From IMG/VR virus record IMGVR_UViG_3300035670_000119, positions 1 through 64,000 of that record: a stretch of 64,000 bases of DNA; one strand, written 5' to 3'. Every line of letters starts with the position of its first letter. Position 1 is the first letter of the stretch. A program made the position numbers and the translations under genes. Below the pieces are notes generated by a model. That model ran no database searches, was not told the origin of the DNA, and saw nothing but the letters and a program-made list of their open reading frames with translations. This document shows positions 1-64,000 of the stretch, one piece after another. Origin of the DNA: a virus.

Positions 1-544
1 TCTCGTAGCCAGGGTTCTTATCAATCCTGTTGCGTAGCCAAGCGTCATCGTACCAAATGATTTTGTTATTGGGGTACGCGTAAAAGTTTCCGTTGTCCAT
101 GCGGAAGAAATGTGCACACTTGTGCTCGGGCGTTTCACTGAAGTTGGTGTTAAGAGTTGACTTTGATTCCCAAGACCAATCCAAGGTAAACATATAGACG
201 CCTTGATTGCGTTCTCCTTTGTAGTTAATTAACTCTGCACGTAAGTTGGCAAGACGTGAGCGCACCTGCACATCGATATAGGGAGAGAAGCAATCCCACC
301 ACATGCACTCGTTCAACGCAGGGACTGGCGCATCTGGTTTCCAGCACAACGCATGGATTGGGCGACGGGTCCAGTTGACGCCATTCTCCAGAAACACCTC
401 AAACAAGGGGACGCGTTTCTCTAAGGAAGCTACGGAATGTACGTCGCAAGGCGTTACGTCGCCCTGACCTTGCTTGTGATTGTATAAAAACTCGTTGCGT
501 ATATAGCAAGTGAAGGTCGGTAGGTTGTGGTTGAGATATGCCAC
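1..544 (-). CDS. conserved phage hypothetical protein (partial, runs off window edge)
   Basis: Hand-translated, not in ORF track: GTG at 544, MAYLNHNLPTFTCYIRNEFLYNHKQG...WWDCFS...HKCAHFFRMDNGNFYAYPNNKIIW, open to position 1. Confidence 0.75.
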   Translation of the reverse strand, partial: MAYLNHNLPTFTCYIRNEFLYNHKQGQGDVTPCDVHSVASLEKRVPLFEVFLENGVNWTRRPIHALCWKPDAPVPALNECMWWDCFSPYIDVQVRSRLANLRAELINYKGERNQGVYMFTLDWSWESKSTLNTNFSETPEHKCAHFFRMDNGNFYAYPNNKIIWYDDAWLRNRIDKNPGYE

Positions 545-571
545 AAAAAATCCCGGTTGTTATACCGGGAT
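545..571 (-). terminator. intrinsic terminator-like hairpin
   Basis: Minus strand ATCCCGG-tataacaa-CCGGGAT followed by a T run. Confidence 0.6.
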
Positions 572-683
572 CATAGCTTCCTTCTACGCTTTGCTGGGCA
601 CCACGTTCGTAACGTGGAAGGGGTTTCGACTATTACCCCTAGAGCTGAATTGCTCCACGTGTCAGGATATCACAACAAGGGCG

Positions 684-833
684 TTACTTTTTCTTTTTGG
701 CTGCCGCTTCTTTTTTCTTGGCAATCATTTCTTTGAACTTGTCGCGTGCTTCGGTCTGCTTAGCAGATGCGCCACCTTTCCCCTTTGGGGGCACAGCACC
801 TTTCTTCGGAGGCACGGGTTTCTTTTTTTCCAT
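684..833 (-). CDS. small Lys-rich basic protein (49 aa)
   Basis: Hand-translated MEKKKPVPPKKGAVPPKGKGG...AKKKK; TATACT box at 855-860. Confidence 0.65.
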   Translation of the reverse strand: MEKKKPVPPKKGAVPPKGKGGASAKQTEARDKFKEMIAKKKEAAAKKKK

Positions 834-866
834 GGTAAAAAGGAATCTTTGTTAAGTATAAATGAG

Positions 867-1076
867 CTACTTATCCCTGTAGCGTTTTGCTACGCGGGCT
901 GCACGTCCTGCTTTCTTTGCAGTATCTGTGTTAGGTACAAACTGTTTGCCTTTGCGGCTACCAGCTCTTTTCTTCTGATCCGTCTCTTGACGTTCTTCTT
1001 TAGACAGCGATGCCCACGCAGCCTTTGGTAGGTAACGCTTGGTATATCCCTTTTGTATAGCCTTGTCAACGGCCAT
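867..1076 (-). CDS. DUF5872-like protein, C-terminal half
   Basis: KRYLPKAAWASLS...KKRAGSRKGKQFVPNT matches the recalled C-terminal part of DUF5872. Confidence 0.7.
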   Translation of the reverse strand: MAVDKAIQKGYTKRYLPKAAWASLSKEERQETDQKKRAGSRKGKQFVPNTDTAKKAGRAARVAKRYRDK

Positions 1077-1077
1077 T

Positions 1078-1548
1078 TTAAATATGATTCCAGGTCTTTC
1101 TTTTTATAATAGCCGAAATAGTTTTGTGATCTACATTAAACATTCTTCCCAACTTTCGCATGCCATATCCTTTGTCCCCGAGTTTTCTAATCTCTAAAAT
1201 CTGATCCTCTATTAATTTAGAACTACCAACTTTGCTGCCAACTGCTGATTTCTTTTCCGAAGAATTTTCTTCTAACAGCTTCCAAATAACATTGCCCGGC
1301 TGGTAATTACCTTGATCATTAAGCCGCGAAAGAACATGACCTTCAGGCCTTTCTCCCATGTCTTCCAAAAAACATTTAAAACAACGCCACCGATCGCAAA
1401 CAGTGACTCCAATAGCGCCGTAATATCTGTAACTAACACTTGATTTTAAAAAACAACGGTCATACATTGCACGCCAACTGTTGTAAGTGACTGAACGTTT
1501 TGTTTCCCCTCGTTTACCTAAGTTATGGCCGTGAATTTTTTTGGGCAT
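1078..1548 (-). CDS. HNH homing-endonuclease-like protein with C-terminal HTH
   Basis: YNSWRAMYDRC...YYGAIGVTVCDRW...FLEDMGERP...GNYQPGNVIW, plus HTH-like tail (MRKLGRMFNVDHKTISAI). Confidence 0.8.
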   Translation of the reverse strand: MPKKIHGHNLGKRGETKRSVTYNSWRAMYDRCFLKSSVSYRYYGAIGVTVCDRWRCFKCFLEDMGERPEGHVLSRLNDQGNYQPGNVIWKLLEENSSEKKSAVGSKVGSSKLIEDQILEIRKLGDKGYGMRKLGRMFNVDHKTISAIIKRKTWNHI

Positions 1549-1825
1549 TGCGCTGCTTTGCTTTTTTGGCTACTTTAGCAGCTTTCAAACCCTTTTCGTA
1601 TTCTTCTCGAGTGCTCCAATCCTCTTTGCCCCATTTCTCCAAAGACTTTTGTTTTTCTCCCTTGCCACCTTTGTAACCACCACCAGCTTCCTTGTACTCC
1701 TGTGCGACAAGCTGGGCCTTACGCGCAGACCACTGCCCAGGCTTGCCACCTTTAGAGCCTGCCATTACACGATCTTTAATGCGTTCGCGTAACTCGGGTT
1801 TTGTGTATTTATTCTCCTGAGACAT
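1523..1825 (-). CDS. DUF5872-like protein, N-terminal half
   Basis: YTKPELRERIK...GSKGGKPGQWSARKAQL...YKEAGGGYKG signature. Confidence 0.75.
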   Translation of the reverse strand: MSQENKYTKPELRERIKDRVMAGSKGGKPGQWSARKAQLVAQEYKEAGGGYKGGKGEKQKSLEKWGKEDWSTREEYEKGLKAAKVAKKAKQRNAQKNSRP

Positions 1826-1947
1826 CAGGATTATTTTTTCTTTCTTCTATTATTTTAGCCCACTTACATGGTTTGGCATTCAGCTCCCAGTCCTTTGGTG
1901 GATTGGGAAACATAACACGTAATTGATAAAAGTATTTTGCGAGGCGT

Positions 1948-2160
1948 TCAGCCTCGGTAGGGATTCTGCTTCTCTTCATCCTTGCTAATAAACTGCGACA
2001 TGAGATCGTCTACCTGTTCCAAGGATTCAAGGCGGCAGAGAATGTCGGAGATAGTTGAGATAGTAATCGGATGTTCTGCGCGAGCAGCAAAAGCTAATGC
2101 ATCGCGCATATTGTTGGCGGCATCGTTAATTGCAGCCTTAACTTGAGCAGAGAGAGCCAT
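1948..2160 (-). CDS. cyanophage hypothetical protein
   Basis: MALSAQVKAAINDAANNMRDALAFAARAE; internal ATG of ORF 1948..2310 preferred. Confidence 0.65.
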   Translation of the reverse strand: MALSAQVKAAINDAANNMRDALAFAARAEHPITISTISDILCRLESLEQVDDLMSQFISKDEEKQNPYRG

Positions 2161-2257
2161 TTCGGAGGGGCGCGGTTTCCTTACTATAGTAAACATGCGT
2201 AGCCAAATGTCTATATCTATTGTGTTATATGTGTGATAACAACGCAAGTACGGATAA

Positions 2258-2845
2258 CTACAACCAGATCCAGCCAATTTGGTATTGATCAAACCAAGGT
2301 TCAATGCCAATTGATTCCATCAGCTCATAGATAAGGCGTCCCTTGCCGTAGCGTTGGCCATTTGGAGCCTTGATGTTGTCGTCTACTACGATCAACGTGT
2401 TGTTGCGCAGGAATTCTTTGGCACAAAACAACTCTTTAAGATGATGGGCAGCGGGGGCCCAATCGTTTCGCCAATCAGTAATGTTGTACGAATCTAGGTA
2501 CAGCACAGCAAGATCTTCAAGTGCGGTAAATGTTTCCAGGAATTCGACAGAGTCTGCTTCATAGACCTCCGCATGTTTTGTACTTGCAGTAGCAAGTTCA
2601 CAAGCGGCGGGATCAATATCGACCGATACCAGGCGTCCGGTCTTCCTGATATCAATGTAGTTATCAAATAAAAGAGTCGAGCAACCGTCACCTGTGTAGT
2701 TGTTTTCTTCTCGATATGTCCCTGTTTCAATGATCAACGGATCTTCAAACTCATCTAGGTGCTCAAAGATCTTCTCAAATGTTGCTGCACGGGCGCCAAG
2801 AGAAGGCTTGACAGTTGCAAAGTAATCTTCCCAAGTATGTGCCAT
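2258..2845 (-). CDS. class I SAM-dependent methyltransferase (Methyltransf_24-like)
   Basis: IIETGT, LVSVDID, DSVEFL, LYLDS and IVVDD motifs. Confidence 0.75.
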   Translation of the reverse strand: MAHTWEDYFATVKPSLGARAATFEKIFEHLDEFEDPLIIETGTYREENNYTGDGCSTLLFDNYIDIRKTGRLVSVDIDPAACELATASTKHAEVYEADSVEFLETFTALEDLAVLYLDSYNITDWRNDWAPAAHHLKELFCAKEFLRNNTLIVVDDNIKAPNGQRYGKGRLIYELMESIGIEPWFDQYQIGWIWL

Positions 2846-2846
2846 G

Positions 2847-3008
2847 CTAGAAATCAACCCTTGTGTATGCAATCTCTTGGGATTTTAAATCATTTTCGTA
2901 CTGCTCTGCTTCAATTGTTTCTACATCAACGAAAGAAAGTCCTTCGAAACAGCCTGTACGGCAGTCTTCGTCAAACTCAAAATAAAATCTCGTTAAGTTT
3001 GATGTCAT
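2847..3008 (-). CDS. hypothetical acidic protein
   Basis: MTSNLTRFYFEFDEDC..., tightly packed between neighbours. Confidence 0.55.
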   Translation of the reverse strand: MTSNLTRFYFEFDEDCRTGCFEGLSFVDVETIEAEQYENDLKSQEIAYTRVDF

Positions 3009-3219
3009 GGGTTGCGCACCAAATAAAGATGAAGGTAAGGGTAAGCATGGCAATGCGGCCGTTAACGCGCTCGGCATACCAAATGTGATCATCAAAGTTT
3101 GTGTGTCGTTTCCAAAACTTAAGGTCGGGTGCTTCTTCCCAGATAAATTTTAGGAGGGCTGCTGGAACCCAGGAAACACACGACCAATAGCCTTGGATTC
3201 CAAGCCAGAACTTGTTCAT
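2977..3219 (-). CDS. hli: high-light-inducible protein (HLIP, chlorophyll a/b-binding motif)
   Basis: AERVNGRIAML = ExxNGRxAM motif followed by a hydrophobic helix. Confidence 0.75.
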   Translation of the reverse strand: MNKFWLGIQGYWSCVSWVPAALLKFIWEEAPDLKFWKRHTNFDDHIWYAERVNGRIAMLTLTFIFIWCATHDIKLNEILF

Positions 3220-3320
3220 TGGCGTGAAAGGACTTCTGTAAAGAACAGGTAGGCATCCATGCTAATCACGACGAGCATAGCCCCAAGGATTGAGGCAATT
3301 GCGTAGTTGAATCCGTCCAT
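3216..3320 (-). CDS. small membrane peptide (34 aa)
   Basis: Hand-translated MDGFNYAIASILGAMLVVISMDAYLFFTEVLSRQ; stop overlaps hli start (ATGA). Confidence 0.5.
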   Translation of the reverse strand: MDGFNYAIASILGAMLVVISMDAYLFFTEVLSRQ

Positions 3321-3371
3321 ACCAACTGGTTGATTTATATGTTAAGTTAGCAGCAATATACAAAACCGTCG

Positions 3372-4226
3372 ATGGTTGCTAAAATAAATACATCCGATCC
3401 TTGGATCAAGGCCAAGGACGAGCAACCAGAAGTTATGCGGTCACTCAATAGGACCGCAGCCAGAATTACGCTTAACGGTAAGAGGCACTATACAACACCG
3501 TTACCCACTGGACCTGCGCCGTCTGTAACTACTATTATTAGTGAGACAGCTTCCGAAGCAAACAAACGGAAGCTCGAAATGTGGTCTAAAAACAACCCAG
3601 GTGTTAAAGAGGCTGCTGCCGAAAGGGGTACCGCCATCCACTATGGTATGGAGCAGTACCTTAAGGGGAATAAAAATCCGGAAATCAAAGATGAATATGC
3701 GGACTTTTGGGCGGGTATGCCAGGGATTCTTGATCAATTTCAGGAGGTTCTCTGGGCGGAATCCCCTGTACTGGAACGTTTTAATTTTACTGTTGGTTCT
3801 GATGATGTGGCTCGCGTCTGGGGTTGCGATTCAGAAGGCCGTGCTTGGGCTGGCGCTCCTGACATTATTGCTGTTGCCAATAACAAGCTGACGCTTGCCG
3901 ACCTGAAGACCAGTGTCAAACCCTATAGCCGCAAGTGGCCTAAAGACTTGGAGAAGGGCTCCCAAGAGTGGAGGGATCTGCTCGGCGGTCACCTCAAGTT
4001 CAAAAAAACATGTAAACAACTAGCAGCATACGATATCGCTATTGAACAGACGTTGGGAATGACGGTACAACAGGCAGCAATCCTAGTTTCAACTCCCGTG
4101 CGCACTCAAGTGTTTAAGATATCCCGTCATTTTTTAGACTCATTGCGAGAAGACTGGTACGCACTGGTCGCTGAATACTATACTCAAATCGAAAACTGTG
4201 GTGTTTATGACCCAGATCTTATCTAA
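3372..4226 (+). CDS. PD-(D/E)xK exonuclease
   Basis: PSVTTII, RGTAIH, GAPDII, ADLKTS and QLAAY motifs. Confidence 0.85.
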   Translation: MVAKINTSDPWIKAKDEQPEVMRSLNRTAARITLNGKRHYTTPLPTGPAPSVTTIISETASEANKRKLEMWSKNNPGVKEAAAERGTAIHYGMEQYLKGNKNPEIKDEYADFWAGMPGILDQFQEVLWAESPVLERFNFTVGSDDVARVWGCDSEGRAWAGAPDIIAVANNKLTLADLKTSVKPYSRKWPKDLEKGSQEWRDLLGGHLKFKKTCKQLAAYDIAIEQTLGMTVQQAAILVSTPVRTQVFKISRHFLDSLREDWYALVAEYYTQIENCGVYDPDLI

Positions 4227-4659
4227 ACTTTGCATACGCTGTAAAAACAACAAAACCCTGGAAAGCTTTGGTTTTTCAGGGTATGTCAAAAAAACTGGCG
4301 AAAAAAGCCGCTGCACTTATTGCCGTGATTGTCAAAATGAACTAAGAGTTGAAAGGAAATTTGGAGTTTCTTATCGTGAGTATCAAAAAATACTAGAAGC
4401 TCAAGGAGGTTGCTGTGGTAACCCTAACTGTAAAACAAAAAAACCTGGAGCCCCTGGGCGTAAACGATTTTATATTGATCATTGCCATGTTACGGGAAAA
4501 ATAAGGGGACTACTGTGTCATTCTTGTAACCTTGCTCTTGGTCATGTTCAAGATGACGTTAAAAAACTAAAAGGTTTAATTGAGTATTTAAATGATGAAT
4601 CAATTAATTGGGGATATGTTAAAAGCTATCATCAAGTGGTGGAAGAAGACGTGGTTTGA
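4207..4659 (+). CDS. recombination endonuclease VII-like HNH nuclease
   Basis: CxxC pairs; QGGCC...IDHCHVTGKIRGLLCHSCNLALG; overlaps both neighbours. Confidence 0.85.
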   Translation: MTQILSKLCIRCKNNKTLESFGFSGYVKKTGEKSRCTYCRDCQNELRVERKFGVSYREYQKILEAQGGCCGNPNCKTKKPGAPGRKRFYIDHCHVTGKIRGLLCHSCNLALGHVQDDVKKLKGLIEYLNDESINWGYVKSYHQVVEEDVV

Positions 4660-4903
4660 AGCCAAGCTCAAAGCGCGGCTCACCATGATCGAATGGGAAA
4701 ATCAATGGGAAGCTCAACGGGAGCTTGAGGAACAGAATAAGCCGATCTATATTGAACATGAAATAAATCCGGAACTCCAGACAGGTGAGTCCAGGAAACT
4801 GGGCGGAGCCATGGAGCTACGTGCGCCTTGGTACAATGACCCCATACAACCCCAACGGCAAGATGGAGTGCAGGAAGCGCCTGGCATGGACGATCGCCTG
4901 TGA
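4592..4903 (+). CDS. hypothetical protein
   Basis: ORF in a packed plus-strand operon; start uncertain. Confidence 0.55.
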   Translation: MMNQLIGDMLKAIIKWWKKTWFEAKLKARLTMIEWENQWEAQRELEEQNKPIYIEHEINPELQTGESRKLGGAMELRAPWYNDPIQPQRQDGVQEAPGMDDRL

Positions 4904-5027
4904 GCAAGCTGTCGTCACAAAAGAAGACGCTATCGCTCTCTACAACAAAATTATGAAAGATTTCGAGGCAACTGATAAGAGAAATAAATACAGAGAACGC
5001 GAGTCCAATAAGACTCAACAATCTTAA
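4836..5027 (+). CDS. hypothetical protein
   Basis: MTPYNPNGKMECRKRLAWTIACE. Confidence 0.5.
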   Translation: MTPYNPNGKMECRKRLAWTIACEQAVVTKEDAIALYNKIMKDFEATDKRNKYRERESNKTQQS

Positions 5028-5093
5028 GTTTTGGTCGATGGATGGCATGGGTTGGGGACCGTAGGATAAGAAAACAACCCAGCCTCCCTCCTC

Positions 5094-5282
5094 ATGGACA
5101 TTACTGTCGGCATGGGTGAGTGGATGAATAGTCTCATGAGTCGCATGACAAGTGCGGCAGATGGGGACTGTTTTTATCTGCCCACACTCATGCACCTCCA
5201 TGCTTACAACTTGCTAAAGGAGAGCTGTTTCCCAGATAAAAACTTTAAAGTAGCCGTAGAAAAGACTGTTTTAAGCAAATGA
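5094..5282 (+). CDS. hypothetical protein
   Basis: Stop overlaps primase start; TAGGAT box upstream. Confidence 0.6.
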   Translation: MDITVGMGEWMNSLMSRMTSAADGDCFYLPTLMHLHAYNLLKESCFPDKNFKVAVEKTVLSK

Positions 5283-7921
5283 CGCAAAAGCAATACGCTG
5301 TTAAGCCAGGTGAAATTCGCCTTGATCTTCTCCCTATTGACTGGCCCTTCACACCATTAGGCGGTAAAAAAGATCCGTATGTCATTGGCTGGCAAAAGAA
5401 ACCTTTTAGTGCCGATGAGATCGAAAAAGAAATTCTGTCAGGTGACTGCAAGGCGGTTGGTCTCCATGGGGGTCCTGTCTTCAATCATCCCTATGGTTTG
5501 GTTTGGGTTGATGTGGATGGAGCAAGCATCTACAAACTTGTGGAAGAAATCTCTGGTCTTCCGTTCAACAATGCACTTCCTCCAACTCTCACCATTCTGA
5601 GTGGTAAACCCGGACGCGAACGCAAGCTATATCGTGTTGAAAAGAAAAAACACGATGCTTTCCTGCGTAATAAGTACGTTTGGCATAGTAAGGAAGTAGC
5701 CGAAGAAAAACTTGAAATCCTTTGGAAGCGGCACCAAGGGGTATTGATGGGTCTACATCCAGAGACTAAAGGTTACTTCACCGCAGAAGGTCAGGGTTTC
5801 GAGTGGGTTAATCGTCTACCAGAGATGCCAGCTTGGTTGCTGAATGGCATCATCAATAAAAACGTACAGCAAGGTAAACCGCCACAAGAAATTACGCGGC
5901 GGGTAACAGCAGGCAGTGTTGTCCAATCAATAACTGGACAAGAACGGGAAATCCAAAACGCAAAGGAAGCGGCTTGGGCATTACCTCCTGAAGCTGCAGA
6001 CGACTACGATCTTTGGATCATTGTTGGACAGACGCTTCATTCAGTTGATGAATCGCTACTGGATGAGTGGGATGCTTGGTCCAGGCAATCGGAAAAGTAT
6101 CAAGAGGGTGAGTGTCACAGGCGTTGGCTTTCCTTTACGAAGGGTGGTGGCCGCACGGCTGGGACTCTTTTCCACATGGCAAAGGAGAATGGTTGGTCTC
6201 CTTCTCAGGACTATCGTGCGTTTGGTGTTGATGATGAGACACTGGAGCATGTTTCAAAACTGGTTGAACAAATTGACGAGGATTTAAAACAAATGGCATC
6301 TGTTCCAGCGGCGGTTGAGAAAGATAAAGCTGAGGCTTGGAGTAATACGCACCAAATGCTGGCGCAGAAAACAAGCAAGAAAAAAGAAGAAAAGGAAGAT
6401 AAGCGGCTTTCATCGGATGTGATTGCGGATCGTGTGTTCGACATGTATACCGGCAATCTCCGGTACAGTCAACCTCATGGTCAGTTTTTCTTATATGACC
6501 AGCGGAAAGGATTATGGGAGCCTTTGACCAAGGTTGAGATGCTTGGGAGCTTGCGAGAAAAACTCAAAACCCTTGTCACCATAGAAAACGACAAGTTCAA
6601 AGGGTTCAGCACGAACCTTATGAATGACATCTACTCGCAACTGCAATCTATCATTCCTTTTGATGAGTGGTACGACGGCTCCAGGTATCTGCTGTTTACC
6701 AATGGGGTCTTGGATGTTGAGACCAAGGAGCTGATGGATTTCCGCCGGGATCTTTATCTGACGCAGCAAATGCCCTACGACTATGATCCTGCTGCTACAT
6801 GTGAAGAAATTGTTAAGTGGCTGAAGCACACGCAGCATGACAGCTACCAGCGGGCACAGGTTCTTCGTGCCTGGCTGAGGGCAACACTACTCGGTCGCCA
6901 TGAAATTCAGAAGTTTGTTGAAATCGTGGGACCCGGTAAGTCTGGTAAATCAACCTATGCAAACCTTGCTGTTGCACTGGTTGGTAAGCAGAATACTTAC
7001 TCAACGGACTTTGAAAACCTGGAGAAGAACCGTTTTGAGGCGGCAAGTTACATGGGTAAGAAGCTGCTTCTCTTCCAGGATGCAGATCGATGGGGTGGTT
7101 CTGTCTCCAAACTGAAAGCAATCACGGGTGGTGACTGGATTCGCTCGGAACGTAAGTATCAAACTGAAAGTCAAGATCCATTCCAGTACCACGGAATGGT
7201 CATGATTACAGCTAATGAAGCTATCCAGTCTACCGACTACACATCTGGTCTTGCCCGTCGCCGTCTGACTATTCCCTTTGATCGTCCCTTTGCCGGTGGC
7301 CAAGCAGAACAAAAGGAACTAATTAAGTTCGACAACAAAGGTAACCCGCAAGGTGTCTTTGCTCCTCTTCTGGCTGGTCTCGTCAACTGGTTACTGGATA
7401 TGACAGAGGAGGACATGCGTTCCTATCTCATGGAAACTGGTAAGAATGTCTCGTTCTTCCAGCGGTATGAGAAGACGCAAAGCCTGCGCTCTAATCCACT
7501 ACTGGACTGGATGGACCATAAAGTTGTCTTTGATCCGAACGTCAGCTCTCCCGTTGGCTTCTGTAAGGTGCAACCGGGCGGTGGTTCCGGTTACTACGAC
7601 AACTGGGACAAATGGTTGTACGCAAGCTATGCAGAATTCTGCCGCAGCTGCAATGTCGGCATCATGTCGCGTGGTCGTTTTGAACCCCTATTCCTGGACA
7701 TCTGTCGCCACCAGCTAAAGATCAATGTCTACGGCGTTAAGAACAGTAAGGGACTGCGCATCATCAATGCTGTTGTCCGTGACTCAAATAAAACGCAGTA
7801 TGAAAACTATCCCTCCATTGTTGAGGTCGCGGCTAATCCTGAAAAATACAGCGAATTCTATGGGGCCTGCTTATCAACAACTACCGATGAGATAATGGAT
7901 GAAAATGCAACAGACATGTGA
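5279..7921 (+). CDS. primase-helicase (prim-pol + PriCT-2 + D5_N + SF3 helicase, P4/D5 family)
   Basis: N-terminal VDVDG; PriCT-2 (DYDLWIIVGQTLH...WDAWS...RWLSF); FTNGVLD; Walker A GPGKSGKST; LKAITGGD; ITANE. Confidence 0.9.
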   Translation: MTQKQYAVKPGEIRLDLLPIDWPFTPLGGKKDPYVIGWQKKPFSADEIEKEILSGDCKAVGLHGGPVFNHPYGLVWVDVDGASIYKLVEEISGLPFNNALPPTLTILSGKPGRERKLYRVEKKKHDAFLRNKYVWHSKEVAEEKLEILWKRHQGVLMGLHPETKGYFTAEGQGFEWVNRLPEMPAWLLNGIINKNVQQGKPPQEITRRVTAGSVVQSITGQEREIQNAKEAAWALPPEAADDYDLWIIVGQTLHSVDESLLDEWDAWSRQSEKYQEGECHRRWLSFTKGGGRTAGTLFHMAKENGWSPSQDYRAFGVDDETLEHVSKLVEQIDEDLKQMASVPAAVEKDKAEAWSNTHQMLAQKTSKKKEEKEDKRLSSDVIADRVFDMYTGNLRYSQPHGQFFLYDQRKGLWEPLTKVEMLGSLREKLKTLVTIENDKFKGFSTNLMNDIYSQLQSIIPFDEWYDGSRYLLFTNGVLDVETKELMDFRRDLYLTQQMPYDYDPAATCEEIVKWLKHTQHDSYQRAQVLRAWLRATLLGRHEIQKFVEIVGPGKSGKSTYANLAVALVGKQNTYSTDFENLEKNRFEAASYMGKKLLLFQDADRWGGSVSKLKAITGGDWIRSERKYQTESQDPFQYHGMVMITANEAIQSTDYTSGLARRRLTIPFDRPFAGGQAEQKELIKFDNKGNPQGVFAPLLAGLVNWLLDMTEEDMRSYLMETGKNVSFFQRYEKTQSLRSNPLLDWMDHKVVFDPNVSSPVGFCKVQPGGGSGYYDNWDKWLYASYAEFCRSCNVGIMSRGRFEPLFLDICRHQLKINVYGVKNSKGLRIINAVVRDSNKTQYENYPSIVEVAANPEKYSEFYGACLSTTTDEIMDENATDM

Positions 7922-8277
7922 GCAACGGACGCCATCTCATCTTGGATCTCTATGACTGTAATCCAGAGATCCTTAATGATTATGAGGAGCTTCAGCGATT
8001 GCTAGAGGCTTCTCTTGTGATGGCGAAAGCTACAATCTTGCGCATTATTGGTGAAAAATTTGAGCCACAAGGCGTGACACTATTGGCATTACTGGCCGAA
8101 TCCCATGCATCCATTCACACCTGGCCTGAGATTGGATACTGTGCAATTGATCTCTATACCTGTGGCGACACTACGCAGACACACAAAGCTGCAGAGTTTC
8201 TTAAAAAGAAACTGAACGCTAAAACATCAGAAGAAAGAGAGTTGACACGTTCAATAACTCCTCTTGTTTCGGTATAG
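7918..8277 (+). CDS. speD: S-adenosylmethionine decarboxylase proenzyme
   Basis: GRHLILDLYDC...FEPQGVT...LAESHASIHTWPE...DLYTCG, with the E-S self-cleavage site. Confidence 0.95.
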   Translation: MSNGRHLILDLYDCNPEILNDYEELQRLLEASLVMAKATILRIIGEKFEPQGVTLLALLAESHASIHTWPEIGYCAIDLYTCGDTTQTHKAAEFLKKKLNAKTSEERELTRSITPLVSV

Positions 8278-8302
8278 TTAATCGGAAGGTACCCGATTAT
8301 CC

Positions 8303-9595
8303 ATGAGTAAAAAGACAAAGATTTTGTGGTGTGGTGACATCGTCGCCATGACTGGCTTCGCACGCGTCACCGAAAACGTCATCTATCGCCTGAAGGATGA
8401 CTTCGAGATTGTTGTCCTCGGCCACAACTGGTGGGGTGACCCGTGCGATCAACAGAAAGATTTCAAGATGTATCCGTCGTCCAACCGGTTCCAGACGGCG
8501 CCCTTTGGTGAGCAACGCATTCGAGAGATAGTAGAAAAAGAAGAACCGGATATCGTTTTCTCGATTAACGATATGTGGATTATCAATGAGCAATACCGGC
8601 AAATCGAGGATCTACACAGGGCGGGTAGGTTCAAGTTCGTTGGTTACGCCCCAATGGACTCGTATGGGTGGATTGGCTGCCTTGCGGATACCGCCAACAA
8701 CTGGGACTCCATCATTTCCTATACGGAATTTGGTGCTCACGAATTTGTAAAAGGTGGCATCAATAAACCGATCGCCGTCATCCCCCACGGCGTTACGCCT
8801 GGTCAGTTCTATCCCAAGGACAAGGCGGAATGTCGTCGCAAGCTGGGTCTCGATGAAGACCTTTTCATCGTGTTCAACGGAAACAGGAATCAGTTCCGTA
8901 AGCGGATTGACATCACCATCAAGGCATTTGCCGAGTTTGCGGTTGGGCGCCCTGAGACCCGTCTGTACCTCCACATGGGCATGAAGGACCAAGGCTGGGA
9001 TGTGATGAATATCTTCGGCAGGGAAATGTCAAGGATGGGTCTGGATCCCAACGGGCGCATCATCATGACAGCACAGACGGAAGGGCCGCCGAACGTATCC
9101 GTGGACATGCTCAACACCATCTATAACGCCTGTGATGTGGGCATCAATACCTGCAAAGGTGAGGGCTGGGGTCTTGTCAACTTTGAACACGCTGCATGTG
9201 GTGTGCCACAGGTGGTGCCTGACCATACGTCATGCAAGGAGATCTTTGAGGGCTATGGCGAGCTGATCCGCTGCGACCACGTTGATGTGGATACCAATTA
9301 CGGACGTGAGATGCCTTGCCCCTCTGTTGAGCACCTCGTGGAAATCCTGGACCAGCTCTACACATTTCCTGAGATATGCGACAAGGTTGGGCAGCAGTGC
9401 TACCGGCGGGCTACTGATCCTCAATTCTCATGGGACACAGTTGCGTCTCAGTTTGGTGGCATCTTTGAGGATGTGATGAACCAGGTGGATCACTCAGTCC
9501 AACCTGAGATCAATGTTGAGATTGGTGAGAAGCCCAAAGCACGTAAGAAGAAAGGTAAACCGATGCGTCGTGAGCTGGCAAGTGCCGTAAAGTAA
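8303..9595 (+). CDS. glycosyltransferase (GT-B, family 4-like)
   Basis: TGFARV, IPHGV, NRNQFRKRID and EGWGLVNFE (ExxGxxxxE) motifs. Confidence 0.88.
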   Translation: MSKKTKILWCGDIVAMTGFARVTENVIYRLKDDFEIVVLGHNWWGDPCDQQKDFKMYPSSNRFQTAPFGEQRIREIVEKEEPDIVFSINDMWIINEQYRQIEDLHRAGRFKFVGYAPMDSYGWIGCLADTANNWDSIISYTEFGAHEFVKGGINKPIAVIPHGVTPGQFYPKDKAECRRKLGLDEDLFIVFNGNRNQFRKRIDITIKAFAEFAVGRPETRLYLHMGMKDQGWDVMNIFGREMSRMGLDPNGRIIMTAQTEGPPNVSVDMLNTIYNACDVGINTCKGEGWGLVNFEHAACGVPQVVPDHTSCKEIFEGYGELIRCDHVDVDTNYGREMPCPSVEHLVEILDQLYTFPEICDKVGQQCYRRATDPQFSWDTVASQFGGIFEDVMNQVDHSVQPEINVEIGEKPKARKKKGKPMRRELASAVK

Positions 9596-9617
9596 GCGGG
9601 CGACAAATGGGGAGACC

Positions 9618-9648
9618 GGCCTCTGCTGAAAAGCAGGGGCTTTTTTTG
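9618..9648 (+). terminator. intrinsic terminator
   Basis: GCCTCTGCT-gaaa-AGCAGGGGC followed by T7. Confidence 0.8.
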
Positions 9649-9678
9649 TTGCGTGGTGATACAAAACTAGGGAACAAC

Positions 9679-9888
9679 GGTCGGACTTTGGTCGGACTTT
9701 CCGACTTTGGGGGTATTTCTATCTTTAATCACACGAGAGCCCATACACTTTGGGGGGTTAAAGTGTATGGGTAGCAGGATCACGTTCTCGGCTTGGTCTC
9801 ACGGTAAGAAACCCTTACACTTTGACCCCCCGAAATGTAAGGGGAGTTTTTAGAATAAAGGTGAAACCGGGGGCAAAGTCGGAAAGTC
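9679..9888. repeat. symmetric dyad element (candidate replication origin)
   Basis: Perfect 15-bp inverted repeat 9695-9709/9874-9888; mirror hairpins 9740-9771 and 9812-9843; tandem GGTCGGACTTT at 9679-9700. Confidence 0.8.
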
Positions 9889-9917
9889 TGCCCTCCCCCT
9901 CCCATCTATTTCAATTC

Positions 9918-10634
9918 ATGGCAAACATCCCCAAAAAGATCGCATCCCTGGTAAAGGAGCACGACTCTTTCCGTCATGTACCCAATACCGAGCGGCTTAG
10001 TACTGATGAACTAACTGCAAACGGTCTTTACAGGGGCTATCCCTGCCCCCATGGACATGACATCCGCCTGCTTGACAACCACTCCTGCTATCACTGCGCC
10101 TGCAAGATCAGAGACAACATCTGTGGCTTTGACGTGAACTACATGCAGGAGGAGTACAAACGCAAGTACGCGGACCTTTGGAGCCAGATTGCCGTTGGTG
10201 ATCCCAGTGAGTGCTGGGAGGCGCCAGGGCTGACGCAGAAACGCATCTGTTTGCCCTCCTACAGGTCGCTGTACGCCAGGGACAAGTCAACCAATGTCAC
10301 CGCCCACAAGGCGATTTACCAATGTGCCTGGGGGGACGTGGGTGCGTTGTTCGTGACGAGAGTATGTGGGAACAAAACGTGTCTCAACCCTCTCCATTTG
10401 GTCTCAAGCTGGAATCGCTTGTTCCCTCCCAGCGTGATCAGCCCCTTTGACTACGCGTTCCAGCCCGAAAAGCTAATGCAATATCAACAGGTGCAAGACG
10501 TAAACCAACTCAAAGTATTACGCGAACGTTACTACAAGTGCACTATTCAGAACCCTTTGGTTAACCAAAACAACTCGGATTATGATAGTGAATATACACA
10601 GTATTACCAATCCGAATGGCAAGAAACCAGTTGA
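9918..10634 (+). CDS. Zn-binding HNH/His-Me-finger-like protein
   Basis: CPHGH...CYHC; ECW; AHKAIY...VTRVCGNKTCLNPLHL. Confidence 0.65.
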   Translation: MANIPKKIASLVKEHDSFRHVPNTERLSTDELTANGLYRGYPCPHGHDIRLLDNHSCYHCACKIRDNICGFDVNYMQEEYKRKYADLWSQIAVGDPSECWEAPGLTQKRICLPSYRSLYARDKSTNVTAHKAIYQCAWGDVGALFVTRVCGNKTCLNPLHLVSSWNRLFPPSVISPFDYAFQPEKLMQYQQVQDVNQLKVLRERYYKCTIQNPLVNQNNSDYDSEYTQYYQSEWQETS

Positions 10635-11524
10635 GTCAACCTCAACGAACCCAGGCAAACCCCCTGGTTCTTGGTACCTTTTCGGAAACAGCTATTCGCA
10701 ACCTACGTGGTTCTTTAGGACCCAAGAATCGTGTCGTTGGTTATGCAGATACCCTCCAAAACTCTAATGGAGGTTTTGGTGGCGGTACTTACAACCACTG
10801 GTTCCAAATTAATATCGAAGCTCCGGCATGGATCATCCTTGTAAAAGGTCCTCCAAGGCCCAATTACATCCAGGTGTCTGCTTATAGTCTTGACCAAACA
10901 CCAATCGAAGGCAAAGGAATATTTGACGCCGATTCTGTAACAACGACAACAAACGGACAGGTGTACGTACCGTATTTAGATACGGTAATGAGTGCACAGT
11001 CTGATTTATACAACCAGTTCTCTTCCCTTCGCCTTGACAGGGGAGATGAGCGTTATTACCCCCTGGAAAAAAGCAGCTATCTTATTTGCGTTTCGTCGAC
11101 ACGCAACGAACCAATTAATTACAACGTCTCTGTTGTCATTGAATTCCAGGAAACAATTGCATTCTTTGAATTAGAAGACGAAGACGGAAGTGTTGCTCTA
11201 CAAGAGTCAACTCCGTTTACTGAAAACATTGTCTCTCCAATTACATCTAACACAACAATTATTGACGAATCGTATGCTTTTACAGATGAAAACTGTACCA
11301 TTAATAATGGTGTTGTCGTAACAATTGAGGGGCTTGGTATTTGGTATATCGGTACTGCTCCAGTGAATGAGCAAAATAAGATCATCCTGGAGCCAGGGGA
11401 TGATGCTTATTTCGACACAATACACGACCATTCGCTCTCAGCTTGGAAGCAAGCATGGGAGAATGAACATCGAGAGGATGAACCCTTCCCAAATATCCTC
11501 GTTCCTTTAACAAACAGACCATGA
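10616..11524 (+). CDS. hypothetical protein (beta-rich)
   Basis: 302-aa ORF; TATGAT box at about 10581. Confidence 0.7.
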   Translation: MARNQLSQPQRTQANPLVLGTFSETAIRNLRGSLGPKNRVVGYADTLQNSNGGFGGGTYNHWFQINIEAPAWIILVKGPPRPNYIQVSAYSLDQTPIEGKGIFDADSVTTTTNGQVYVPYLDTVMSAQSDLYNQFSSLRLDRGDERYYPLEKSSYLICVSSTRNEPINYNVSVVIEFQETIAFFELEDEDGSVALQESTPFTENIVSPITSNTTIIDESYAFTDENCTINNGVVVTIEGLGIWYIGTAPVNEQNKIILEPGDDAYFDTIHDHSLSAWKQAWENEHREDEPFPNILVPLTNRP

Positions 11525-11637
11525 TCAAGCTTTTACTGACCTGGTTTAAAGGGAAAAACAAAACAACGAAACACCCTTGGCACCTCTACTGCAAGGAAAA
11601 TCCACACTCCTTGGGCTGTCGTGTTTACGACATCTAA
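11521..11637 (+). CDS. 38-aa peptide with CP12-like C-terminal motif
   Basis: Hand-translated MIKLLLTWFKGKNKTTKHPWHLYCKENPHSLGCRVYDI; start overlaps upstream stop. Confidence 0.6.
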   Translation: MIKLLLTWFKGKNKTTKHPWHLYCKENPHSLGCRVYDI

Positions 11638-11667
11638 AAGATAGAATGAGGGAAATGGATTATAACC

Positions 11668-11832
11668 ATGGACAAACTTAACCAGTATCTAGAAGTAGCA
11701 CTTGCTATCCACGCTGCTTGCTCAGCTATTACAGCGTTAACCCCTACGCCAAAAGACGACAAAATTGTCGGCAAACTCTACAAACTGATCGAGCTTGGCG
11801 CACTTGTCATTGGTCGTGCAAAACAGCGCTGA
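11668..11832 (+). CDS. small membrane protein, possible holin
   Basis: Hand-translated MDKLNQYLEVALAIHAACSAITALTPTPKDDKIVGKLYKLIELGALVIGRAKQR; lies near the endolysin. Confidence 0.6.
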   Translation: MDKLNQYLEVALAIHAACSAITALTPTPKDDKIVGKLYKLIELGALVIGRAKQR

Positions 11833-12063
11833 TTAGTCGGGCAGAGCTTGAAACCAAAAACAAACGCCTCCCTGTTTCTCAACCCAATCTCTCGTTGCGT
11901 ACGCTTCTGCTTTTGGAAGTGTTACGCACTTTTTTTCTTTGTCAACTTCCCAGCAGATATTTACGCGTATCTGAGGTTCCTTGTACTTTTTCACGTCAGT
12001 AGTCCCAACGCACGCGCGGCTTTCCTTCTCTGATGCCAAGGTGAACAAATCCTTTTGGGGCAC
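11833..12063 (-). CDS. hypothetical protein (start uncertain)
   Basis: PQIRVNICWE...WVEKQGGVCFWF; true start probably near 11994. Confidence 0.45.
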   Translation of the reverse strand: MPQKDLFTLASEKESRACVGTTDVKKYKEPQIRVNICWEVDKEKKCVTLPKAEAYATRDWVEKQGGVCFWFQALPD

Positions 12064-13009
12064 CGTATCCTAGCGAATAAGGCCACCTGGAATCACACCA
12101 GCTTTGCACCGTGTATATGTTGACACCTTCGACGTAAAAATCGACAGCCCCCTTAGAAGGAGCGTCGTAGGTGTGTTCACTATTCTTGGCGCCACCCATT
12201 TGTGTGTTGATGGGCTCCGGCCTGGAAGCACTAGTGATAATGAGTGGTTTGTTACCAAAGTTGGTCCGCACCTTTTCCAAGAAAAGACATAGTTCTTTTG
12301 CCGTGTCGCATTGGTATTGTTTGGTAAAACGACGCTTTTCCTGATTAAGAGTCAGTTCTCCATACGTGATATGCGGCGTAATTTTGTAACTAAATGGGCT
12401 CCAGGGATTGAAATTATTGCTATGTGGATCTTTACTATCTTGCTTGCCGCCGCTATTTTGTAGCTGGCGATCCATGATCTGAATTAGTTTTGTGCTGTAA
12501 TCAGGGTCAGTAGCGTAACCCTCCTTTACTAAAAGCTGTGCACACTCGTTGCGAGAAGTGGCCCTATTGACGCCTTTAAATCGCCCGAAATCTTTGTACC
12601 AACGGTCAACAAGATAGTGGACGCATGTGGTTAAATCCGGGAAATCAATAAAGCCGGCTTGAATAGTAATCCATTTGCCATTGATGAATTCCTGCGTACT
12701 GACTGTAGAGCCAGATCCTTTTAGCCCAAAGGCATTCCAGGTACCAGAAAAATGTTTCCCCCAGCCTGACTCAAGTGCCCACTGTGCACAAACACAGTCG
12801 GGAAATTTGGCTCCTGCTTCTTTTGCTGCCGCGTACACACCTTCCCACGTATTGGAATGAGCTTGTGAAGGCGCTGGTTTTGTCCGATACTTAAGTGCAA
12901 AAGACTCCAGGACAGAGGGATCGATCTGCCCTTGGAGCCAATTCCAGGCATCAACCTGATGCTTCTCTTTGTTAAAAAATTCTGCAGCGTCTGTGAGTTT
13001 AATTGACAT
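11996..13009 (-). CDS. endolysin: glucosaminidase (FlgJ/GH73-like) + peptidase M15
   Basis: AQWALESGWG, NAFGLKG, GYATDPDY; ITSASR...SEH...AVDF...FVHLGIR. Confidence 0.88.
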   Translation of the reverse strand: MSIKLTDAAEFFNKEKHQVDAWNWLQGQIDPSVLESFALKYRTKPAPSQAHSNTWEGVYAAAKEAGAKFPDCVCAQWALESGWGKHFSGTWNAFGLKGSGSTVSTQEFINGKWITIQAGFIDFPDLTTCVHYLVDRWYKDFGRFKGVNRATSRNECAQLLVKEGYATDPDYSTKLIQIMDRQLQNSGGKQDSKDPHSNNFNPWSPFSYKITPHITYGELTLNQEKRRFTKQYQCDTAKELCLFLEKVRTNFGNKPLIITSASRPEPINTQMGGAKNSEHTYDAPSKGAVDFYVEGVNIYTVQSWCDSRWPYSLGYGAPKGFVHLGIREGKPRVRWDY

Positions 13010-13050
13010 ATCGACCCGAGTCTTTTGTCAACTCTAGGTCAGGTCAATAA

Positions 13051-13221
13051 TCACACAGGTTCGGACTCTTGTACTTCATCTTCTTCTGGTGCGTACTCCA
13101 GGGTATCCATTAATTGTTTCACCAGATCAATGGACATGGCAATTAAATTACCATCATTTGTAGTACGTGCAGATCCGTAAGAAGTAATAGCGGAAGCCAA
13201 TTCACTCTTTTTGCACGGCAT
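13051..13221 (-). CDS. hypothetical protein (56 aa)
   Basis: Hand-translated MPCKKSELASAITSYGSARTTNDGNLIAM...; TAGAAT box at 13241-13246. Confidence 0.55.
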   Translation of the reverse strand: MPCKKSELASAITSYGSARTTNDGNLIAMSIDLVKQLMDTLEYAPEEDEVQESEPV

Positions 13222-13243
13222 AAGATAAAAGCAAAGACTTATT

Positions 13244-13699
13244 CTACGGTTTTTCTGGCCAGGTTAAGTCCCAGGGGAAACCCTCTTGTTCAGTAAGATC
13301 TCTTAAAGCTTGACGATAAACTGCCCAAGCTTGTTTATTCACGGGCACGTCATCTATTTGAGTCCAGTCAGATTCAATCAATAAATTATTCCTTTGCGCT
13401 CTTACATCTTTTTGCTTTGCGTTTGTACGTTCCTCAACTTGTTCTGGACTTGCCTCTTCAATCATCCAGGTCTCAAACCACTGGCCTTTGTTATTAGGCG
13501 CTGCTGAACGTATTAAGTTCTGCGCATGATTAACTTCTGGCGGCTCGGTTAATGTAACCGGACGTAAATTAAACAATTCAGTAATAGAATCGTCAATTAC
13601 ATTAGGAAAACTAACGTGTTTATTTTCGTACTTTAAATCTGTAAGCGTATATGGATAGCGATCTACCCCACCTTCTTTGTTTAATTTGACGTAAAACAT
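13244..13699 (-). CDS. tail fibre assembly chaperone
   Basis: C-terminal VRAQRNNLLIESDWTQ...WAVYRQALRDL...FPW...WPEKP. Confidence 0.85.
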   Translation of the reverse strand: MFYVKLNKEGGVDRYPYTLTDLKYENKHVSFPNVIDDSITELFNLRPVTLTEPPEVNHAQNLIRSAAPNNKGQWFETWMIEEASPEQVEERTNAKQKDVRAQRNNLLIESDWTQIDDVPVNKQAWAVYRQALRDLTEQEGFPWDLTWPEKP

Positions 13700-13962
13700 A
13701 AATCTCCTGTTAACTCAAAAAGCTGTTCTTTGATGACATCGCGAATAATGCGCGATTTTGTCTGCTGCAAACAATTTTCTTTTAAAAGGTTTTCTAAATG
13801 AGCTTTAAACTCTTGAATTTCAGGGTTGTCTTTATATTCTATTTCAGTTTTTTTAATGGCTCGTTTAAAGTTTTCAATGTCAATCTGGTAATTAAAAATT
13901 TCTTCTTCCCTCATTGACAAAGCGTTTGTCAAAATCTGAATCTTGTTCTTTTGTGTTGTCAT
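13681..13962 (-). CDS. hypothetical coiled-coil protein
   Basis: 93-aa ORF in the tail operon. Confidence 0.65.
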   Translation of the reverse strand: MTTQKNKIQILTNALSMREEEIFNYQIDIENFKRAIKKTEIEYKDNPEIQEFKAHLENLLKENCLQQTKSRIIRDVIKEQLFELTGDLCFTSN

Positions 13963-13970
13963 TTTACTTT

Positions 13971-15065
13971 TTACATGAAAGCGATTGCACGACTATTCCC
14001 AGGGGGAAGCGACGATGGGTTCGAGTATTTAGTCCCAAACCCGGTTGAATCATTCCATGGATAAACGTGGACGTAAGGACTAGAGCTTGATGCAACTGCG
14101 ACAAGATCATTTGTCCTTGGAACAGCAACATCATAACACGCTGCCCCAGGTAACGTTGATGGGTTTGAAAACTTTGCCCCAAATCCTGTGGCTTGATCAA
14201 AAGAATAAGCTTCAATATAAGGAGAAGAGGTGCTTGACGTAAAAACTGTTTTACCACTTCTTGAAAATTTTACCCCTGTTAAATTCGCCATTGGGCTCGT
14301 TGCGTCATTAATGGTTGTTCCCCATCCCCCTCCAAAATTAATAGCGCGTAATCCTGCTGTTGTACCTCCTTTTCCGACCACTACAATCAAATTTGATGGA
14401 TGCCAGTCTCCATAACTCCATCCCGCTCCTTGTGATGTGGCCTCAAGCGGAGTACCCAAGTTAACAGTTGAATAAACCCATCCATCTGTCCATGGATAAG
14501 CACGAATATAAAGACTGCTAAGAACAGCAAGTACGTAAGTTCTTGTAAAATTAAATTTTAAATCTGTTAGTACTGATCCAGTTCCAATGCTTTTAATGTT
14601 TGTATTGTTTACTGTACTTGAATTTGCAGCATGAGCGCGCCAAATGTTTCCCGCATAGGAGCATAAAATATAGTAATAACCACCTCCATATTCGGATGGA
14701 AATGATGTAATTGGTCCTCCGGTGCCAATAAAAACACTACCGTTACCGCTAAAAGTAAGATAACTCCCAAAGCCGCTACTTTTAGACCAATTAAAAATAA
14801 CAATGCCACCAGAAGTTCCATTGTTTTGGCTAACCGAAAGAAGACTGCCGTCCTCAGTAAAATTAACTCCTTCCGTATAAGATGGGCCGTTAAAGTTAAA
14901 TGGAGTGCTTGACGGGTCACTGTATTTGGTTCCAAAACCAGCCGATCTTGTAAATGGGTATACTGTTATATATGGTGAGTTACTAGTCGATCCCACAGCA
15001 AAACATCCGTCATATTCTTGCTCCTTTTGCGAGGCAGCTAATAACTGAGTAGATATTGGATCCAT
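13971..15065 (-). CDS. beta-propeller tail/receptor-binding protein
   Basis: Repeated SSPYIxxYP...GFGTKYSNPS blades. Confidence 0.7.
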   Translation of the reverse strand: MDPISTQLLAASQKEQEYDGCFAVGSTSNSPYITVYPFTRSAGFGTKYSDPSSTPFNFNGPSYTEGVNFTEDGSLLSVSQNNGTSGGIVIFNWSKSSGFGSYLTFSGNGSVFIGTGGPITSFPSEYGGGYYYILCSYAGNIWRAHAANSSTVNNTNIKSIGTGSVLTDLKFNFTRTYVLAVLSSLYIRAYPWTDGWVYSTVNLGTPLEATSQGAGWSYGDWHPSNLIVVVGKGGTTAGLRAINFGGGWGTTINDATSPMANLTGVKFSRSGKTVFTSSTSSPYIEAYSFDQATGFGAKFSNPSTLPGAACYDVAVPRTNDLVAVASSSSPYVHVYPWNDSTGFGTKYSNPSSLPPGNSRAIAFM

Positions 15066-15066
15066 A

Positions 15067-17541
15067 TCAAGTCGTGTAGTTACTCAGGAACGCGCCACGC
15101 CAACGCGTTCCGCCATCGTCAGTTACAAAAATAAACAAACTGGTTCGACCTGCCGTTAAAGACGGAGCAACTCCTTCCGGCCACTCTACACCAGAAAACC
15201 AAGTCACTGCACCGCTAGTGTGTGTCAGCTCAAGCGTAAAGCAATAAGCGCGACTTGAAGGCACATTACTTATTGTAAAAGTAGTATTTGAACTAATTGT
15301 TTTTGTGAAATAATTTCCCGCACTACAGTCGATATTGCTAGCGGCAATTGCTGTGATTCCGCTTCTATATGATCCGGTGACATCAACAGTGCTGGTATAA
15401 ACACCACCTGAAATTGTTTTATTGGTTAGTGTCTGCGTCCCTGTTGCAAATACATCTCCGCATCCGATATCGTTTAATGTCCAGGTTACATTTGCGGATC
15501 CGTTAAAAGTTCTTGCAGTATTACCAATAGTGAATGTGCGTGCCGTTGTTAATGTAGTAGCAGAACCAGTAATACTGATAGACCACGTACCCGTTGCGTT
15601 AGCTCCTCCAGTACTGGGAGCGCCGATCGTGTTATACGAAACTGTCCGGGCAGTTCCTCCATCAAATGTTGTTCCAGAGGCAACGCCAGCTCCTCCATTG
15701 TTAAAAGTTAAAGCCGCTGTTGTAGAAGAGGTAATTGTAATATCCGACGAACCGTTAAAAGAAATACCGTTAATTGCGCGTGCCGTCTGCAATGTAGTTG
15801 CCGTGGACGCATTACCTACCAAGTTCGCAGTAATTGTACCGGCTGCAAAGTTTCCCGATGCATCTCTTGCAACAATTTTGCTTCCGGTATTTGCCGTTGT
15901 CGCGTCTACCGCCCAAGTAACAGCGCCGGATCCATCATACGCACTACCGGTTAAGTAAGATCCGTTTGTAAGAGAAAAAGGACTTGCGGCTGTAATCGTA
16001 ATGTTTGCCGAACCGTTAAAGGAAGTGCCGTTAATCGTGCGTGCGGTTTGCAGTGTTGTTGCAGTGGTTGCGTTACCGCTTAAAGCCGCAGTAATTGTAC
16101 CTGCTGCAAAATTACCAGACGCATCTCTTGCGACGACTTTACTTGCTGTGTTTGTGGTTGTTGCATCTACTGCCCAAGTCGTTGCAAGTGACCCATTAAA
16201 ATTGTCTCCTGTTAAATAAGAACCGCGTGTAAGAGTATTTGTGGTGTTGGCTGTAATTGTAATATTTCCAGTGCCATCAAAACTAACCCCATTGATATTT
16301 CGTGCCGTCTGCAAAGCCGTTGCAGATGCTGCATTGCCTAGGATTGCAATATTCCATGTGCCAGATGCATTTGCGCCCGTGGTACTGGGAGCGCCTAGCG
16401 TGTTGTAAGAAACAGTAATTGCGGCGCTACCATCATAGGTAATGCCTGTAGCGTTTCCTGAACCACTATTGTTAAAGGTAACAGCATTTGCAGCTGTTGC
16501 GGGAATTGTGATATTGGCCGTACCATCAAATGCAACACCGTTAATGTTGCGTGCAGTTGCAAGTTTTGTTGCGGTTCCAGAATTTCCGCTTACGCTAATG
16601 CCCCAGGTACCAGTTGCATTGGCGCCAGAGATACTTGGAGCGCCAATTGTGTTGTAGGAAATTGTTCGAGCAACGCTTCCATCAAACGTGGTTCCAGCGG
16701 CGGCACCTGCTCCTCCTGCGTTAAACGTGGCTGCATTGGTAGTGCTTCCACTGATTGTTATATCTGCAGAACCATCAAAACTAACGCCGTTAATGGTACG
16801 TGCCGTTTGTAATGTGGTCGCAGTAGATGCGTTACCGGTTAATGGTCCCGTAAAACCTGATGCAGTAACTGTTCCAGAAACATCAAATGCTGTTGCTGGA
16901 TTTGTTTTATTGATACCAATTCTGTTGTTTGCAGCATCAATATATAAAACACCGCTGTCAATGTTTACGTTACCGGACTCATCTACCAAGACACGTCCAA
17001 CACCGCTTGTTGCAATACCAACTTGATTTGCCCCTGGAAAATATAAACCTGTATCAACGTCCCCGATCGGGATAAGTCCTGGACTTGCGGCACTACCGCT
17101 GCCTACAATTCCCGTAGTTACGGTAAGTGAAGCTAATGGAGATACCTCTGTAAAAGTACCCGTCGTAAATATTGCCGTTACACCGCTTACGTTTGTTCCT
17201 GTAATAGTTGCAAAACGACCTGCATCACCAGTAACAACAGCACCTGATACTTGTGTTGTAAATACACCGCTTACAAAGTTAGCCGTGATACCAGTAAAAG
17301 TTACACCGCTTTGCGTAGTAAAACGAGAAGTTGTACCCGTAACTGTAGTAAATAAACCGCTAACGCCTGTAACGGTAAGGCCGTACACCCGAGTGCCGCC
17401 AATGACAACATCACCGGATACAGTGCCGGTAACTGTTAAATTTCGCCCCAGGTTTTCTGCAATACCTGAGACAGTTATATTGGCTTCCCCGATACCGTCT
17501 GTATAGGTAAGCGTATCAACCTTTAGAGTACCGAATGCCAT
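15067..17541 (-). CDS. tail fibre protein
   Basis: G/T/A-rich; GDVDTGLYFP motif; five to six ATTLQTARTINGVSFDG repeats; C-terminal GNYFTKT...WPEGVAP. Confidence 0.85.
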   Translation of the reverse strand: MAFGTLKVDTLTYTDGIGEANITVSGIAENLGRNLTVTGTVSGDVVIGGTRVYGLTVTGVSGLFTTVTGTTSRFTTQSGVTFTGITANFVSGVFTTQVSGAVVTGDAGRFATITGTNVSGVTAIFTTGTFTEVSPLASLTVTTGIVGSGSAASPGLIPIGDVDTGLYFPGANQVGIATSGVGRVLVDESGNVNIDSGVLYIDAANNRIGINKTNPATAFDVSGTVTASGFTGPLTGNASTATTLQTARTINGVSFDGSADITISGSTTNAATFNAGGAGAAAGTTFDGSVARTISYNTIGAPSISGANATGTWGISVSGNSGTATKLATARNINGVAFDGTANITIPATAANAVTFNNSGSGNATGITYDGSAAITVSYNTLGAPSTTGANASGTWNIAILGNAASATALQTARNINGVSFDGTGNITITANTTNTLTRGSYLTGDNFNGSLATTWAVDATTTNTASKVVARDASGNFAAGTITAALSGNATTATTLQTARTINGTSFNGSANITITAASPFSLTNGSYLTGSAYDGSGAVTWAVDATTANTGSKIVARDASGNFAAGTITANLVGNASTATTLQTARAINGISFNGSSDITITSSTTAALTFNNGGAGVASGTTFDGGTARTVSYNTIGAPSTGGANATGTWSISITGSATTLTTARTFTIGNTARTFNGSANVTWTLNDIGCGDVFATGTQTLTNKTISGGVYTSTVDVTGSYRSGITAIAASNIDCSAGNYFTKTISSNTTFTISNVPSSRAYCFTLELTHTSGAVTWFSGVEWPEGVAPSLTAGRTSLFIFVTDDGGTRWRGAFLSNYTT

Positions 17542-17561
17542 TGTTTATTTTCTCCTTTTGA

Positions 17562-17864
17562 TTACCAAGTCGATAATGCGGCTCGTTTCCAGGTATTTGT
17601 GTCGGTGCAGACGTAGATATAATCACTGTCCCAAGTGATTTCACCTTTGGTGCCTGTAGCCGATGCACTAGCTGGCGTTTTTTCTTGGCCGATTTTTACA
17701 TTTGCGTAGTATTGATCCAGGTAGGCGCGAAACTGCGTAAAAGTAATTTTACGATTACGCAGTGTTGGGTCAACTTCAAATACGTGAACAAGCGTCAGAA
17801 TATCTTGGGTGTCAATATCCGCCCCATTAATGGATGGAAATTCACTAATCTTTCGGTTGCTCAC
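17562..17864 (-). CDS. short tail-fibre-related protein
   Basis: RKISEFP N-terminus; TPASASATGTKGEITWDSDYIYVC...WKR. Confidence 0.7.
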   Translation of the reverse strand: MSNRKISEFPSINGADIDTQDILTLVHVFEVDPTLRNRKITFTQFRAYLDQYYANVKIGQEKTPASASATGTKGEITWDSDYIYVCTDTNTWKRAALSTW

Positions 17865-17907
17865 GTACCTTTTACGCGCTCTTTTTATTCATTATAAAGG
17901 CAATTAC

Positions 17908-18204
17908 TCAGCGTACTTTTACTTCAATCCGCGGCAAAAGGTTTGAAATGGCTGACCAACTCCATTGAATTCCTGTTACAATTCCACAAGAAAGGAGGAT
18001 GACAAGGAGGAGTTCCGCAACAGTCAAGTTGCGACGCACATAAATTACTTGCGGTTGAGCAGGTGCAGTCGTCTGTTGTGCCAAGGCCTGCTGTATGGCT
18101 AGTTGCTTAGCTCGCGCCTTCAGCTCTGCCAGTTGCTCAGGTGTGATTTCGGGTTGGCCAGGGAAACGTGCCGGTTGTTGACTGGGGGGAATCTGCTCTT
18201 CCAT
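17908..18204 (-). CDS. hypothetical membrane protein
   Basis: Q/P-rich N-terminus plus a hydrophobic helix. Confidence 0.6.
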   Translation of the reverse strand: MEEQIPPSQQPARFPGQPEITPEQLAELKARAKQLAIQQALAQQTTAPAQPQVIYVRRNLTVAELLLVILLSCGIVTGIQWSWSAISNLLPRIEVKVR

Positions 18205-18256
18205 GGGAAACGCAAAAGATTTTCCCATACCTTAGCATTTAAAAAACAAGTTTGTT

Positions 18257-18670
18257 ATGCAATACGGAATACGTAAAGGTCTTGAAGACATTGCCCATGA
18301 ACTAAAGGGAATTAAGACCGTTCTTTCTTCGTTGTGGCACAGCCGCTACGCAGACGGAGAGACAACAACACTGACTCCCGAGGCTTTTGCCGACGAATAT
18401 ATTTCGACAGAAGAATGCGGAAGACGCCTTGGCGTATCTGACCAAACAATTAGAAACTGGATTTCGATCGGACGGAAAACTCCAGAAAAAGGCTGGGTAG
18501 AAGGGGTCCATTACGTCAATGTGTCTCCGGATCACAGAAAGAAAGCTTTGATCCGAATCCCCTGGAACCGCTTGATCCAATCATTTGCAAAAAACAAAGA
18601 GGTTGCTTTTTCTGATTTAAGAAGCGGTAATGCTTTATATGCGCCACGTCCGTTTGGGCGCTTGGAATAA
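18257..18670 (+). CDS. HTH DNA-binding protein (excisionase/MerR-like)
   Basis: YISTEECGRRLGVSDQTIRNWI...EGVHY. Confidence 0.75.
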   Translation: MQYGIRKGLEDIAHELKGIKTVLSSLWHSRYADGETTTLTPEAFADEYISTEECGRRLGVSDQTIRNWISIGRKTPEKGWVEGVHYVNVSPDHRKKALIRIPWNRLIQSFAKNKEVAFSDLRSGNALYAPRPFGRLE

Positions 18671-19128
18671 TGGCGCATCGTTTCCAGGGGGTCATCATTT
18701 CTTCTGTCTCAGTTGAGAACTACAAAGAAACGTTACCCGCCTCATTGGCTTTGCAGGTTGAAATGTTCCTTCCACCCGAAGGATCATTTGATGACGGCTG
18801 CCTTCAGCGTTACCTAGAAAACCTCCGTAATTACGAACAAGAGGACTTGAATTCCAGCATGACGTTGGCAAATCGCTTGCGTCTAGCTTTCAAAGATATG
18901 CAGGTGGATACCATATGCGGCAAGTTTCCACAGGCAGAGCTTCCTCTAAAGAGAAGGCTGCGTTGCGTTGCGGAGTATCTTATCCGTTCCGGAGAATTTA
19001 ATAAGGTTCGGGATGACCAAGGAAAGCTGGTCAAGAAAAGGGGTGTCCTTGGTAAGCTCGTTGTTATGTACCAGCCGACCGAAAAACTTGTAGAATCCCT
19101 TCAACGTCAAGGTTTACTAGAAAAATGA
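18670..19128 (+). CDS. hypothetical protein
   Basis: Translationally coupled ORF. Confidence 0.7.
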   Translation: MAHRFQGVIISSVSVENYKETLPASLALQVEMFLPPEGSFDDGCLQRYLENLRNYEQEDLNSSMTLANRLRLAFKDMQVDTICGKFPQAELPLKRRLRCVAEYLIRSGEFNKVRDDQGKLVKKRGVLGKLVVMYQPTEKLVESLQRQGLLEK

Positions 19129-19508
19129 ATCGCCGCGAAAAACTAATTACTTCCGTGATTGGTCCGGAGCTGGACGAGACACGCAGCAAAATGCTTGATG
19201 CCACCATGAAGTTGATTCTTGGTGACATGGGTGGAATGTACGTAAAATTTTGGGAATCCGAGGGTCCAGGTGTTATGTGCTTTCAGCCTGACTCTGATCG
19301 CACGATGTTTTATCTGACCCTAAAAGAACTGCATTCTGCACAAGAGCAAGAAGAACATGCAAACAACGGAGATTTGGCCGAAACGTTTCGCCGTATTCTT
19401 TCCGCTGCTCAAAAAATTGATCCCCAGGAAAAGGCTGGGTATTTGATCAATGACGGTTCTGGTATTCGCTATTTGGAAATAGATTACAATAAGCAATCTG
19501 AGAAATAA
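19125..19508 (+). CDS. hypothetical protein
   Basis: Translationally coupled ORF. Confidence 0.7.
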   Translation: MNRREKLITSVIGPELDETRSKMLDATMKLILGDMGGMYVKFWESEGPGVMCFQPDSDRTMFYLTLKELHSAQEQEEHANNGDLAETFRRILSAAQKIDPQEKAGYLINDGSGIRYLEIDYNKQSEK

Positions 19509-19510
19509 AA

Positions 19511-20098
19511 ATGACAGGGTTTGCTACCGCAGTTAGGCGTGAAGATGCCGAGTTGATTACCAGCCAGGATCTTGTTAATGCTGCTCATGGATTGATGGGC
19601 GGCATTGATCTAGACGTGGCCAGCTCTGCGTTGGCAAATGAATATGTTGGTGCACAAGAATATTACACTCCATCACAAGACGGCTTGAATGCTCAACCCT
19701 GGTACGGAAAGGTTTATTTGTTTCCTCCAAGTGGTTGTTACTTTTGGGATAGGAAAAACCAGCGGTGGAAAATGACAAGAGCATCTTCCATGACACTTAC
19801 CTCATCCCATGCCGTTTGGTTTCGTCGTCTATACCGTGAGTGGCTAGCTGGCGAAGTAGAGCAAGGGCTTTACTTTACCAACTGTCCCGACATGATTCGA
19901 TACGAACAGAAAATCTTTGACTTTCCGGTGTGCATTTTAAGAACTGCCCCAACTCTCTTGCGTAATATCAAAGGGGAAGTAAAGTCGCACAAAACGTGTA
20001 CCTCATTTCTCGTTTATCTTCCCCCTGTGGACGACAGCACTGCAGCGGTTGAACGTTTTGTAGAAATTTATTCAGAAAAGGGAAGAGTCCTTTGTTGA
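19511..20098 (+). CDS. phage N6-adenine DNA methyltransferase-like protein (atypical catalytic motif)
   Basis: IDLDVAS, DGL...WYGKVYLFPPS (normally NPPY). Confidence 0.7.
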   Translation: MTGFATAVRREDAELITSQDLVNAAHGLMGGIDLDVASSALANEYVGAQEYYTPSQDGLNAQPWYGKVYLFPPSGCYFWDRKNQRWKMTRASSMTLTSSHAVWFRRLYREWLAGEVEQGLYFTNCPDMIRYEQKIFDFPVCILRTAPTLLRNIKGEVKSHKTCTSFLVYLPPVDDSTAAVERFVEIYSEKGRVLC

Positions 20099-20131
20099 TT
20101 TGAGTATACTAAAGAACGATTCCAAGGATTT

Positions 20132-20719
20132 ATGAGCGTCCTGGCCGACTGGGAAATCAAGCAGCTTGCCGAAAGAGAGGAAATGATTTCTCCTTTTGTT
20201 GATCACCTGGTCAGCAAAGAAGGTGAACGCAAGCTTCTGAGCTATGGCCTCAGTTCTTATGGGTATGATATTCGCCTTTCCCCCAGCCAATGCTTAATTT
20301 TTGGCAAGGTACAAGCTGGTGACTGTGACCCGAAAAACTTTGATCCTGCCATCCTGAAGCCTGCGGATCTCCTGGAAGACGAACGCGGTCAATACTTCCT
20401 GCTCCCTCCGTACGGCTATTGCTTGGGCGTTGCACAAGAACGGCTGAAACTCCCCAGGGATGTCACTGTTGTTGCGGTTGGTAAATCAACTTACGCACGT
20501 TCAGGCATCTTGGTTAACATCACACCTGCCGAAAGCGGTTGGGAAGGTTACCTAACGCTTGAAATCAGCAACTGTACCGGCCTTTTCAATCGTATCTACG
20601 CAAACGAAGGGATCACGCAATTACTGTTCTATCGTGGCAACCCCTGTAATACCACGTATCAAGACCGAAAAGGCAAGTATCAAGACCAACCTAATAACGT
20701 GGTTTTTTCCCAGGTCTAA
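20132..20719 (+). CDS. dcd: dCTP deaminase
   Basis: SYGLSSYGYDIRL, GKSTYARSG, WEGYLTLEISN, YANEGI, YQDRKGKYQ. Confidence 0.95.
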   Translation: MSVLADWEIKQLAEREEMISPFVDHLVSKEGERKLLSYGLSSYGYDIRLSPSQCLIFGKVQAGDCDPKNFDPAILKPADLLEDERGQYFLLPPYGYCLGVAQERLKLPRDVTVVAVGKSTYARSGILVNITPAESGWEGYLTLEISNCTGLFNRIYANEGITQLLFYRGNPCNTTYQDRKGKYQDQPNNVVFSQV

Positions 20720-21066
20720 CCAAAGGGTTTGCCAAACTGGCCCGTTGGTTTACGGGCGTAGCCTACTGCTCCGCTGCGCCCACCTGAGTCACCCGTGGTA
20801 GGCAACTCAGTTCCCTCAATGGAGGCTCTTGTTCTAGGAGTTTTTCCTCGGACAGAGGGCTCTGAAATACTGGTGCGTTGCTGATATGCGCCAGCAGTCC
20901 GCGCTGCTTTCATGTATTGAGCTACGCGATCTTGGCTGTTATTGATATTTTCAACAGCAAAGCGTTCATCTGGCTCCAGGCGGCGCAAATCTGTGTCGTA
21001 CGCCTGTTCCGGACGCAAATCAGAAACTTCGGCTCCTGATGTACCAGAGTTTTGACTTGCTTTCAA
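20716..21066 (-). CDS. hypothetical protein
   Basis: 116-aa ORF; start uncertain. Confidence 0.55.
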   Translation of the reverse strand: MKASQNSGTSGAEVSDLRPEQAYDTDLRRLEPDERFAVENINNSQDRVAQYMKAARTAGAYQQRTSISEPSVRGKTPRTRASIEGTELPTTGDSGGRSGAVGYARKPTGQFGKPFG

Positions 21067-21121
21067 AGTCTTAAATGTTTGCCATCTTATTATTGTAAAA
21101 GACCTGAATCAATGCTTAGCT

Positions 21122-21466
21122 GTGATGAATCCTGCCGCTGGTTTTCTTGACTCTTTTGTACAAGATGAAGTAAAGTGCCGCTGCCTTGATGAAGAAGATT
21201 TCGGGGCGCCTCTCGATAACGAAGAAAATGACGTACCATTGTATGACATGTACAACAGAGGATTGGTTGCATGCCAACAGGGACTCGAAAGGAACCCATT
21301 GAATCTCGAGGGTCAACGGCCAGGAATGACGGGTTACATCCCATCGATGGAGGAGGGCCTATCACTTGGAGCTTCTCCACGACCGAAAGCACTGGTACTG
21401 GAGTTGCCGGAACCGGAGGAGAAAGAACGGGTGTTATCGGCAAAGCGTCGTGGTTTGCTCCGGTAG
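21122..21466 (+). CDS. hypothetical acidic protein
   Basis: 114-aa ORF. Confidence 0.6.
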   Translation: MMNPAAGFLDSFVQDEVKCRCLDEEDFGAPLDNEENDVPLYDMYNRGLVACQQGLERNPLNLEGQRPGMTGYIPSMEEGLSLGASPRPKALVLELPEPEEKERVLSAKRRGLLR

Positions 21467-21786
21467 AAGACAGCACTGTCTCCAGTGATCAATCTGTTAT
21501 GGAGTGCAAGGACGGCGTTTGCCCGGTACCCTGGGCTGTCACAGAAAAGGCACCTGTAGTACAAGAGGATGAGGTGAATCATCCTTCGCATTACACCGAT
21601 GGTGGAATTGAGTGCATCGAAGCTATTGAGGCTTCTTTGACACCGGAAGAATTCCGTGGTTACTGCAAGGGCAATGTAATGAAGTACGGTTGGCGTGAAC
21701 GCAAAAAAGGCGGTACTAAGTCACTGAAAAAAGCTCAGTGGTACTTGGACCGCCTTATTAAATTTGACGAAACTCAAAACGGCTGA
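21271..21786 (+). CDS. DUF3310-domain protein (start may be 21499)
   Basis: VNHPSHYTDGGIECIEAI...CKGNVMKY...KKAQWYLDRL. Confidence 0.8.
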   Translation: MPTGTRKEPIESRGSTARNDGLHPIDGGGPITWSFSTTESTGTGVAGTGGERTGVIGKASWFAPVEDSTVSSDQSVMECKDGVCPVPWAVTEKAPVVQEDEVNHPSHYTDGGIECIEAIEASLTPEEFRGYCKGNVMKYGWRERKKGGTKSLKKAQWYLDRLIKFDETQNG

Positions 21787-22076
21787 AGCAAGTCGTCTTC
21801 TCCGTCATCCTCGTCGTCGTACGTACATGCGGCGGCGAGTTCTTCTAGTTCCAGATCTGTTGGAATATCAAAATCAATTGAGATATTCTCGTCTTCTAGC
21901 AGGGATTTGATGGCGTACCACTCCATCAACCGCTGGTGATATAGATTAAGTAAAGCGTAGTGTAGCTCGTCCCAGGTTAATTCGCGTGCTGCAAGCTCTG
22001 CTTTCCGCATGGAAAACTGCAGTTCCAATGGAAGCTCATACTCCTCCCTGACTGATTCTTCCATCCCACTCTGCAT
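21774..22076 (-). CDS. hypothetical acidic protein
   Basis: ELPLELQFSMR; TAGAAT box upstream. Confidence 0.65.
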   Translation of the reverse strand: MQSGMEESVREEYELPLELQFSMRKAELAARELTWDELHYALLNLYHQRLMEWYAIKSLLEDENISIDFDIPTDLELEELAAACTYDDEDDGEDDLLQPF

Positions 22077-22100
22077 GGTTCAGATGCAACTATTCTAAGT

Positions 22101-22760
22101 CTATCTGTCAAACAATAAATACGTGTTGTCTTCTTTGTCAATCCCCCAGGGGTCTTCCTCTGTTTGGAAGTTGTTGGCAAACTCGGACAGCACATAAGGA
22201 TTGATCGCCTCTTCCAGCTGGCGGATTGCATTGACTTGCTTCGCAGATGCGGTGTAATTGCGGAATGCAGCCAGTAAAACGCCTGCAGTACATCCAGGAA
22301 TATTGCTGACTCCCTGGATAAACAAGTCAATTTCTTCCCTACGCCGATCAAGTAACCCGCCAATTACCTTGTGGTCAGCATCAAAGATCCATCCTCCCAT
22401 CTCTTGGGTAACACCGGCGTAATTCTCTAGTTCAAGATTGTCGATAATGCTTGTGTACAGAAAAGGTTCCCACCCAATGGAGTGAACGAAGGAAATCAGC
22501 GCTTGAAGCATATGGCTATCCAAGCCAAAATTAAACTTCAGCAGTTGAGTTTCAATCAGGTTGACTTCGTGAAACAAATACTCCAGGGCTTTTTCTTTAC
22601 TGCAACAATTTCCCTTCCGCACTGGTGATCCGTCTGGGTAGAACTGTGTACCGTATCCGAAAGTGTAGGGTTCTGCACCAGTGGTCGGATCTGGGTAGGC
22701 CTTCTCGTTAAATCCTTCGTATTTACGAATTAAGTTAATTGCACACGAAAGATCCGACAT
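22101..22760 (-). CDS. lysozyme (GH24) with C-terminal extension
   Basis: EGFNEKAYPDP...TFGYG, ALISF, GLLDRRREE. Confidence 0.85.
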   Translation of the reverse strand: MSDLSCAINLIRKYEGFNEKAYPDPTTGAEPYTFGYGTQFYPDGSPVRKGNCCSKEKALEYLFHEVNLIETQLLKFNFGLDSHMLQALISFVHSIGWEPFLYTSIIDNLELENYAGVTQEMGGWIFDADHKVIGGLLDRRREEIDLFIQGVSNIPGCTAGVLLAAFRNYTASAKQVNAIRQLEEAINPYVLSEFANNFQTEEDPWGIDKEDNTYLLFDR

Positions 22761-22796
22761 GGGAGTAATTGTTATTACTCCCAATATACATAAATT

Positions 22797-22922
22797 TTAT
22801 TTGCCTTGGCCGCGCAATTTTTTCTTACCTCGACGTTGAGGTCGGCTATTTTGACCTTGACCAATGGAAGTGGTTTTGGGCTTGCCTTCGATGTGGGTGG
22901 AGTTTGATTTGGGTTTGGCCAT
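22797..22922 (-). CDS. small basic protein (41 aa)
   Basis: Hand-translated MAKPKSNSTHIEGKPKTTSIGQGQNSRPQRRGKKKLRGQGK. Confidence 0.6.
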   Translation of the reverse strand: MAKPKSNSTHIEGKPKTTSIGQGQNSRPQRRGKKKLRGQGK

Positions 22923-22960
22923 GCTGGGAAGTAATCAGCCTATGCAGCTTAGCGGAGAAA

Positions 22961-23260
22961 TCACCATTTGACGCGGTGCGACCAGTACCTTGCCGACATT
23001 TTGTCAGGGTTGGGATCCTGGGCGTTATGACGGGCATAGTATGACTTCTTCCTTGCCTTATCCTTCTCAGTCTTGGGGTTCTTGCCAGCGCCTTCTACGC
23101 CTTGTTGACCAAAGCGAATAATCTTCTCCTCTCCCCCCTCGCATGCTTTTACCACATGAGACTTGGTCTTGTGTCCAGGGGTGCGCCGTGGCTTGTTGCA
23201 AGGCATTGAATCCTTCGCAATCTTTGCCGCTTTTGCCGCTTTTTTACGTGTATCGGACAT
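22961..23260 (-). CDS. basic protein (DUF5754-like)
   Basis: KIIRFGQQG...RKKSYYARH...SARYWS...W. Confidence 0.65.
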   Translation of the reverse strand: MSDTRKKAAKAAKIAKDSMPCNKPRRTPGHKTKSHVVKACEGGEEKIIRFGQQGVEGAGKNPKTEKDKARKKSYYARHNAQDPNPDKMSARYWSHRVKW

Positions 23261-25488
23261 CAGAATTTAAACCCGCCAAACATAGATGTAAACTCATTTA
23301 AGATTTGCTGCCCGCTTTTTGATTTAGCGTTAGCAGTTTCGTCATCATCTTCCAACATTGTAAGATAGCTAGATGTTTTACTTGTTGAACTGGAAGTTGT
23401 TGTGGTTTTAGGCTGTGTAGATGTTGTGTCAAATAGGCTTTCGGCAGCTCCCATTACTTCAAAAGGATCCTTGCTCTTTAAGCTGGTCCAAATACTGTCT
23501 TCAGTGTCCACACCTTTTTGCCCTTGGCTTAATAAAGCCATCTCACTTCTATTGACATCGGGCATAAAATTAGTATAAAACTCATCCTCGGTCCCGGCAA
23601 AGCCAGCGTTTTTGAACACGTTATATAGAGCCGTTTCTCCTTCTGATTCAACTGTCTTTACGTCTTCCGGACGCTGAATATACTCGATTCCAAGCAACTC
23701 TTGCGTTGGTGTTTTATTTTGTTTGTTTAATTCTTCAATTGCTGTCCTGATTGATTCTGCCGGAACCGTTCTGATTGTCTGCATCAGCATGTTTTTGACA
23801 TCTTCAACGGGCTGACCGGTGTCTTCGATGCCGTATTTTTTCAGTGTTTCTTTCCAGGCTTCTGGGGTTTTTGCTGGATCTAATCCCCCGAGCAAAGAAT
23901 CCGCTAACTGCTCTGGGGTCACAAACTCCAAGAACACATTAGAACCGTAATTTTTCTCTGCTTCGGCCAGGGTTGGCGCAAGATCCTTCTCAAGGAAATC
24001 AATCAAGTCTTTGTTCGTCAGTGTATCCGCGGCCGCATCATACTGCTTATCTTTACCAATCAGTTGATAATGAAGCTGCGCGAATTGGTCTTTGTTGTTT
24101 AGGTCAACACCATACTGATAAGCAAGCTGCTCCCAGCTCATTCCATTAGAAACTATTGCCCCTGGGTTTTTCTTTGCGTTATCCCAATCTTTGGCCACAC
24201 TATCTTTTTGTTCTTGGTATAGCGCACTCTTTTGATCGTTTCCTGTAGGATCAAAGTAAAACTCTGGGTCAAAATAACGGATGTTACCAGTTTTAGCAAG
24301 ATCCCGCACAAAAGTTTGTGCTTTTAAGGTGCCAAGTTCTTTTAGTTTGTTTGAAACAGTTTGTGTTTGCAAGATATTCTGTTCGCTATCTGTTACATCT
24401 AAATAGCTTATAAACTCTGACATTGAACGCGAAGTGTCAAAGCGCGGCTTCAAATAATCGTTGATGTATCGGGTTGCAAACTCTTTATCAAGTTCGTATT
24501 GCTTCTTTGCGTCTAAGGGGTCTTCTATTTTCTCAAGCGTTTCATATTTCTTTGTTAATGTATTGTCAAACCATTCTTGCCAATTGTATTGTACATTGCT
24601 TCCCATGCCCAAGGCATTTTTCAGTCCTTCAGTTACTTTCTCTTCCGCCTTACTTCCTCCCATAATATTCAAATAACCTCCAATACCGGTATCTCCCAAA
24701 ATAGAATTGGACAGGTTGGACGTTAAATTGTATATCTCCGAGAACTCTGGCATTCGACTCATGAAATCCATTTGAGTCTCTTTCCACTTTGCCTTGTTTA
24801 ATTCATTAAGCGTTTCTTTTAACGTGTCTGAGACGAGTGCGTTAAACCGAAGCTCACCCTGTTCGTCAACATATTTTTGTGCTTGGCGCTCAACCAGGGA
24901 GGTTTCCCCTGGGCCTTTAGCCAATAACGTGTCCCGCATTATCTGCTGCTCACGGTCAGTGGGAACCCATCTTTCTTGGTATTGTTTGGTGGCCGCCAAT
25001 TCTTGCGCGGCATTCGCTCGCATGCCTGAGTGCTTACCGACTGTCGTGTAATGATATTGAAGATAAGTGTCTGGATCATATCGCTCAGTAATATCGATAT
25101 CGGGCAATGTTTGGCCGCCAAATTTTACCGCAGATCCAGCCTCGTTCCATTTTTGCAAAACTTCTGGAACTTGTTTGGAATAATAACCAGGATCAAAGTC
25201 GCCAACCGGAGGCTTGGCACCCTTAGACGTATCCCATTTTGTAGATACGTTTTTTGCCTTGTAGAAATCAGTAATTGTATTTAAAGCTTCCGAAGGTACA
25301 TATTTTTTAATGACGTCTTCTCCGTATTTTTTCTGTATAGTTGCCAATAAATCTTTGTAGGTACCAGGGGGAGCAGCGTTGAAACGTTGGGCAATATCTG
25401 CAGCCACCTCATTTTCTTCTTGATTATCTGTCTCGATGTACTTTAAAGCAGGCTGTCCATTGACAACTGTGTACGTAAAAGAAGCCAT
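23260..25488 (-). CDS. large hypothetical protein, probably virion-associated
   Basis: 742-aa ORF in the late operon. Confidence 0.7.
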   Translation of the reverse strand: MASFTYTVVNGQPALKYIETDNQEENEVAADIAQRFNAAPPGTYKDLLATIQKKYGEDVIKKYVPSEALNTITDFYKAKNVSTKWDTSKGAKPPVGDFDPGYYSKQVPEVLQKWNEAGSAVKFGGQTLPDIDITERYDPDTYLQYHYTTVGKHSGMRANAAQELAATKQYQERWVPTDREQQIMRDTLLAKGPGETSLVERQAQKYVDEQGELRFNALVSDTLKETLNELNKAKWKETQMDFMSRMPEFSEIYNLTSNLSNSILGDTGIGGYLNIMGGSKAEEKVTEGLKNALGMGSNVQYNWQEWFDNTLTKKYETLEKIEDPLDAKKQYELDKEFATRYINDYLKPRFDTSRSMSEFISYLDVTDSEQNILQTQTVSNKLKELGTLKAQTFVRDLAKTGNIRYFDPEFYFDPTGNDQKSALYQEQKDSVAKDWDNAKKNPGAIVSNGMSWEQLAYQYGVDLNNKDQFAQLHYQLIGKDKQYDAAADTLTNKDLIDFLEKDLAPTLAEAEKNYGSNVFLEFVTPEQLADSLLGGLDPAKTPEAWKETLKKYGIEDTGQPVEDVKNMLMQTIRTVPAESIRTAIEELNKQNKTPTQELLGIEYIQRPEDVKTVESEGETALYNVFKNAGFAGTEDEFYTNFMPDVNRSEMALLSQGQKGVDTEDSIWTSLKSKDPFEVMGAAESLFDTTSTQPKTTTTSSSTSKTSSYLTMLEDDDETANAKSKSGQQILNEFTSMFGGFKF

Positions 25489-25844
25489 CAGGAAGCAAGG
25501 TAGTGATCTTTAAAGCTAGACAGGTTAATGATTTCATTTTCCATCCAGGCTTTTATTTTAGCCAATTTTTCTTCTGTGAAATACTCTTGTTGTTTAAACC
25601 ATTCCTCCATATTGCTTGATGCTTTGTTTGCGTTACAGCGCCGACAGCAAGGAAGCAGGTTGTTTCGGTTAGAAGAACCAGACTTAAAGCGAGGTACTAC
25701 GTGATCCAGGCTTGTTGCCGGTTCTTGACAATAGCCACATTTATGATCCCAGGCTTTATATATCTCTTCTCTGAAACGTTTTTTTGCAAGTTTTGGCTTT
25801 AATTCAACTAGCAGGGCAAGGGGCTCGTGCTGGCTGCAAAACAT
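25488..25844 (-). CDS. HNH endonuclease
   Basis: CGYC...SLDHVVP...NLLPCCRRCNANK. Confidence 0.85.
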   Translation of the reverse strand: MFCSQHEPLALLVELKPKLAKKRFREEIYKAWDHKCGYCQEPATSLDHVVPRFKSGSSNRNNLLPCCRRCNANKASSNMEEWFKQQEYFTEEKLAKIKAWMENEIINLSSFKDHYLAS

Positions 25845-25927
25845 GCTATTTAATTGCCGTTAACTAATTCTAATTTCCCTATATGTGCTCCTCTGCAAAA
25901 AAAGAGATAAAGCTTTGCTTAAGTCGG

Positions 25928-25955
25928 TTGACAAGCCCTTGACTCGCGGTAGGTT
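25928..25955 (+). promoter_or_regulatory. sigma70-like promoter
   Basis: TTGACA-N16-TAGGTT upstream of ATG 25980. Confidence 0.5.
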
Positions 25956-25979
25956 ATATGGGTAACCACTGCCACTCCA

Positions 25980-26198
25980 ATGGCTAAGCATCCCGGCTGG
26001 GTATCAATCCAGCAAGCAGAACAGCTCCTTGGTATTGACAAAAAAACCCTGTTCCAGTACCGAGACGATGGCACGCTAAAGCTGGGGCCTCACTTTGCGG
26101 CATTTCCTGGCACCATGTCCAGGGACAGCTATAAGTGGAATGTGTCTGCCGTCAGGAAGCACCTGCATAAACAGGGTATGGTGCCTGTTGCAGTGTAA
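25980..26198 (+). CDS. small HTH DNA-binding protein (excisionase-like)
   Basis: WVSIQQAEQLLGIDKKTLFQYRDDGTLKLGPHF. Confidence 0.75.
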   Translation: MAKHPGWVSIQQAEQLLGIDKKTLFQYRDDGTLKLGPHFAAFPGTMSRDSYKWNVSAVRKHLHKQGMVPVAV

Positions 26199-26260
26199 GC
26201 TACCTTGCAAAGCGGGGATGAGAGGATGTATGGCAGCTCTACAATTTGTAGGGCTGTTTT

Positions 26261-27880
26261 TTATTGCTGGCAGTAAACCAATAAGTTTTGAACAAACCAA
26301 CCCATGTGATACCCTCGTTTCATGTCTTTGATTAAAGCGTCTTCTATCCCTGGCATATGACATAGACCAGGTGTTTTATCCATTAGGTCTCTCCAGTATT
26401 CTTTTGGTTTGCAGTTAATGTGGCCAACCCCACCTTGACCAGGGGCTGCTGCTGTCCAAATTAAAATTCCCTTTGGTGCTAAACAACGCAAAATAGCTTG
26501 GATGATTTCTTTGTTTTTGGATTCATCCATGTGCTCAGCTACTTCCATACACAAAACTACGCCAGCCTTTTCCTCAGGCGTGACAGTTAAAAGGTCTTGG
26601 CAAAAAAGATTGGGCTTACCTTCTATCCGTGGATCAATATCGTATCCAATTGCATCAATCCCTAGTTCGTTAAAACAGTCAACGTACGTCCCTGGTCCAC
26701 AACCAAGATCAATCAGAAGATCGGGACTGAAGTAAGCATCGTCAATCCAACGAGCCAACCTTTTGGCAAAGGGTTTTTCCTCTATATCAAGACTGGTGTA
26801 ATCAATGACATCATGATTTTTCAGTTGATACCAGCCTTTTTCCCATAACGCATTGATGTCCTTGAAAATCTTGTCATATTTCTCACCACAAGTTTCCAGG
26901 CTATAGCGTTCTCTTGTGATACGTGCAATTTGTTTTCGGTCTAAATCACCTGCTTTTTCAATTGCATCAATCCAATCTTGAAGAGTGTGGCATCTAAAGC
27001 CTGTGACACCATCCACAATGGTTTCTGTGAATGCACCGTAGTCAACGGCAATTAGCGGTGTACCGCAAAGCATTGCCTCTACGCCACTACCCCCAAAAGG
27101 CTCAGTAAAGTTGGTTGGCATCAATGCTGCTCGTGCATTACGCAAAAAGTTGGAGCGCTCCATACCAGAGATGGGCCCTTCATAAAAGATGTTGGGGTGT
27201 TCCCAAGGGGATGGATCTCCTTGTCCATGGAGAATAATAGGCCACGGACTGTAGTCGGCAATAGCACGAATGGTGTCCAGCCCCTTGGCGCTACAGATGC
27301 GTCCAAGAAACGCCAGGTAATCTCCTGGCTTTTCCTTAGGTTCCCATTCATCAAGGTCAAAGTAATTAGGGACAACCCACTCGTAGTTTTTGCCTTGGCG
27401 GTTTTCTTTGCCCTGGTGATAGTGCATCCAGGCGTAAGACTCAAAGATCCGAAAACTATTTGGCATCAATGTTGGATAGCCAATTCCGGTCTCAACGTGA
27501 TGGTTGTTGGGAAACTCAGACAACAACTTTTGATGAGCATGCCCAAACGGATGACAAATGATGTCTTTCTCTTTGACCCGTTTACGTAGTTCAACAATCA
27601 GACGTTCTTCAAATACCTTGTGAGCAGGGCTGCCCACATATGCGTGATCTCCGAAGAAATCTGTTTCCCTCCTGGCGCCAAAGAAAGAACGGAACTCTTC
27701 TTCGTTCAAGATTTCTACATGTTCGTCAGCGGTTGATTCGCTGCCGTAATTTGAGTATTCAGTAACCTCGTAGCCGAACCGCTGCATCATCTTTGGAAAG
27801 CGTAAAACTTTTCCAGTAAATGCGCAGTGCGAATAATCCAGGGCCGTACGCGTGTGGAACAAGCCAATAAGGTGAAGCAT
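26261..27880 (-). CDS. glycosyltransferase (GT4-like) fused to a SAM methyltransferase
   Basis: FLGRI...KG; EPFGGSGVEAMLCGTP; C-terminal IDLGCGPG and CMEVAEH. Confidence 0.88.
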   Translation of the reverse strand: MLHLIGLFHTRTALDYSHCAFTGKVLRFPKMMQRFGYEVTEYSNYGSESTADEHVEILNEEEFRSFFGARRETDFFGDHAYVGSPAHKVFEERLIVELRKRVKEKDIICHPFGHAHQKLLSEFPNNHHVETGIGYPTLMPNSFRIFESYAWMHYHQGKENRQGKNYEWVVPNYFDLDEWEPKEKPGDYLAFLGRICSAKGLDTIRAIADYSPWPIILHGQGDPSPWEHPNIFYEGPISGMERSNFLRNARAALMPTNFTEPFGGSGVEAMLCGTPLIAVDYGAFTETIVDGVTGFRCHTLQDWIDAIEKAGDLDRKQIARITRERYSLETCGEKYDKIFKDINALWEKGWYQLKNHDVIDYTSLDIEEKPFAKRLARWIDDAYFSPDLLIDLGCGPGTYVDCFNELGIDAIGYDIDPRIEGKPNLFCQDLLTVTPEEKAGVVLCMEVAEHMDESKNKEIIQAILRCLAPKGILIWTAAAPGQGGVGHINCKPKEYWRDLMDKTPGLCHMPGIEDALIKDMKRGYHMGWFVQNLLVYCQQ

Positions 27881-27902
27881 GCCCAAGCAATTTTTATTTA
27901 GT

Positions 27903-28226
27903 TTAGTCTTCTTCCCAGCTAACTTGCTGAATTTGATCGCAGATTATTTTATCGTTATCATCGATTGCTTTTTGTGAAAGAGTTTCTACAAGTTCTTCTA
28001 GCTCATTTGATCTGCTTCTGTAAAAAGCACATAAACTTTTTACTTCTTCTGGCACTGGCTTGCCTCCCGATACTTCTCGTTCAACCATCCATTGCATGCC
28101 AGTTCCTTCAATTGCTTCTTTGCATTTTGTTTTTATTTCGTTAATTTTTTCAAGTGCGGCAGATGAAACGGTGCGTTCGTCAATAACTTGTATGCAAACA
28201 CCATTTTTGTAAAGTTCGTAACGCAT
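27903..28226 (-). CDS. hypothetical protein (possible fibre chaperone)
   Basis: Directly follows the collagen-like fibre gene. Confidence 0.55.
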   Translation of the reverse strand: MRYELYKNGVCIQVIDERTVSSAALEKINEIKTKCKEAIEGTGMQWMVEREVSGGKPVPEEVKSLCAFYRSRSNELEELVETLSQKAIDDNDKIICDQIQQVSWEED

Positions 28227-31200
28227 TTAAACCACCCTAAGATAAACAGCGGGCATGGCAAGAGTGTACAAAGTTGGCGTTGTTGAGGCTGTTGCTGGTA
28301 GTGTACTTCCTGTTGTTGTTTCAGTAAACCCATTAGCCGTTAAAGTTGTATTGCTTACTGTGGTGCCATAGGTAAAAATGGCGGCAGCAGACTCGGACGC
28401 CCTGGCCCTATAGCTTGACGTAAGCGTCTTAACAAAAGCAAGGTAATAAAAACCCGCTTCAAGAGTTTCACTAATTACAATTTCTTTTTCTCCACTGGTA
28501 TTTGTCTGTACTGTTCCGTAATCCGAAATTAAATCACCCGGAAGACCTGTTGAAGCTACGGAATAAAGGCCAAGGCGTGCAACACCTAGTGATGTGGAAA
28601 CACTGGTAACCTCGATTCCAATACGGGTCCACGTTGTTTTTTTGGTACAATTAAACAACTGATAATAAATTAAACTATTTGTAAAACTTATGGTACTTGT
28701 CGTTGAGCTTGCTCCCGTCCTGTAGTAGTATCGATCAGTAATTACAGGGGGTCGTGCATTTGATAATCCCGCAATCGAGCCTGCTGTTGTTTTTCTGTTT
28801 TCAGTTTCAGATACATCGTAATAAGGAATAAATTCTGTATTTAAAACAATACCCTCGGTTAAGCTATTGACGTCTATTGCTCCAGTGGCACCTGTGGCAC
28901 CTGTAGCTCCGCCAGGACTACCTGCTGGACCTGTCGCACCCGTTGCACCTGTGATTCCGTTTGTACCTGCTGGGCCGGTAGGACCAGTGGGACCTGAAAT
29001 ACCCGCTGGGCCAGTGGGACCTGTTGCACCAGTTGCTCCGTTTGTGCCTGCTGGGCCGGCAGGACCAGTGGGGCCAGCAAGGCCAGTGGCACCTGTTGCT
29101 CCTGTAATGCCAACTGGACCAGTGGCACCTGTTGCACCCCCTGGATCACCTGCAGGACCTGTGGCTCCTGTGGGGCCTGTAACTCCGTCTGAACCAGCTA
29201 CGCCTGTTGCACCAGTAACACCAATCCCTGTAGCACCTGTAGCTCCCTCGGGACCTGTAGCTCCTGTGGGGCCTGTAACTCCGTCTGAACCAGCTACGCC
29301 TGTTGCACCTGTCGCGCCATTTACACCCGCAGGACCTGTAGCTCCTGTGGCTCCATTAACTCCTGTTGCACCAGTAACACCAATCCCTGTAGCGCCTGTA
29401 GAACCTTGTATTCCTGTTGCACCAGCAACACCTGTTGCCCCTGTAGCCCCAGTGATTCCAACACCTGTTGCTCCGGTAATTCCAACGGGACCAGTGGGAC
29501 CAGTGGGACCCGTAGGTCCGTCTATACCTGCTGGACCAGTGGCACCTGTTGCACCACCTGGATCACCTGCAGGACCCGTAGCTCCTGTTGCACCATCTAC
29601 ACCCGCAGGACCTGTAGCTCCTGTAGCGCCACCGGGACTGCCCGCATCTCCGGTGCGGAAGAACGTTATGGCTAAAACAGCTCCAGAAGTTGGTGTGCTG
29701 TTATTTTCTATAGCTGTGACAGGGATTTTATAGTAGCCTGATAACGTACTCCCCGATAAAATAATGTTACCAGTTATCTGAAAAACATGATAAATAGAGG
29801 TGACGTTTGAAAATAAACTTTGGATTAATAAACGCCCTCTATCTCCTGTTGTTGTTGAATCATCCCAGCTAGCAATCTCATCCGAAGAATTAACAGAATA
29901 GTAGTTAAGTACATCAATATAAATAAATGTTGCGTTGGCAGGAGTTGTGTTATTGAAGCGTATATCCCCAGAACCGGGATCCGAATCTACCGTACTTGTA
30001 TCAAATCGATACGCATTTCCGTTGCGAACACCCGTGGCACCAGCAGGACCTGTGGCACCTGTTGCACCATCAACCCCCGCAGGACCAGTGGGACCTGTTG
30101 CACCATCAACGCCGGCAACTCCTGTTGCACCTGTCGCACCTGTTGCACCTCCGGGATCTCCTTGTGGACCTGTCGCGCCAGTAACACCAGTGGCACCTGT
30201 TGCGCCTGTAGCTCCGTTAACACCAGCAAGGCCTGTTGCACCAGTGTCCCCCTGAGGGCCAGTGGGACCAGTCGCTCCGTTCGTACCTGCTGGGCCGGTA
30301 GCGCCAGTGGCGCCATCAACGCCGGCAACTCCTGTTGCACCTGTTGCACCCGTAGCACCTCCCGGATCACCCGCAGGACCCGTGGCACCTGTAACTCCGG
30401 TGGATCCTCGAGGGCCTGTCGCACCAGTCGCCCCACTCACACCAGTAGCACCTACCACACCCGTAGCACCTACCGCACCTTGGAGGCCGGTGGCACCGGT
30501 ATCTCCAGTGGCGCCAGTGGGACCTGTTGGGCCTTCAATACCAGTGGCACCTGTTGCGCCTGTGCTTCCAACTCCGGTTGCCCCTTGATCTCCTGTCGCA
30601 CCTGTTGGCCCTTGATCTCCTGTACGTGAAAACTCAATGACTAAAGTAGCGTTATTCGCGGGAAGTGCTCCAAGTACATACTGAACTGGTATTTCATAAT
30701 ACCCAGAGCTTGGATTAATTGTTCCCGTGATCTTAAATATGTTTAGTGTTGTACCAGCACTAGTTGCTTCGTTGATTGTCAGGTAGCCTTTGTCAGAAGA
30801 AGAGGAATCGTCCCAAGAAGAAATCCAGGCTCCTTGATTAGTATTGTTAACGTCTGCTTGATCGATATAAATTTGGCTAACACTTGCAATAGTACCGCTG
30901 TTGTAACGGAATAAACCAACGCCAGGATCTGAATTAACAGTGGAAGTACTAAAGTTGTAACGTACTCCACCACGTAATCCCGTGGCCCCTTCTACGCCTG
31001 TAGCTCCTTGAATTCCGGTAGGACCAGTTGTTCCCTGTGGACCTGTTGCGCCTGTGGTACCAGTGGGACCAGTAACTCCGGTGGGACCTTCAATACCAGT
31101 GGCGCCTGTTGCGCCTGTGATTCCAACTCCGGTTGCCCCGGTGGGTCCTTCAATACCCGTAGGGCCCGTAGCTCCAGTAGTTCCTTGGGGACCGGTAGCG

Positions 31201-31838
31201 CCAGTAACTCCGGTGGTTCCTTGGGGACCAGTGGGACCTGCAATGCCTGTAGCACCTGTAGGACCTGCTACTCCCGTAGGACCGGTTGTTCCCTGTGGGC
31301 CGGTAGCACCTTGAATACCAGTAGATCCAGTAGGACCGGTCGGTCCTTGAGCACCAGTGGGACCAGTTGTTCCCTGGGCACCTGTAGGACCAGTAGCGCC
31401 AGTAGCCCCGGTAACACCTGTTGCTCCCCCAGGATCACCTGCTGGTCCCGTAGGACCAATCATCGCGTAAACTTTTTCAAGGCCACTGACGTCATAGACG
31501 TGCCAATTGCCTTCCTGATCTAAAACTAATTCTTCTCCAGCTGCGAGCGTACCTTCCCAGACGGTACTAACGGTCGTGCCATCAGTATGCTGAACGTCTA
31601 ATGTGTTGGAGACAGATGCAGATTCGTTTTTAAAATAAAGTGTTCTTACGTTGCGCTGAATATTCTCGTCGGGAGACTCAACAATTGTCGTTGTTGTAGC
31701 AGAAGAAATAACAGTATTTTTGCGTTCAGGATTGATAACGCCACTATCGTTATCAACGTAGGAAGCGTGTACCTCTAGCGACGCCGCACTAGAAGTAACG
31801 ACCTGAACCAAGTCTGTAGTCGACCCAAGAATTAACAC
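28227..31838 (-). CDS. collagen-like fibre protein
   Basis: Three long G-X-T tracts (GAT/GPT) separated by two related globular domains. Confidence 0.88.
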
Positions 31839-31875
31839 TGTCTTTCACCCAATGCTTCTATTTTAAAACAAATTA

Positions 31876-33546
31876 TTAAGTTCCTGGTTTTTCACCAAGT
31901 GATGGGCTATAGGCCGCACCATTCTTGTCGTACATGGTGAACCCACTGATTTTAATATACGTCAAAGGAATATTGAAAAGACGTTGCAACATTGGTTGCA
32001 TATGCTGAGCTTGACAGTTGTAAGGCGGAACATCCATATAGGAAAACGCTTCGGTGGATAGTTTGTGCAATCGTTTGTCTTGTTCTTTTTGCGTTTGCTC
32101 AACCAAGTTCTGTTCCCAGGCCGCCATGCTGCCCGCGCCAACCGGAAAGTCGGAAGGCTCCGGCGGGAACACATCGTCCTGAAAACGCATTGCGTAAATG
32201 TGTTTGCAGTAACGTAACTCGTCTAGCACTGGCGTCCAGAAATCACTCAAGGATGTTATCTCAATTTGAGGTATGGCGTTTGCATCAGTTTGTATGGTTC
32301 GGGAAGCGTAATCGTTATAAGAAGGCATACCTTCTGCTGTAGAACCACTTAGTCCTGGATTGGAAGTAGATCGAGTGTACTGTGCGCCAAATTCACTGTA
32401 AACACCTGGGTTGTCCCTGGTAGCCAGGAGATTGACAATGTTTTCAGTTGTTACGGTATCGGGGAGAATAAACTCTTCCCCTGGGGCAATAATCTGAAGA
32501 ATACGGTCAACATCAGCATCTGTCATCAGAGCATTGTCGACTACCCCCGCATTCTTCAGGATCTCATAACGACCAGGCTTTACGCTAGCGATAGAAGAAC
32601 GTGGGAATGCGCGTTTATTGCTGGCGCCTAGATTCATCATGTAGCTGTATTGCCGATGTGTAAAATCTTGGCAAGTACAGCAGTATCTCGGACCTGTAAT
32701 GAAATAGCGCCCAATAGCGGGTGGCCTGGTGGCAGGAGTTACCAGGGTTCTATCAGGTGTTGCCTCAACAGACCCCGCTTTTTTAAACGTAAGAACACCT
32801 GTTTCTTCATCTGTATCTACCAGGACAGCCTGGACGTATCCATATCTCTTCTGTGTAGAAGGATCGATTGTATCTCGGTCAATGATTGTACCGTCTTTGG
32901 ATAAGATGCGATCCTCTAAAACCTCACCATTAAGCGCCTTTAAGCCTTCAAGTCCTGATCCGAGGTCTACATACAACGGCGGCGGCAACTTGTTACCTTT
33001 CGACCAAACCCCGTTTAATTTGACGTACCAATAATCGGCATCCTCCGTAACCGAACCGATATATGCATCAATGTTTCTTGTTTGTTTTGCTTCTTCATCA
33101 AACCACTGACCCGGATCTTCATAGTCGTAGAGACCATGGTCGAATGAATATTTGTTTAAGAGAGCAATGTACGATTTTAATTTGTCAAAGCGAACGCTTC
33201 CCGGCGTTTTCTTCCCAGCCCAGTGGACGCGGAACTCTTTACTGCGCGTTGGAAATCCCTGGAAATAACCAAGGATATCTGGGTACTCCGTTCCTTTAGG
33301 TAAAAATCCCTCAGAGAATGGAACGGTGTACTTAAAGCGGTAAGAAAGATTGTTGGTATACAGAGATGAAGTTGCTATTTCGTAACCTTTTCTCCACCTG
33401 GCCCAGGCTGATTCCCTGTTGGCTGCGTACAAAGAATCTGGTACAGAGCCAGGGGAAAACTCTGTCGTTATCGGTTTAACGCCATTGACCGAAAAGGCTC
33501 TCGTATCGCTGAAATTGCCAAAAGAGCCTCCACTCTTTCTAGCCAT
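31876..33546 (-). CDS. hypothetical protein with SWIM-type Zn finger
   Basis: YCCTCQDF...YCKHIYA. Confidence 0.65.
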   Translation of the reverse strand: MARKSGGSFGNFSDTRAFSVNGVKPITTEFSPGSVPDSLYAANRESAWARWRKGYEIATSSLYTNNLSYRFKYTVPFSEGFLPKGTEYPDILGYFQGFPTRSKEFRVHWAGKKTPGSVRFDKLKSYIALLNKYSFDHGLYDYEDPGQWFDEEAKQTRNIDAYIGSVTEDADYWYVKLNGVWSKGNKLPPPLYVDLGSGLEGLKALNGEVLEDRILSKDGTIIDRDTIDPSTQKRYGYVQAVLVDTDEETGVLTFKKAGSVEATPDRTLVTPATRPPAIGRYFITGPRYCCTCQDFTHRQYSYMMNLGASNKRAFPRSSIASVKPGRYEILKNAGVVDNALMTDADVDRILQIIAPGEEFILPDTVTTENIVNLLATRDNPGVYSEFGAQYTRSTSNPGLSGSTAEGMPSYNDYASRTIQTDANAIPQIEITSLSDFWTPVLDELRYCKHIYAMRFQDDVFPPEPSDFPVGAGSMAAWEQNLVEQTQKEQDKRLHKLSTEAFSYMDVPPYNCQAQHMQPMLQRLFNIPLTYIKISGFTMYDKNGAAYSPSLGEKPGT

Positions 33547-33548
33547 CT

Positions 33549-34331
33549 CTAGAAGAATCCGCCTTGAGCAATGACGTGAGCACCAGGGTTGTAGCCGGAA
33601 ATGTTCGGGCCGTCTGGGAAAACACCCACATAAATGCGGTCGCCACGTTCCAGGTAGATGCCCTTATTGCGTAGAGGTGCAGTCGACCCAAGACCAGTGG
33701 TAACACCTGCTTGCGGCATGGGGGTTGCTAATTGCGGCAGGAGATCCGAGCAGTCAACTGAACCGCTATTGGCAGGAATTGTTTTGGCGAACAATACCCG
33801 GTAATCACCTGATGCAGGAATAGGAGTCGTTGTGTTACGCGTGTGGTAGAAAACAAAAGTAACGGCGGGCTGATTCCCGTAATCCACACCGTTAAACGTA
33901 AAACCGCTAGAGGTGCCGCCTGAGTAGTGGAAAGCGGTATTTACGCCGGTAAGCGTCGTTGCTCCAGTATAGGTGTAATAGCCGATACCGCTGGCAGGAG
34001 TGGTGGCGGTAATAACGCCAGTGGAGGTGACGTTAACGATTTGTCCGCTTACCAGGGAGATGACAGTTCCCGAGGTCGTCGTATTGACAATGTAGTCTGC
34101 TTCCCTATAGAAGTCATTGCGTGTGATCGTAATTGAATCAACAACGCCACCATTATTATTGTCTTCTTCAAGGGCAGCGTCCATGTCTACGAGAATAGAC
34201 GGAGCCTGACCACCCTGCACAAATAACGTATTCGTGGTAGCGTTACCAACGGTCTGAGTCGTTACTCGTACCGTATCGAATAGCGGACGGTCAACCAGAA
34301 GTGGCTGTTTATTAGTGCTAGTGGACGCCAA
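33549..34331 (-). CDS. putative virion structural protein
   Basis: Thr/Gly-rich beta protein, 260 aa. Confidence 0.65.
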   Translation of the reverse strand: MASTSTNKQPLLVDRPLFDTVRVTTQTVGNATTNTLFVQGGQAPSILVDMDAALEEDNNNGGVVDSITITRNDFYREADYIVNTTTSGTVISLVSGQIVNVTSTGVITATTPASGIGYYTYTGATTLTGVNTAFHYSGGTSSGFTFNGVDYGNQPAVTFVFYHTRNTTTPIPASGDYRVLFAKTIPANSGSVDCSDLLPQLATPMPQAGVTTGLGSTAPLRNKGIYLERGDRIYVGVFPDGPNISGYNPGAHVIAQGGFF

Positions 34332-34367
34332 TGTTCTACTTCCTGTTTCTTTACATTATAGTCTTTA

Positions 34368-35090
34368 TCAGCCAATAGATCCAAACGCCTTTAAGAAGTT
34401 AGAGAAAGAAGATGTAGGTGTTTCACGCCTTTGCGATAAAAGCGGAGAATTAATTTGATTCATTAATAGTGCCATCAGCTCAGGATTATCCTGGCCAGCA
34501 ATCGCAATATTCTCACCGGAAGAGGCGGGGGAAGTTGTCGCAATAGGTTCTTGCGCATCCAATACTTCGCTTCGGGGGCCAAGTTTTTGCCACCAGGGCT
34601 TTTGTGCTTTCTTTCCGGTTTCGCTGAATAATGTATTCTCAGTGAAGTCAGGGGTTAATCCTTTTTTACGTATTTCTGCTGGTGTTAAATACTGGAGACC
34701 ACCACCCAATCTGACGGGAATTAAATTATCGGGATACTTCATGAGAAGCCCCTGTTTGTTCAGGTACGAGGTTGATCGAAAATCACCAACCCCACCAAGT
34801 TGATTTGCAGTGTTTGCTAAAAGCCTTAAGCCTTCAGGGCTGTTGTAAAACTGTTTTGCAAGACCGCCTGTCTCTTTGGTAGGTTTCTTTAAAACTGCAT
34901 ATTGACTTGGATTCATCCAAGATTGCCAGTTGCTTCCATAGCCAGGCATGTGGAAGCGATTAAGGATACTAGCAAAAGTACCCGGCTTTGCCCCGTATTT
35001 TGGGTCCCTGGCTTCCAGGGTGGCAACACGATATGCGGTATTTAAAAAATCTTGCGGGAATATAGAAGCAAGACCTGCGGGAGTAGGCAT
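34368..35090 (-). CDS. putative virion protein, possible SleB-like cell-wall hydrolase
   Basis: VATLEA...ASILNR...PSQY resembles SleB/Hydrolase_2 motifs (weak). Confidence 0.5.
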   Translation of the reverse strand: MPTPAGLASIFPQDFLNTAYRVATLEARDPKYGAKPGTFASILNRFHMPGYGSNWQSWMNPSQYAVLKKPTKETGGLAKQFYNSPEGLRLLANTANQLGGVGDFRSTSYLNKQGLLMKYPDNLIPVRLGGGLQYLTPAEIRKKGLTPDFTENTLFSETGKKAQKPWWQKLGPRSEVLDAQEPIATTSPASSGENIAIAGQDNPELMALLMNQINSPLLSQRRETPTSSFSNFLKAFGSIG

Positions 35091-35095
35091 TGGTT

Positions 35096-36604
35096 TTACA
35101 TCTGTGGGTTTCTCGCCTGGAGTTTCATCAACTCCCGGTAAGCAAGGCCAGGATTCTGACGCGTCCAATCCATCAGAGCCTGGTCGCTCATCCCGGCAAA
35201 AGCGCCCAGTTCCTTCAAGCGACGCTGAAGCTCTCCACCCTGCTCCATGCTCCTACCCAGTTGCTGCTGGCCCGCATAGAAGGAAGGTAAGGAAACACCT
35301 GCAGGAGCAGCATACTGCTGAGCAGCATTAAGTACTTCTTGAGAGAGCGCGCGTTCTTGAACATTTTGACGTTGTGCGGGAGCACCGGCCCCGTTAGACA
35401 CAACTCCGGGAGGCACACGAGGCGCAAGGGGAGGAGGTGTCAGTTGTCCGGCTTGCAGCCCTGGATCCAGAAGAGCTGGAGGGGCTGGTGCTTCAGGAGG
35501 CTGTAAACTTCCGGAAGCAATACCCACGTTAGCACCGTACAATTTTCTAAAGCTTTCTGGAGACTGGAAACCATAGTTCCGGCCAGCCCATACACGGCCC
35601 TGTGCATCGCGAATTGATGCGTCACCACCAAATGGTCGTGTGTTTTGTGCTAGAGACTGACGCAAGTAAGTGGCTTCTTTTTCGTCCTCAACACCGGCTG
35701 CAGAAGGGAAAAGGGCATCTACTGCTCCATAAGCTGCTAAACCTCCGCCAACAGTTGTTAATAAACCTGGCGTTGTTCCAGCAATGCCCAGGCTCTGTGC
35801 TAACCGTGCGCCGGCACTGATGCCTGGCATGGGATTTGCGGCATCAAGAAGATTGGCGGGATTCAGTGGATTAAAAACCTGACCAACTTTACCAAGTAGG
35901 GTTGTCGGCGTCCTTGTTGCTAAGGGGTTAATGGCTGTTGGTATCCGTCCTTGAAGATTGCGAAAAATTCCTTTTGCTGTATCGACACCGCCCTGCAACA
36001 TGTTTTGGGGTTCACGCGCAAACATAGAAGTTTTTGCGGTGATTTGTCCCAGAGGGCTAGATGGTCCTAGCATCCCTTCAGACGGCATCTGGAAAGGAAG
36101 GGGAGGCTGGACCTTCTTTAATTGCTCAACAGGGATGCCAAGTTTTTTTGCCAACTGCTCGGCAGATCCTGTCAATCCGGAAGCACGCCGTAAAGCGTAA
36201 TCAATGTTATAAGGGTTGTTTCCAGGGAGAGGCGTACTTGCTGGTGTCGTTAAGACGGGAGCTTGCGGACGTTGTCCAGGTAAGCCTGGAGCCCTAACTA
36301 CACCACCTGCATTGACTGCTCCCGCTGGACGAGCAGGGGGCTGAGCTGCAGCGCGAACAAGCGTAGTTTTTGCTTGGCTTCTTGCGGCTTCTTTTGCAGT
36401 CCCTGGAGCCATCTGTGAAATACCACTCAGTCGATCCAGGAACCCTGTCGTGAGTCCGCCCCAATTTACATTCTGCGGGATAGCACGAGAGAGTACGTCA
36501 CCTGCTGCTCTTTGCAGGAATTGATAGTTACGTGGGTCTGCGGCTTGAGCTGCACCACGTCCAATGAAGTTATAAAGAAAACCTGCGGGGGACTTAGGAG
36601 CCAT
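35096..36604 (-). CDS. Gly/Ala/Pro-rich putative internal virion protein
   Basis: About 500 aa, low complexity. Confidence 0.65.
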   Translation of the reverse strand: MAPKSPAGFLYNFIGRGAAQAADPRNYQFLQRAAGDVLSRAIPQNVNWGGLTTGFLDRLSGISQMAPGTAKEAARSQAKTTLVRAAAQPPARPAGAVNAGGVVRAPGLPGQRPQAPVLTTPASTPLPGNNPYNIDYALRRASGLTGSAEQLAKKLGIPVEQLKKVQPPLPFQMPSEGMLGPSSPLGQITAKTSMFAREPQNMLQGGVDTAKGIFRNLQGRIPTAINPLATRTPTTLLGKVGQVFNPLNPANLLDAANPMPGISAGARLAQSLGIAGTTPGLLTTVGGGLAAYGAVDALFPSAAGVEDEKEATYLRQSLAQNTRPFGGDASIRDAQGRVWAGRNYGFQSPESFRKLYGANVGIASGSLQPPEAPAPPALLDPGLQAGQLTPPPLAPRVPPGVVSNGAGAPAQRQNVQERALSQEVLNAAQQYAAPAGVSLPSFYAGQQQLGRSMEQGGELQRRLKELGAFAGMSDQALMDWTRQNPGLAYRELMKLQARNPQM

Positions 36605-37065
36605 TAGCGCCAAACCTCATGAAGATAAATACGAGAACCAACTGCAGTATCAGCTGGCCCAGGTAAAGCCTGAATAAATTCTGCACCTGAGCGTTCATAC
36701 CGATACCGAGCCTGGAAAGGATCTTTGTAGTTAGGAACGTAAAGAATTCCAGCTAAACGATTTGTCTCGTAAAGATAGATTTCGTCCCAAACTTTTAAAG
36801 CTTCTTTTGCATTACTAGAGCGAATCGTGCGATCCACATCACCAGCAATGCTTTCAAGTCTAGTAGAAGGCGATGTTGCGACTTCTGTTTTCTTTTCGGC
36901 CGTATCACAGCGGCCCATTTGAATAACAAGTTTGTCGTAGAAGTATGAATCGGGAACCGTATTCATTGCTTCTTCTAGACGAGCATAGTCACCCGCCGGC
37001 ACGGAAACCGTGAAGTAGCCCAAATGATATCGGACTCTGCTTTTATCAAAATCGCTGAGCTGCAC
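36604..37065 (-). CDS. putative head completion/adaptor protein
   Basis: Position after capsid; VRYHLGY N-terminus; function inferred. Confidence 0.5.
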   Translation of the reverse strand: MQLSDFDKSRVRYHLGYFTVSVPAGDYARLEEAMNTVPDSYFYDKLVIQMGRCDTAEKKTEVATSPSTRLESIAGDVDRTIRSSNAKEALKVWDEIYLYETNRLAGILYVPNYKDPFQARYRYERSGAEFIQALPGPADTAVGSRIYLHEVWR

Positions 37066-37104
37066 AGCTTACTTCCGTATGTTTTTAATTATAAATGACC
37101 TTTA

Positions 37105-37815
37105 CTAACTCAGTTGGCCAGACAAGGGGTTGTCTAGTACTCCAGTGGGAACACTTCCCATTAGCTCTTGGAGTTCCGCGAAAGGATCTTGTTTCTTGCC
37201 TCTAACTTGTTGCAGTATTTGTTGTGCCATTTGATTTGAAATATAGTCTTTAAGAAATTTTTGCTGCCTTGCTTCTTCTACCCGAGGATCCGGAGGAAGA
37301 ACTGGTGCGGGTGGAGGGGTGCCACCGGCTTCTGCTCTTGCTGTTGACGCTTGTTGTGGTAGTTCATTTAAGTGCATGAACTCCAAAGTAAATGGACGAT
37401 TATCCAGTGTCCTGCTGGTGAATCGGGACATATTGCCCGCAGCGCCCACATTGGCCAACGGTGTTACTGATCCCTCGCCCAAAACACGCAACATCGTGTT
37501 TGCAGGCAAATCATAATCCTCGCCACGATGAGGAACATTCCTTGCACCGGTAACAGGATGTACAGCGCGTACTCCGAAGGGATCTATTAATTTAACGCCC
37601 GGATGCAAACCATATTGACTTTGACCAAGATTTTGGAATAAAGATTCCCAGGTTTCGCTTCCTGGCCTTTTGAATTGAATTCGTGTACCTGCAATTGATC
37701 TCCCCGCCTGGCTCAATGGCATGTGTTTGCCATCGACAATAAACCCCAGGTGAAGATGAGGGCCTGTAACACCGCCGGTGCTACCTGATTTACCAACGTA
37801 ACTTGCAGCTGACAT
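37105..37815 (-). CDS. M23/LytM peptidase, circularly permuted
   Basis: GKSGSTG...TGPHLHL near the N-terminus; HRGED downstream; later FMHL. Confidence 0.75.
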   Translation of the reverse strand: MSAASYVGKSGSTGGVTGPHLHLGFIVDGKHMPLSQAGRSIAGTRIQFKRPGSETWESLFQNLGQSQYGLHPGVKLIDPFGVRAVHPVTGARNVPHRGEDYDLPANTMLRVLGEGSVTPLANVGAAGNMSRFTSRTLDNRPFTLEFMHLNELPQQASTARAEAGGTPPPAPVLPPDPRVEEARQQKFLKDYISNQMAQQILQQVRGKKQDPFAELQELMGSVPTGVLDNPLSGQLS

Positions 37816-37841
37816 ATTGGTTTTCTTTTTATTTTAAGACT

Positions 37842-37866
37842 AAAAAACCCCCGGTTTCCCGAGGGT
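37842..37866 (-). terminator. intrinsic terminator after capsid operon
   Basis: Minus strand ACCCTCGG-gaaa-CCGGGGGT followed by a T run. Confidence 0.8.
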
Positions 37867-37882
37867 ATAAAGGATGAGTAAA

Positions 37883-38311
37883 TCAGACGCGAATTAAATT
37901 AGCTGCAAAAACCGAATCCCAATCAACCCGTTTGATTTGTTTTAGCTGTTCAAGATTGTTGAATCTTTCACCCGATAAGGACATTTGAAGATCTTTAATC
38001 TCACGAGCCGTTTTCAAACCAATGCCTTTAATATGATCCGCAATCATCTGAGCAGTGGCTGAGTTCACATTTAGGCGAGTATCCGGTGGAAAAGTACGAG
38101 GCTCTTCCTGTGCTGCTTTATCTTTTACCTGAAGAGTTTTAACCTTTTTGGTTGCTTCTTCGTCGGGCTGGATCTCAGTTTTGTAAACGGTAAAAAGGCG
38201 ACCGTCCTGATCTTCGACCATGAACCAATCGCCTTGATCCCATTCGCTTACAACTTTGACGCGAGCGCCCGTTTTTTTGTGCTGGTAAAGCATTGCCGGA
38301 ATAGTTGTCAT
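37883..38311 (-). CDS. helix-hairpin-helix (ComEA-like) DNA-binding protein
   Basis: LNVNSATAQMI...KGIGLKTAREI...FNNLEQL. Confidence 0.75.
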   Translation of the reverse strand: MTTIPAMLYQHKKTGARVKVVSEWDQGDWFMVEDQDGRLFTVYKTEIQPDEEATKKVKTLQVKDKAAQEEPRTFPPDTRLNVNSATAQMIADHIKGIGLKTAREIKDLQMSLSGERFNNLEQLKQIKRVDWDSVFAANLIRV

Positions 38312-38346
38312 AAGACCAGTGGTAACCTGGTCTTAGTTTAACTTAC

Positions 38347-39138
38347 TCAGCTAACAGTGCGGCCCAGGAGATAGCCTTCGATGTCTTCGTAGCCAGCGGC
38401 TTCATCGGGCTGGAGATAACACACTTCAACCACGAAGTAACCAGTGCGATTGGCATTGGCATCACCACTGGAGATGTACCAACCACCAGAAGTGCTGGTC
38501 GAAGTACGCGAACCGCGAGCTTGCACGGTATAGGTGGTGGAAGAGGTGATCTGCTTGTAGATGTTGTTCACAGCTACACCGGCGGCACCAGTGGCGGTCA
38601 GGAAGGGCTGAGCGCTATAGGCAGCGGTACCAGCGGCGAAGAAGATTTCACCGGACTGGTCACCAGAGGTGGTGGAGGTGAGGTCAGCCTGGGACACGGC
38701 AGCGCCTGCATCACCAGAAGACACCAGACCAGGACCAAAGGTAATCACGTTACCAGTGGCGGCATACACACCAGAAGCAACGCGGCCATCGCCCCAGCCA
38801 GAAGCAACGGAGATGGTGGCGCGATACACGTAGGCAGGGATAGCGCTGCTACCAGAGATCACCATGCCGGTGATGTCGGTGCGGGTGTCGTCATTCCGAT
38901 AGGGGGAAGGAACGATCACGCTACCGGAGGCAACGGCACCAGCACCAGAGGTAGTGGTCACGGCCACATAACCACGTTGCTGGAAGTAACGGTAACCAGG
39001 AACGGCCAGCACTGAAGTGGGGCCACCCTTGGAACCATCATTGGTACCGCTGTCGTCGGTATCAATGTTCTTGTACCAACCGTTCAGAGGCTCCGCCCAG
39101 TTACCTGGGTAGATTTTTTTGGCGGACAAATAGGTCAT
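38347..39138 (-). CDS. putative capsid decoration/minor capsid protein
   Basis: Directly after MCP; same strong codon bias. Confidence 0.6.
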   Translation of the reverse strand: MTYLSAKKIYPGNWAEPLNGWYKNIDTDDSGTNDGSKGGPTSVLAVPGYRYFQQRGYVAVTTTSGAGAVASGSVIVPSPYRNDDTRTDITGMVISGSSAIPAYVYRATISVASGWGDGRVASGVYAATGNVITFGPGLVSSGDAGAAVSQADLTSTTSGDQSGEIFFAAGTAAYSAQPFLTATGAAGVAVNNIYKQITSSTTYTVQARGSRTSTSTSGGWYISSGDANANRTGYFVVEVCYLQPDEAAGYEDIEGYLLGRTVS

Positions 39139-39174
39139 TTATCTTTTCCTATGTTGTAGGTTTATGTTTAATTA

Positions 39175-40338
39175 TCAGACAGTGCCGTCATCTTGCACAA
39201 AGCTGTATGCGGTGGTGACGAAATCTTTGTTCAGGATTTCGAAACCAGCGTACAGTTGCCAAATGAGAATAATGAAACGGCTGAAGTCGTCGTTGTTGTT
39301 GATGAGCACCTGAGCGTTAGGACCGCCGATACCAACACCAACAGACTGAGGACCGAAGAAGTAACCTTGGGCCACTTCCTTAGAAGCATAGCTGGAACCA
39401 CCATCAAAGGAAGCAGAAACGTTCTTGGTCGGGAAGTTGGTCGACTCGAAGAACTTAACGCCTTCAAACTGGACGCCAGTAGGCATCACAGGTTCACCAG
39501 CCAGGAAGTAACCCTGACCAGCCTGGGGACCCATGTAGAAGCTGGCGTTGTTAGGCATCATGGGGTTGCCCATGTACATGCCTTGGCCAGGATTGCCGCT
39601 ATAACGGGCGATCTCACGGAAGTCAGGATCACGACGCAGGTGCATCATGAAGGTGGGATCGCAGATGCAGCGATACAGACCATCACCAAAGGTGGGGACG
39701 TTGCGCTTGCGGAGATCCTTCACAAGGCTCAGCAGGTCGGTACGCACCTGGAACTGCTGAACTTCATTACCATACTCGGTGGAGGTGTAGGACACACGAC
39801 CAGAAGAGTCCTTGGTTTTACCGCCAGCGAAGTAGTAACCACCTTGAGTGGTAGAAGCAGCACCATTGGCTTCGGCTTTGGCGAGTTCATCAATGAACAC
39901 GCGGTCGCGCCAACGGCGATAGTCGTCGAGCAGCGTCAGGCTACCGATCGACTGGTGGAACATGTTGAGGTTGCCACTATCCAGCAGAAGGCGCTGAGCA
40001 GTGATCAGGGTCTCACGTGCAATCTTGAAGGTGCTAGGCTGGGTAGGATCGCCCGGATCTGCAGGACCAGTGTACTCTTTCAGTACAACAAGCACCTTCT
40101 CTTTGGTGATGTTGCGGCTGTTGGCAGTACCGATAGTTTGGTCAGCAATACGCTCGCGGCTGTCCTTAGTACCAGGGGTACCCCAGAACTTATAGCGATC
40201 TAACTGAACGGTTTGACCGGGCTGACGAGTGAAGTCATGAACGACCACGGGCTCGACCGCCATTTCTGCGATATACGCAGGGTGGGGGCGGTAGAGTTCC
40301 GCACCCAAAATCTTTGGAAAGTCGTTATCAATGAACAC
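39175..40338 (-). CDS. major capsid protein
   Basis: 387 aa; PGQTVQL motif; follows scaffold and portal; strong codon bias with antisense shadow ORF. Confidence 0.8.
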   Translation of the reverse strand: MFIDNDFPKILGAELYRPHPAYIAEMAVEPVVVHDFTRQPGQTVQLDRYKFWGTPGTKDSRERIADQTIGTANSRNITKEKVLVVLKEYTGPADPGDPTQPSTFKIARETLITAQRLLLDSGNLNMFHQSIGSLTLLDDYRRWRDRVFIDELAKAEANGAASTTQGGYYFAGGKTKDSSGRVSYTSTEYGNEVQQFQVRTDLLSLVKDLRKRNVPTFGDGLYRCICDPTFMMHLRRDPDFREIARYSGNPGQGMYMGNPMMPNNASFYMGPQAGQGYFLAGEPVMPTGVQFEGVKFFESTNFPTKNVSASFDGGSSYASKEVAQGYFFGPQSVGVGIGGPNAQVLINNNDDFSRFIILIWQLYAGFEILNKDFVTTAYSFVQDDGTV

Positions 40339-40443
40339 TTTGTTTTATCCTCCAGTGTCGCAGGAAGTGTTTTTATCGGATGAAAGATTCAGACATTGTT
40401 ATGTCTTATCTAACACAAATTTTAGCAGTTGGTAATTTACTTA

Positions 40444-41064
40444 TTACATGTACTGCTTGATAGGCATGTTGCTAGAGCCATAAGACTCAGGATCAATAGC
40501 TTGTTGTGCAGCCATCTGCATGGCAGCATCTTGATTCATGCCTGGAATGCCAACCAATTGACCTGCGTTTGCAAGGCCACCGCCAATCATTCCACCAAAC
40601 CCGCCAGCGGCGGTTAAGCCGATTGGAATACCAGCAGTATTAATAAGAGCCTGAGACCGACGAAGGCCAGTCTTAAATTGATCTCTTATTTGGTCTGGAT
40701 CGCCACCTTGAGCGTTTAACTGCCGAAGCATATCGCGAACGTATTCTGCGTTCTCAATTTCAGAAGCAGACATACGAGCTTTGCGTGCAGCTGCTCCTGG
40801 ATTGTTCATGACAACAGCACCGAGGTCGCTCATTGCTTTTACAGCGCGGCCACGTAAGCCAGGAATTTGTGCACCAAGTAGAGCACCAGCTCCGCCAGCG
40901 CCAAGTGCCTCTAATCCAAGGCGGCCAGCACCTTCGTCTTGAGCTTCACCAGAAACCAGGTTTCCTAATGTAGCAAGGCCGGCGGCACCGAGGCCGCCAG
41001 CCACTGCAGAAGCAATGGGATTCCTGCTGATTGTGTTAGCGTACTTACCAGCAAGTTTAATCAT
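40444..41064 (-). CDS. Gly/Ala-rich hypothetical protein
   Basis: 206 aa between scaffold and MCP. Confidence 0.65.
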   Translation of the reverse strand: MIKLAGKYANTISRNPIASAVAGGLGAAGLATLGNLVSGEAQDEGAGRLGLEALGAGGAGALLGAQIPGLRGRAVKAMSDLGAVVMNNPGAAARKARMSASEIENAEYVRDMLRQLNAQGGDPDQIRDQFKTGLRRSQALINTAGIPIGLTAAGGFGGMIGGGLANAGQLVGIPGMNQDAAMQMAAQQAIDPESYGSSNMPIKQYM

Positions 41065-41068
41065 CGCT

Positions 41069-42031
41069 TCACTCCATCACAAACAGTTTGTTTGCAACGA
41101 CTTGAGGCTGGGCTTGGTTCAGGAGGCGCCAGGCTTGTGCAGGATCCACATCCATTTGCTGCTTGAAGGAACCCCAGAAGTTTTCAGGTTGCTGAGGAGC
41201 GGAAGCTGCGGGAGGAGCAGGGAACTGTGGCATGTAAGGATTCACAGCCTCAGTGCGGTAACCAGGGGTTTCCAGGTCGGCCTCACTTTCGTACACGGGG
41301 TACGGGCCTTCAGGACCAAAGAACCGCAAAGTGTAATCACTGAGAACGTCAGGGTTCGTCAGGATCTCGTTGTAAGCCAGGTTCTCTTGGTGCTCGTTAA
41401 CCGCGAACTCGGCATACCCTTCGATCAGGCCTTTGGCTTGGGTGCCCCAGGCAACAGCACTATCCAGCATGCCTTCCAGTTGGAGGGCATAGTTGTTCAG
41501 GATGGCAGGTGCTTCAACGCCGTACGCGCTTACCACGTGACGGGTTTCTGGACTCCACTGGAGCAGATCCGCTACGTCCCCCAAGGATTGAACCGAGAAG
41601 GTTTGGGAAGAGCTGGGCGAGGATGTCGGGTTGGCTTGCCAGGTCTGCGGAGCCGATTGTTGCGTAGCTGGGCCTACTTGCTGGCCGTAGTTCGCCGGGG
41701 CGTACTGAGTCGGCGCTACTGATGGTTGACCCTGGAACGGGGATTGAACTGGTGCGCTCAGAAGGCCCACCACTTTGTTGAACGCCGATTCCCACGGATT
41801 GCTCTGAGTCGCCGGTTGGGATTGGGGGGCGTACTGAGTAGGGGCTGATTGGTAGCTGGGGGCTGCCTGCGGTACTGCTTGGGGGTAGCTGGTACCCACC
41901 TGATACGCCACTGGAGCTGCCTGGTAGCTCGCCGGCGCTTGCGCTGGAGCTGGTGCCACGTAGCTGCTCGGAGCCACCGCTGCCGGAACTTGGCTCGTCT
42001 GTGGGATCGATTGGACGGTAGCGTCCTGCAT
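41069..42031 (-). CDS. putative scaffolding protein
   Basis: P/Q/A-rich; AAGGAG Shine-Dalgarno 7 nt before ATG; position after portal. Confidence 0.65.
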   Translation of the reverse strand: MQDATVQSIPQTSQVPAAVAPSSYVAPAPAQAPASYQAAPVAYQVGTSYPQAVPQAAPSYQSAPTQYAPQSQPATQSNPWESAFNKVVGLLSAPVQSPFQGQPSVAPTQYAPANYGQQVGPATQQSAPQTWQANPTSSPSSSQTFSVQSLGDVADLLQWSPETRHVVSAYGVEAPAILNNYALQLEGMLDSAVAWGTQAKGLIEGYAEFAVNEHQENLAYNEILTNPDVLSDYTLRFFGPEGPYPVYESEADLETPGYRTEAVNPYMPQFPAPPAASAPQQPENFWGSFKQQMDVDPAQAWRLLNQAQPQVVANKLFVME

Positions 42032-43778
42032 AACTCATCTCCTTTTGTAAGGCTTCTAAAGTTCGATACAGATATGGGGTTAAATCCAATCTGGGATCCG
42101 CAGCCATCGGTAGATCCGGTGCTTGCGGGTGAGGAGTCTGCATCATTCCCCCCACTAGTTTCGCGAATTGAGAGTATGCACCCTGCAACTCGTTAACCAT
42201 CCTGAACGGGAACCCAGATAACATCTCGGCTCGTTCCTCATCCGTCTTAGACGGGAAGAGGTATTTCAGTGCTTCAATGCTATCAACACCTAATTCCTGA
42301 AGATTTCGAACAACAATGGAGTTGTTCAAGATATCTTGCGTGGAATCTTCATACACTGGACCAAGCCAGCGCCAAAGTACGGTGAGATCCCCGTCGGGAA
42401 TAAGACCCATGACTCCAGGTGGAATCATTTGGGTCTCTACACATGCCATCATAATTTGTTTCAGTTTCTCGTTGTATTGTTTCAACGCTTCGTCATAAGC
42501 AGCTTGCTCTTCTGGCCTTGCTTCTTTTGGAAGATCTACTGGTTTTTCTAATCCAGCGGCGGCGGCTAGTGTTGTTTTAAACAACTGTTCTTCTTGGTAA
42601 ATAATTAATTCCAAACACCGGCAAATACCATGTGTATAAATTGCGTTTGCTTTTTTCTTTGATGTGGCCGCAACACGTCCGAAGAGTGACTTGTATTCAG
42701 TTGCGGTTACACCTGCAGAGATAGACAGTTCATCTACGCCGCCTAGTGCAGTACGGATTTCTTCGCGATACTGACGCGCAAATGCATTTTGGTCACCAGT
42801 AATCGCATCAGGAACAATGTAACCAACTCGATCGTTTGGTTCCAGGTTTGCAATAATCCGTGGAACACGAATCTGACCATCAATGCTACGGCTGGTGGGA
42901 TCAGCCTTGAACATTGACCGACTCATCGGTGAAGGGCTGGCAAAGCCAGAGTTTGCTGCAATAGAAGGACGCTGGATATTAACGTCCCCACCTGCCTCCA
43001 TTAGGTCGGTCTTGGGACGAGAGGAAAGAAGCGTGGGATTACCAAAGAACGTAATATTCTTTCGCATCGTACGCATCAATTCATCGTGCGTACAAATGTG
43101 ATTGGCCATGGCATCGAATTCGCCAATGCCTTCTGTGGAGAATCCCTGGGGATTGTTAAGAATCTCGACGCAAGGAATAAAGCCTAGGCTATTCTTGAAT
43201 TCTTTTGTTGTTCCAGTAACTGCATAGGTAGGCATGTCAAAAGACATTTCGCCATCTGAGTGCGTTTCTTCAATCAGATCCGGACGAATAGAAAGACGGA
43301 TATACCGTTTGGCGCCAGGGCTATACGTACTCTTGGAGCCGGTCAAATTTGTAGTATTAATTTGATCACCAAAGCCCGCTCCACGCCTGACCTTGTAGCT
43401 GTAGATGATTACGACTTCATCTAGCTCACCGTCAACGTTGTAGTATGTCCTGTACTCGTGCTCGCGGAAGTAATAGAGGCGATAACTGTTTTTAGTTGGG
43501 CGGATATAAAACAACCCTTTGCCATCACACAGGAAGTACTCCCAGATAGAATCCAGGCGCGTATCCATCTTGTTGTACTTCAGTACGCGATCAAGAAAGT
43601 CCTTGCGCTGGGCACCAAAATTATCTTGTGCTGGAAAGAACTCAACTCCCTGGCGAATGCCAAAGAGTTTCATTTGTGCAATATGGGACGCGACAATTCC
43701 GGTATCAACGACAATGTCACTATCCTTGTCAAGGTAGGCATTGACAATTTCTTGAAGCCGGGCTTTAGCGTCTGCCAT
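41514..43778 (-). CDS. portal protein
   Basis: Downstream of TerL; GFIPCV motif; helical core; C-terminal tail overlaps next gene. Confidence 0.75.
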   Translation of the reverse strand: MADAKARLQEIVNAYLDKDSDIVVDTGIVASHIAQMKLFGIRQGVEFFPAQDNFGAQRKDFLDRVLKYNKMDTRLDSIWEYFLCDGKGLFYIRPTKNSYRLYYFREHEYRTYYNVDGELDEVVIIYSYKVRRGAGFGDQINTTNLTGSKSTYSPGAKRYIRLSIRPDLIEETHSDGEMSFDMPTYAVTGTTKEFKNSLGFIPCVEILNNPQGFSTEGIGEFDAMANHICTHDELMRTMRKNITFFGNPTLLSSRPKTDLMEAGGDVNIQRPSIAANSGFASPSPMSRSMFKADPTSRSIDGQIRVPRIIANLEPNDRVGYIVPDAITGDQNAFARQYREEIRTALGGVDELSISAGVTATEYKSLFGRVAATSKKKANAIYTHGICRCLELIIYQEEQLFKTTLAAAAGLEKPVDLPKEARPEEQAAYDEALKQYNEKLKQIMMACVETQMIPPGVMGLIPDGDLTVLWRWLGPVYEDSTQDILNNSIVVRNLQELGVDSIEALKYLFPSKTDEERAEMLSGFPFRMVNELQGAYSQFAKLVGGMMQTPHPQAPDLPMAADPRLDLTPYLYRTLEALQKEMSYAGRYRPIDPTDEPSSGSGGSEQLRGTSSSASAGELPGSSSGVSGGYQLPPSSTAGSPQLPISPYSVRPPIPTGDSEQSVGIGVQQSGGPSERTSSIPVPGSTISSADSVRPGELRPASRPSYATIGSADLASQPDILAQLFPNLLGSILGGRSGSAPVESRNPSRGKRVRR

Positions 43779-43815
43779 TATCTTGGTCTTTTGTTGAATA
43801 CTAACAAGTTATTTT

Positions 43816-44337
43816 TTAAATTGCACCTGTACCAAGTTCACCCTGCAATCCAGGTCCTTGATAACGCTCAAAATATGGACGAATACCAGGCATCAAGCCC
43901 TCTGGCACCCCATAGGGCCATCGATAATTACGCAACGGATTGGAACGATTATTCATTGTGTAATTCGTAGGGTCGTATGGCAGAAATTGAGTATCTTGCC
44001 GAGTGCGTACATCTCCCGGAATGTCGCTCATGCCGCCATCGCGATTGCCAATAAGCTGTTTCAAAGTTGGTTTGGAGCCAGAGGCAGGTCTGCTTTGCGC
44101 AACTAACATTCCACCAACGTTACCAACTCCCGCCGCGGGCAACTGTGGTTGAAGTGGAAAAGTAAATTGTTTTTCCTCGTATTCTTTGGTCTCCTTTCCG
44201 GGAAGAAGGGGTTTATGCCAAGGCTCTCCACCTTGAATCTTAAAACGCGGATCTAAAAGAGGATTGCCACCCGCAACGGCACCTTGATTACCAACAAAAC
44301 CACCGTATGTGCCGCCGGGTTGTGTAATGTAACGCAT
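43816..44337 (-). CDS. hypothetical protein
   Basis: G/P-rich ORF. Confidence 0.55.
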   Translation of the reverse strand: MRYITQPGGTYGGFVGNQGAVAGGNPLLDPRFKIQGGEPWHKPLLPGKETKEYEEKQFTFPLQPQLPAAGVGNVGGMLVAQSRPASGSKPTLKQLIGNRDGGMSDIPGDVRTRQDTQFLPYDPTNYTMNNRSNPLRNYRWPYGVPEGLMPGIRPYFERYQGPGLQGELGTGAI

Positions 44338-44362
44338 CCTTTTATCTATCAATCTTTTTATT

Positions 44363-44545
44363 TTACTCTTCTATAACCTCGTAACCAGCCGCGTCATTCA
44401 CTTTGCTAAGAACAATGCCGTTGCTGCGTACGTCCCAGTTGAGAATATCGCCTTCTTGCCAGCCCAAATCTTCAATCACCTCGTCAGGAAGAACAATATA
44501 CTGGTCTCCGTTCTCGTCCTCCTGGACCTCAAGGATGTAACTCAT
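44363..44545 (-). CDS. AbrB/MazE-type DNA-binding protein
   Basis: GDQYIVLPDEVIEDLGWQEGDILNW. Confidence 0.8.
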   Translation of the reverse strand: MSYILEVQEDENGDQYIVLPDEVIEDLGWQEGDILNWDVRSNGIVLSKVNDAAGYEVIEE

Positions 44546-44847
44546 TTGCTTGAAAGCATCGTCTCGATTAGTTTATCAAGCTTATTATTAATTTCGCGAA
44601 AGTTGTCTCGCATATCTTGGATTTCTCTTAAGAAATCAACTTTAAGGACATACTCTAGAGGCAAGCGCTTCAGGTCTTCTTCCAAAAGATCGATCCTTCT
44701 CTTCTGTGATCCTATGTAATTGTAGGCCTGTTGCACCTGGTCGTTGTATCGACTTAAGATTTTGGATGCGGCCCAGCCGCCGCCGGTAACAGCCGATATG
44801 ACGGCGGTTAAGCCGATGGCTAAGTATTCGGGTCCCACCGCAAACAA
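44542..44847 (-). CDS. membrane-anchored coiled-coil protein
   Basis: N-terminal TM helix; YVLKVDF...INNKLDKL. Confidence 0.65.
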   Translation of the reverse strand: MFAVGPEYLAIGLTAVISAVTGGGWAASKILSRYNDQVQQAYNYIGSQKRRIDLLEEDLKRLPLEYVLKVDFLREIQDMRDNFREINNKLDKLIETMLSSK

Positions 44848-44869
44848 TGCTTTTTTCTAATTCTAGAGT

Positions 44870-46396
44870 TTAGTAATCAACCTGAAGCTGACCTTTTCGC
44901 ATTAAACCGGTAAGCAAAAACACAAGTGCGTCGACACAGTCATCGTGGCTGCTAACGCCAAAGTTAGTCAACTCCTCAAACATTGAAGTGAAATTGCGGA
45001 AGCGATTAAAAATAATTTTTCGATCCTCAAACATCCCCATGCAGCCACGGAAACGTGCAAGTTTATCCGCACGGAAACCTTTGACAGCATGCCAATTCAA
45101 GTTGTACAAACCTTCATTGTTCAAACAGATACGTTTAAAGTCTGCCTCCAGGGAAGCCTGATACGCCACAGCCTCGCTCCAGATATCACAAGTTGAATAC
45201 GTAGGAAAGTAATTACCAGAGTCGTCTTTCCCAAGAACAGACCAATCGTTTAACAATTCTTTGAGGGCATCTAGTTTCTCTAGATTACCCATGACACGTA
45301 AACGTCTGTAATCGATGATATGAATTTGATCGCCTATGCGGCCACCAAGAACCATGACCGTGTAATCGTTTTTCTCCTTAGTACCAACAGAGAGATCAAC
45401 CCCGATTCCGAGGGTGTCAAATTCAGTTGAGATTTCAGCCTTAACGATCAGCTCTGGCGCCAGAGACAACTCGTTTTGTCTAACAACCTGATTCATGTAC
45501 TGGAAAGAAAAAGCAATAGGAGCTTGCCGCTTTTTTTCCTTTAGATAGTCCAGAGACCACATCTCTGGCCAGTAAGAAATTTCTTCCCCTGTTTTGGGAT
45601 CATTAAGAATGGCGGACAAGACAATCTGCTGCCAATTGTTTTGCTCGTTAAAAGTTGTGGAATGAATGTCATCATGGCGAAAGCGTGTGCCAAGGCAAAT
45701 TGCACGTCCTCCCTCGAACATGGTGGGCGCAATCACAGCGTTCCAGTTTTCCTGCATCTGTTTGCGGATATCTGGGTTGGCAATATCAGCGGCAGATTTA
45801 ATGGCGTCATCAATCATCACCAGGTGTGAGCGCTTAGAGGTCACAGAACCTTTCAAACCAGCCGCGCAAAGCGTAAACTGTTCTTCACCCGTGGTATCAA
45901 TGCCAGCAAACTTGTGATCAATTGACCAGTACTCATTACTGGTTACGTTCTTCAATAGACGTACTTTTGGGAAGACTTCTTGGTATCGTTTGCTTTCGAT
46001 GATACGTTTGATAGTTGCAGATTTAGAACGAGCAATATCAACGGTGTAGGAAAGATAAAGAATTTGAAGTGGTTTTTGAGCATGAGTATGGATGCCAATG
46101 GCCCAAGCTGTCAGCAGACCTAGTACTGTTGACTTAGCGGAACCACGGGGGGCCAAGAGGTCGACGTTAGGTCCAGCAATCTTGATGAGGCAACTACTAT
46201 CTTCGTGGGTAACGAAGTGGCGATGCCAATACTTGTGATGCGTGGCGGGAGGCTTATCAGCTACATACTCACAAAAGAAACCAAAATCTTCTCGTGCACG
46301 CTCAATATTTTCTAAGTTTTTATGTGGTCTAATTTGTTGCTTTTGTGCTGCCGCCCTGGCATTACGTCGATATGCAAGATGTTGGTAAGCAGGCAC
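44870..46396 (-). CDS. terL: terminase large subunit
   Basis: Walker A APRGSAKST, Walker B LVMIDD, GTRF, GVDLS and HDDCVDA. Confidence 0.92.
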   Translation of the reverse strand: MPAYQHLAYRRNARAAAQKQQIRPHKNLENIERAREDFGFFCEYVADKPPATHHKYWHRHFVTHEDSSCLIKIAGPNVDLLAPRGSAKSTVLGLLTAWAIGIHTHAQKPLQILYLSYTVDIARSKSATIKRIIESKRYQEVFPKVRLLKNVTSNEYWSIDHKFAGIDTTGEEQFTLCAAGLKGSVTSKRSHLVMIDDAIKSAADIANPDIRKQMQENWNAVIAPTMFEGGRAICLGTRFRHDDIHSTTFNEQNNWQQIVLSAILNDPKTGEEISYWPEMWSLDYLKEKKRQAPIAFSFQYMNQVVRQNELSLAPELIVKAEISTEFDTLGIGVDLSVGTKEKNDYTVMVLGGRIGDQIHIIDYRRLRVMGNLEKLDALKELLNDWSVLGKDDSGNYFPTYSTCDIWSEAVAYQASLEADFKRICLNNEGLYNLNWHAVKGFRADKLARFRGCMGMFEDRKIIFNRFRNFTSMFEELTNFGVSSHDDCVDALVFLLTGLMRKGQLQVDY

Positions 46397-46428
46397 AACA
46401 ATAGGTTCAAGTATTACTGAATACTACT

Positions 46429-46593
46429 TTATTTTTGTTGGGTCTGGTTCTTTTTACGTTCTTGATACTGGCGTGCCTTGTCCAAAGCCGCCTTGCGTTT
46501 TTCCTTGTCCGTCATCTTGCTGCCGTCTTTGTTCTTCGCGTTCTTTGTCTTGAAGTGCTCCAGGAGCTGAGGCGGCCTTTTGTTCTTTGTCAT
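46429..46593 (-). CDS. small basic protein (54 aa), overlapping next ORF
   Basis: Hand-translated MTKNKRPPQLLEHFKTKNAKNKDGSKMTDKEKRKAALDKARQYQERKK... Confidence 0.55.
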   Translation of the reverse strand: MTKNKRPPQLLEHFKTKNAKNKDGSKMTDKEKRKAALDKARQYQERKKNQTQQK

Positions 46594-46768
46594 TTTTAAG
46601 AGCGTTTAAAACGGCAGCTCCTTGTTTTGCTTCGCCGCCAATGGGAGAACCTTGCAATTCACGTACTCCGCCGAAACGGTTTTTTTGAAGTTGCTGAACA
46701 ACATTCATGAGTCCACCAGCGAGACGCGCATCGTTGGCTGGTGGCATCTGTTCGCCGGAAGGTTTCAT
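46454..46768 (-). CDS. hypothetical protein
   Basis: 104-aa ORF. Confidence 0.55.
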   Translation of the reverse strand: MKPSGEQMPPANDARLAGGLMNVVQQLQKNRFGGVRELQGSPIGGEAKQGAAVLNALKNDKEQKAASAPGALQDKEREEQRRQQDDGQGKTQGGFGQGTPVSRT

Positions 46769-46779
46769 GTTCTTATTGT

Positions 46780-47400
46780 TTAGGTTTCGTCATACTGAAT
46801 TTTAGCCCATACACTCATTGAAGCTTCTTCCAAGGGCAATTCAATTGGATCATCCTTAAAGCAAGCCATCAACTCACGAATTGCTCTATCCGCACCAGCC
46901 ATCAACAAACCTTTGCGATCGCGGTTTGAAGTGTAGTTTTCAATCTGTGCAATCGTACCGCGCAATTCTTTTTGCATTGCAGCAATACGTGCAACACCTG
47001 CATCGCGTTTTACGAGGCCTTCATCTACATCCTGGCGTAACTTACGAATATCCTCCTGCATCTCATCAATTTCGTAGAGGAGGGTTTTGCGATGATCTGG
47101 TTTTGGATAGTTGGTTTTAAGCCAGAGTTCACACGCAGCAATGCTTCCCTTATAGCCCAGGAAACGAGCATAGAGGAAGCACTCAATGATGGAGTAATTA
47201 TCGAGAGAAAAACCGCTAAAAGCTTCTTGTTCAGCAGAGTTTAAATTATCAAACCACTGCTCAAACAGCTTAATATCGATAAGCTCGCTGGGCCTGGTTG
47301 TAGTCTCGGGCTTCGTCAGCTTGACGGAACTGCTGCGATTGTTCAGATGAGGTGCGCTGTTCTTCTGCGCCCTTGCCGATGGTTTCTCGCTCTTGTTCAC
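46780..47400 (-). CDS. putative terminase small subunit (DUF3486-like)
   Basis: Helical; near terL; GGAGG 6 nt before GTG at 47400; family call is weak. Confidence 0.5.
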   Translation of the reverse strand: MNKSEKPSARAQKNSAPHLNNRSSSVKLTKPETTTRPSELIDIKLFEQWFDNLNSAEQEAFSGFSLDNYSIIECFLYARFLGYKGSIAACELWLKTNYPKPDHRKTLLYEIDEMQEDIRKLRQDVDEGLVKRDAGVARIAAMQKELRGTIAQIENYTSNRDRKGLLMAGADRAIRELMACFKDDPIELPLEEASMSVWAKIQYDET

Positions 47401-47518
47401 CAAGATCCTCCGCTTTTTTCTTAGAGAAACTATAAGCTACTTCAGCAGCTTGTTTGTATTTATCTAGGTCAAACCAGTCATCAGTATCGGTTTGTCCTGT
47501 TGGTACGCTGCTAGCCAT
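47270..47518 (-). CDS. hypothetical protein
   Basis: MASSVPTGQTDTDDWFDLDKY. Confidence 0.65.
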   Translation of the reverse strand: MASSVPTGQTDTDDWFDLDKYKQAAEVAYSFSKKKAEDLGEQERETIGKGAEEQRTSSEQSQQFRQADEARDYNQAQRAYRY

Positions 47519-47544
47519 AGCTTATAGCTCTAACTTGAAGGGGA

Positions 47545-47724
47545 TCAGAAGTTGCTCATCATGCTGGCAAGACCTTGCGCGTAAATATTACGGCGGCCTT
47601 CCAGGGATTCTTGGCGCTTTTGACGACCTTTTGAACCTTCCAGCTTGTCAAGCAAGGTCTGGAATTTATCGATATCAAAGTAATCGTCGGTAGCACTTTG
47701 GCCGGTAGGGACAGAAGCAGTCAT
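47545..47724 (-). CDS. hypothetical protein (N-terminus shared with neighbour)
   Basis: Hand-translated MTASVPTGQSATDDYFDIDKFQTLLDKLEGSKGRQKRQES...GLASMMSNF. Confidence 0.65.
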   Translation of the reverse strand: MTASVPTGQSATDDYFDIDKFQTLLDKLEGSKGRQKRQESLEGRRNIYAQGLASMMSNF

Positions 47725-47763
47725 GTGAATAACGCATTGGTTATTTACTTATTTTAAACAATA

Positions 47764-48483
47764 TTATCCAAAAGCGGAAGTAAGTAGACCGTACATTGAT
47801 CCGGCAAGTTGCATTTTACCGAGAGCTTTGTCTGCTTCCGTTCGAGTTGTCATGGATTTCAGGCTATATTCACCAGTTGTCTTGGCAACGTCACGTGCTG
47901 CTAATCCTTCAATATCAGCAACACGTTCAAGACCGGCATTAATAATTGGCTGAAGGTCCAGCTTGCCCTTGGTCTCGATCTCGGCTACCCTTTGCCGCCA
48001 CTCGGATTCCCTGTCGGCAGTATACTTGGTGCCTTCTAAACCAAGCTCTGCAACCCTGTTTTGCGCATTTGCGTAAGCATTTGCAACATTAAGGTCACCT
48101 TCGTTTTCGGCGCGCTGAAGATCTACGTTGGCGTTACCAACATTCTGGAAGAGCGTGTTTAGAGTGTTGGTATCAAACTGAATACCATTGATTGTTGCAG
48201 AGGTGGGATTTGGATTGACATTATTGTTGTTATTGTTAGTGTTGGTATTAGTATTGGTGTTGGTCGGCGGCTGCCAGGTAGACGCATAGTTTTGCGCACT
48301 AGAGGCAACCTTGGCGGAGGGCGCCCTTGTCTCAATCCTTGATACAATTGACGTCGGCGTTAAGCCTGTTTTCTTTTCAATTTGCTTGAGTTCGCCAGCG
48401 CCAATTTTTTTGCCGTAGTCACTGATGTCAATCTTCTTGCCGGCAATTTTAATTGTATCGTTCTTCTTGTCTTTGTTTGCCAT
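47764..48483 (-). CDS. putative internal virion protein
   Basis: 239 aa with Asn/Thr low-complexity linker. Confidence 0.65.
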   Translation of the reverse strand: MANKDKKNDTIKIAGKKIDISDYGKKIGAGELKQIEKKTGLTPTSIVSRIETRAPSAKVASSAQNYASTWQPPTNTNTNTNTNNNNNNVNPNPTSATINGIQFDTNTLNTLFQNVGNANVDLQRAENEGDLNVANAYANAQNRVAELGLEGTKYTADRESEWRQRVAEIETKGKLDLQPIINAGLERVADIEGLAARDVAKTTGEYSLKSMTTRTEADKALGKMQLAGSMYGLLTSAFG

Positions 48484-48493
48484 CGTTTTATAC

Positions 48494-49144
48494 CTAAGCG
48501 GTGGGATAATTCATTTTATAAGGAGTATACAGATTAAGAATTTCTCCTTTCTCGTTTCTTGCTGACGGCCCGAACATGTAGGAAATCATTTCTTGTTGCG
48601 GTGTTGCAACCAGGCGCCTTGCCAGCATATCTTCTTTTACTTTATTAGCAAACGCTTGGGGACTACGGATATTAGCGGCTTTTGCAAGGCCTGCATAACG
48701 CTCAGCGTCTTCAGGACTCAGGTCAAGACCTTGTTGAAAATATAGGTTTTCAATCTCGCTTTGGTAAGCGGGCTTGCTGTAATCAATAGGTTTCTTGAGA
48801 CTTTTTGTTAACGCTTTATCAATAAATTTTGAATTGGAATAGAGGTTTTTATATTTATCAAGGAACTCTTCTGCGCCACCTCGGTTGCCAGAAGCTACGT
48901 ATTGCCTAAACTCAGATTTAATTCTTTTCTTGGTACTTTTTGGAGGCTTGATCTGGCTGAGTCCGTATTTCCCAAAGGCTACTTCTTGTTCAGTAGGCTC
49001 GTAGGGTGCGGGGCCACCACCTCCAAAACCGCCTGAGAGAAGACCACCAACGCCGCCAATGATGGAGCCAACCGGACCGAAAACAGAGCCGGTTGCCGCC
49101 CCTGATAGGCCCCCTCCAAACGCACTTCCAATATCAAAAGCCAT
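48494..49144 (-). CDS. putative internal/ejection protein
   Basis: Glycine-zipper N-terminus GGGLSGAATGSVFGPVGSIIGGVGG. Confidence 0.65.
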   Translation of the reverse strand: MAFDIGSAFGGGLSGAATGSVFGPVGSIIGGVGGLLSGGFGGGGPAPYEPTEQEVAFGKYGLSQIKPPKSTKKRIKSEFRQYVASGNRGGAEEFLDKYKNLYSNSKFIDKALTKSLKKPIDYSKPAYQSEIENLYFQQGLDLSPEDAERYAGLAKAANIRSPQAFANKVKEDMLARRLVATPQQEMISYMFGPSARNEKGEILNLYTPYKMNYPTA

Positions 49145-49184
49145 TTATCTAATAAACCTATTGCTTTATTTTAACCGAAAAGAT

Positions 49185-49634
49185 TTATGAGCCAGCGAAG
49201 CCACCAAAAGCAGTACCGCCGTATTTACCGGCAAGGTCATAGAACCTATTCGCCCTATTTGCTTGTGAATAAAAAGGATCGTTTGCTGTGAATTTAGAAG
49301 CCCAAAGAGGGGCTTCTTTTTGATTAAAAATATCAGTATTCAATGCGTGGTATTGACGACCTGTCGCAGCATCACCAAGAACGCCAGCCGCTTGCTGAAA
49401 TTGGTTGTAAGACTGATTGGCATTATTCATGCCCACCATGCTTAAACCAAGGTTGGCAATATTAAGTAAACCCCCGAGTTGACCAGTAGAAAATCCTCCA
49501 CCTGACGAAGATCCTGCAGAAGTCGACGGCGCTGGAGTAAAGGAGCCTGGAGGAGCATATTGCTGCCAACCAGATGCTCCAAATCCTGGCGCAGGAATAA
49601 ATGAACCAGGGGGAGCGTACTGTTGCCAACTCAT
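49185..49634 (-). CDS. Gly-rich putative internal protein
   Basis: Internal duplication WQQYAPPGSF(I/T)PAP. Confidence 0.6.
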   Translation of the reverse strand: MSWQQYAPPGSFIPAPGFGASGWQQYAPPGSFTPAPSTSAGSSSGGGFSTGQLGGLLNIANLGLSMVGMNNANQSYNQFQQAAGVLGDAATGRQYHALNTDIFNQKEAPLWASKFTANDPFYSQANRANRFYDLAGKYGGTAFGGFAGS

Positions 49635-49644
49635 TGTTCTACTC

Positions 49645-50103
49645 TTACAGATTGATGTACTGACGGGAAACCAATGCCGGACGCTCGCGTGCCTGGCCGA
49701 TTAAGTTAATTGTAGGCTCCGCAAATGTAAATTTCTGCGCCATAGCCTTCTGCCAATTGCCGGGGAGATCCATAAAGCCTTTGAAGACATGGCCTTGCAT
49801 AGAACGTTGTTGAGCTTTATCAAATAAACGTCCCATTGTCCCCTCGTAAATACGGGAGCGCTCTTCCAAGATTCGCGGATCGTTGTTAATGATGTCTTGA
49901 AAGATCTGTACTTTCAGGGCACGTGACGTCGGATTGTCATCTTTTCCAGAGCCAAACACGTCCTTGAGATCAATACCAAGACGATTTGCTGCGTCTTTAT
50001 AGATCTGCGTGTGATCAAGTGTGCCAGCGAGGGGAGGCTCTGTACCTGCTGCAACAGGCTGGGGAGCAAAACCAAAACCACCAAACAGCTGTCCCAGTCT
50101 CAT
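49645..50103 (-). CDS. hypothetical protein
   Basis: AAGGAG Shine-Dalgarno upstream. Confidence 0.65.
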   Translation of the reverse strand: MRLGQLFGGFGFAPQPVAAGTEPPLAGTLDHTQIYKDAANRLGIDLKDVFGSGKDDNPTSRALKVQIFQDIINNDPRILEERSRIYEGTMGRLFDKAQQRSMQGHVFKGFMDLPGNWQKAMAQKFTFAEPTINLIGQARERPALVSRQYINL

Positions 50104-50114
50104 TGTTTTTCTCC

Positions 50115-51155
50115 TTAGAACGTAATGTTGGGAGCAGCAAGAACCCCGTGTTGATAAGGGTTGGCCTGTAAAGCAGTTCGCAAGTTTGCACCAGCTTCTT
50201 GTTGACTACCAACAGCTAATTTACCTGCAGTTGCAACAGTACCAAGCATTGCATAATTCTGACCCATGGTTGCAATCAAGGCTTGCTGACGCACCAGGTC
50301 ATTACGTTTTGCCTGTTCAACAATTGGGAACTGTCGTTTTAAAACTTCAAGATCTAACTCGGCAGCATCACGACCCAACTGCTTTTGGGTCTGAATATAA
50401 AGTTGTGCTGTCCTTGCATCCATCTTCGAATAAGCCTCGACAAGCTTATCGGTCATACCGATTTGCTCAGCAAGGGAACCCTCGCGACCCGTGATGGGTT
50501 GTCCTTTGCCAATGCCACCTGGCAACTTGCCTTCTGCCTTTGCCGCTTCAGCCATGTCACCAAGTCCTGTACCAGCGGCACTTGCCAGGGCAGGAACAAC
50601 GTAACCAGCTGCTTTCAGTAATGGATTTTGGGAGGCACGCAAACCAGATGTAATGGCGGCAGTGGCACCGCCAGCCGCTAAGCCACCTACCGCACCTGCC
50701 GCAGCGCCAAGAGGACGGCCCTGGATCAATTCGTTAGTTGCGATGCCAAGAGCAGGAAGTGCGACGGTACCTTGAAGCAAACGTCCACGATCAAACAAAG
50801 CATTACGCACTTGATTAGCTGATTGCCCAAGGCCGCCAGGGCCACCGGGAGTAGCATTGGTCCCTGTAATCGGAACAGTGCCACCACCGCCGCCGCCACC
50901 TGTTACGCGCCCTTGACCAGTACCTGAACCGCGTCCACCGCCGCCTGTAGTTACATTACCTGCTTCAGGGTAAGCATTACCAGTAATGCGTGGATCAAGG
51001 CTGGGTTGTTGCTCACCAAGTCCAACCGCTTGCGCCATGCCTTGCATCAAGTTTTGGAACGCAGCGCCAATGCCTGTACTTGGTTCTTGATAAAGGCGGG
51101 ATGCGCGGCCACGACGAGAAAAAGTCTGTTCGTCGCCCCCTGTAACGCTTGCCAT
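50115..51155 (-). CDS. Gly/Ala-rich putative internal/ejection protein
   Basis: Glycine-zipper segments, 346 aa. Confidence 0.65.
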   Translation of the reverse strand: MASVTGGDEQTFSRRGRASRLYQEPSTGIGAAFQNLMQGMAQAVGLGEQQPSLDPRITGNAYPEAGNVTTGGGGRGSGTGQGRVTGGGGGGGTVPITGTNATPGGPGGLGQSANQVRNALFDRGRLLQGTVALPALGIATNELIQGRPLGAAAGAVGGLAAGGATAAITSGLRASQNPLLKAAGYVVPALASAAGTGLGDMAEAAKAEGKLPGGIGKGQPITGREGSLAEQIGMTDKLVEAYSKMDARTAQLYIQTQKQLGRDAAELDLEVLKRQFPIVEQAKRNDLVRQQALIATMGQNYAMLGTVATAGKLAVGSQQEAGANLRTALQANPYQHGVLAAPNITF

Positions 51156-51185
51156 ATTACAGCTATGTTTTATGTGATAATTCTA

Positions 51186-52181
51186 TCACTGCACTTCTTG
51201 TTCATATTGTGCAAGTGTTGGTAACTTAGGACGATTGCCTTGTGCAATTAACTCATTAACTGCTGTGCCAAGTACAGCGCCAGCCACTGCACCTACAACT
51301 CCGCCGCCTAATCCCCTTCTAGTGAGGCCCTTGGCAGAAGAAAGACTCGTGGTAACAACATCGTCGGCAATACCAGGGAGGCCCTGCTGGACAACAACAG
51401 AACGGTTTGGATTAGGTGCACGCAACGCAACAGCTGCACCAGCAAGACCCCCAAGAGCTGTTGCAGCAGACGCAATATTGACAGGGTAACCAAGCATGCG
51501 AAGCTCTGGCACACCTTCTAGGTTTTCATTGGTGTATTTAACTAAACCAAGTAAGCCTTTATCTTGGTAATAGTTTTTCATAAAATTGGAGTAGCGTTCA
51601 GGAGTTAAATCCGGGATGTCTTCTTTTGCAGTCTCATATTTTAAAGGTCTGCCTTGACGACTTAAAAAGAAACGTTCAAACAATTCTTGAACTGGTTGTT
51701 CAGTTTGCCTACGATCTTCTGAGCCTTCTTCTGCGTACTGTTGCGCATAGCCCTTGGGCCTGAACATCTCTCCAACATTTGTAATGTCATAGGTACCAGC
51801 GAGAGCTGTGGCCGGTGCAGTAATACCAAGCGCAATAAGACCTGTTTTTGTTTTACCCAACTGTTTATACGCTTCTTCACCTATTGCCGTTTCTAGTGTT
51901 CTATCAACTGCTTTGTCCAGAATTGCTAAAGGGTGGTTATACCGCCAGTAAATGCCGCGTGTGCCGTCATTGGCTATGTCAGTCATCAAGCGTGCGCCAA
52001 AAGCACCTACAGCTTGAACAGGTGTTTCACTTAAAGATACGCCAAGATTTTTTAATTCTTGGTGGTACTTCCCACGGAGGTTTAGAACACTTGGATAAAC
52101 CTCTTCCGCACGACGCGTCGCCTCTGCACTTTTGGCAGCACCTGCACCGAGATTATTTAAGAAGTTTTGAAACTTATTCAT
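51186..52181 (-). CDS. putative internal/ejection protein
   Basis: C-terminal glycine zipper GGVVGAVAGAVLG. Confidence 0.65.
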   Translation of the reverse strand: MNKFQNFLNNLGAGAAKSAEATRRAEEVYPSVLNLRGKYHQELKNLGVSLSETPVQAVGAFGARLMTDIANDGTRGIYWRYNHPLAILDKAVDRTLETAIGEEAYKQLGKTKTGLIALGITAPATALAGTYDITNVGEMFRPKGYAQQYAEEGSEDRRQTEQPVQELFERFFLSRQGRPLKYETAKEDIPDLTPERYSNFMKNYYQDKGLLGLVKYTNENLEGVPELRMLGYPVNIASAATALGGLAGAAVALRAPNPNRSVVVQQGLPGIADDVVTTSLSSAKGLTRRGLGGGVVGAVAGAVLGTAVNELIAQGNRPKLPTLAQYEQEVQ

Positions 52182-52182
52182 A

Positions 52183-52773
52183 TCACACACCCACAATGGA
52201 TGCCATGCCCGCACGAATGGCGTTCAAGTCAACTCCGCCAGAATTAAGCAGTTCTTCTCGTGCTGCATAAGACATGGGCAATGTTGACTCAATGCCTTGA
52301 GTTTGGAACATAGTACCGGGGGAGTAGGCATTGCGTACTGCCATACGGTTTGCGTTTACTTGATTTGCTTGTTCAGCAAGTTTTTCATTAAGAAGATCAC
52401 GTTGTATATTTTGTTGTAAAACTTGTTGAGATTGGATAAGATCGGTGGGAAGAGGTTGATTATGTAATAGACTGCCTACGCCCATGCTGGTAAGAAGGCT
52501 TGTGCCAATATTGACCGGTGTCTCTAAACGACTAACAATTGGTTCTGTTCTTTTTACACCGTTCTCTATAACCGTACGTGTCCCTTTGGGTCTAAGCGCA
52601 CGAACGCCAGAAACTGCAGCGCCCGAAGCAAGGGTATCTGCTGCACCATAAAGCATAGCCTCTGGAAGCGGAGTGCCTGTCAGTAATCCATATCCAGTGG
52701 TAAGCAGTCCGCTGCTTAGACCAGGCTTAACAGCGTTTAATAAAGATTGAAAAAGCCTGCCGCTTGCAGCCAT
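52183..52773 (-). CDS. hypothetical protein
   Basis: 196 aa; TATAAT box at 52791-52796. Confidence 0.65.
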   Translation of the reverse strand: MAASGRLFQSLLNAVKPGLSSGLLTTGYGLLTGTPLPEAMLYGAADTLASGAAVSGVRALRPKGTRTVIENGVKRTEPIVSRLETPVNIGTSLLTSMGVGSLLHNQPLPTDLIQSQQVLQQNIQRDLLNEKLAEQANQVNANRMAVRNAYSPGTMFQTQGIESTLPMSYAAREELLNSGGVDLNAIRAGMASIVGV

Positions 52774-52800
52774 GATATCTTTTTCTTTTTATTATAAATG

Positions 52801-53340
52801 TTAGGCATCCTCTGAATCATTACTTAAGAGCTGGGCGACAGACCTCTTGTCTTCCATCTCAGCTTCAACCCTGCGCTCTGCGGTCTCCATGAGATAGCCC
52901 CGTGGATCAGGGTTAGCAATGCGAGGCATGGGATTGGTAATGCGTTTATCAGGATTAAGGGTAGGACTTAGTTTGTAAGCCTCTACCCAGATATCAGAAA
53001 AACCTGGTTGCTCTTGAGGACGCAAAGCAGTATTGGGACGCCCTTCATCAAAGCTGTAATCTTCTTTGCGTTTAAACCTTCCAAGTCCAGCAAAAACTTC
53101 AAACTCTTCAGGATTGTTGCCAACGAAGTTTAAACCTGGATTTAGTTTTAACTTACGTGTTTGGATGCGACGAAGAATATCTTTGTCCTCGAAGCGACCG
53201 TGCATCCATGGAGAAACACCAGTGGATGCTTTGGGCGCAAAGAGATCATCGTAGTTTAGTTGTTTCTTTTGGGTGAAAATATCCTGTCCGTAGGAAATAT
53301 ACTTTGACGGATCGCTGCTAAGCCGATGATCTCTTGCCAT
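52801..53340 (-). CDS. hypothetical protein
   Basis: Coupled ORF, 179 aa. Confidence 0.65.
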   Translation of the reverse strand: MARDHRLSSDPSKYISYGQDIFTQKKQLNYDDLFAPKASTGVSPWMHGRFEDKDILRRIQTRKLKLNPGLNFVGNNPEEFEVFAGLGRFKRKEDYSFDEGRPNTALRPQEQPGFSDIWVEAYKLSPTLNPDKRITNPMPRIANPDPRGYLMETAERRVEAEMEDKRSVAQLLSNDSEDA

Positions 53341-53570
53341 TATTCCTCAGCTTTCTTGCGGTCTTTTTTCTTCTTTAATCCTACCAAGGTTTGACGCAAC
53401 CGCGCTTGTTTTACGGTTTTTTCATCGTACTTTTCAGGATTGGCAAGAACGTTTTCTTGGAGCTGAGCAGAAGTAATACCTTTTTTCTTGGCTTTAGCAG
53501 TAAAAACACCCTCCTTCATCTCCATGCCTTGAATCCACTTTTTATCCTTCTTTTTCTTTTGTTCAGCCAT
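53340..53570 (-). CDS. small basic protein
   Basis: KWIQG...KEGVFTAKAKKKG...KQARLRQTL. Confidence 0.7.
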   Translation of the reverse strand: MAEQKKKKDKKWIQGMEMKEGVFTAKAKKKGITSAQLQENVLANPEKYDEKTVKQARLRQTLVGLKKKKDRKKAEE

Positions 53571-53572
53571 GA

Positions 53573-56500
53573 TTAGCCTCGTGGGAAGAAGACGTTGCGT
53601 TGAACCGGGCGATTCGCCTGCGCCATTGGAACCATTTTACCTTGTCTGCGCACCATTCTCTGAGGAGTGGATTGAGAAGCAAGCTGCTGCGCTTCACGTG
53701 CCAATGCTTTTTCATAGAAGTCCAGGGCACTGTTGGGGGTGTAACCCGAAGCCGGTCTTTCCGTAAGCATACCGGGAATCGAAAGTTGAGGTCCAGTAAC
53801 ACGACGTTCGTAACCGGCAATCTCACGGTTGGCACTTGTACCTAAGGTACTAACAGCGGGACCTTGTTGAGGTGGTGGAATAGGACCGTAAGTGCGTTCT
53901 CCAGCAGTGCCCATTGGAATGTTACGTTCACCAGTCTTAACGCCTACTTGAGTTGCTCCAGGTTGTTGACCACGCTTGTAAGCTGCTTGTGCCATAAGTT
54001 GATTACCGATCTGTTGTAACTGCGATCCAGAAGCACCATAGCGCTCAAGAACTTGAGATTCAGTTAGTGCGCCAAGACCGGCGGGAATAGCTCCTATGCC
54101 CTGGCCAAGCTGTTGCGCACCACGCACCATGCGGCCACCGGGGGTTGCTTCTGCAGCGGCTGCAAGACGATAGCGGTTATATTCTTGAAGCTCAGCGGAA
54201 GGAGATGTACGCACCGAAAGACGGCTTCCGCCTTGTGGATAATCGCCACTAAGAACATCAGATGCTGGGCCAGCAGCAAAACGAGCAGGTCCTGTAAAGG
54301 AAGACGTAATTGGTTCTTGTATCAACTCCCCAAACTCGTTGTAATAGAAGCCGGGTTTTGCGGGACGCTGTGTAGGAGATACGTTTGGTTGACCTGTTTG
54401 ACGAGAAGACAGGGTTTGATAGGGGCCCGAAACCACCTCACCTTCTCCTTTTAAGGTAATTCCTGTAAGCTCCGCAATGTTTAATGCATCCTGATTCTCT
54501 CTCTTGAGAGTTTCAATTAATTGATTGCGTGGATAAGAGACGGTTTTATCACCCATCTTATAAGTAACTTTGGCCCCAGGGGTGCCAGGGGGATCAGTAG
54601 AGACTTGCGCACCGCTCTTAAGCAAAGTACGCAACTGAGAAGAAACCGCTCCACCCATCGAAGGCTCAAGGCGTGCGTAATACGCCGAACGGACATTCTC
54701 TCCAGTAGCAGATTTTTGCATGATATCCGGAAGAGGTTGACCGGATAGTTGGCGTTCGGGCGATGAAATTTGAGGTTTGGCAGAAGTAATAACACCAGAC
54801 TCATCAAAGCCTGGTAGGTATTGAGAAACAAGAGTTTGCGTGCGTTTCGAGATTTCTTCAGGATCTAAACCTTGCTGCTTAAGACTAGATTCAATTGTGT
54901 TAGAAAGTTGACGCTGAGCTTCAATAATATTTGTACGGCGATTTTGTTCATTTTGCACCGCAGATTTGCCTTTAGTTTGTGGTCCAGTGTAAGGAAGTTT
55001 TTCTCCATTCACACCAACCAAGAAACCTTTTTGTTGCGTCTCATAAGACGCCCCAGAAAGCATATTAATAAATTGACGACGGGACTCATCATACTGATCA
55101 AAAGGCCGTTGCGTCATGATTGGTGTATCACCAACCGTATTCTTCAAAAGAACATTAACCTTTCTGTTGATTGTTTCGTAATCATCGCCATGAATATCTT
55201 TAATACTTTGTACAGCATTTTGAATTGAAGTGAGCGGTGGTACACCGACAAGGGCCGCGGCATAAGGTGAAACTTCAGCATCTAAACGAATGTTGAAATT
55301 CACAAGGCGCGGTTTTGTTTTGCCAGAATCTGGATCTGTTACTAGTTCTACACGTTGAAGAGGAGCATGAACAATTTCAGTAGTTTTAAATTGACCAATA
55401 ACACCAGGGGCAATTTCGTTTTCAGTTAAGGCATCTACTGCCATGGGAACGGTGTCAATGATATTCCCTGTTTCAGCCCCTTTATAGCGAATTGGAGATT
55501 GACGAGATTCAGCCGTCAACGAAGAAAGGTTATAAGAAGGAAAACCAACCATTTGACCATTTATCTTGCGCATGGCAGGATAAACTTCTGGCTGGTACAC
55601 CGGCAGGTATGCGCGATCTCTTGGTTGTGTAGAACCACTTGGGCGTTCTTTTTCAAAATATTTCTGAAGAGGCCCTGTATATTCTTCTTGTTCACCAAGA
55701 CGCGCACGGGCTTCTTCTCCACGAGCAGGCCGTAATTCAGTGATGTACTGAGGAATATCTCCGACTTCTGATTCGTAAATTTCTTGCAAAGCTTCTGATG
55801 TTGCTTTGTCCCAACCGCCAAACGTTTGTGCACGATTGCGAGAATCACGTTGAGCCTCTGGTAATTGATAATTGAGAAGACCAGCGGCTTTGCGTTTTTC
55901 GTAATCAGTGATCGTATGTGGAAGCTCTGCCGAACGACGCTCCCAGTAATTCTTCATGGCCTCTGCATAAGCCGGGTTTACCACTTCGCGCATCTCCCCG
56001 CGAATACCACTGATGGGCTCATCAAGTAATTCGGTGTAAGGCAATTTACCTTTACGCGACAAAGCTAAAGCCGTAGTACCAGCTTCACCACGGACTCCTT
56101 CGCTTGCTTGTTTTAAACGTTGAAGATTGTAAATAGCACCTTCTTTTTGACCAGGGCTTAACTCAGTATCGTTTAAAACATTTTGGATTTGGCGATCAAC
56201 CATCTCAGGATCAATTTGTGCAAATGCCGAGAAAGTTTCACGCATTGGCGAACTTGGTCCCAAGACATTTACTTCTTCTCCTTCGTATACGTTTTTCAGA
56301 GAAGAAGGATAATTAACGATTCCTTCAGGCATCTGCCGTGAAGGCGACAGGCTTGTGCCTTCGTTCCAGGCTCTCTTTGAGAATATAGGCTGTTCAAGCA
56401 AAGCCTGCTCACTTGCCAAGCGGTCTAAAATCTTTTCTTCCCGCAAAGGGCGACGTGCTGCAGGAAGTACGCTAGATGGCGCATAAATACGTTCCTCCTG

Positions 56501-57004
56501 TGGAACGGCAACAGCTTGATCTGTAGATGAGGTACTGCGTTGTTTTTCTTCCAGGCGGCGCTGAAGAAATTGTTGGGCACCAGAGTTTACTGTTTCGTTA
56601 CGTACGTCAGCTACAGGGGGCTCCTTGGATTCTTGTACGTCAACTAAGGTTTCCTCTGGAACTTCCGGTACATCTTCCTGTGGACGGTAACGTGCGCCCG
56701 CTGCAGTCTCTAAATCGGTAAAAGTGACGCCTGACTTACCAGGCTGCTTAGGAATATCAGTAACACCACGGTCCTGAAGCAGTTTACGCACCCCATAAGC
56801 ACCTGCACCAAGGCCAGCAGCCGCTAAACCAAGGCCAATGCCCACCGAAACAGGGTCAATGCCCTCAGATTGGGGTGCTTTTAGCTGATTACGGCGAAAT
56901 TCCAGAACTTCTGGGGCCATCTGCGCCCTTTCTTCCGGATCTTCGGGTACTGGAACCCCGGTTGCACGGCTATAAGCGTAAAAATCAGCGGGTGCCAGTG
57001 CCAT
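53573..57004 (-). CDS. large hypothetical protein (first gene of late operon)
   Basis: 1143 aa; hydrophobic Gly-rich helix near the N-terminus. Confidence 0.7.
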   Translation of the reverse strand: MALAPADFYAYSRATGVPVPEDPEERAQMAPEVLEFRRNQLKAPQSEGIDPVSVGIGLGLAAAGLGAGAYGVRKLLQDRGVTDIPKQPGKSGVTFTDLETAAGARYRPQEDVPEVPEETLVDVQESKEPPVADVRNETVNSGAQQFLQRRLEEKQRSTSSTDQAVAVPQEERIYAPSSVLPAARRPLREEKILDRLASEQALLEQPIFSKRAWNEGTSLSPSRQMPEGIVNYPSSLKNVYEGEEVNVLGPSSPMRETFSAFAQIDPEMVDRQIQNVLNDTELSPGQKEGAIYNLQRLKQASEGVRGEAGTTALALSRKGKLPYTELLDEPISGIRGEMREVVNPAYAEAMKNYWERRSAELPHTITDYEKRKAAGLLNYQLPEAQRDSRNRAQTFGGWDKATSEALQEIYESEVGDIPQYITELRPARGEEARARLGEQEEYTGPLQKYFEKERPSGSTQPRDRAYLPVYQPEVYPAMRKINGQMVGFPSYNLSSLTAESRQSPIRYKGAETGNIIDTVPMAVDALTENEIAPGVIGQFKTTEIVHAPLQRVELVTDPDSGKTKPRLVNFNIRLDAEVSPYAAALVGVPPLTSIQNAVQSIKDIHGDDYETINRKVNVLLKNTVGDTPIMTQRPFDQYDESRRQFINMLSGASYETQQKGFLVGVNGEKLPYTGPQTKGKSAVQNEQNRRTNIIEAQRQLSNTIESSLKQQGLDPEEISKRTQTLVSQYLPGFDESGVITSAKPQISSPERQLSGQPLPDIMQKSATGENVRSAYYARLEPSMGGAVSSQLRTLLKSGAQVSTDPPGTPGAKVTYKMGDKTVSYPRNQLIETLKRENQDALNIAELTGITLKGEGEVVSGPYQTLSSRQTGQPNVSPTQRPAKPGFYYNEFGELIQEPITSSFTGPARFAAGPASDVLSGDYPQGGSRLSVRTSPSAELQEYNRYRLAAAAEATPGGRMVRGAQQLGQGIGAIPAGLGALTESQVLERYGASGSQLQQIGNQLMAQAAYKRGQQPGATQVGVKTGERNIPMGTAGERTYGPIPPPQQGPAVSTLGTSANREIAGYERRVTGPQLSIPGMLTERPASGYTPNSALDFYEKALAREAQQLASQSTPQRMVRRQGKMVPMAQANRPVQRNVFFPRG

Positions 57005-57125
57005 TTGTTTATTGTTGCGCGTTAAAGTTGTCCTTCTTTGTATTTTAAAGGAAAGAATTTGTAAAACACTACGTAAGTTAGACTGTTAACAAGAAAAACA
57101 CAGCGACAAGCAACGTAAAAAAGTC

Positions 57126-57335
57126 ATGAACCCTAAAACGCAGATGGAAAGGGGAATTGCACTCAAGGCAATTGCCAGCAAAGCACGAGAACTGCAAGAT
57201 AAAGGAGTCAGTGGCTTAGCTGTAGATCAATTTTTAATTGGTGCCAGGCAAAAATTGGCGGAAGAGCGCCCTGATGTAGAAGCACACGCTAAGGCCGCGG
57301 CTGCATCTAACAAATGGATGGCACAAAACCGTTAA
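57126..57335 (+). CDS. hypothetical protein
   Basis: 69 aa; TAGACT box at 57079. Confidence 0.6.
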   Translation: MNPKTQMERGIALKAIASKARELQDKGVSGLAVDQFLIGARQKLAEERPDVEAHAKAAAASNKWMAQNR

Positions 57336-57367
57336 GAAGAGTAAAAATATTTTTTAATATTTTTTAC

Positions 57368-57391
57368 CGGGGGCTAAAACCCCCGTTTTTT
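57368..57391 (+). terminator. intrinsic terminator
   Basis: CGGGGG-ctaaaa-CCCCCG followed by a T run. Confidence 0.7.
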
Positions 57392-57604
57392 GTGTAATTT
57401 TTTGGTGTAAGCAGTTGTTACCCATACATTTTTTGCAAAAATTGGCCCTATAGGGGTCCAAAAAGGATAAAAAATTATCTGACGCTTCTTCAACACCATG
57501 CGCGTAGTGAATTGCGTATAGAAAAAAAGAAAGGTGTGGTGGGTTAAATAATTTATCGGGGGCTGCGCATCCGTGTAACGCAGGTATTCCATCGCTTTAG
57601 ATCA

Positions 57605-57916
57605 ATGCAGTTGACGAAGGAAGAGCAGAAGGTTGTCGAGTTTGACGACCGTTGTCAGATGGTGGCAAGTTATCTATGGGAAGGTAAGTCTGTCACGATG
57701 ACTGCGAAGCAGCTTGAGTGGTATGACGTGACGCCGCACCAAGTGATAGCGGAGCTGAGCGGTTGGCTTCGTTCGGAAGAGCAAGAAGCCTGCTGGGAAG
57801 CGGAGCATTTGTATCGTGGCAGCCGCCGTGAGCGTACACATGTTGTCTATTGCACCAAGCAAGGTGACAAGTATGTGTTCAAGGCGAAGGTTGTCAAGGT
57901 AGCTAACTACGTTTGA
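57605..57916 (+). CDS. hypothetical early protein
   Basis: 103-aa ORF. Confidence 0.6.
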   Translation: MQLTKEEQKVVEFDDRCQMVASYLWEGKSVTMTAKQLEWYDVTPHQVIAELSGWLRSEEQEACWEAEHLYRGSRRERTHVVYCTKQGDKYVFKAKVVKVANYV

Positions 57917-57928
57917 CGGTTAACTCTT

Positions 57929-57956
57929 CCCCTGGTGAGAGCCAGGGGTTTATTTA
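57929..57956 (+). terminator. intrinsic terminator
   Basis: CCCCTGGT-gaga-GCCAGGGG followed by TTTATTT. Confidence 0.7.
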
Positions 57957-58049
57957 GCCCTCAAAGCTATGCTTCTAGACGCATAAACGCATTCTGTACA
58001 GTCTGTACATCGCGCGCGCGTACTTTTGGGCTACATCTGCTGCCTGTTC

Positions 58050-58126
58050 AGGCAGGACAGTCGCGCCGCAAGGGATCTCAGCGATTAATCGTCAAGCTGG
58101 ACGTTAAACGTAGCCTTGTCCTACCT
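58050..58126 (+). ncRNA. multibranch leader RNA containing a UAAAC pseudoknot
   Basis: Outer stem 58050-58060/58116-58126; TCGC/GCGA arm with GCAA loop; CGTC-aagctg-GACG-ttaaac-gTAGC. Confidence 0.45.
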
Positions 58127-58137
58127 AATTCAACACC

Positions 58138-58299
58138 ATGACTTACACCGTTATCATCAAGCATCACGACGTATTCTCTCAGTCTTATCTCCAGGGCTGT
58201 GAGCAATCGTTTGACACTGAGCAGCAAGCTCAGGATTACATTCAAACATTTGAGGATTGGGAACAAGATCTTCTGGAGATTGATTTCAATCCTTTCTGA
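58138..58299 (+). CDS. hypothetical early protein (53 aa)
   Basis: Hand-translated MTYTVIIKHHDVFSQSYLQG...FNPF. Confidence 0.55.
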   Translation: MTYTVIIKHHDVFSQSYLQGCEQSFDTEQQAQDYIQTFEDWEQDLLEIDFNPF

Positions 58300-58339
58300 G
58301 TAACAGGCGTGATGCCGGGGGATCGAATCCCCCACTCAG
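58296..58339 (+). ncRNA. T-loop-containing three-way mini-RNA
   Basis: CTGAGT/ACTCAG stem; GGC-gtgat-GCC; GGGGG-atcgaat-CCCCC. Confidence 0.45.
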
Positions 58340-58380
58340 TATTGCCACAATTCAGTGGCATTTACCTACACCACACGACC

Positions 58381-58569
58381 GTGATCAAAGCACAGAACGT
58401 CTACGCACTCATCATCATCCAGGCATTTGCCATGGGTATTATCGCTGGTCCAGTTGCTGGATACTTCATTGATAAGGCAACTGCCAAGCAATGCATTACT
58501 CACGACTGGCCGAAGGAGGCCGATCAAATCCACCGTGATTGGTGCGTCACTAACGGCTACAAGATCTAA
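58381..58569 (+). CDS. small membrane protein
   Basis: TM helix followed by QCITHDWP...WC..NGY. Confidence 0.6.
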   Translation: MIKAQNVYALIIIQAFAMGIIAGPVAGYFIDKATAKQCITHDWPKEADQIHRDWCVTNGYKI

Positions 58570-58641
58570 GACTCCTGCTCTGGGGACTACGGTCCCCTCA
58601 ACAGGACTCAACATCCTGTATCCCACTGCTCATTCAACACC

Positions 58642-58851
58642 ATGTCAATGATTAAGAACTGCACTGTCGTACTTTCCAACGGCAACGTCGTTGGGATGCA
58701 TGCAAACGAAGCAGATGCAGAAATGCAAGCAATGGAGCTGGCATACGAATGGCGCAGACAATCTGACTGTGGCTCCGAGGTACCAGCACCTAAGCTTGCC
58801 GTCCTGTCATTCAATGACTGGATGCAACTGCAGAAAGAGTTTGCATTCTGA
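58642..58851 (+). CDS. hypothetical early protein
   Basis: A/C-rich leader, 69 aa. Confidence 0.6.
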   Translation: MSMIKNCTVVLSNGNVVGMHANEADAEMQAMELAYEWRRQSDCGSEVPAPKLAVLSFNDWMQLQKEFAF

Positions 58852-58945
58852 TTCCTGCACTTAACCCTTCCATTGTGGTACATATGTACTACGACGGTAG
58901 GTTTTCTGCAGGCAATCAAGTCTGCTATCCAACTCAACTCAGCTC

Positions 58946-59134
58946 ATGACTGCACTACACATCCGCAAGAACATTGCTGCTGCACTGTTTAACACAGCGG
59001 CAGCTATTGACAATGCCAAGCTTCCTACCAAGGAAGATATCGGTACTAAGGTGAATGAGTATCGGCTGCGTGCAGCGGCACTCATGATGCCGAACGATAT
59101 GGCATTCGTCATCACTCCTAAGCAAGGCAACTGA
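58946..59134 (+). CDS. hypothetical early protein
   Basis: A/C-rich leader, 62 aa. Confidence 0.6.
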   Translation: MTALHIRKNIAAALFNTAAAIDNAKLPTKEDIGTKVNEYRLRAAALMMPNDMAFVITPKQGN

Positions 59135-59136
59135 TC

Positions 59137-59340
59137 ATGCACCGTAATTACTTTTCTGACTCCTGTGTCGCTCTTATTCTTGGCTCTGGCTTGGGTTTAC
59201 TGTTATCTGTTGGAGCACAGAAGCTTCTCAACAGACACTACCAAGCAACGTGCCATGACAGACCAGGACACAATCTGATCTACGTCCAAGGATTCCTTGG
59301 CGATACGTACTACTGCATCAACAGTAAGTATATCAACTGA
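59137..59340 (+). CDS. small membrane protein
   Basis: TM helix plus GDTYYCI. Confidence 0.6.
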   Translation: MHRNYFSDSCVALILGSGLGLLLSVGAQKLLNRHYQATCHDRPGHNLIYVQGFLGDTYYCINSKYIN

Positions 59341-59432
59341 TCTCTGCACTTTCCCATCATATCCATTGGATGTGATGGGTTCCTGCAGGGCTTAGCTCTG
59401 CATACACCACACGACACCACCAGGACTCAACC

Positions 59433-59678
59433 ATGACTCCTAAAGCTGTTGAATATCTCCTGACCCAAGACGCTCGTCTGCTAGCCAGGAGAGATGCCCC
59501 TTGCATCGACCAAGAACTTGAGGCGCAGCGCCAAGCTGCTCTTGAATTGTTCTTCGAGTGGCAAGACGGTATGCGTCAATTCCAAGACCTTGTTCCCTTC
59601 GTTGCCATCGTGCAGCGTAAGGTAGATCTCAACCGGGATCTGCTTCGTTGGGAACGCAGGCAACTGGAACAAGATTGA
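59433..59678 (+). CDS. hypothetical early protein
   Basis: 81 aa. Confidence 0.6.
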   Translation: MTPKAVEYLLTQDARLLARRDAPCIDQELEAQRQAALELFFEWQDGMRQFQDLVPFVAIVQRKVDLNRDLLRWERRQLEQD

Positions 59679-59752
59679 CGACTACACTGAGGGGCTTCGG
59701 CCCTTCTCTGTAGTCTTCATCAAGAAGGCTACGTACCACTGCACACAACACT

Positions 59753-60016
59753 ATGGCAGTTTCAATTGACCATCACGACATCACAGCAGCCCTTAATAAA
59801 TTCAACCTTGAGGTAACTGATTATTATCTTGAGTTTGCTGATGATGTCATCTATATGTACTGGGTAGCATGCCCGGCAGATATAGAACACTACATCAAAG
59901 AAGACACTGGTTGCCTTGCGATTCAGATTAAAGGCAAGTGGTTCTATCTGGATGAATCCCGACCGGACACTGAGCGTCCGTTTGTTAACTGTCGTTATAT
60001 CTTGGAGACAATCTGA
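59753..60016 (+). CDS. hypothetical early protein
   Basis: 87 aa. Confidence 0.6.
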   Translation: MAVSIDHHDITAALNKFNLEVTDYYLEFADDVIYMYWVACPADIEHYIKEDTGCLAIQIKGKWFYLDESRPDTERPFVNCRYILETI

Positions 60017-60222
60017 TGAAGACGATTTATTCAATGGGGAGAGGCAAATACATCCACCTCGATTCTTACGGTGAGTCTCATGGGACTCGCCGTTGGTCAG
60101 TTGGTATTGCCCTCTTCTCCATCGTCATCGCCGCCATCACTGCCACCGCACTGGTGGACGTTGACATCACTGATCCTTCACTGAAACAACACCATGTCAT
60201 TCACAATCGCATTGGTTACTGA
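60016..60222 (+). CDS. small membrane protein
   Basis: Coupled (TGATG); TM helix. Confidence 0.55.
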   Translation: MKTIYSMGRGKYIHLDSYGESHGTRRWSVGIALFSIVIAAITATALVDVDITDPSLKQHHVIHNRIGY

Positions 60223-60418
60223 CCGGAGTGGGCGTTATGCTCACGTCTGGGGAGAACCAAGGAGCTGGAATCAATTCGTTGAACAGCTCGAAGATGCTGG
60301 CTGCGAAGTGATTGAAAACCAGACCGAAGATTGGGAAGGGTCTACCAGGGATGAAGTCGCTGAAGACTGCTTGACAGTTCATCAGCTACTGCACGACACT
60401 GACTTCATTCCCCACTAA
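60194..60418 (+). CDS. hypothetical early protein
   Basis: 74 aa, acidic. Confidence 0.6.
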   Translation: MSFTIALVTDRSGRYAHVWGEPRSWNQFVEQLEDAGCEVIENQTEDWEGSTRDEVAEDCLTVHQLLHDTDFIPH

Positions 60419-60420
60419 AC

Positions 60421-60475
60421 ACCTGGGCATCCACAATTGAGAACTCTTCTCAATAACGTGGTGTAAGTCCCAGGT
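60421..60475 (+). ncRNA. CA/GUAAGU internal-loop RNA element, copy 1
   Basis: ACCTGGG-CA-[stem-loop]-GTAAGT-CCCAGGT. Confidence 0.65.
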
Positions 60476-60503
60476 CCAACCGTTCACTTACTCAACTTAC
60501 ACC

Positions 60504-60686
60504 ATGAGAGACCCTAACTTCATTGATGAACAACGTAACGCTGACTTGCTTGATACCATGGCTGATGTGGCATATCAACAAGAGCAAGCCATGCGTGAAG
60601 CGTTTGAAGAACATCAAGAACAATGGATGATGCGTGAATTGAATCTCAACTTATTTGAACAGGAGACCTACGATGACCAAGCCTAA
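60504..60686 (+). CDS. hypothetical early protein
   Basis: 60 aa. Confidence 0.6.
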   Translation: MRDPNFIDEQRNADLLDTMADVAYQQEQAMREAFEEHQEQWMMRELNLNLFEQETYDDQA

Positions 60687-61086
60687 GTACACACTGCGTC
60701 AAGCATGGGATGACGGTGACATTATCGTCATCCTGATCGCAATCATTTCAATCATCATCACTGAATTCGCATCATGTCTTACATCTCAGAACTCAAGAAG
60801 TTCTACCCCAAGACCTACAAAGTCCGCTTTGCAATCAACGCCTACAACACACACAAGTATTTCGAACACGAAAATCCAACGGTCATCACCGTGCACGAAA
60901 CCTGCCTCCGTTATGGAGGACCCGAAGAAGGAGGCTGGTGGTTCCAGCAAGGTAACCCGGTCCTCAGCCACTGCATCTTCTCCAAGAAGCAAGCGATCCA
61001 AACCTACGTCAAGTACTTCGAAGAGTACAAGATCGAAGGGCAGCCGTCTCTTGGAGATACAACAACTAGCTCCAACATCGAGCTAA
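60673..61086 (+). CDS. membrane-anchored protein with tail overlapping next gene
   Basis: AGGAG upstream; TM IIVILIAIISIII, then S/T/K-rich tail. Confidence 0.45.
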   Translation: MTKPKYTLRQAWDDGDIIVILIAIISIIITEFASCLTSQNSRSSTPRPTKSALQSTPTTHTSISNTKIQRSSPCTKPASVMEDPKKEAGGSSKVTRSSATASSPRSKRSKPTSSTSKSTRSKGSRLLEIQQLAPTSS

Positions 61087-61142
61087 GTTTTTCCAACAGG
61101 TATGCAGAGGTGTACCCTAAGACGCGTCCCCATTACTGCTGA
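60774..61142 (+). CDS. hypothetical early protein
   Basis: YGGPEEGGWW...PHYC motif. Confidence 0.7.
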   Translation: MSYISELKKFYPKTYKVRFAINAYNTHKYFEHENPTVITVHETCLRYGGPEEGGWWFQQGNPVLSHCIFSKKQAIQTYVKYFEEYKIEGQPSLGDTTTSSNIELSFSNRYAEVYPKTRPHYC

Positions 61143-61147
61143 GATTC

Positions 61148-61390
61148 ATGCTTGCCACTGCAGTACCAGCACTCAGTATCAATCAACGTAACCTCTATGC
61201 TTACTTCTTGAACCACAAGAAGAAGTATGGGAACACACCATGCTTTGTACCAAGGCTTCCGTCACAGGCCTCAAGGCTTGAGCAATATCTTCAAGCCTTG
61301 GTAAGGCTAGAGGAATACGGATTGATACGTGTAGACAGAAGCGTTGATAACTACACAGGCTGGATGATGCTAGAACCTAAGGCCACATAA
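61148..61390 (+). CDS. winged-helix-like hypothetical protein
   Basis: LSINQRNLY...ALVRLEEYGLIRV. Confidence 0.55.
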   Translation: MLATAVPALSINQRNLYAYFLNHKKKYGNTPCFVPRLPSQASRLEQYLQALVRLEEYGLIRVDRSVDNYTGWMMLEPKAT

Positions 61391-61467
61391 CGTAATAACA
61401 GTGCCGTAGTATTGGATGGCATGTAAGAATTGCCAATACATGCCAATACTTCAGTTATAGTCTCAAT

Positions 61468-61508
61468 CCTGGGCAGCACTGACGTAAGTACGGTGCGTAA
61501 GTCCCAGG
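61468..61508 (+). ncRNA. CA/GUAAGU internal-loop RNA element, copy 2
   Basis: CCTGGG-CA-GCACTG...CGGTGC-GTAAGT-CCCAGG. Confidence 0.65.
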
Positions 61509-61511
61509 CTT

Positions 61512-61739
61512 TTATCCGACTGTATTACGTACATCAGGTGTAAACCTTTGCATCTGATCTAACAACCTAAGCTCTGCTTGTTTGTTTTGTATCGGAATGC
61601 TTTCATTTCTTATAACAGATGTTAAGAAGTCCATTACTTTATCTTGAGGTGGCATAGAACCATGTGCCTTCATGTATTCTTGTTGCCACCCTTGAAGGAA
61701 TGGACTATTGGCCATTGCATATCTACCAGCTAATAACAT
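61512..61739 (-). CDS. hypothetical protein, inverted relative to its cluster
   Basis: 75-aa ORF filling the gap between two RNA elements. Confidence 0.55.
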   Translation of the reverse strand: MLLAGRYAMANSPFLQGWQQEYMKAHGSMPPQDKVMDFLTSVIRNESIPIQNKQAELRLLDQMQRFTPDVRNTVG

Positions 61740-61766
61740 GGACCTGAGTATGTCCTTAAACTACTC
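61740..61766 (+). ncRNA. UAAAC H-type pseudoknot
   Basis: GGAC-ctGAGTAt-GTCC-ttaaac-TACTC. Confidence 0.55.
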
Positions 61767-61807
61767 AGTCCATCATACTCATCATCAACCTCAACTCCAC
61801 ATCAACC

Positions 61808-62083
61808 ATGACCTACCCCGAAATCGACTGGAAGAAGAACGAGTACAAGCAATTGGAAGAAGCTTTGGACATACTCAAAGCTGTCATCGAACGTGAATCA
61901 AAGCGTCATCAAATGGATGAGCACTTAGTTCCAGGAGATAATGATATTGTCCAAGAAGCAATCGGTTTGCTTGAAGAGATCATTGACTATGACCCGACAC
62001 CTAACGAGCCTGGTGAACCTCCCATGACAATGGACGAAATGCACAGTGCTGCATGGAAAGAACACCAGGAGATGCACCGGTAA
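61808..62083 (+). CDS. hypothetical early protein
   Basis: 91 aa; DYDPTP...EPPMT. Confidence 0.65.
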   Translation: MTYPEIDWKKNEYKQLEEALDILKAVIERESKRHQMDEHLVPGDNDIVQEAIGLLEEIIDYDPTPNEPGEPPMTMDEMHSAAWKEHQEMHR

Positions 62084-62234
62084 CAGCCAACTAGGGGGGA
62101 CTAGTACATAAGTACTTCCCCCCACACCCCCCGACAGAGTACCAGGGAATCCTTGGATTTATATAGGACATACTTATGTTCCATTCCCTTGACTCCCTGG
62201 TAGACTGTCCTTGTTAATCAACTCATCTCAACCC

Positions 62235-62447
62235 ATGACTACTCCCAACACTCCACGTATACCTGACTCTCTTGACATGCAAAGACTTCAAGCTATGCAA
62301 CTTGTTGCAAAGATGAAGGAATCAGCAGAGAGAAATGGTATTGGATTCATTGGTGGATTCATTGCTCCGAATGGAGAGAAGTTTGTCATGACCAACATGA
62401 CAGACGAAGATGACATCAATGCACTCATGCCGGAGGATCTTAAGTGA
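62235..62447 (+). CDS. hypothetical early protein
   Basis: MTTPNTP...; TAGACT box at about 62200. Confidence 0.6.
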   Translation: MTTPNTPRIPDSLDMQRLQAMQLVAKMKESAERNGIGFIGGFIAPNGEKFVMTNMTDEDDINALMPEDLK

Positions 62448-62779
62448 ATCAATCTCATCCCGTTATTCCAACCGAGTACCTGCTTGATGCTTGGCATCAG
62501 CAACATCAACGATACAGAAAGAGCTTCAAAGAAATTCTTATTGAAGCTGCCCAATGGGGAGCTGATACAGAATTAGAAGAATGTTGTAAGCTATTCGAAT
62601 CTAATTCTGTATGTGGCACCAAGTTTCAGCGGAGATCTTCTGTTCGAGATCTACGTGAAAAGCGTAGACCTTCACCCAAGCAAAAGACATTGACAGTGTC
62701 AATCACTGGTACTGAAGATGAACTTGAACAACTCATTCGCAAACTCAAACATGAACAACAAATCTCGATTGAACTTTGA
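62444..62779 (+). CDS. cyanophage hypothetical protein (AAQWGAD-type)
   Basis: AAQWGADTELEECC. Confidence 0.65.
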   Translation: MNQSHPVIPTEYLLDAWHQQHQRYRKSFKEILIEAAQWGADTELEECCKLFESNSVCGTKFQRRSSVRDLREKRRPSPKQKTLTVSITGTEDELEQLIRKLKHEQQISIEL

Positions 62780-62948
62780 CAAAACTATCGCAGGATTCAA
62801 CATTACCGAGCGCGGTGTGCGCTCGTACAGTAAATCAATTAAGCTTGGTCCATTCCAAGTAACACTTAACGCACGTGAGTCTGGCTTACGTGGTACCATT
62901 GGTATCCCTGGCACAGGCGTTTCAATTCCAAACATTAAGCTAATCTAA
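62751..62948 (+). CDS. DUF4236-like protein
   Basis: SKSIKLGP...TIGIPGTGVS. Confidence 0.6.
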   Translation: MNNKSRLNFDKTIAGFNITERGVRSYSKSIKLGPFQVTLNARESGLRGTIGIPGTGVSIPNIKLI

Positions 62949-63012
62949 AGATCTGGGCATCCGAAAGCAACGCCGCGTCCAGGACACGCCGTAGGTGTAA
63001 GTCCCAGATCTT
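62948..63012 (+). ncRNA. CA/GUAAGU internal-loop RNA element, copy 3
   Basis: AAGATCTGGG-CA-TCC...GGT-GTAAGT-CCCAGATCTT. Confidence 0.65.
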
Positions 63013-63034
63013 GTCCACTAACTCAACTCAACTC

Positions 63035-63220
63035 ATGTCTGCTTACGTCGAAAACCTCACCTTGTTTGATCGCATCAATCTTGCTGCCTGCGCACAGCGC
63101 AGAGCAACAGAAAATGTGTTGGATTCAACACGATTCAATGGCGAGTTTGACACAGCACGTCTGTGGATGAAGTATCGCCTTGTCAAGTACAGCAACTATT
63201 CATTTATCGAGGGCAACTGA
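63035..63220 (+). CDS. hypothetical early protein
   Basis: ACTCA-repeat leader; MSAYVENL. Confidence 0.6.
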   Translation: MSAYVENLTLFDRINLAACAQRRATENVLDSTRFNGEFDTARLWMKYRLVKYSNYSFIEGN

Positions 63221-63471
63221 TGACAGTCTTAGCAATCGAAAACACTTCATTCACTGACACTCATGTCACAGTTACAGCAGTTGTTGACGAGATGCGCCTG
63301 CTCTATCGCGGAAGTCGTCTCGACCCTGAAGAGTGGGCTCCTGCATTGTGTCAAGCAACTATTGAGTTGGATCCAGAGGAACAAATCCCTCTTGATGAAG
63401 ATGGCTTCTGTGCCTATCTTGATCACCTCGATCCTCAATGGCAAGTACTAGATCCGGAGGACATCGGATGA
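63220..63471 (+). CDS. hypothetical early protein
   Basis: Coupled; DPEEWAPALC. Confidence 0.65.
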   Translation: MTVLAIENTSFTDTHVTVTAVVDEMRLLYRGSRLDPEEWAPALCQATIELDPEEQIPLDEDGFCAYLDHLDPQWQVLDPEDIG

Positions 63472-63653
63472 TTGGCTTCTCAATTGAATTCAAACGTTGG
63501 TACTTTGTACTACGTGGTCCTAAGGGTCGTGTGTACTTGGCAACTGGCTTTGCTAAACGCATGCCAGTCATAACGCCGATTGGCACCTATGACATGGAAC
63601 AGTACATCGAAGAGACGTCACTGTTCTTAGATATACATCGGTACGAAGACTGA
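63468..63653 (+). CDS. hypothetical early protein
   Basis: GGAGG Shine-Dalgarno; MIGFSIEF. Confidence 0.6.
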   Translation: MIGFSIEFKRWYFVLRGPKGRVYLATGFAKRMPVITPIGTYDMEQYIEETSLFLDIHRYED

Positions 63654-63657
63654 TCAC

Positions 63658-63685
63658 ACGTCCTGGACATGACGTTAAACTGTCT
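63658..63685 (+). ncRNA. UAAAC H-type pseudoknot
   Basis: ACGTC-ctGGACAt-GACGT-taaac-TGTCT. Confidence 0.55.
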
Positions 63686-63708
63686 ATTTCATTTACTCAT
63701 TTAACCCA

Positions 63709-64000
63709 ATGGAAATCAATTCTCCAACGCCACCTTTAGATCTTGTTAATGATTGGATGACGCATTGGTATGACGACAATCAAACCGATGATACCCAAGA
63801 AATGTACATTGCAACTAAGGCTGCAATGTGGGGTGCTATCTGGGGTGCTACTAATGCGTTAGAAACAGCTATCAAAGACACATCTCCTGTTCACTGGCGT
63901 GTAGCCGGTGGTGCAGAAGATGGTCAGCAAATAGTACGTGTTATTGATCTAATGGAATGGCTTGCACAATTCCGTAAAGAATATGAGGAGAAGATCAATG
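63709..64000 (+). CDS. hypothetical protein (partial; resembles 62444..62779)
   Basis: Hand-translated MEINSPTPPLDLVNDW...YIATKAAMWGA. Confidence 0.6.
   Translation, partial: MEINSPTPPLDLVNDWMTHWYDDNQTDDTQEMYIATKAAMWGAIWGATNALETAIKDTSPVHWRVAGGAEDGQQIVRVIDLMEWLAQFRKEYEEKIN

Follow-up and report, generated by a model that had tools for sequence, protein, structure and literature searches.

The 64,000-nucleotide stretch analysed here (the window; positions 1 to 64,000 of IMG/VR record IMGVR_UViG_3300035670_000119) raises the question of what is achieved by a hairpin that recurs in three of its intergenic gaps with the same internal loop each time. A first-pass annotation had described these copies and suggested that a fixed loop on a variable scaffold might serve protein binding, cleavage or catalysis. 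We find that the copies are members of a large family in a widespread group of cyanobacterial viruses. The explanation that we favour, tentatively and at a little under an even chance, is that the element acts as RNA "punctuation" between cistrons, marking or protecting the ends of processed RNAs with the help of a predicted, probably host, partner.

Copies of the element in the window and the virus record

Searching the window for CTGGGCA-N(10..40)-GTAAGTCCCAG returned exactly three matches, all on the plus strand (60423-60473, 61469-61507 and 62953-63007), against none in 100 dinucleotide-preserving shuffles of the window. All three copies lie in gaps between plus-strand ORFs. The first-pass annotation had likewise placed them in gaps, and its description of inner arms of 21-37 nt and of different outer-stem extensions in each copy agrees with the sequence (Table 1). 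A predicted fold consisting of an outer stem, an asymmetric loop and an inner hairpin is common to the three. Copy 1 starts 4 nt past the stop of ORF 60194-60418, and the extended outer stem of copy 3 starts on the final base of the stop codon of ORF 62718-62948. Copy 2 lies 78 nt past ORF 61148-61390; on its 3' side come first GCTTTTAT and next a possible minus-strand ORF (61512-61739).

The whole virus record (85.9 kb) holds two further copies outside the window, whose outer stems differ by compensatory changes. A sixth match of our model R1 is probably a false positive because it falls inside a 100-aa minus-strand ORF (1523-1825) whose translation resembles a real protein.

Table 1. Positions of the element, its parts and adjoining leaders in the window and the virus record
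Feature	Position	Strand	Description
Copy 1	60421-60475	+	exact core; fold -23.5 kcal/mol, z -5.0; model R1 E 8e-10
Copy 1, P1	60421-60427 with 60469-60475		extension AC/GT, 60421-60422 with 60474-60475
Copy 1, internal loop	60428-60429; 60463-60468		5' side CA; 3' side GTAAGT
Copy 1, P2	60430-60462		inner hairpin, 33 nt
Leader after copy 1	60476-60503	+	G-poor, unstructured; ATG at 60504
Copy 2	61468-61508	+	exact core; fold -19.6 kcal/mol, z -2.7; model R1 E 1.9e-9
Copy 2, P1	61468-61473 with 61503-61508		extension C/G, 61468 with 61508
Copy 2, internal loop	61474-61475; 61497-61502		5' side CA; 3' side GTAAGT
Copy 2, P2	61476-61496		21 nt, one U.G pair
Copy 3	62948-63012	+	exact core; z -2.1; model R1 E 1.2e-10
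Copy 3, P1	62948-62957 with 63003-63012		10 bp; extension AAGAT/ATCTT, 62948-62952 with 63008-63012
Copy 3, internal loop	62958-62959; 62997-63002		5' side CA; 3' side GTAAGT
Copy 3, P2	62960-62996		37 nt
Leader after copy 3	63013-63034	+	G-poor; ATG at 63035
Extra copy beyond window	66251-66290		outer stem CTTGG/CCAAG
Extra copy beyond window	66672-66698		outer stem CTAGG/CCTAG
Sixth model match, doubtful	1712-1740	-	model R1 E 6.7e-4; loop variant GTAAGG; weak 3-bp P2

A fixed loop on covarying stems

The element comprises an outer stem P1 (CUGGG/CCCAG, often extended), an asymmetric internal loop with the consensus C-N on its 5' side and R-UAAG-Y on its 3' side, and a variable hairpin P2, which at its smallest is 3 bp with a tetraloop. 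Inserts between the core halves range from 9 to 45 nt, and the 10-nt insert that forms this smallest P2 is found in 55 among the 162 matches listed, which were not de-replicated. In 118 of 121 copies the 5 bp of P1 are extended by 0-3 additional pairs, and at least two extra pairs occur in 36% of copies, compared with an estimated ~14% for random flanks. By class of P1, the unique copies are CTGGG/CCCAG (96), CTTGG/CCAAG (20), CTAGG/CCTAG (8) and ATGGG/CCCAT (5).

The idea of a fixed loop on a variable scaffold, first raised from the three window copies, is sustained by compensatory changes in both stems across more than 100 distinct copies. In the covariation analysis, 90% of cells were paired and 49 had changed on both sides, compared with 8.0 in shuffles; 49 was reached in none of 500 shuffles. 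C...UAAG is the only part of the loop without any change in the relaxed scan. All distant members were retrieved by searches for the exact core, so its invariance partly reflects ascertainment, an effect that the relaxed scan and the model search ease only in part.

The stems also reveal which strand folds. Interior P2 pairs include 21 G.U and 5 A.C, and the closing position of P2 has 11 GT/TG and 0 AC/CA; the sense strand is therefore the folding strand. Folding energy does not identify the strand, since the minus-strand folds of the window copies are about as stable as those of the plus strand. Tertiary contacts were not detected: the sequence of the P2 loop is free to vary, and loop-flank complementarity was no better than in a reversed control. 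To our knowledge, and judging by eye from their consensus sequences, neither the kink-turn, loop E, the tetraloop receptor nor the ribosomal protein S8 site fits both strands of the loop. A partial likeness to such modules on the UAAG strand, also judged by eye, we take as a lead only.

Distribution among viruses and cellular genomes

The exact core is present on at least 119 viral contigs, with the cultured Synechococcus phage S-EIVl among its carriers. Complete genomes hold 1-7 copies, all on one strand and within ~6-10 kb. In one lineage, lineage C, a conserved box lies directly 5' of the motif. The core is retained in lineages that, in the neighbourhoods sampled, share no proteins, and on this comparison the loop appears to be under strong selection.

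Exact-core matches in cellular genomes look like chance occurrences. Closing pairs are found in 6 of the 121 matches listed, compared with 60 of 95 viral inserts, and none of these 121 is a family-like copy, which also speaks against a mimic of CRISPR repeats (an RNA anti-CRISPR). A search of 151 cyanobacterial genomes gave only two borderline matches. The same results bear on whether the element is expressed, from any free intergenic space, as a decoy or sponge RNA that occupies a nuclease or defence protein of the host. Such a decoy might well be multi-copy in highly transcribed regions, restricted to phages and common to several lineages, but a cellular RNA with the C/UAAG loop was not found beyond those borderline matches, so a mimicked target is not evident. 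Nor would a decoy be expected to keep the tight spacing to start codons and tRNAs described below, and we consider this explanation very improbable.

Position between cistrons

The median distance from the upstream stop codon to the start of the element is 7 nt. On the other side, 68 of 121 copies have their first ATG at +25..+34, and the leaders of the family contain on average 10% G at +5..+30. Directly 3' of P1 the consensus is G-C-U-U-U, which fits the preference of RNase E. Downstream proteins fall into 72 different clusters, and hence the element is not gene-specific. The neighbouring genes had no informative Pfam or PHROG match, and no gene for RNase III or a dsRBD protein was found in the virus record.

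The first-pass annotation had held that a motif lacking strand bias or structure conservation would be a DNA repeat instead. Here the stems covary, and of 164 intergenic copies, 125 have both flanking genes on the motif strand and 5 have both on the opposite strand, by gene calls crude enough to place 46 of 210 copies within an ORF (~20 of them tRNA-linked copies overlapping the 3' end of a real upstream ORF). A REP/BIME-like DNA repeat is contradicted by this orientation and by the chance-like cellular matches.

A U-tract follows the element in only 10 of 121 de-replicated copies, which does not accord with an intrinsic terminator, and a terminator scan of 57000-64000 listed none of the three window copies. 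Some copies do have a U-run on their 3' side, for example those of the L072, L076 and L096 types. Like intrinsic terminators and REP-type stabiliser hairpins, the element forms a stable hairpin right behind stop codons; it differs from them in its fixed gene orientation and its conserved internal-loop sequence. One might still suppose a generic hairpin that stabilises or terminates transcripts, has no specific partner and keeps its loop only by descent or for fold stability, since unrelated hairpins occupy the same slot in other gaps of the operon and a U-run follows some copies. Against this stand the rarity of U-tracts and the recurrence of an identical core where proteins and flanks share nothing detectable, with P2 and flanks free to vary, so that descent alone is insufficient. 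Furthermore, an internal loop of 2 x 6 nt makes a hairpin less stable, not more. We therefore think a generic hairpin quite improbable.

A slot shared with tRNAs

In 21 loci the element ends 3-5 nt 5' of the start of a tRNA, which is tRNA-Leu(UAA) in 20 cases and tRNA-Asn in one, the latter from a lineage without any protein cluster in common with the others. The motif precedes 21 of the 34 tRNAs found in the loci and follows none of them.

Furthermore, a tRNA or another structured element replaces the motif at orthologous positions. Upstream of orthologues of the gene at 60504, the motif is present in 13 of 19 regions, and five of the six motif-less regions have an element of the GTCC-TTAAAC type. 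Orthologues of the gene at 66725 have the motif upstream in 8 of 25 cases and tRNA-Leu in 16 of the 17 others, and for the gene downstream of copy 3 the motif is found in 21 of 22 distinct upstream regions. Most of the listed early-region gaps of at least 35 nt contain a predicted hairpin followed by a similar leader. Together, tRNA adjacency and interchange in the slot argue for the definition of RNA ends rather than gene-specific regulation.

This arrangement recalls tRNA punctuation in mitochondria and in phage tRNA clusters, in that a tRNA can stand where the element does at orthologous positions and an RNase P cut of an adjoining tRNA would leave the element 3-5 nt from the new 3' end. 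In contrast to a tRNA, the element has no tRNA shape and has unpaired bases on its 3' strand; ARAGORN calls only the neighbouring tRNA.

Alternatively, the element may be a binding site on nascent RNA for an elongation or translation regulator, either nut/put-like or a translational operator, acting on anything downstream, whether mRNA or tRNA. It seems sensible that such a site would have an invariant loop on a variable scaffold, stand before mRNAs and tRNAs alike and recur along one operon as observed, and the conserved box of lineage C could belong to it. Known translational operators typically overlap the ribosome-binding region, however, and an element that ends 25-34 nt before the ATG does not. 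Put and nut sites typically number one or two per genome and are promoter-proximal, so they differ from the element in both copy number and place, and a regulator site leaves the interchange with tRNAs unexplained. On balance we regard it as unlikely.

Comparison with known RNA families

The first-pass annotation recognised no named family, and Rfam 15 concurs, with no matches at gathering thresholds in the whole window. At E<=10, the region 60300-63200 gave nine weak matches, none overlapping a copy. No class model of the known self-cleaving ribozymes matched.

If the element were a new, minimal ribozyme that cut itself to free the tRNA or mRNA behind it, its invariant nucleotides could well sit in a small internal loop, as we observe, and independence from proteins would suit portability between unrelated phages. 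HDV-like ribozymes flank phage tRNAs, and the element too directly adjoins tRNAs. Its two stems and single loop, with no detectable tertiary contact and no Rfam ribozyme family match, nevertheless make a poor candidate, and because tRNA spacing is anywhere between 3 and 5 nt, cutting at a fixed distance would sometimes miss the mature end. We give the ribozyme very little credence. Among protein binding, cleavage and catalysis, the roles first proposed for the loop, catalysis seems the least likely because a two-stem, one-loop anatomy has no counterpart among the Rfam self-cleaving classes.

The RNase III sites of phage T7 resemble the element, judging by where T7 cleavage sites stand within the gene layout: both are multi-copy internal-loop hairpins on the sense strand between cistrons, with a leader of ~25-35 nt. 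Nevertheless, a T7-type RNase III site was rejected, since the stem is too short and there is no similarity to the T7 sites. RNase III needs about two helical turns of double-stranded stem, whereas minimal copies here have only 5-8 + 3 bp, and the invariant UAAG is without counterpart in RNase III recognition. Run with filters off on the whole T7 genome (V01146), model R1 found nothing better than a match at E 0.33, which lies within a gene.

Resemblance to the Syn5 promoter

An excerpt of PMC3950665 gives the Syn5 promoter as ATTGGGCACCCGTAA, then G(+1), and we located it at 4931 and 44799 of EF372997. TGGGCA and GTAAG, in conserved order, are common to this promoter and the motif, and minimal copies with a GTAA tetraloop, the only ones to do so, reach identity with it at 13 of 14 positions, reading TGGGCATCCGTAAG. 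Aligned to the Syn5 promoter, the invariant G10 G11 C12 and TAAG come to lie at ~ -11..-9 and -3..+1, positions that a T7-like enzyme reads. Both sequences come from Synechococcus phages and both lie upstream of genes; T7 promoters have the same layout of stop, motif, leader and ATG, and phage N4 offers a precedent for hairpin promoters. The motif might accordingly be a DNA-level signal, a hairpin-form promoter or priming site akin to the promoters of T7-like cyanophage RNA polymerases, with its start at the G of TAAG and a polymerase that is very divergent or comes from a co-infecting podovirus.

The candidate polymerase does not appear, however. PF00940 was found in none of 49 motif-bearing viral records, seven of them at least 90% complete, nor in four further motif-bearing records, the window's own record or S-EIVl, whereas Syn5, the fiftieth record and positive control, gave 4e-77. 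The two-barrel catalytic motif and the second polymerase motif B are absent from every long ORF. With regard to a virion RNA polymerase like that of N4, the large ORFs had no Pfam, PDB or Atlas match.

The geometry is also unfavourable. A Syn5-type promoter is a contiguous 15 bp plus the initiating G, as in the two promoters of Syn5, whereas the motif is split into halves 9-45 nt apart by a covarying hairpin. Extrusion from duplex DNA is impossible for a hairpin of only 3 bp. Through P1, the would-be -14..-10 is paired with +3..+7 and beyond, so that the stem spans the would-be start site, an arrangement that a duplex promoter would not require. G.T on the sense strand means A.C mismatches on the template strand, so the sense-strand excess (21 + 11 versus 5 + 0) speaks against an N4-type template-strand hairpin. 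Finally, the swap with tRNAs at orthologous sites suits a role in RNA, and no hairpin copy was found in Syn5 itself. A promoter is, in our estimation, a decidedly poor prospect.

A possible role as intercistronic punctuation

Returning to the favoured reading of punctuation, the element would be a cis-acting structured RNA transcribed within polycistronic phage messages, placed where one cistron has ended and the G-poor leader (~25-35 nt) of the next has yet to begin. Endonucleolytic cuts beside it would release the units, made by RNase P where a tRNA starts 3-5 nt downstream and elsewhere by a nuclease of the RNase E type or of another kind, acting on the U-rich sequence often found 3' of the element. 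The compact hairpin left at the new 3' end, and possibly at the 5' end, could act as a barrier to exonucleases, and the invariant C/UAAG loop could be the docking site of a conserved partner or adopt a special tertiary fold. The structure, the folding strand, the position, the tRNA link and the interchange are observed, and from there we infer cleavage, protection and a partner; the partner is probably a host protein because the motif is common to unrelated phage lineages.

Some observations sit uneasily with punctuation. An invariant loop is more than a plain exonuclease barrier would require, and punctuation does not account for the likeness to the Syn5 promoter. Within phage gene blocks, the effect of gene orientation cannot be separated from that of replication direction, so strand bias alone is compatible with a single-stranded DNA role on the lagging-strand template.

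A more ambitious version makes the element a portable punctuation mark standing in for a tRNA. A universal tRNA- or mRNA-processing nuclease would read the C/UAAG loop, or the 28-nt core would cleave or shield itself, and unrelated phages could in this way cut and stabilise polycistronic messages at defined points with no encoded factor. Taken with all its parts, we hold this to be distinctly unlikely. In a bolder variant, a split Syn5-type promoter inside the element would allow RNA polymerase to be borrowed from co-infecting T7-like cyanophages.

Our findings describe a compact, strongly constrained RNA signal and an early operon in which several kinds of interchangeable structured elements, tRNAs included, occupy one slot before each cistron. 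If these elements define RNA ends, they would be a bacterial-virus counterpart of tRNA punctuation, and the motif would offer a portable part of 28 nt with which RNA processing or stability could be controlled in cyanobacteria. As far as we could find, gene expression in the S-EIV1 cyanophage lineage is uncharacterised. Phages of this lineage recruit many freshwater metagenome reads, according to an excerpt of PMC8790148. Since the cultured phage S-EIVl carries the element, the question is directly testable.

A covarying hairpin with an invariant loop

The element consists of an outer stem (P1), an asymmetric internal loop and an inner hairpin (P2), and the first-pass annotation had placed its CUGGG/UAAG core in three gaps of the window. 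The exact core, CTGGGCA-N-GTAAGTCCCAG, does match the window three times, always on the + strand, and is absent from 100 shuffles; the flanking bases agree exactly with the outer-stem extensions that had been proposed (AC/GT, C/G and AAGAT/ATCTT). In the predicted fold of each of the three copies a 2 x 6 internal loop separates the outer stem from the inner hairpin, but because their reverse complements fold about equally well, folding energy is uninformative on strand. The copies lie in a series of small + strand ORFs of unassigned function, which adjoins a long minus-strand block with terminase, collagen-like protein and other large ORFs. The window forms the initial 64 kb of a virus record 85.9 kb in length. 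Among its named relatives, Synechococcus phage S-EIVl is the nearest; 18% of a 4-kb query aligns to it at ~70% identity. Further copies occur in the record beyond the window; a weak minus-strand model match at 1712-1740 lies inside coding sequence and was dropped as a family copy.

Coordinates of the hairpin and of a second element family in the window and in the whole virus record
Feature	Position	Strand	Remark
Hairpin core copy 1	window 60423-60473	+	pattern match
Hairpin core copy 2	window 61469-61507	+	pattern match
Hairpin core copy 3	window 62953-63007	+	pattern match
Extra hairpin copies beyond the window	record 66251, 66672		compensatory outer-stem changes
tRNA-linked hairpin copy of the record (the 66251 copy above)	66251-66290		before tRNA-Leu(UAA) 66294-66369
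Second family (GTCC-TTAAAC type)	window 61757-61790, 63660-63690; record 64257-64290, 71644-71670		intergenic

Across 119 distinct aligned copies, 90% of cells are paired, and changes on both sides of a pair were counted in 49 cells versus 8.0 in shuffles; with the partners shifted by one column, pairing falls to ~62%. The outer stem occurs in four compensatory classes (CTGGG/CCCAG, CTTGG/CCAAG, CTAGG/CCTAG and ATGGG/CCCAT). With the loop letters left free, two parts of the loop are invariant among clear members, the initial C of its 5' strand and the UAAG of its 3' strand; this bears out the earlier description of a fixed loop on a variable scaffold. Substitutions are seen at the remaining three positions (A>G,C,U; G>A>U; U>C>G). 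The inner stems contain 21 G.U against 5 A.C, and their closing position 11 against 0; thus the sense strand is the strand selected to fold. Pairs beyond the conserved outer stem are more frequent than chance, so that the whole hairpin has to be contained in a single molecule starting upstream of it. Pairing of the GUAAGU loop with the leader, the G-poor stretch between the hairpin and the next ATG, was rejected both as a pseudoknot and as an alternative hairpin, since [CT]TTAC occurs in 29/121 leaders and the reversed control in an equal 29/121.

Distribution among phage lineages

In IMG/VR the exact core occurs in at least 119 stretches, a lower bound, as are all our counts from viral and cellular collections. 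Most frequent among the matches listed are 28-nt copies, in which a tetraloop closes an inner stem of 3 bp; longer inner hairpins of every sequence are also present among the listed viral copies. A covariance model of the hairpin, derived from 41 minimal copies, matched 178 times (E<=0.01) across 100 of the listed core-bearing loci. In the cultured phage S-EIVl it matched two intergenic copies, at 41433-41481 and 40723-40790 of the phage's record. Five complete genomes have 1-7 copies each, on one strand and within a span of ~6-10 kb. Flank similarity and common protein clusters, over loci of at most 15 kb, define the lineages labelled A-D. In the sampled neighbourhoods the motif also occurs in lineages without proteins common to the S-EIV1-like group: before a lambda-E-type major capsid gene in lineage B, after a gene beside a gpA-type terminase on the G+C-rich contigs of lineage A, and next to terminase in a third group, lineage C.

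Exact-core matches in cellular genomes (596 Gb scanned) look like chance: three closing inner-stem pairs are found in 6 of the 121 listed, compared with 60 of 95 distinct viral inserts, and the tetraloop form is found in none of those listed. In 151 genomes from the phylum of a Lyngbya MAG, the model has just two borderline matches, one of them a terminator-like hairpin with a U tail. Taken together, the listed cellular matches and the 151-genome result rule out both a chromosomal repeat and a CRISPR-repeat mimic.

The first-pass annotation recognised no named family, and no Rfam family matches the motif at gathering thresholds or at E<=10, on which ground a known ribozyme class was also rejected. 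We found no description of the motif in Rfam or in the literature searched (the original S-EIV1 paper, the first Syn5 polymerase paper and supplements lay outside the search). Full-text queries with the core strings returned unrelated papers only, the listed titles on the S-EIV1 cyanophage include none about RNA elements, and titles and abstracts on conserved intergenic stem-loops or RNase in cyanophages yielded nothing relevant.

Position between genes

Gene calls were made by a greedy longest-ORF heuristic, and by this crude measure 164 of 210 copies in the listed loci are intergenic. Of these 164, 125 have the two flanking genes on the strand of the motif and 5 have both on the opposite strand; this bias, together with covariation in both stems, argues against a mere DNA repeat, for which the first-pass annotation had expected neither strand bias nor conserved structure. 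The copy typically begins just after the upstream stop (median 7 nt), and 68 of 121 copies, de-replicated among near-identical contigs solely by sequence identity of copy plus flanks, have the next ATG at +25..+34. The G content of the intervening leader is 10%. Downstream genes fall into 72 clusters, and therefore the motif is not a gene-specific leader.

Conventional transcription signals were also considered. An intrinsic terminator was rejected, as a U-tract is present in only 10 of the 121 de-replicated copies and none of the three window copies appears in the terminator scan. A sigma-70-type promoter just upstream was left unused. The TAnnnT signal, mildly enriched at -14..-11 (25/123 copies vs 5 for a control pattern), overlaps stop codons and related sequences. 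A consensus scan of 57000-64000 found four promoter-like sites, fewer than the shuffle mean of 10.8. A TATAAT-like box in lineage B lacks conservation.

Two other parts of the window have features of their own. The operon start (57336-58137, +) contains terminator-like U-tract hairpins at 57368-57385 and 57929-57948, as well as two long, structured stretches without coding sequence (269 and 221 nt). Farther on, two open + frames overlap: the 122-aa frame at 60774-61142 looks globular, and the longer one at 60673-61086, rich in Ser/Thr/Pro/Lys, is probably non-coding, a case in which the longest-ORF caller chooses the wrong frame.

A slot shared with tRNAs and other elements

At 21 loci the 5' end of a tRNA lies 3-5 nt downstream of the motif's end; the tRNA is tRNA-Leu(UAA) in 20, mostly with the CTTGG/CCAAG class of stem, and tRNA-Asn in one (lineage C). 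The order tRNA then motif was not found for any tRNA in the loci examined. Upstream of orthologues of the gene at 60504, the motif is present in 13 of 19 distinct regions, and an element of the GTCC-TTAAAC type in five of the six motif-free ones. For the gene at 61808 the motif is present in 14 of 19, and the GTCC-TTAAAC type takes its place in the window itself and in one of five motif-free relatives. Orthologues of the gene at 66725 have the motif in 8 of 25 regions and a tRNA directly before the leader in 16 of the 17 motif-free regions. This second family, GGAC..GTCC followed by TTAAAC and a covarying second stem, replaces the CUGGG/UAAG hairpin at orthologous positions in relatives, and CTGGGCA lies inside one relative's copy. 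In most of the early-region gaps of at least 35 nt that were listed, a hairpin is predicted and a similar leader comes after it. Because orthologous slots, between cistron end and leader, hold the motif, another element or a tRNA, and most of those early-region gaps hold a predicted hairpin, the slot requires an RNA structure, tRNA included.

A third family fills the same type of slot at 58570-59752 of the window, where three to four gaps have hairpins whose basal stem, CTRCA/TGYAG, is conserved, with a G-poor leader of ~20-33 nt after each. Separately, a 78-aa ORF at record 66067-66303, upstream of the tRNA-Leu(UAA) at 66294-66369 (both within L249 2067-2369), reads in frame through the hairpin and has its stop inside the acceptor stem of that tRNA. 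Its frame is kept in relatives by codon-like variation upstream and a 6-nt difference in inner-stem length; RNase P processing would deprive this message of its stop codon.

Resemblance to the Syn5 promoter

PMC3950665 gives the promoter of the Syn5 single-subunit RNA polymerase as ATTGGGCACCCGTAA, then an initiating G; the Syn5 genome has two copies. The promoter and the motif have TGGGCA and GTAAG in common, and minimal copies whose tetraloop is GTAA agree with the promoter at 13 of 14 positions. These common strings would favour a promoter or priming role at the DNA level, which we nevertheless keep only as an improbable rival. A search for a T7-like polymerase gene found none in 49 motif-bearing records, four further ones, S-EIVl and the window's record (Syn5 control, 4e-77), and no other polymerase signatures were seen. 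Moreover, a covarying hairpin separates the two promoter halves, outer-stem pairing spans the would-be start site, and an N4-type template hairpin would need the wobble pairs on the other strand. We flag the likeness as unexplained.

Proposed function and partner

We tentatively favour, at somewhat less than even odds, an intercistronic punctuation RNA that marks or protects processed ends. Judged from sequence, the hairpin may take part in cleavage, protection and binding. At copies followed by a tRNA, cleavage by RNase P would place the new 3' end 3-5 nt from the hairpin; elsewhere, the U-rich bases often found 3' of P1 would be a plausible endonuclease target. The hairpin could then shield the RNA ends. 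The minimal hairpin is too short for RNase III; the covariance model finds nothing on the whole T7 genome, and the hairpin is unlike any T7 sequence. We file the element with phage intercistronic structured RNA signals. It is noteworthy for its tiny invariant loop, its spread over phage lineages, its slot equivalence with tRNAs and its occurrence in a cultured phage, where it can be tested directly.

The loop's invariance implies that it has a specific partner or a specific fold. Pfam and PHROGs were uninformative for ten neighbouring small ORFs, and no RNA-related function is among the large-ORF matches (primase, glycosyltransferase, collagen-like, terminase, PcfJ-like, ThyX, DNA polymerase A, SSB and ferritin-like); a 1143-aa ORF has no match in Pfam, PDB or Atlas. 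A host factor is the more likely partner, since unrelated phages carry the loop and no phage-encoded candidate was found.

Lineage-specific sequences flank some copies. In G+C-rich loci with a gpA-type terminase (L015, L028, L039, L049, L108, L005 and L117), a long run of GGC-rich short repeats of CGGC/GGCA units occurs within 75 nt after the motif, and this run near packaging genes may be a protein-binding array. In a separate lineage (L051, L067, L072 and L109), a conserved box, AATGCGCACC, lies directly upstream, within 25 nt before the motif, and is followed by TTGAYAGT in three of the four loci; in L067, tRNA-Asn lies 5 nt downstream of the motif.
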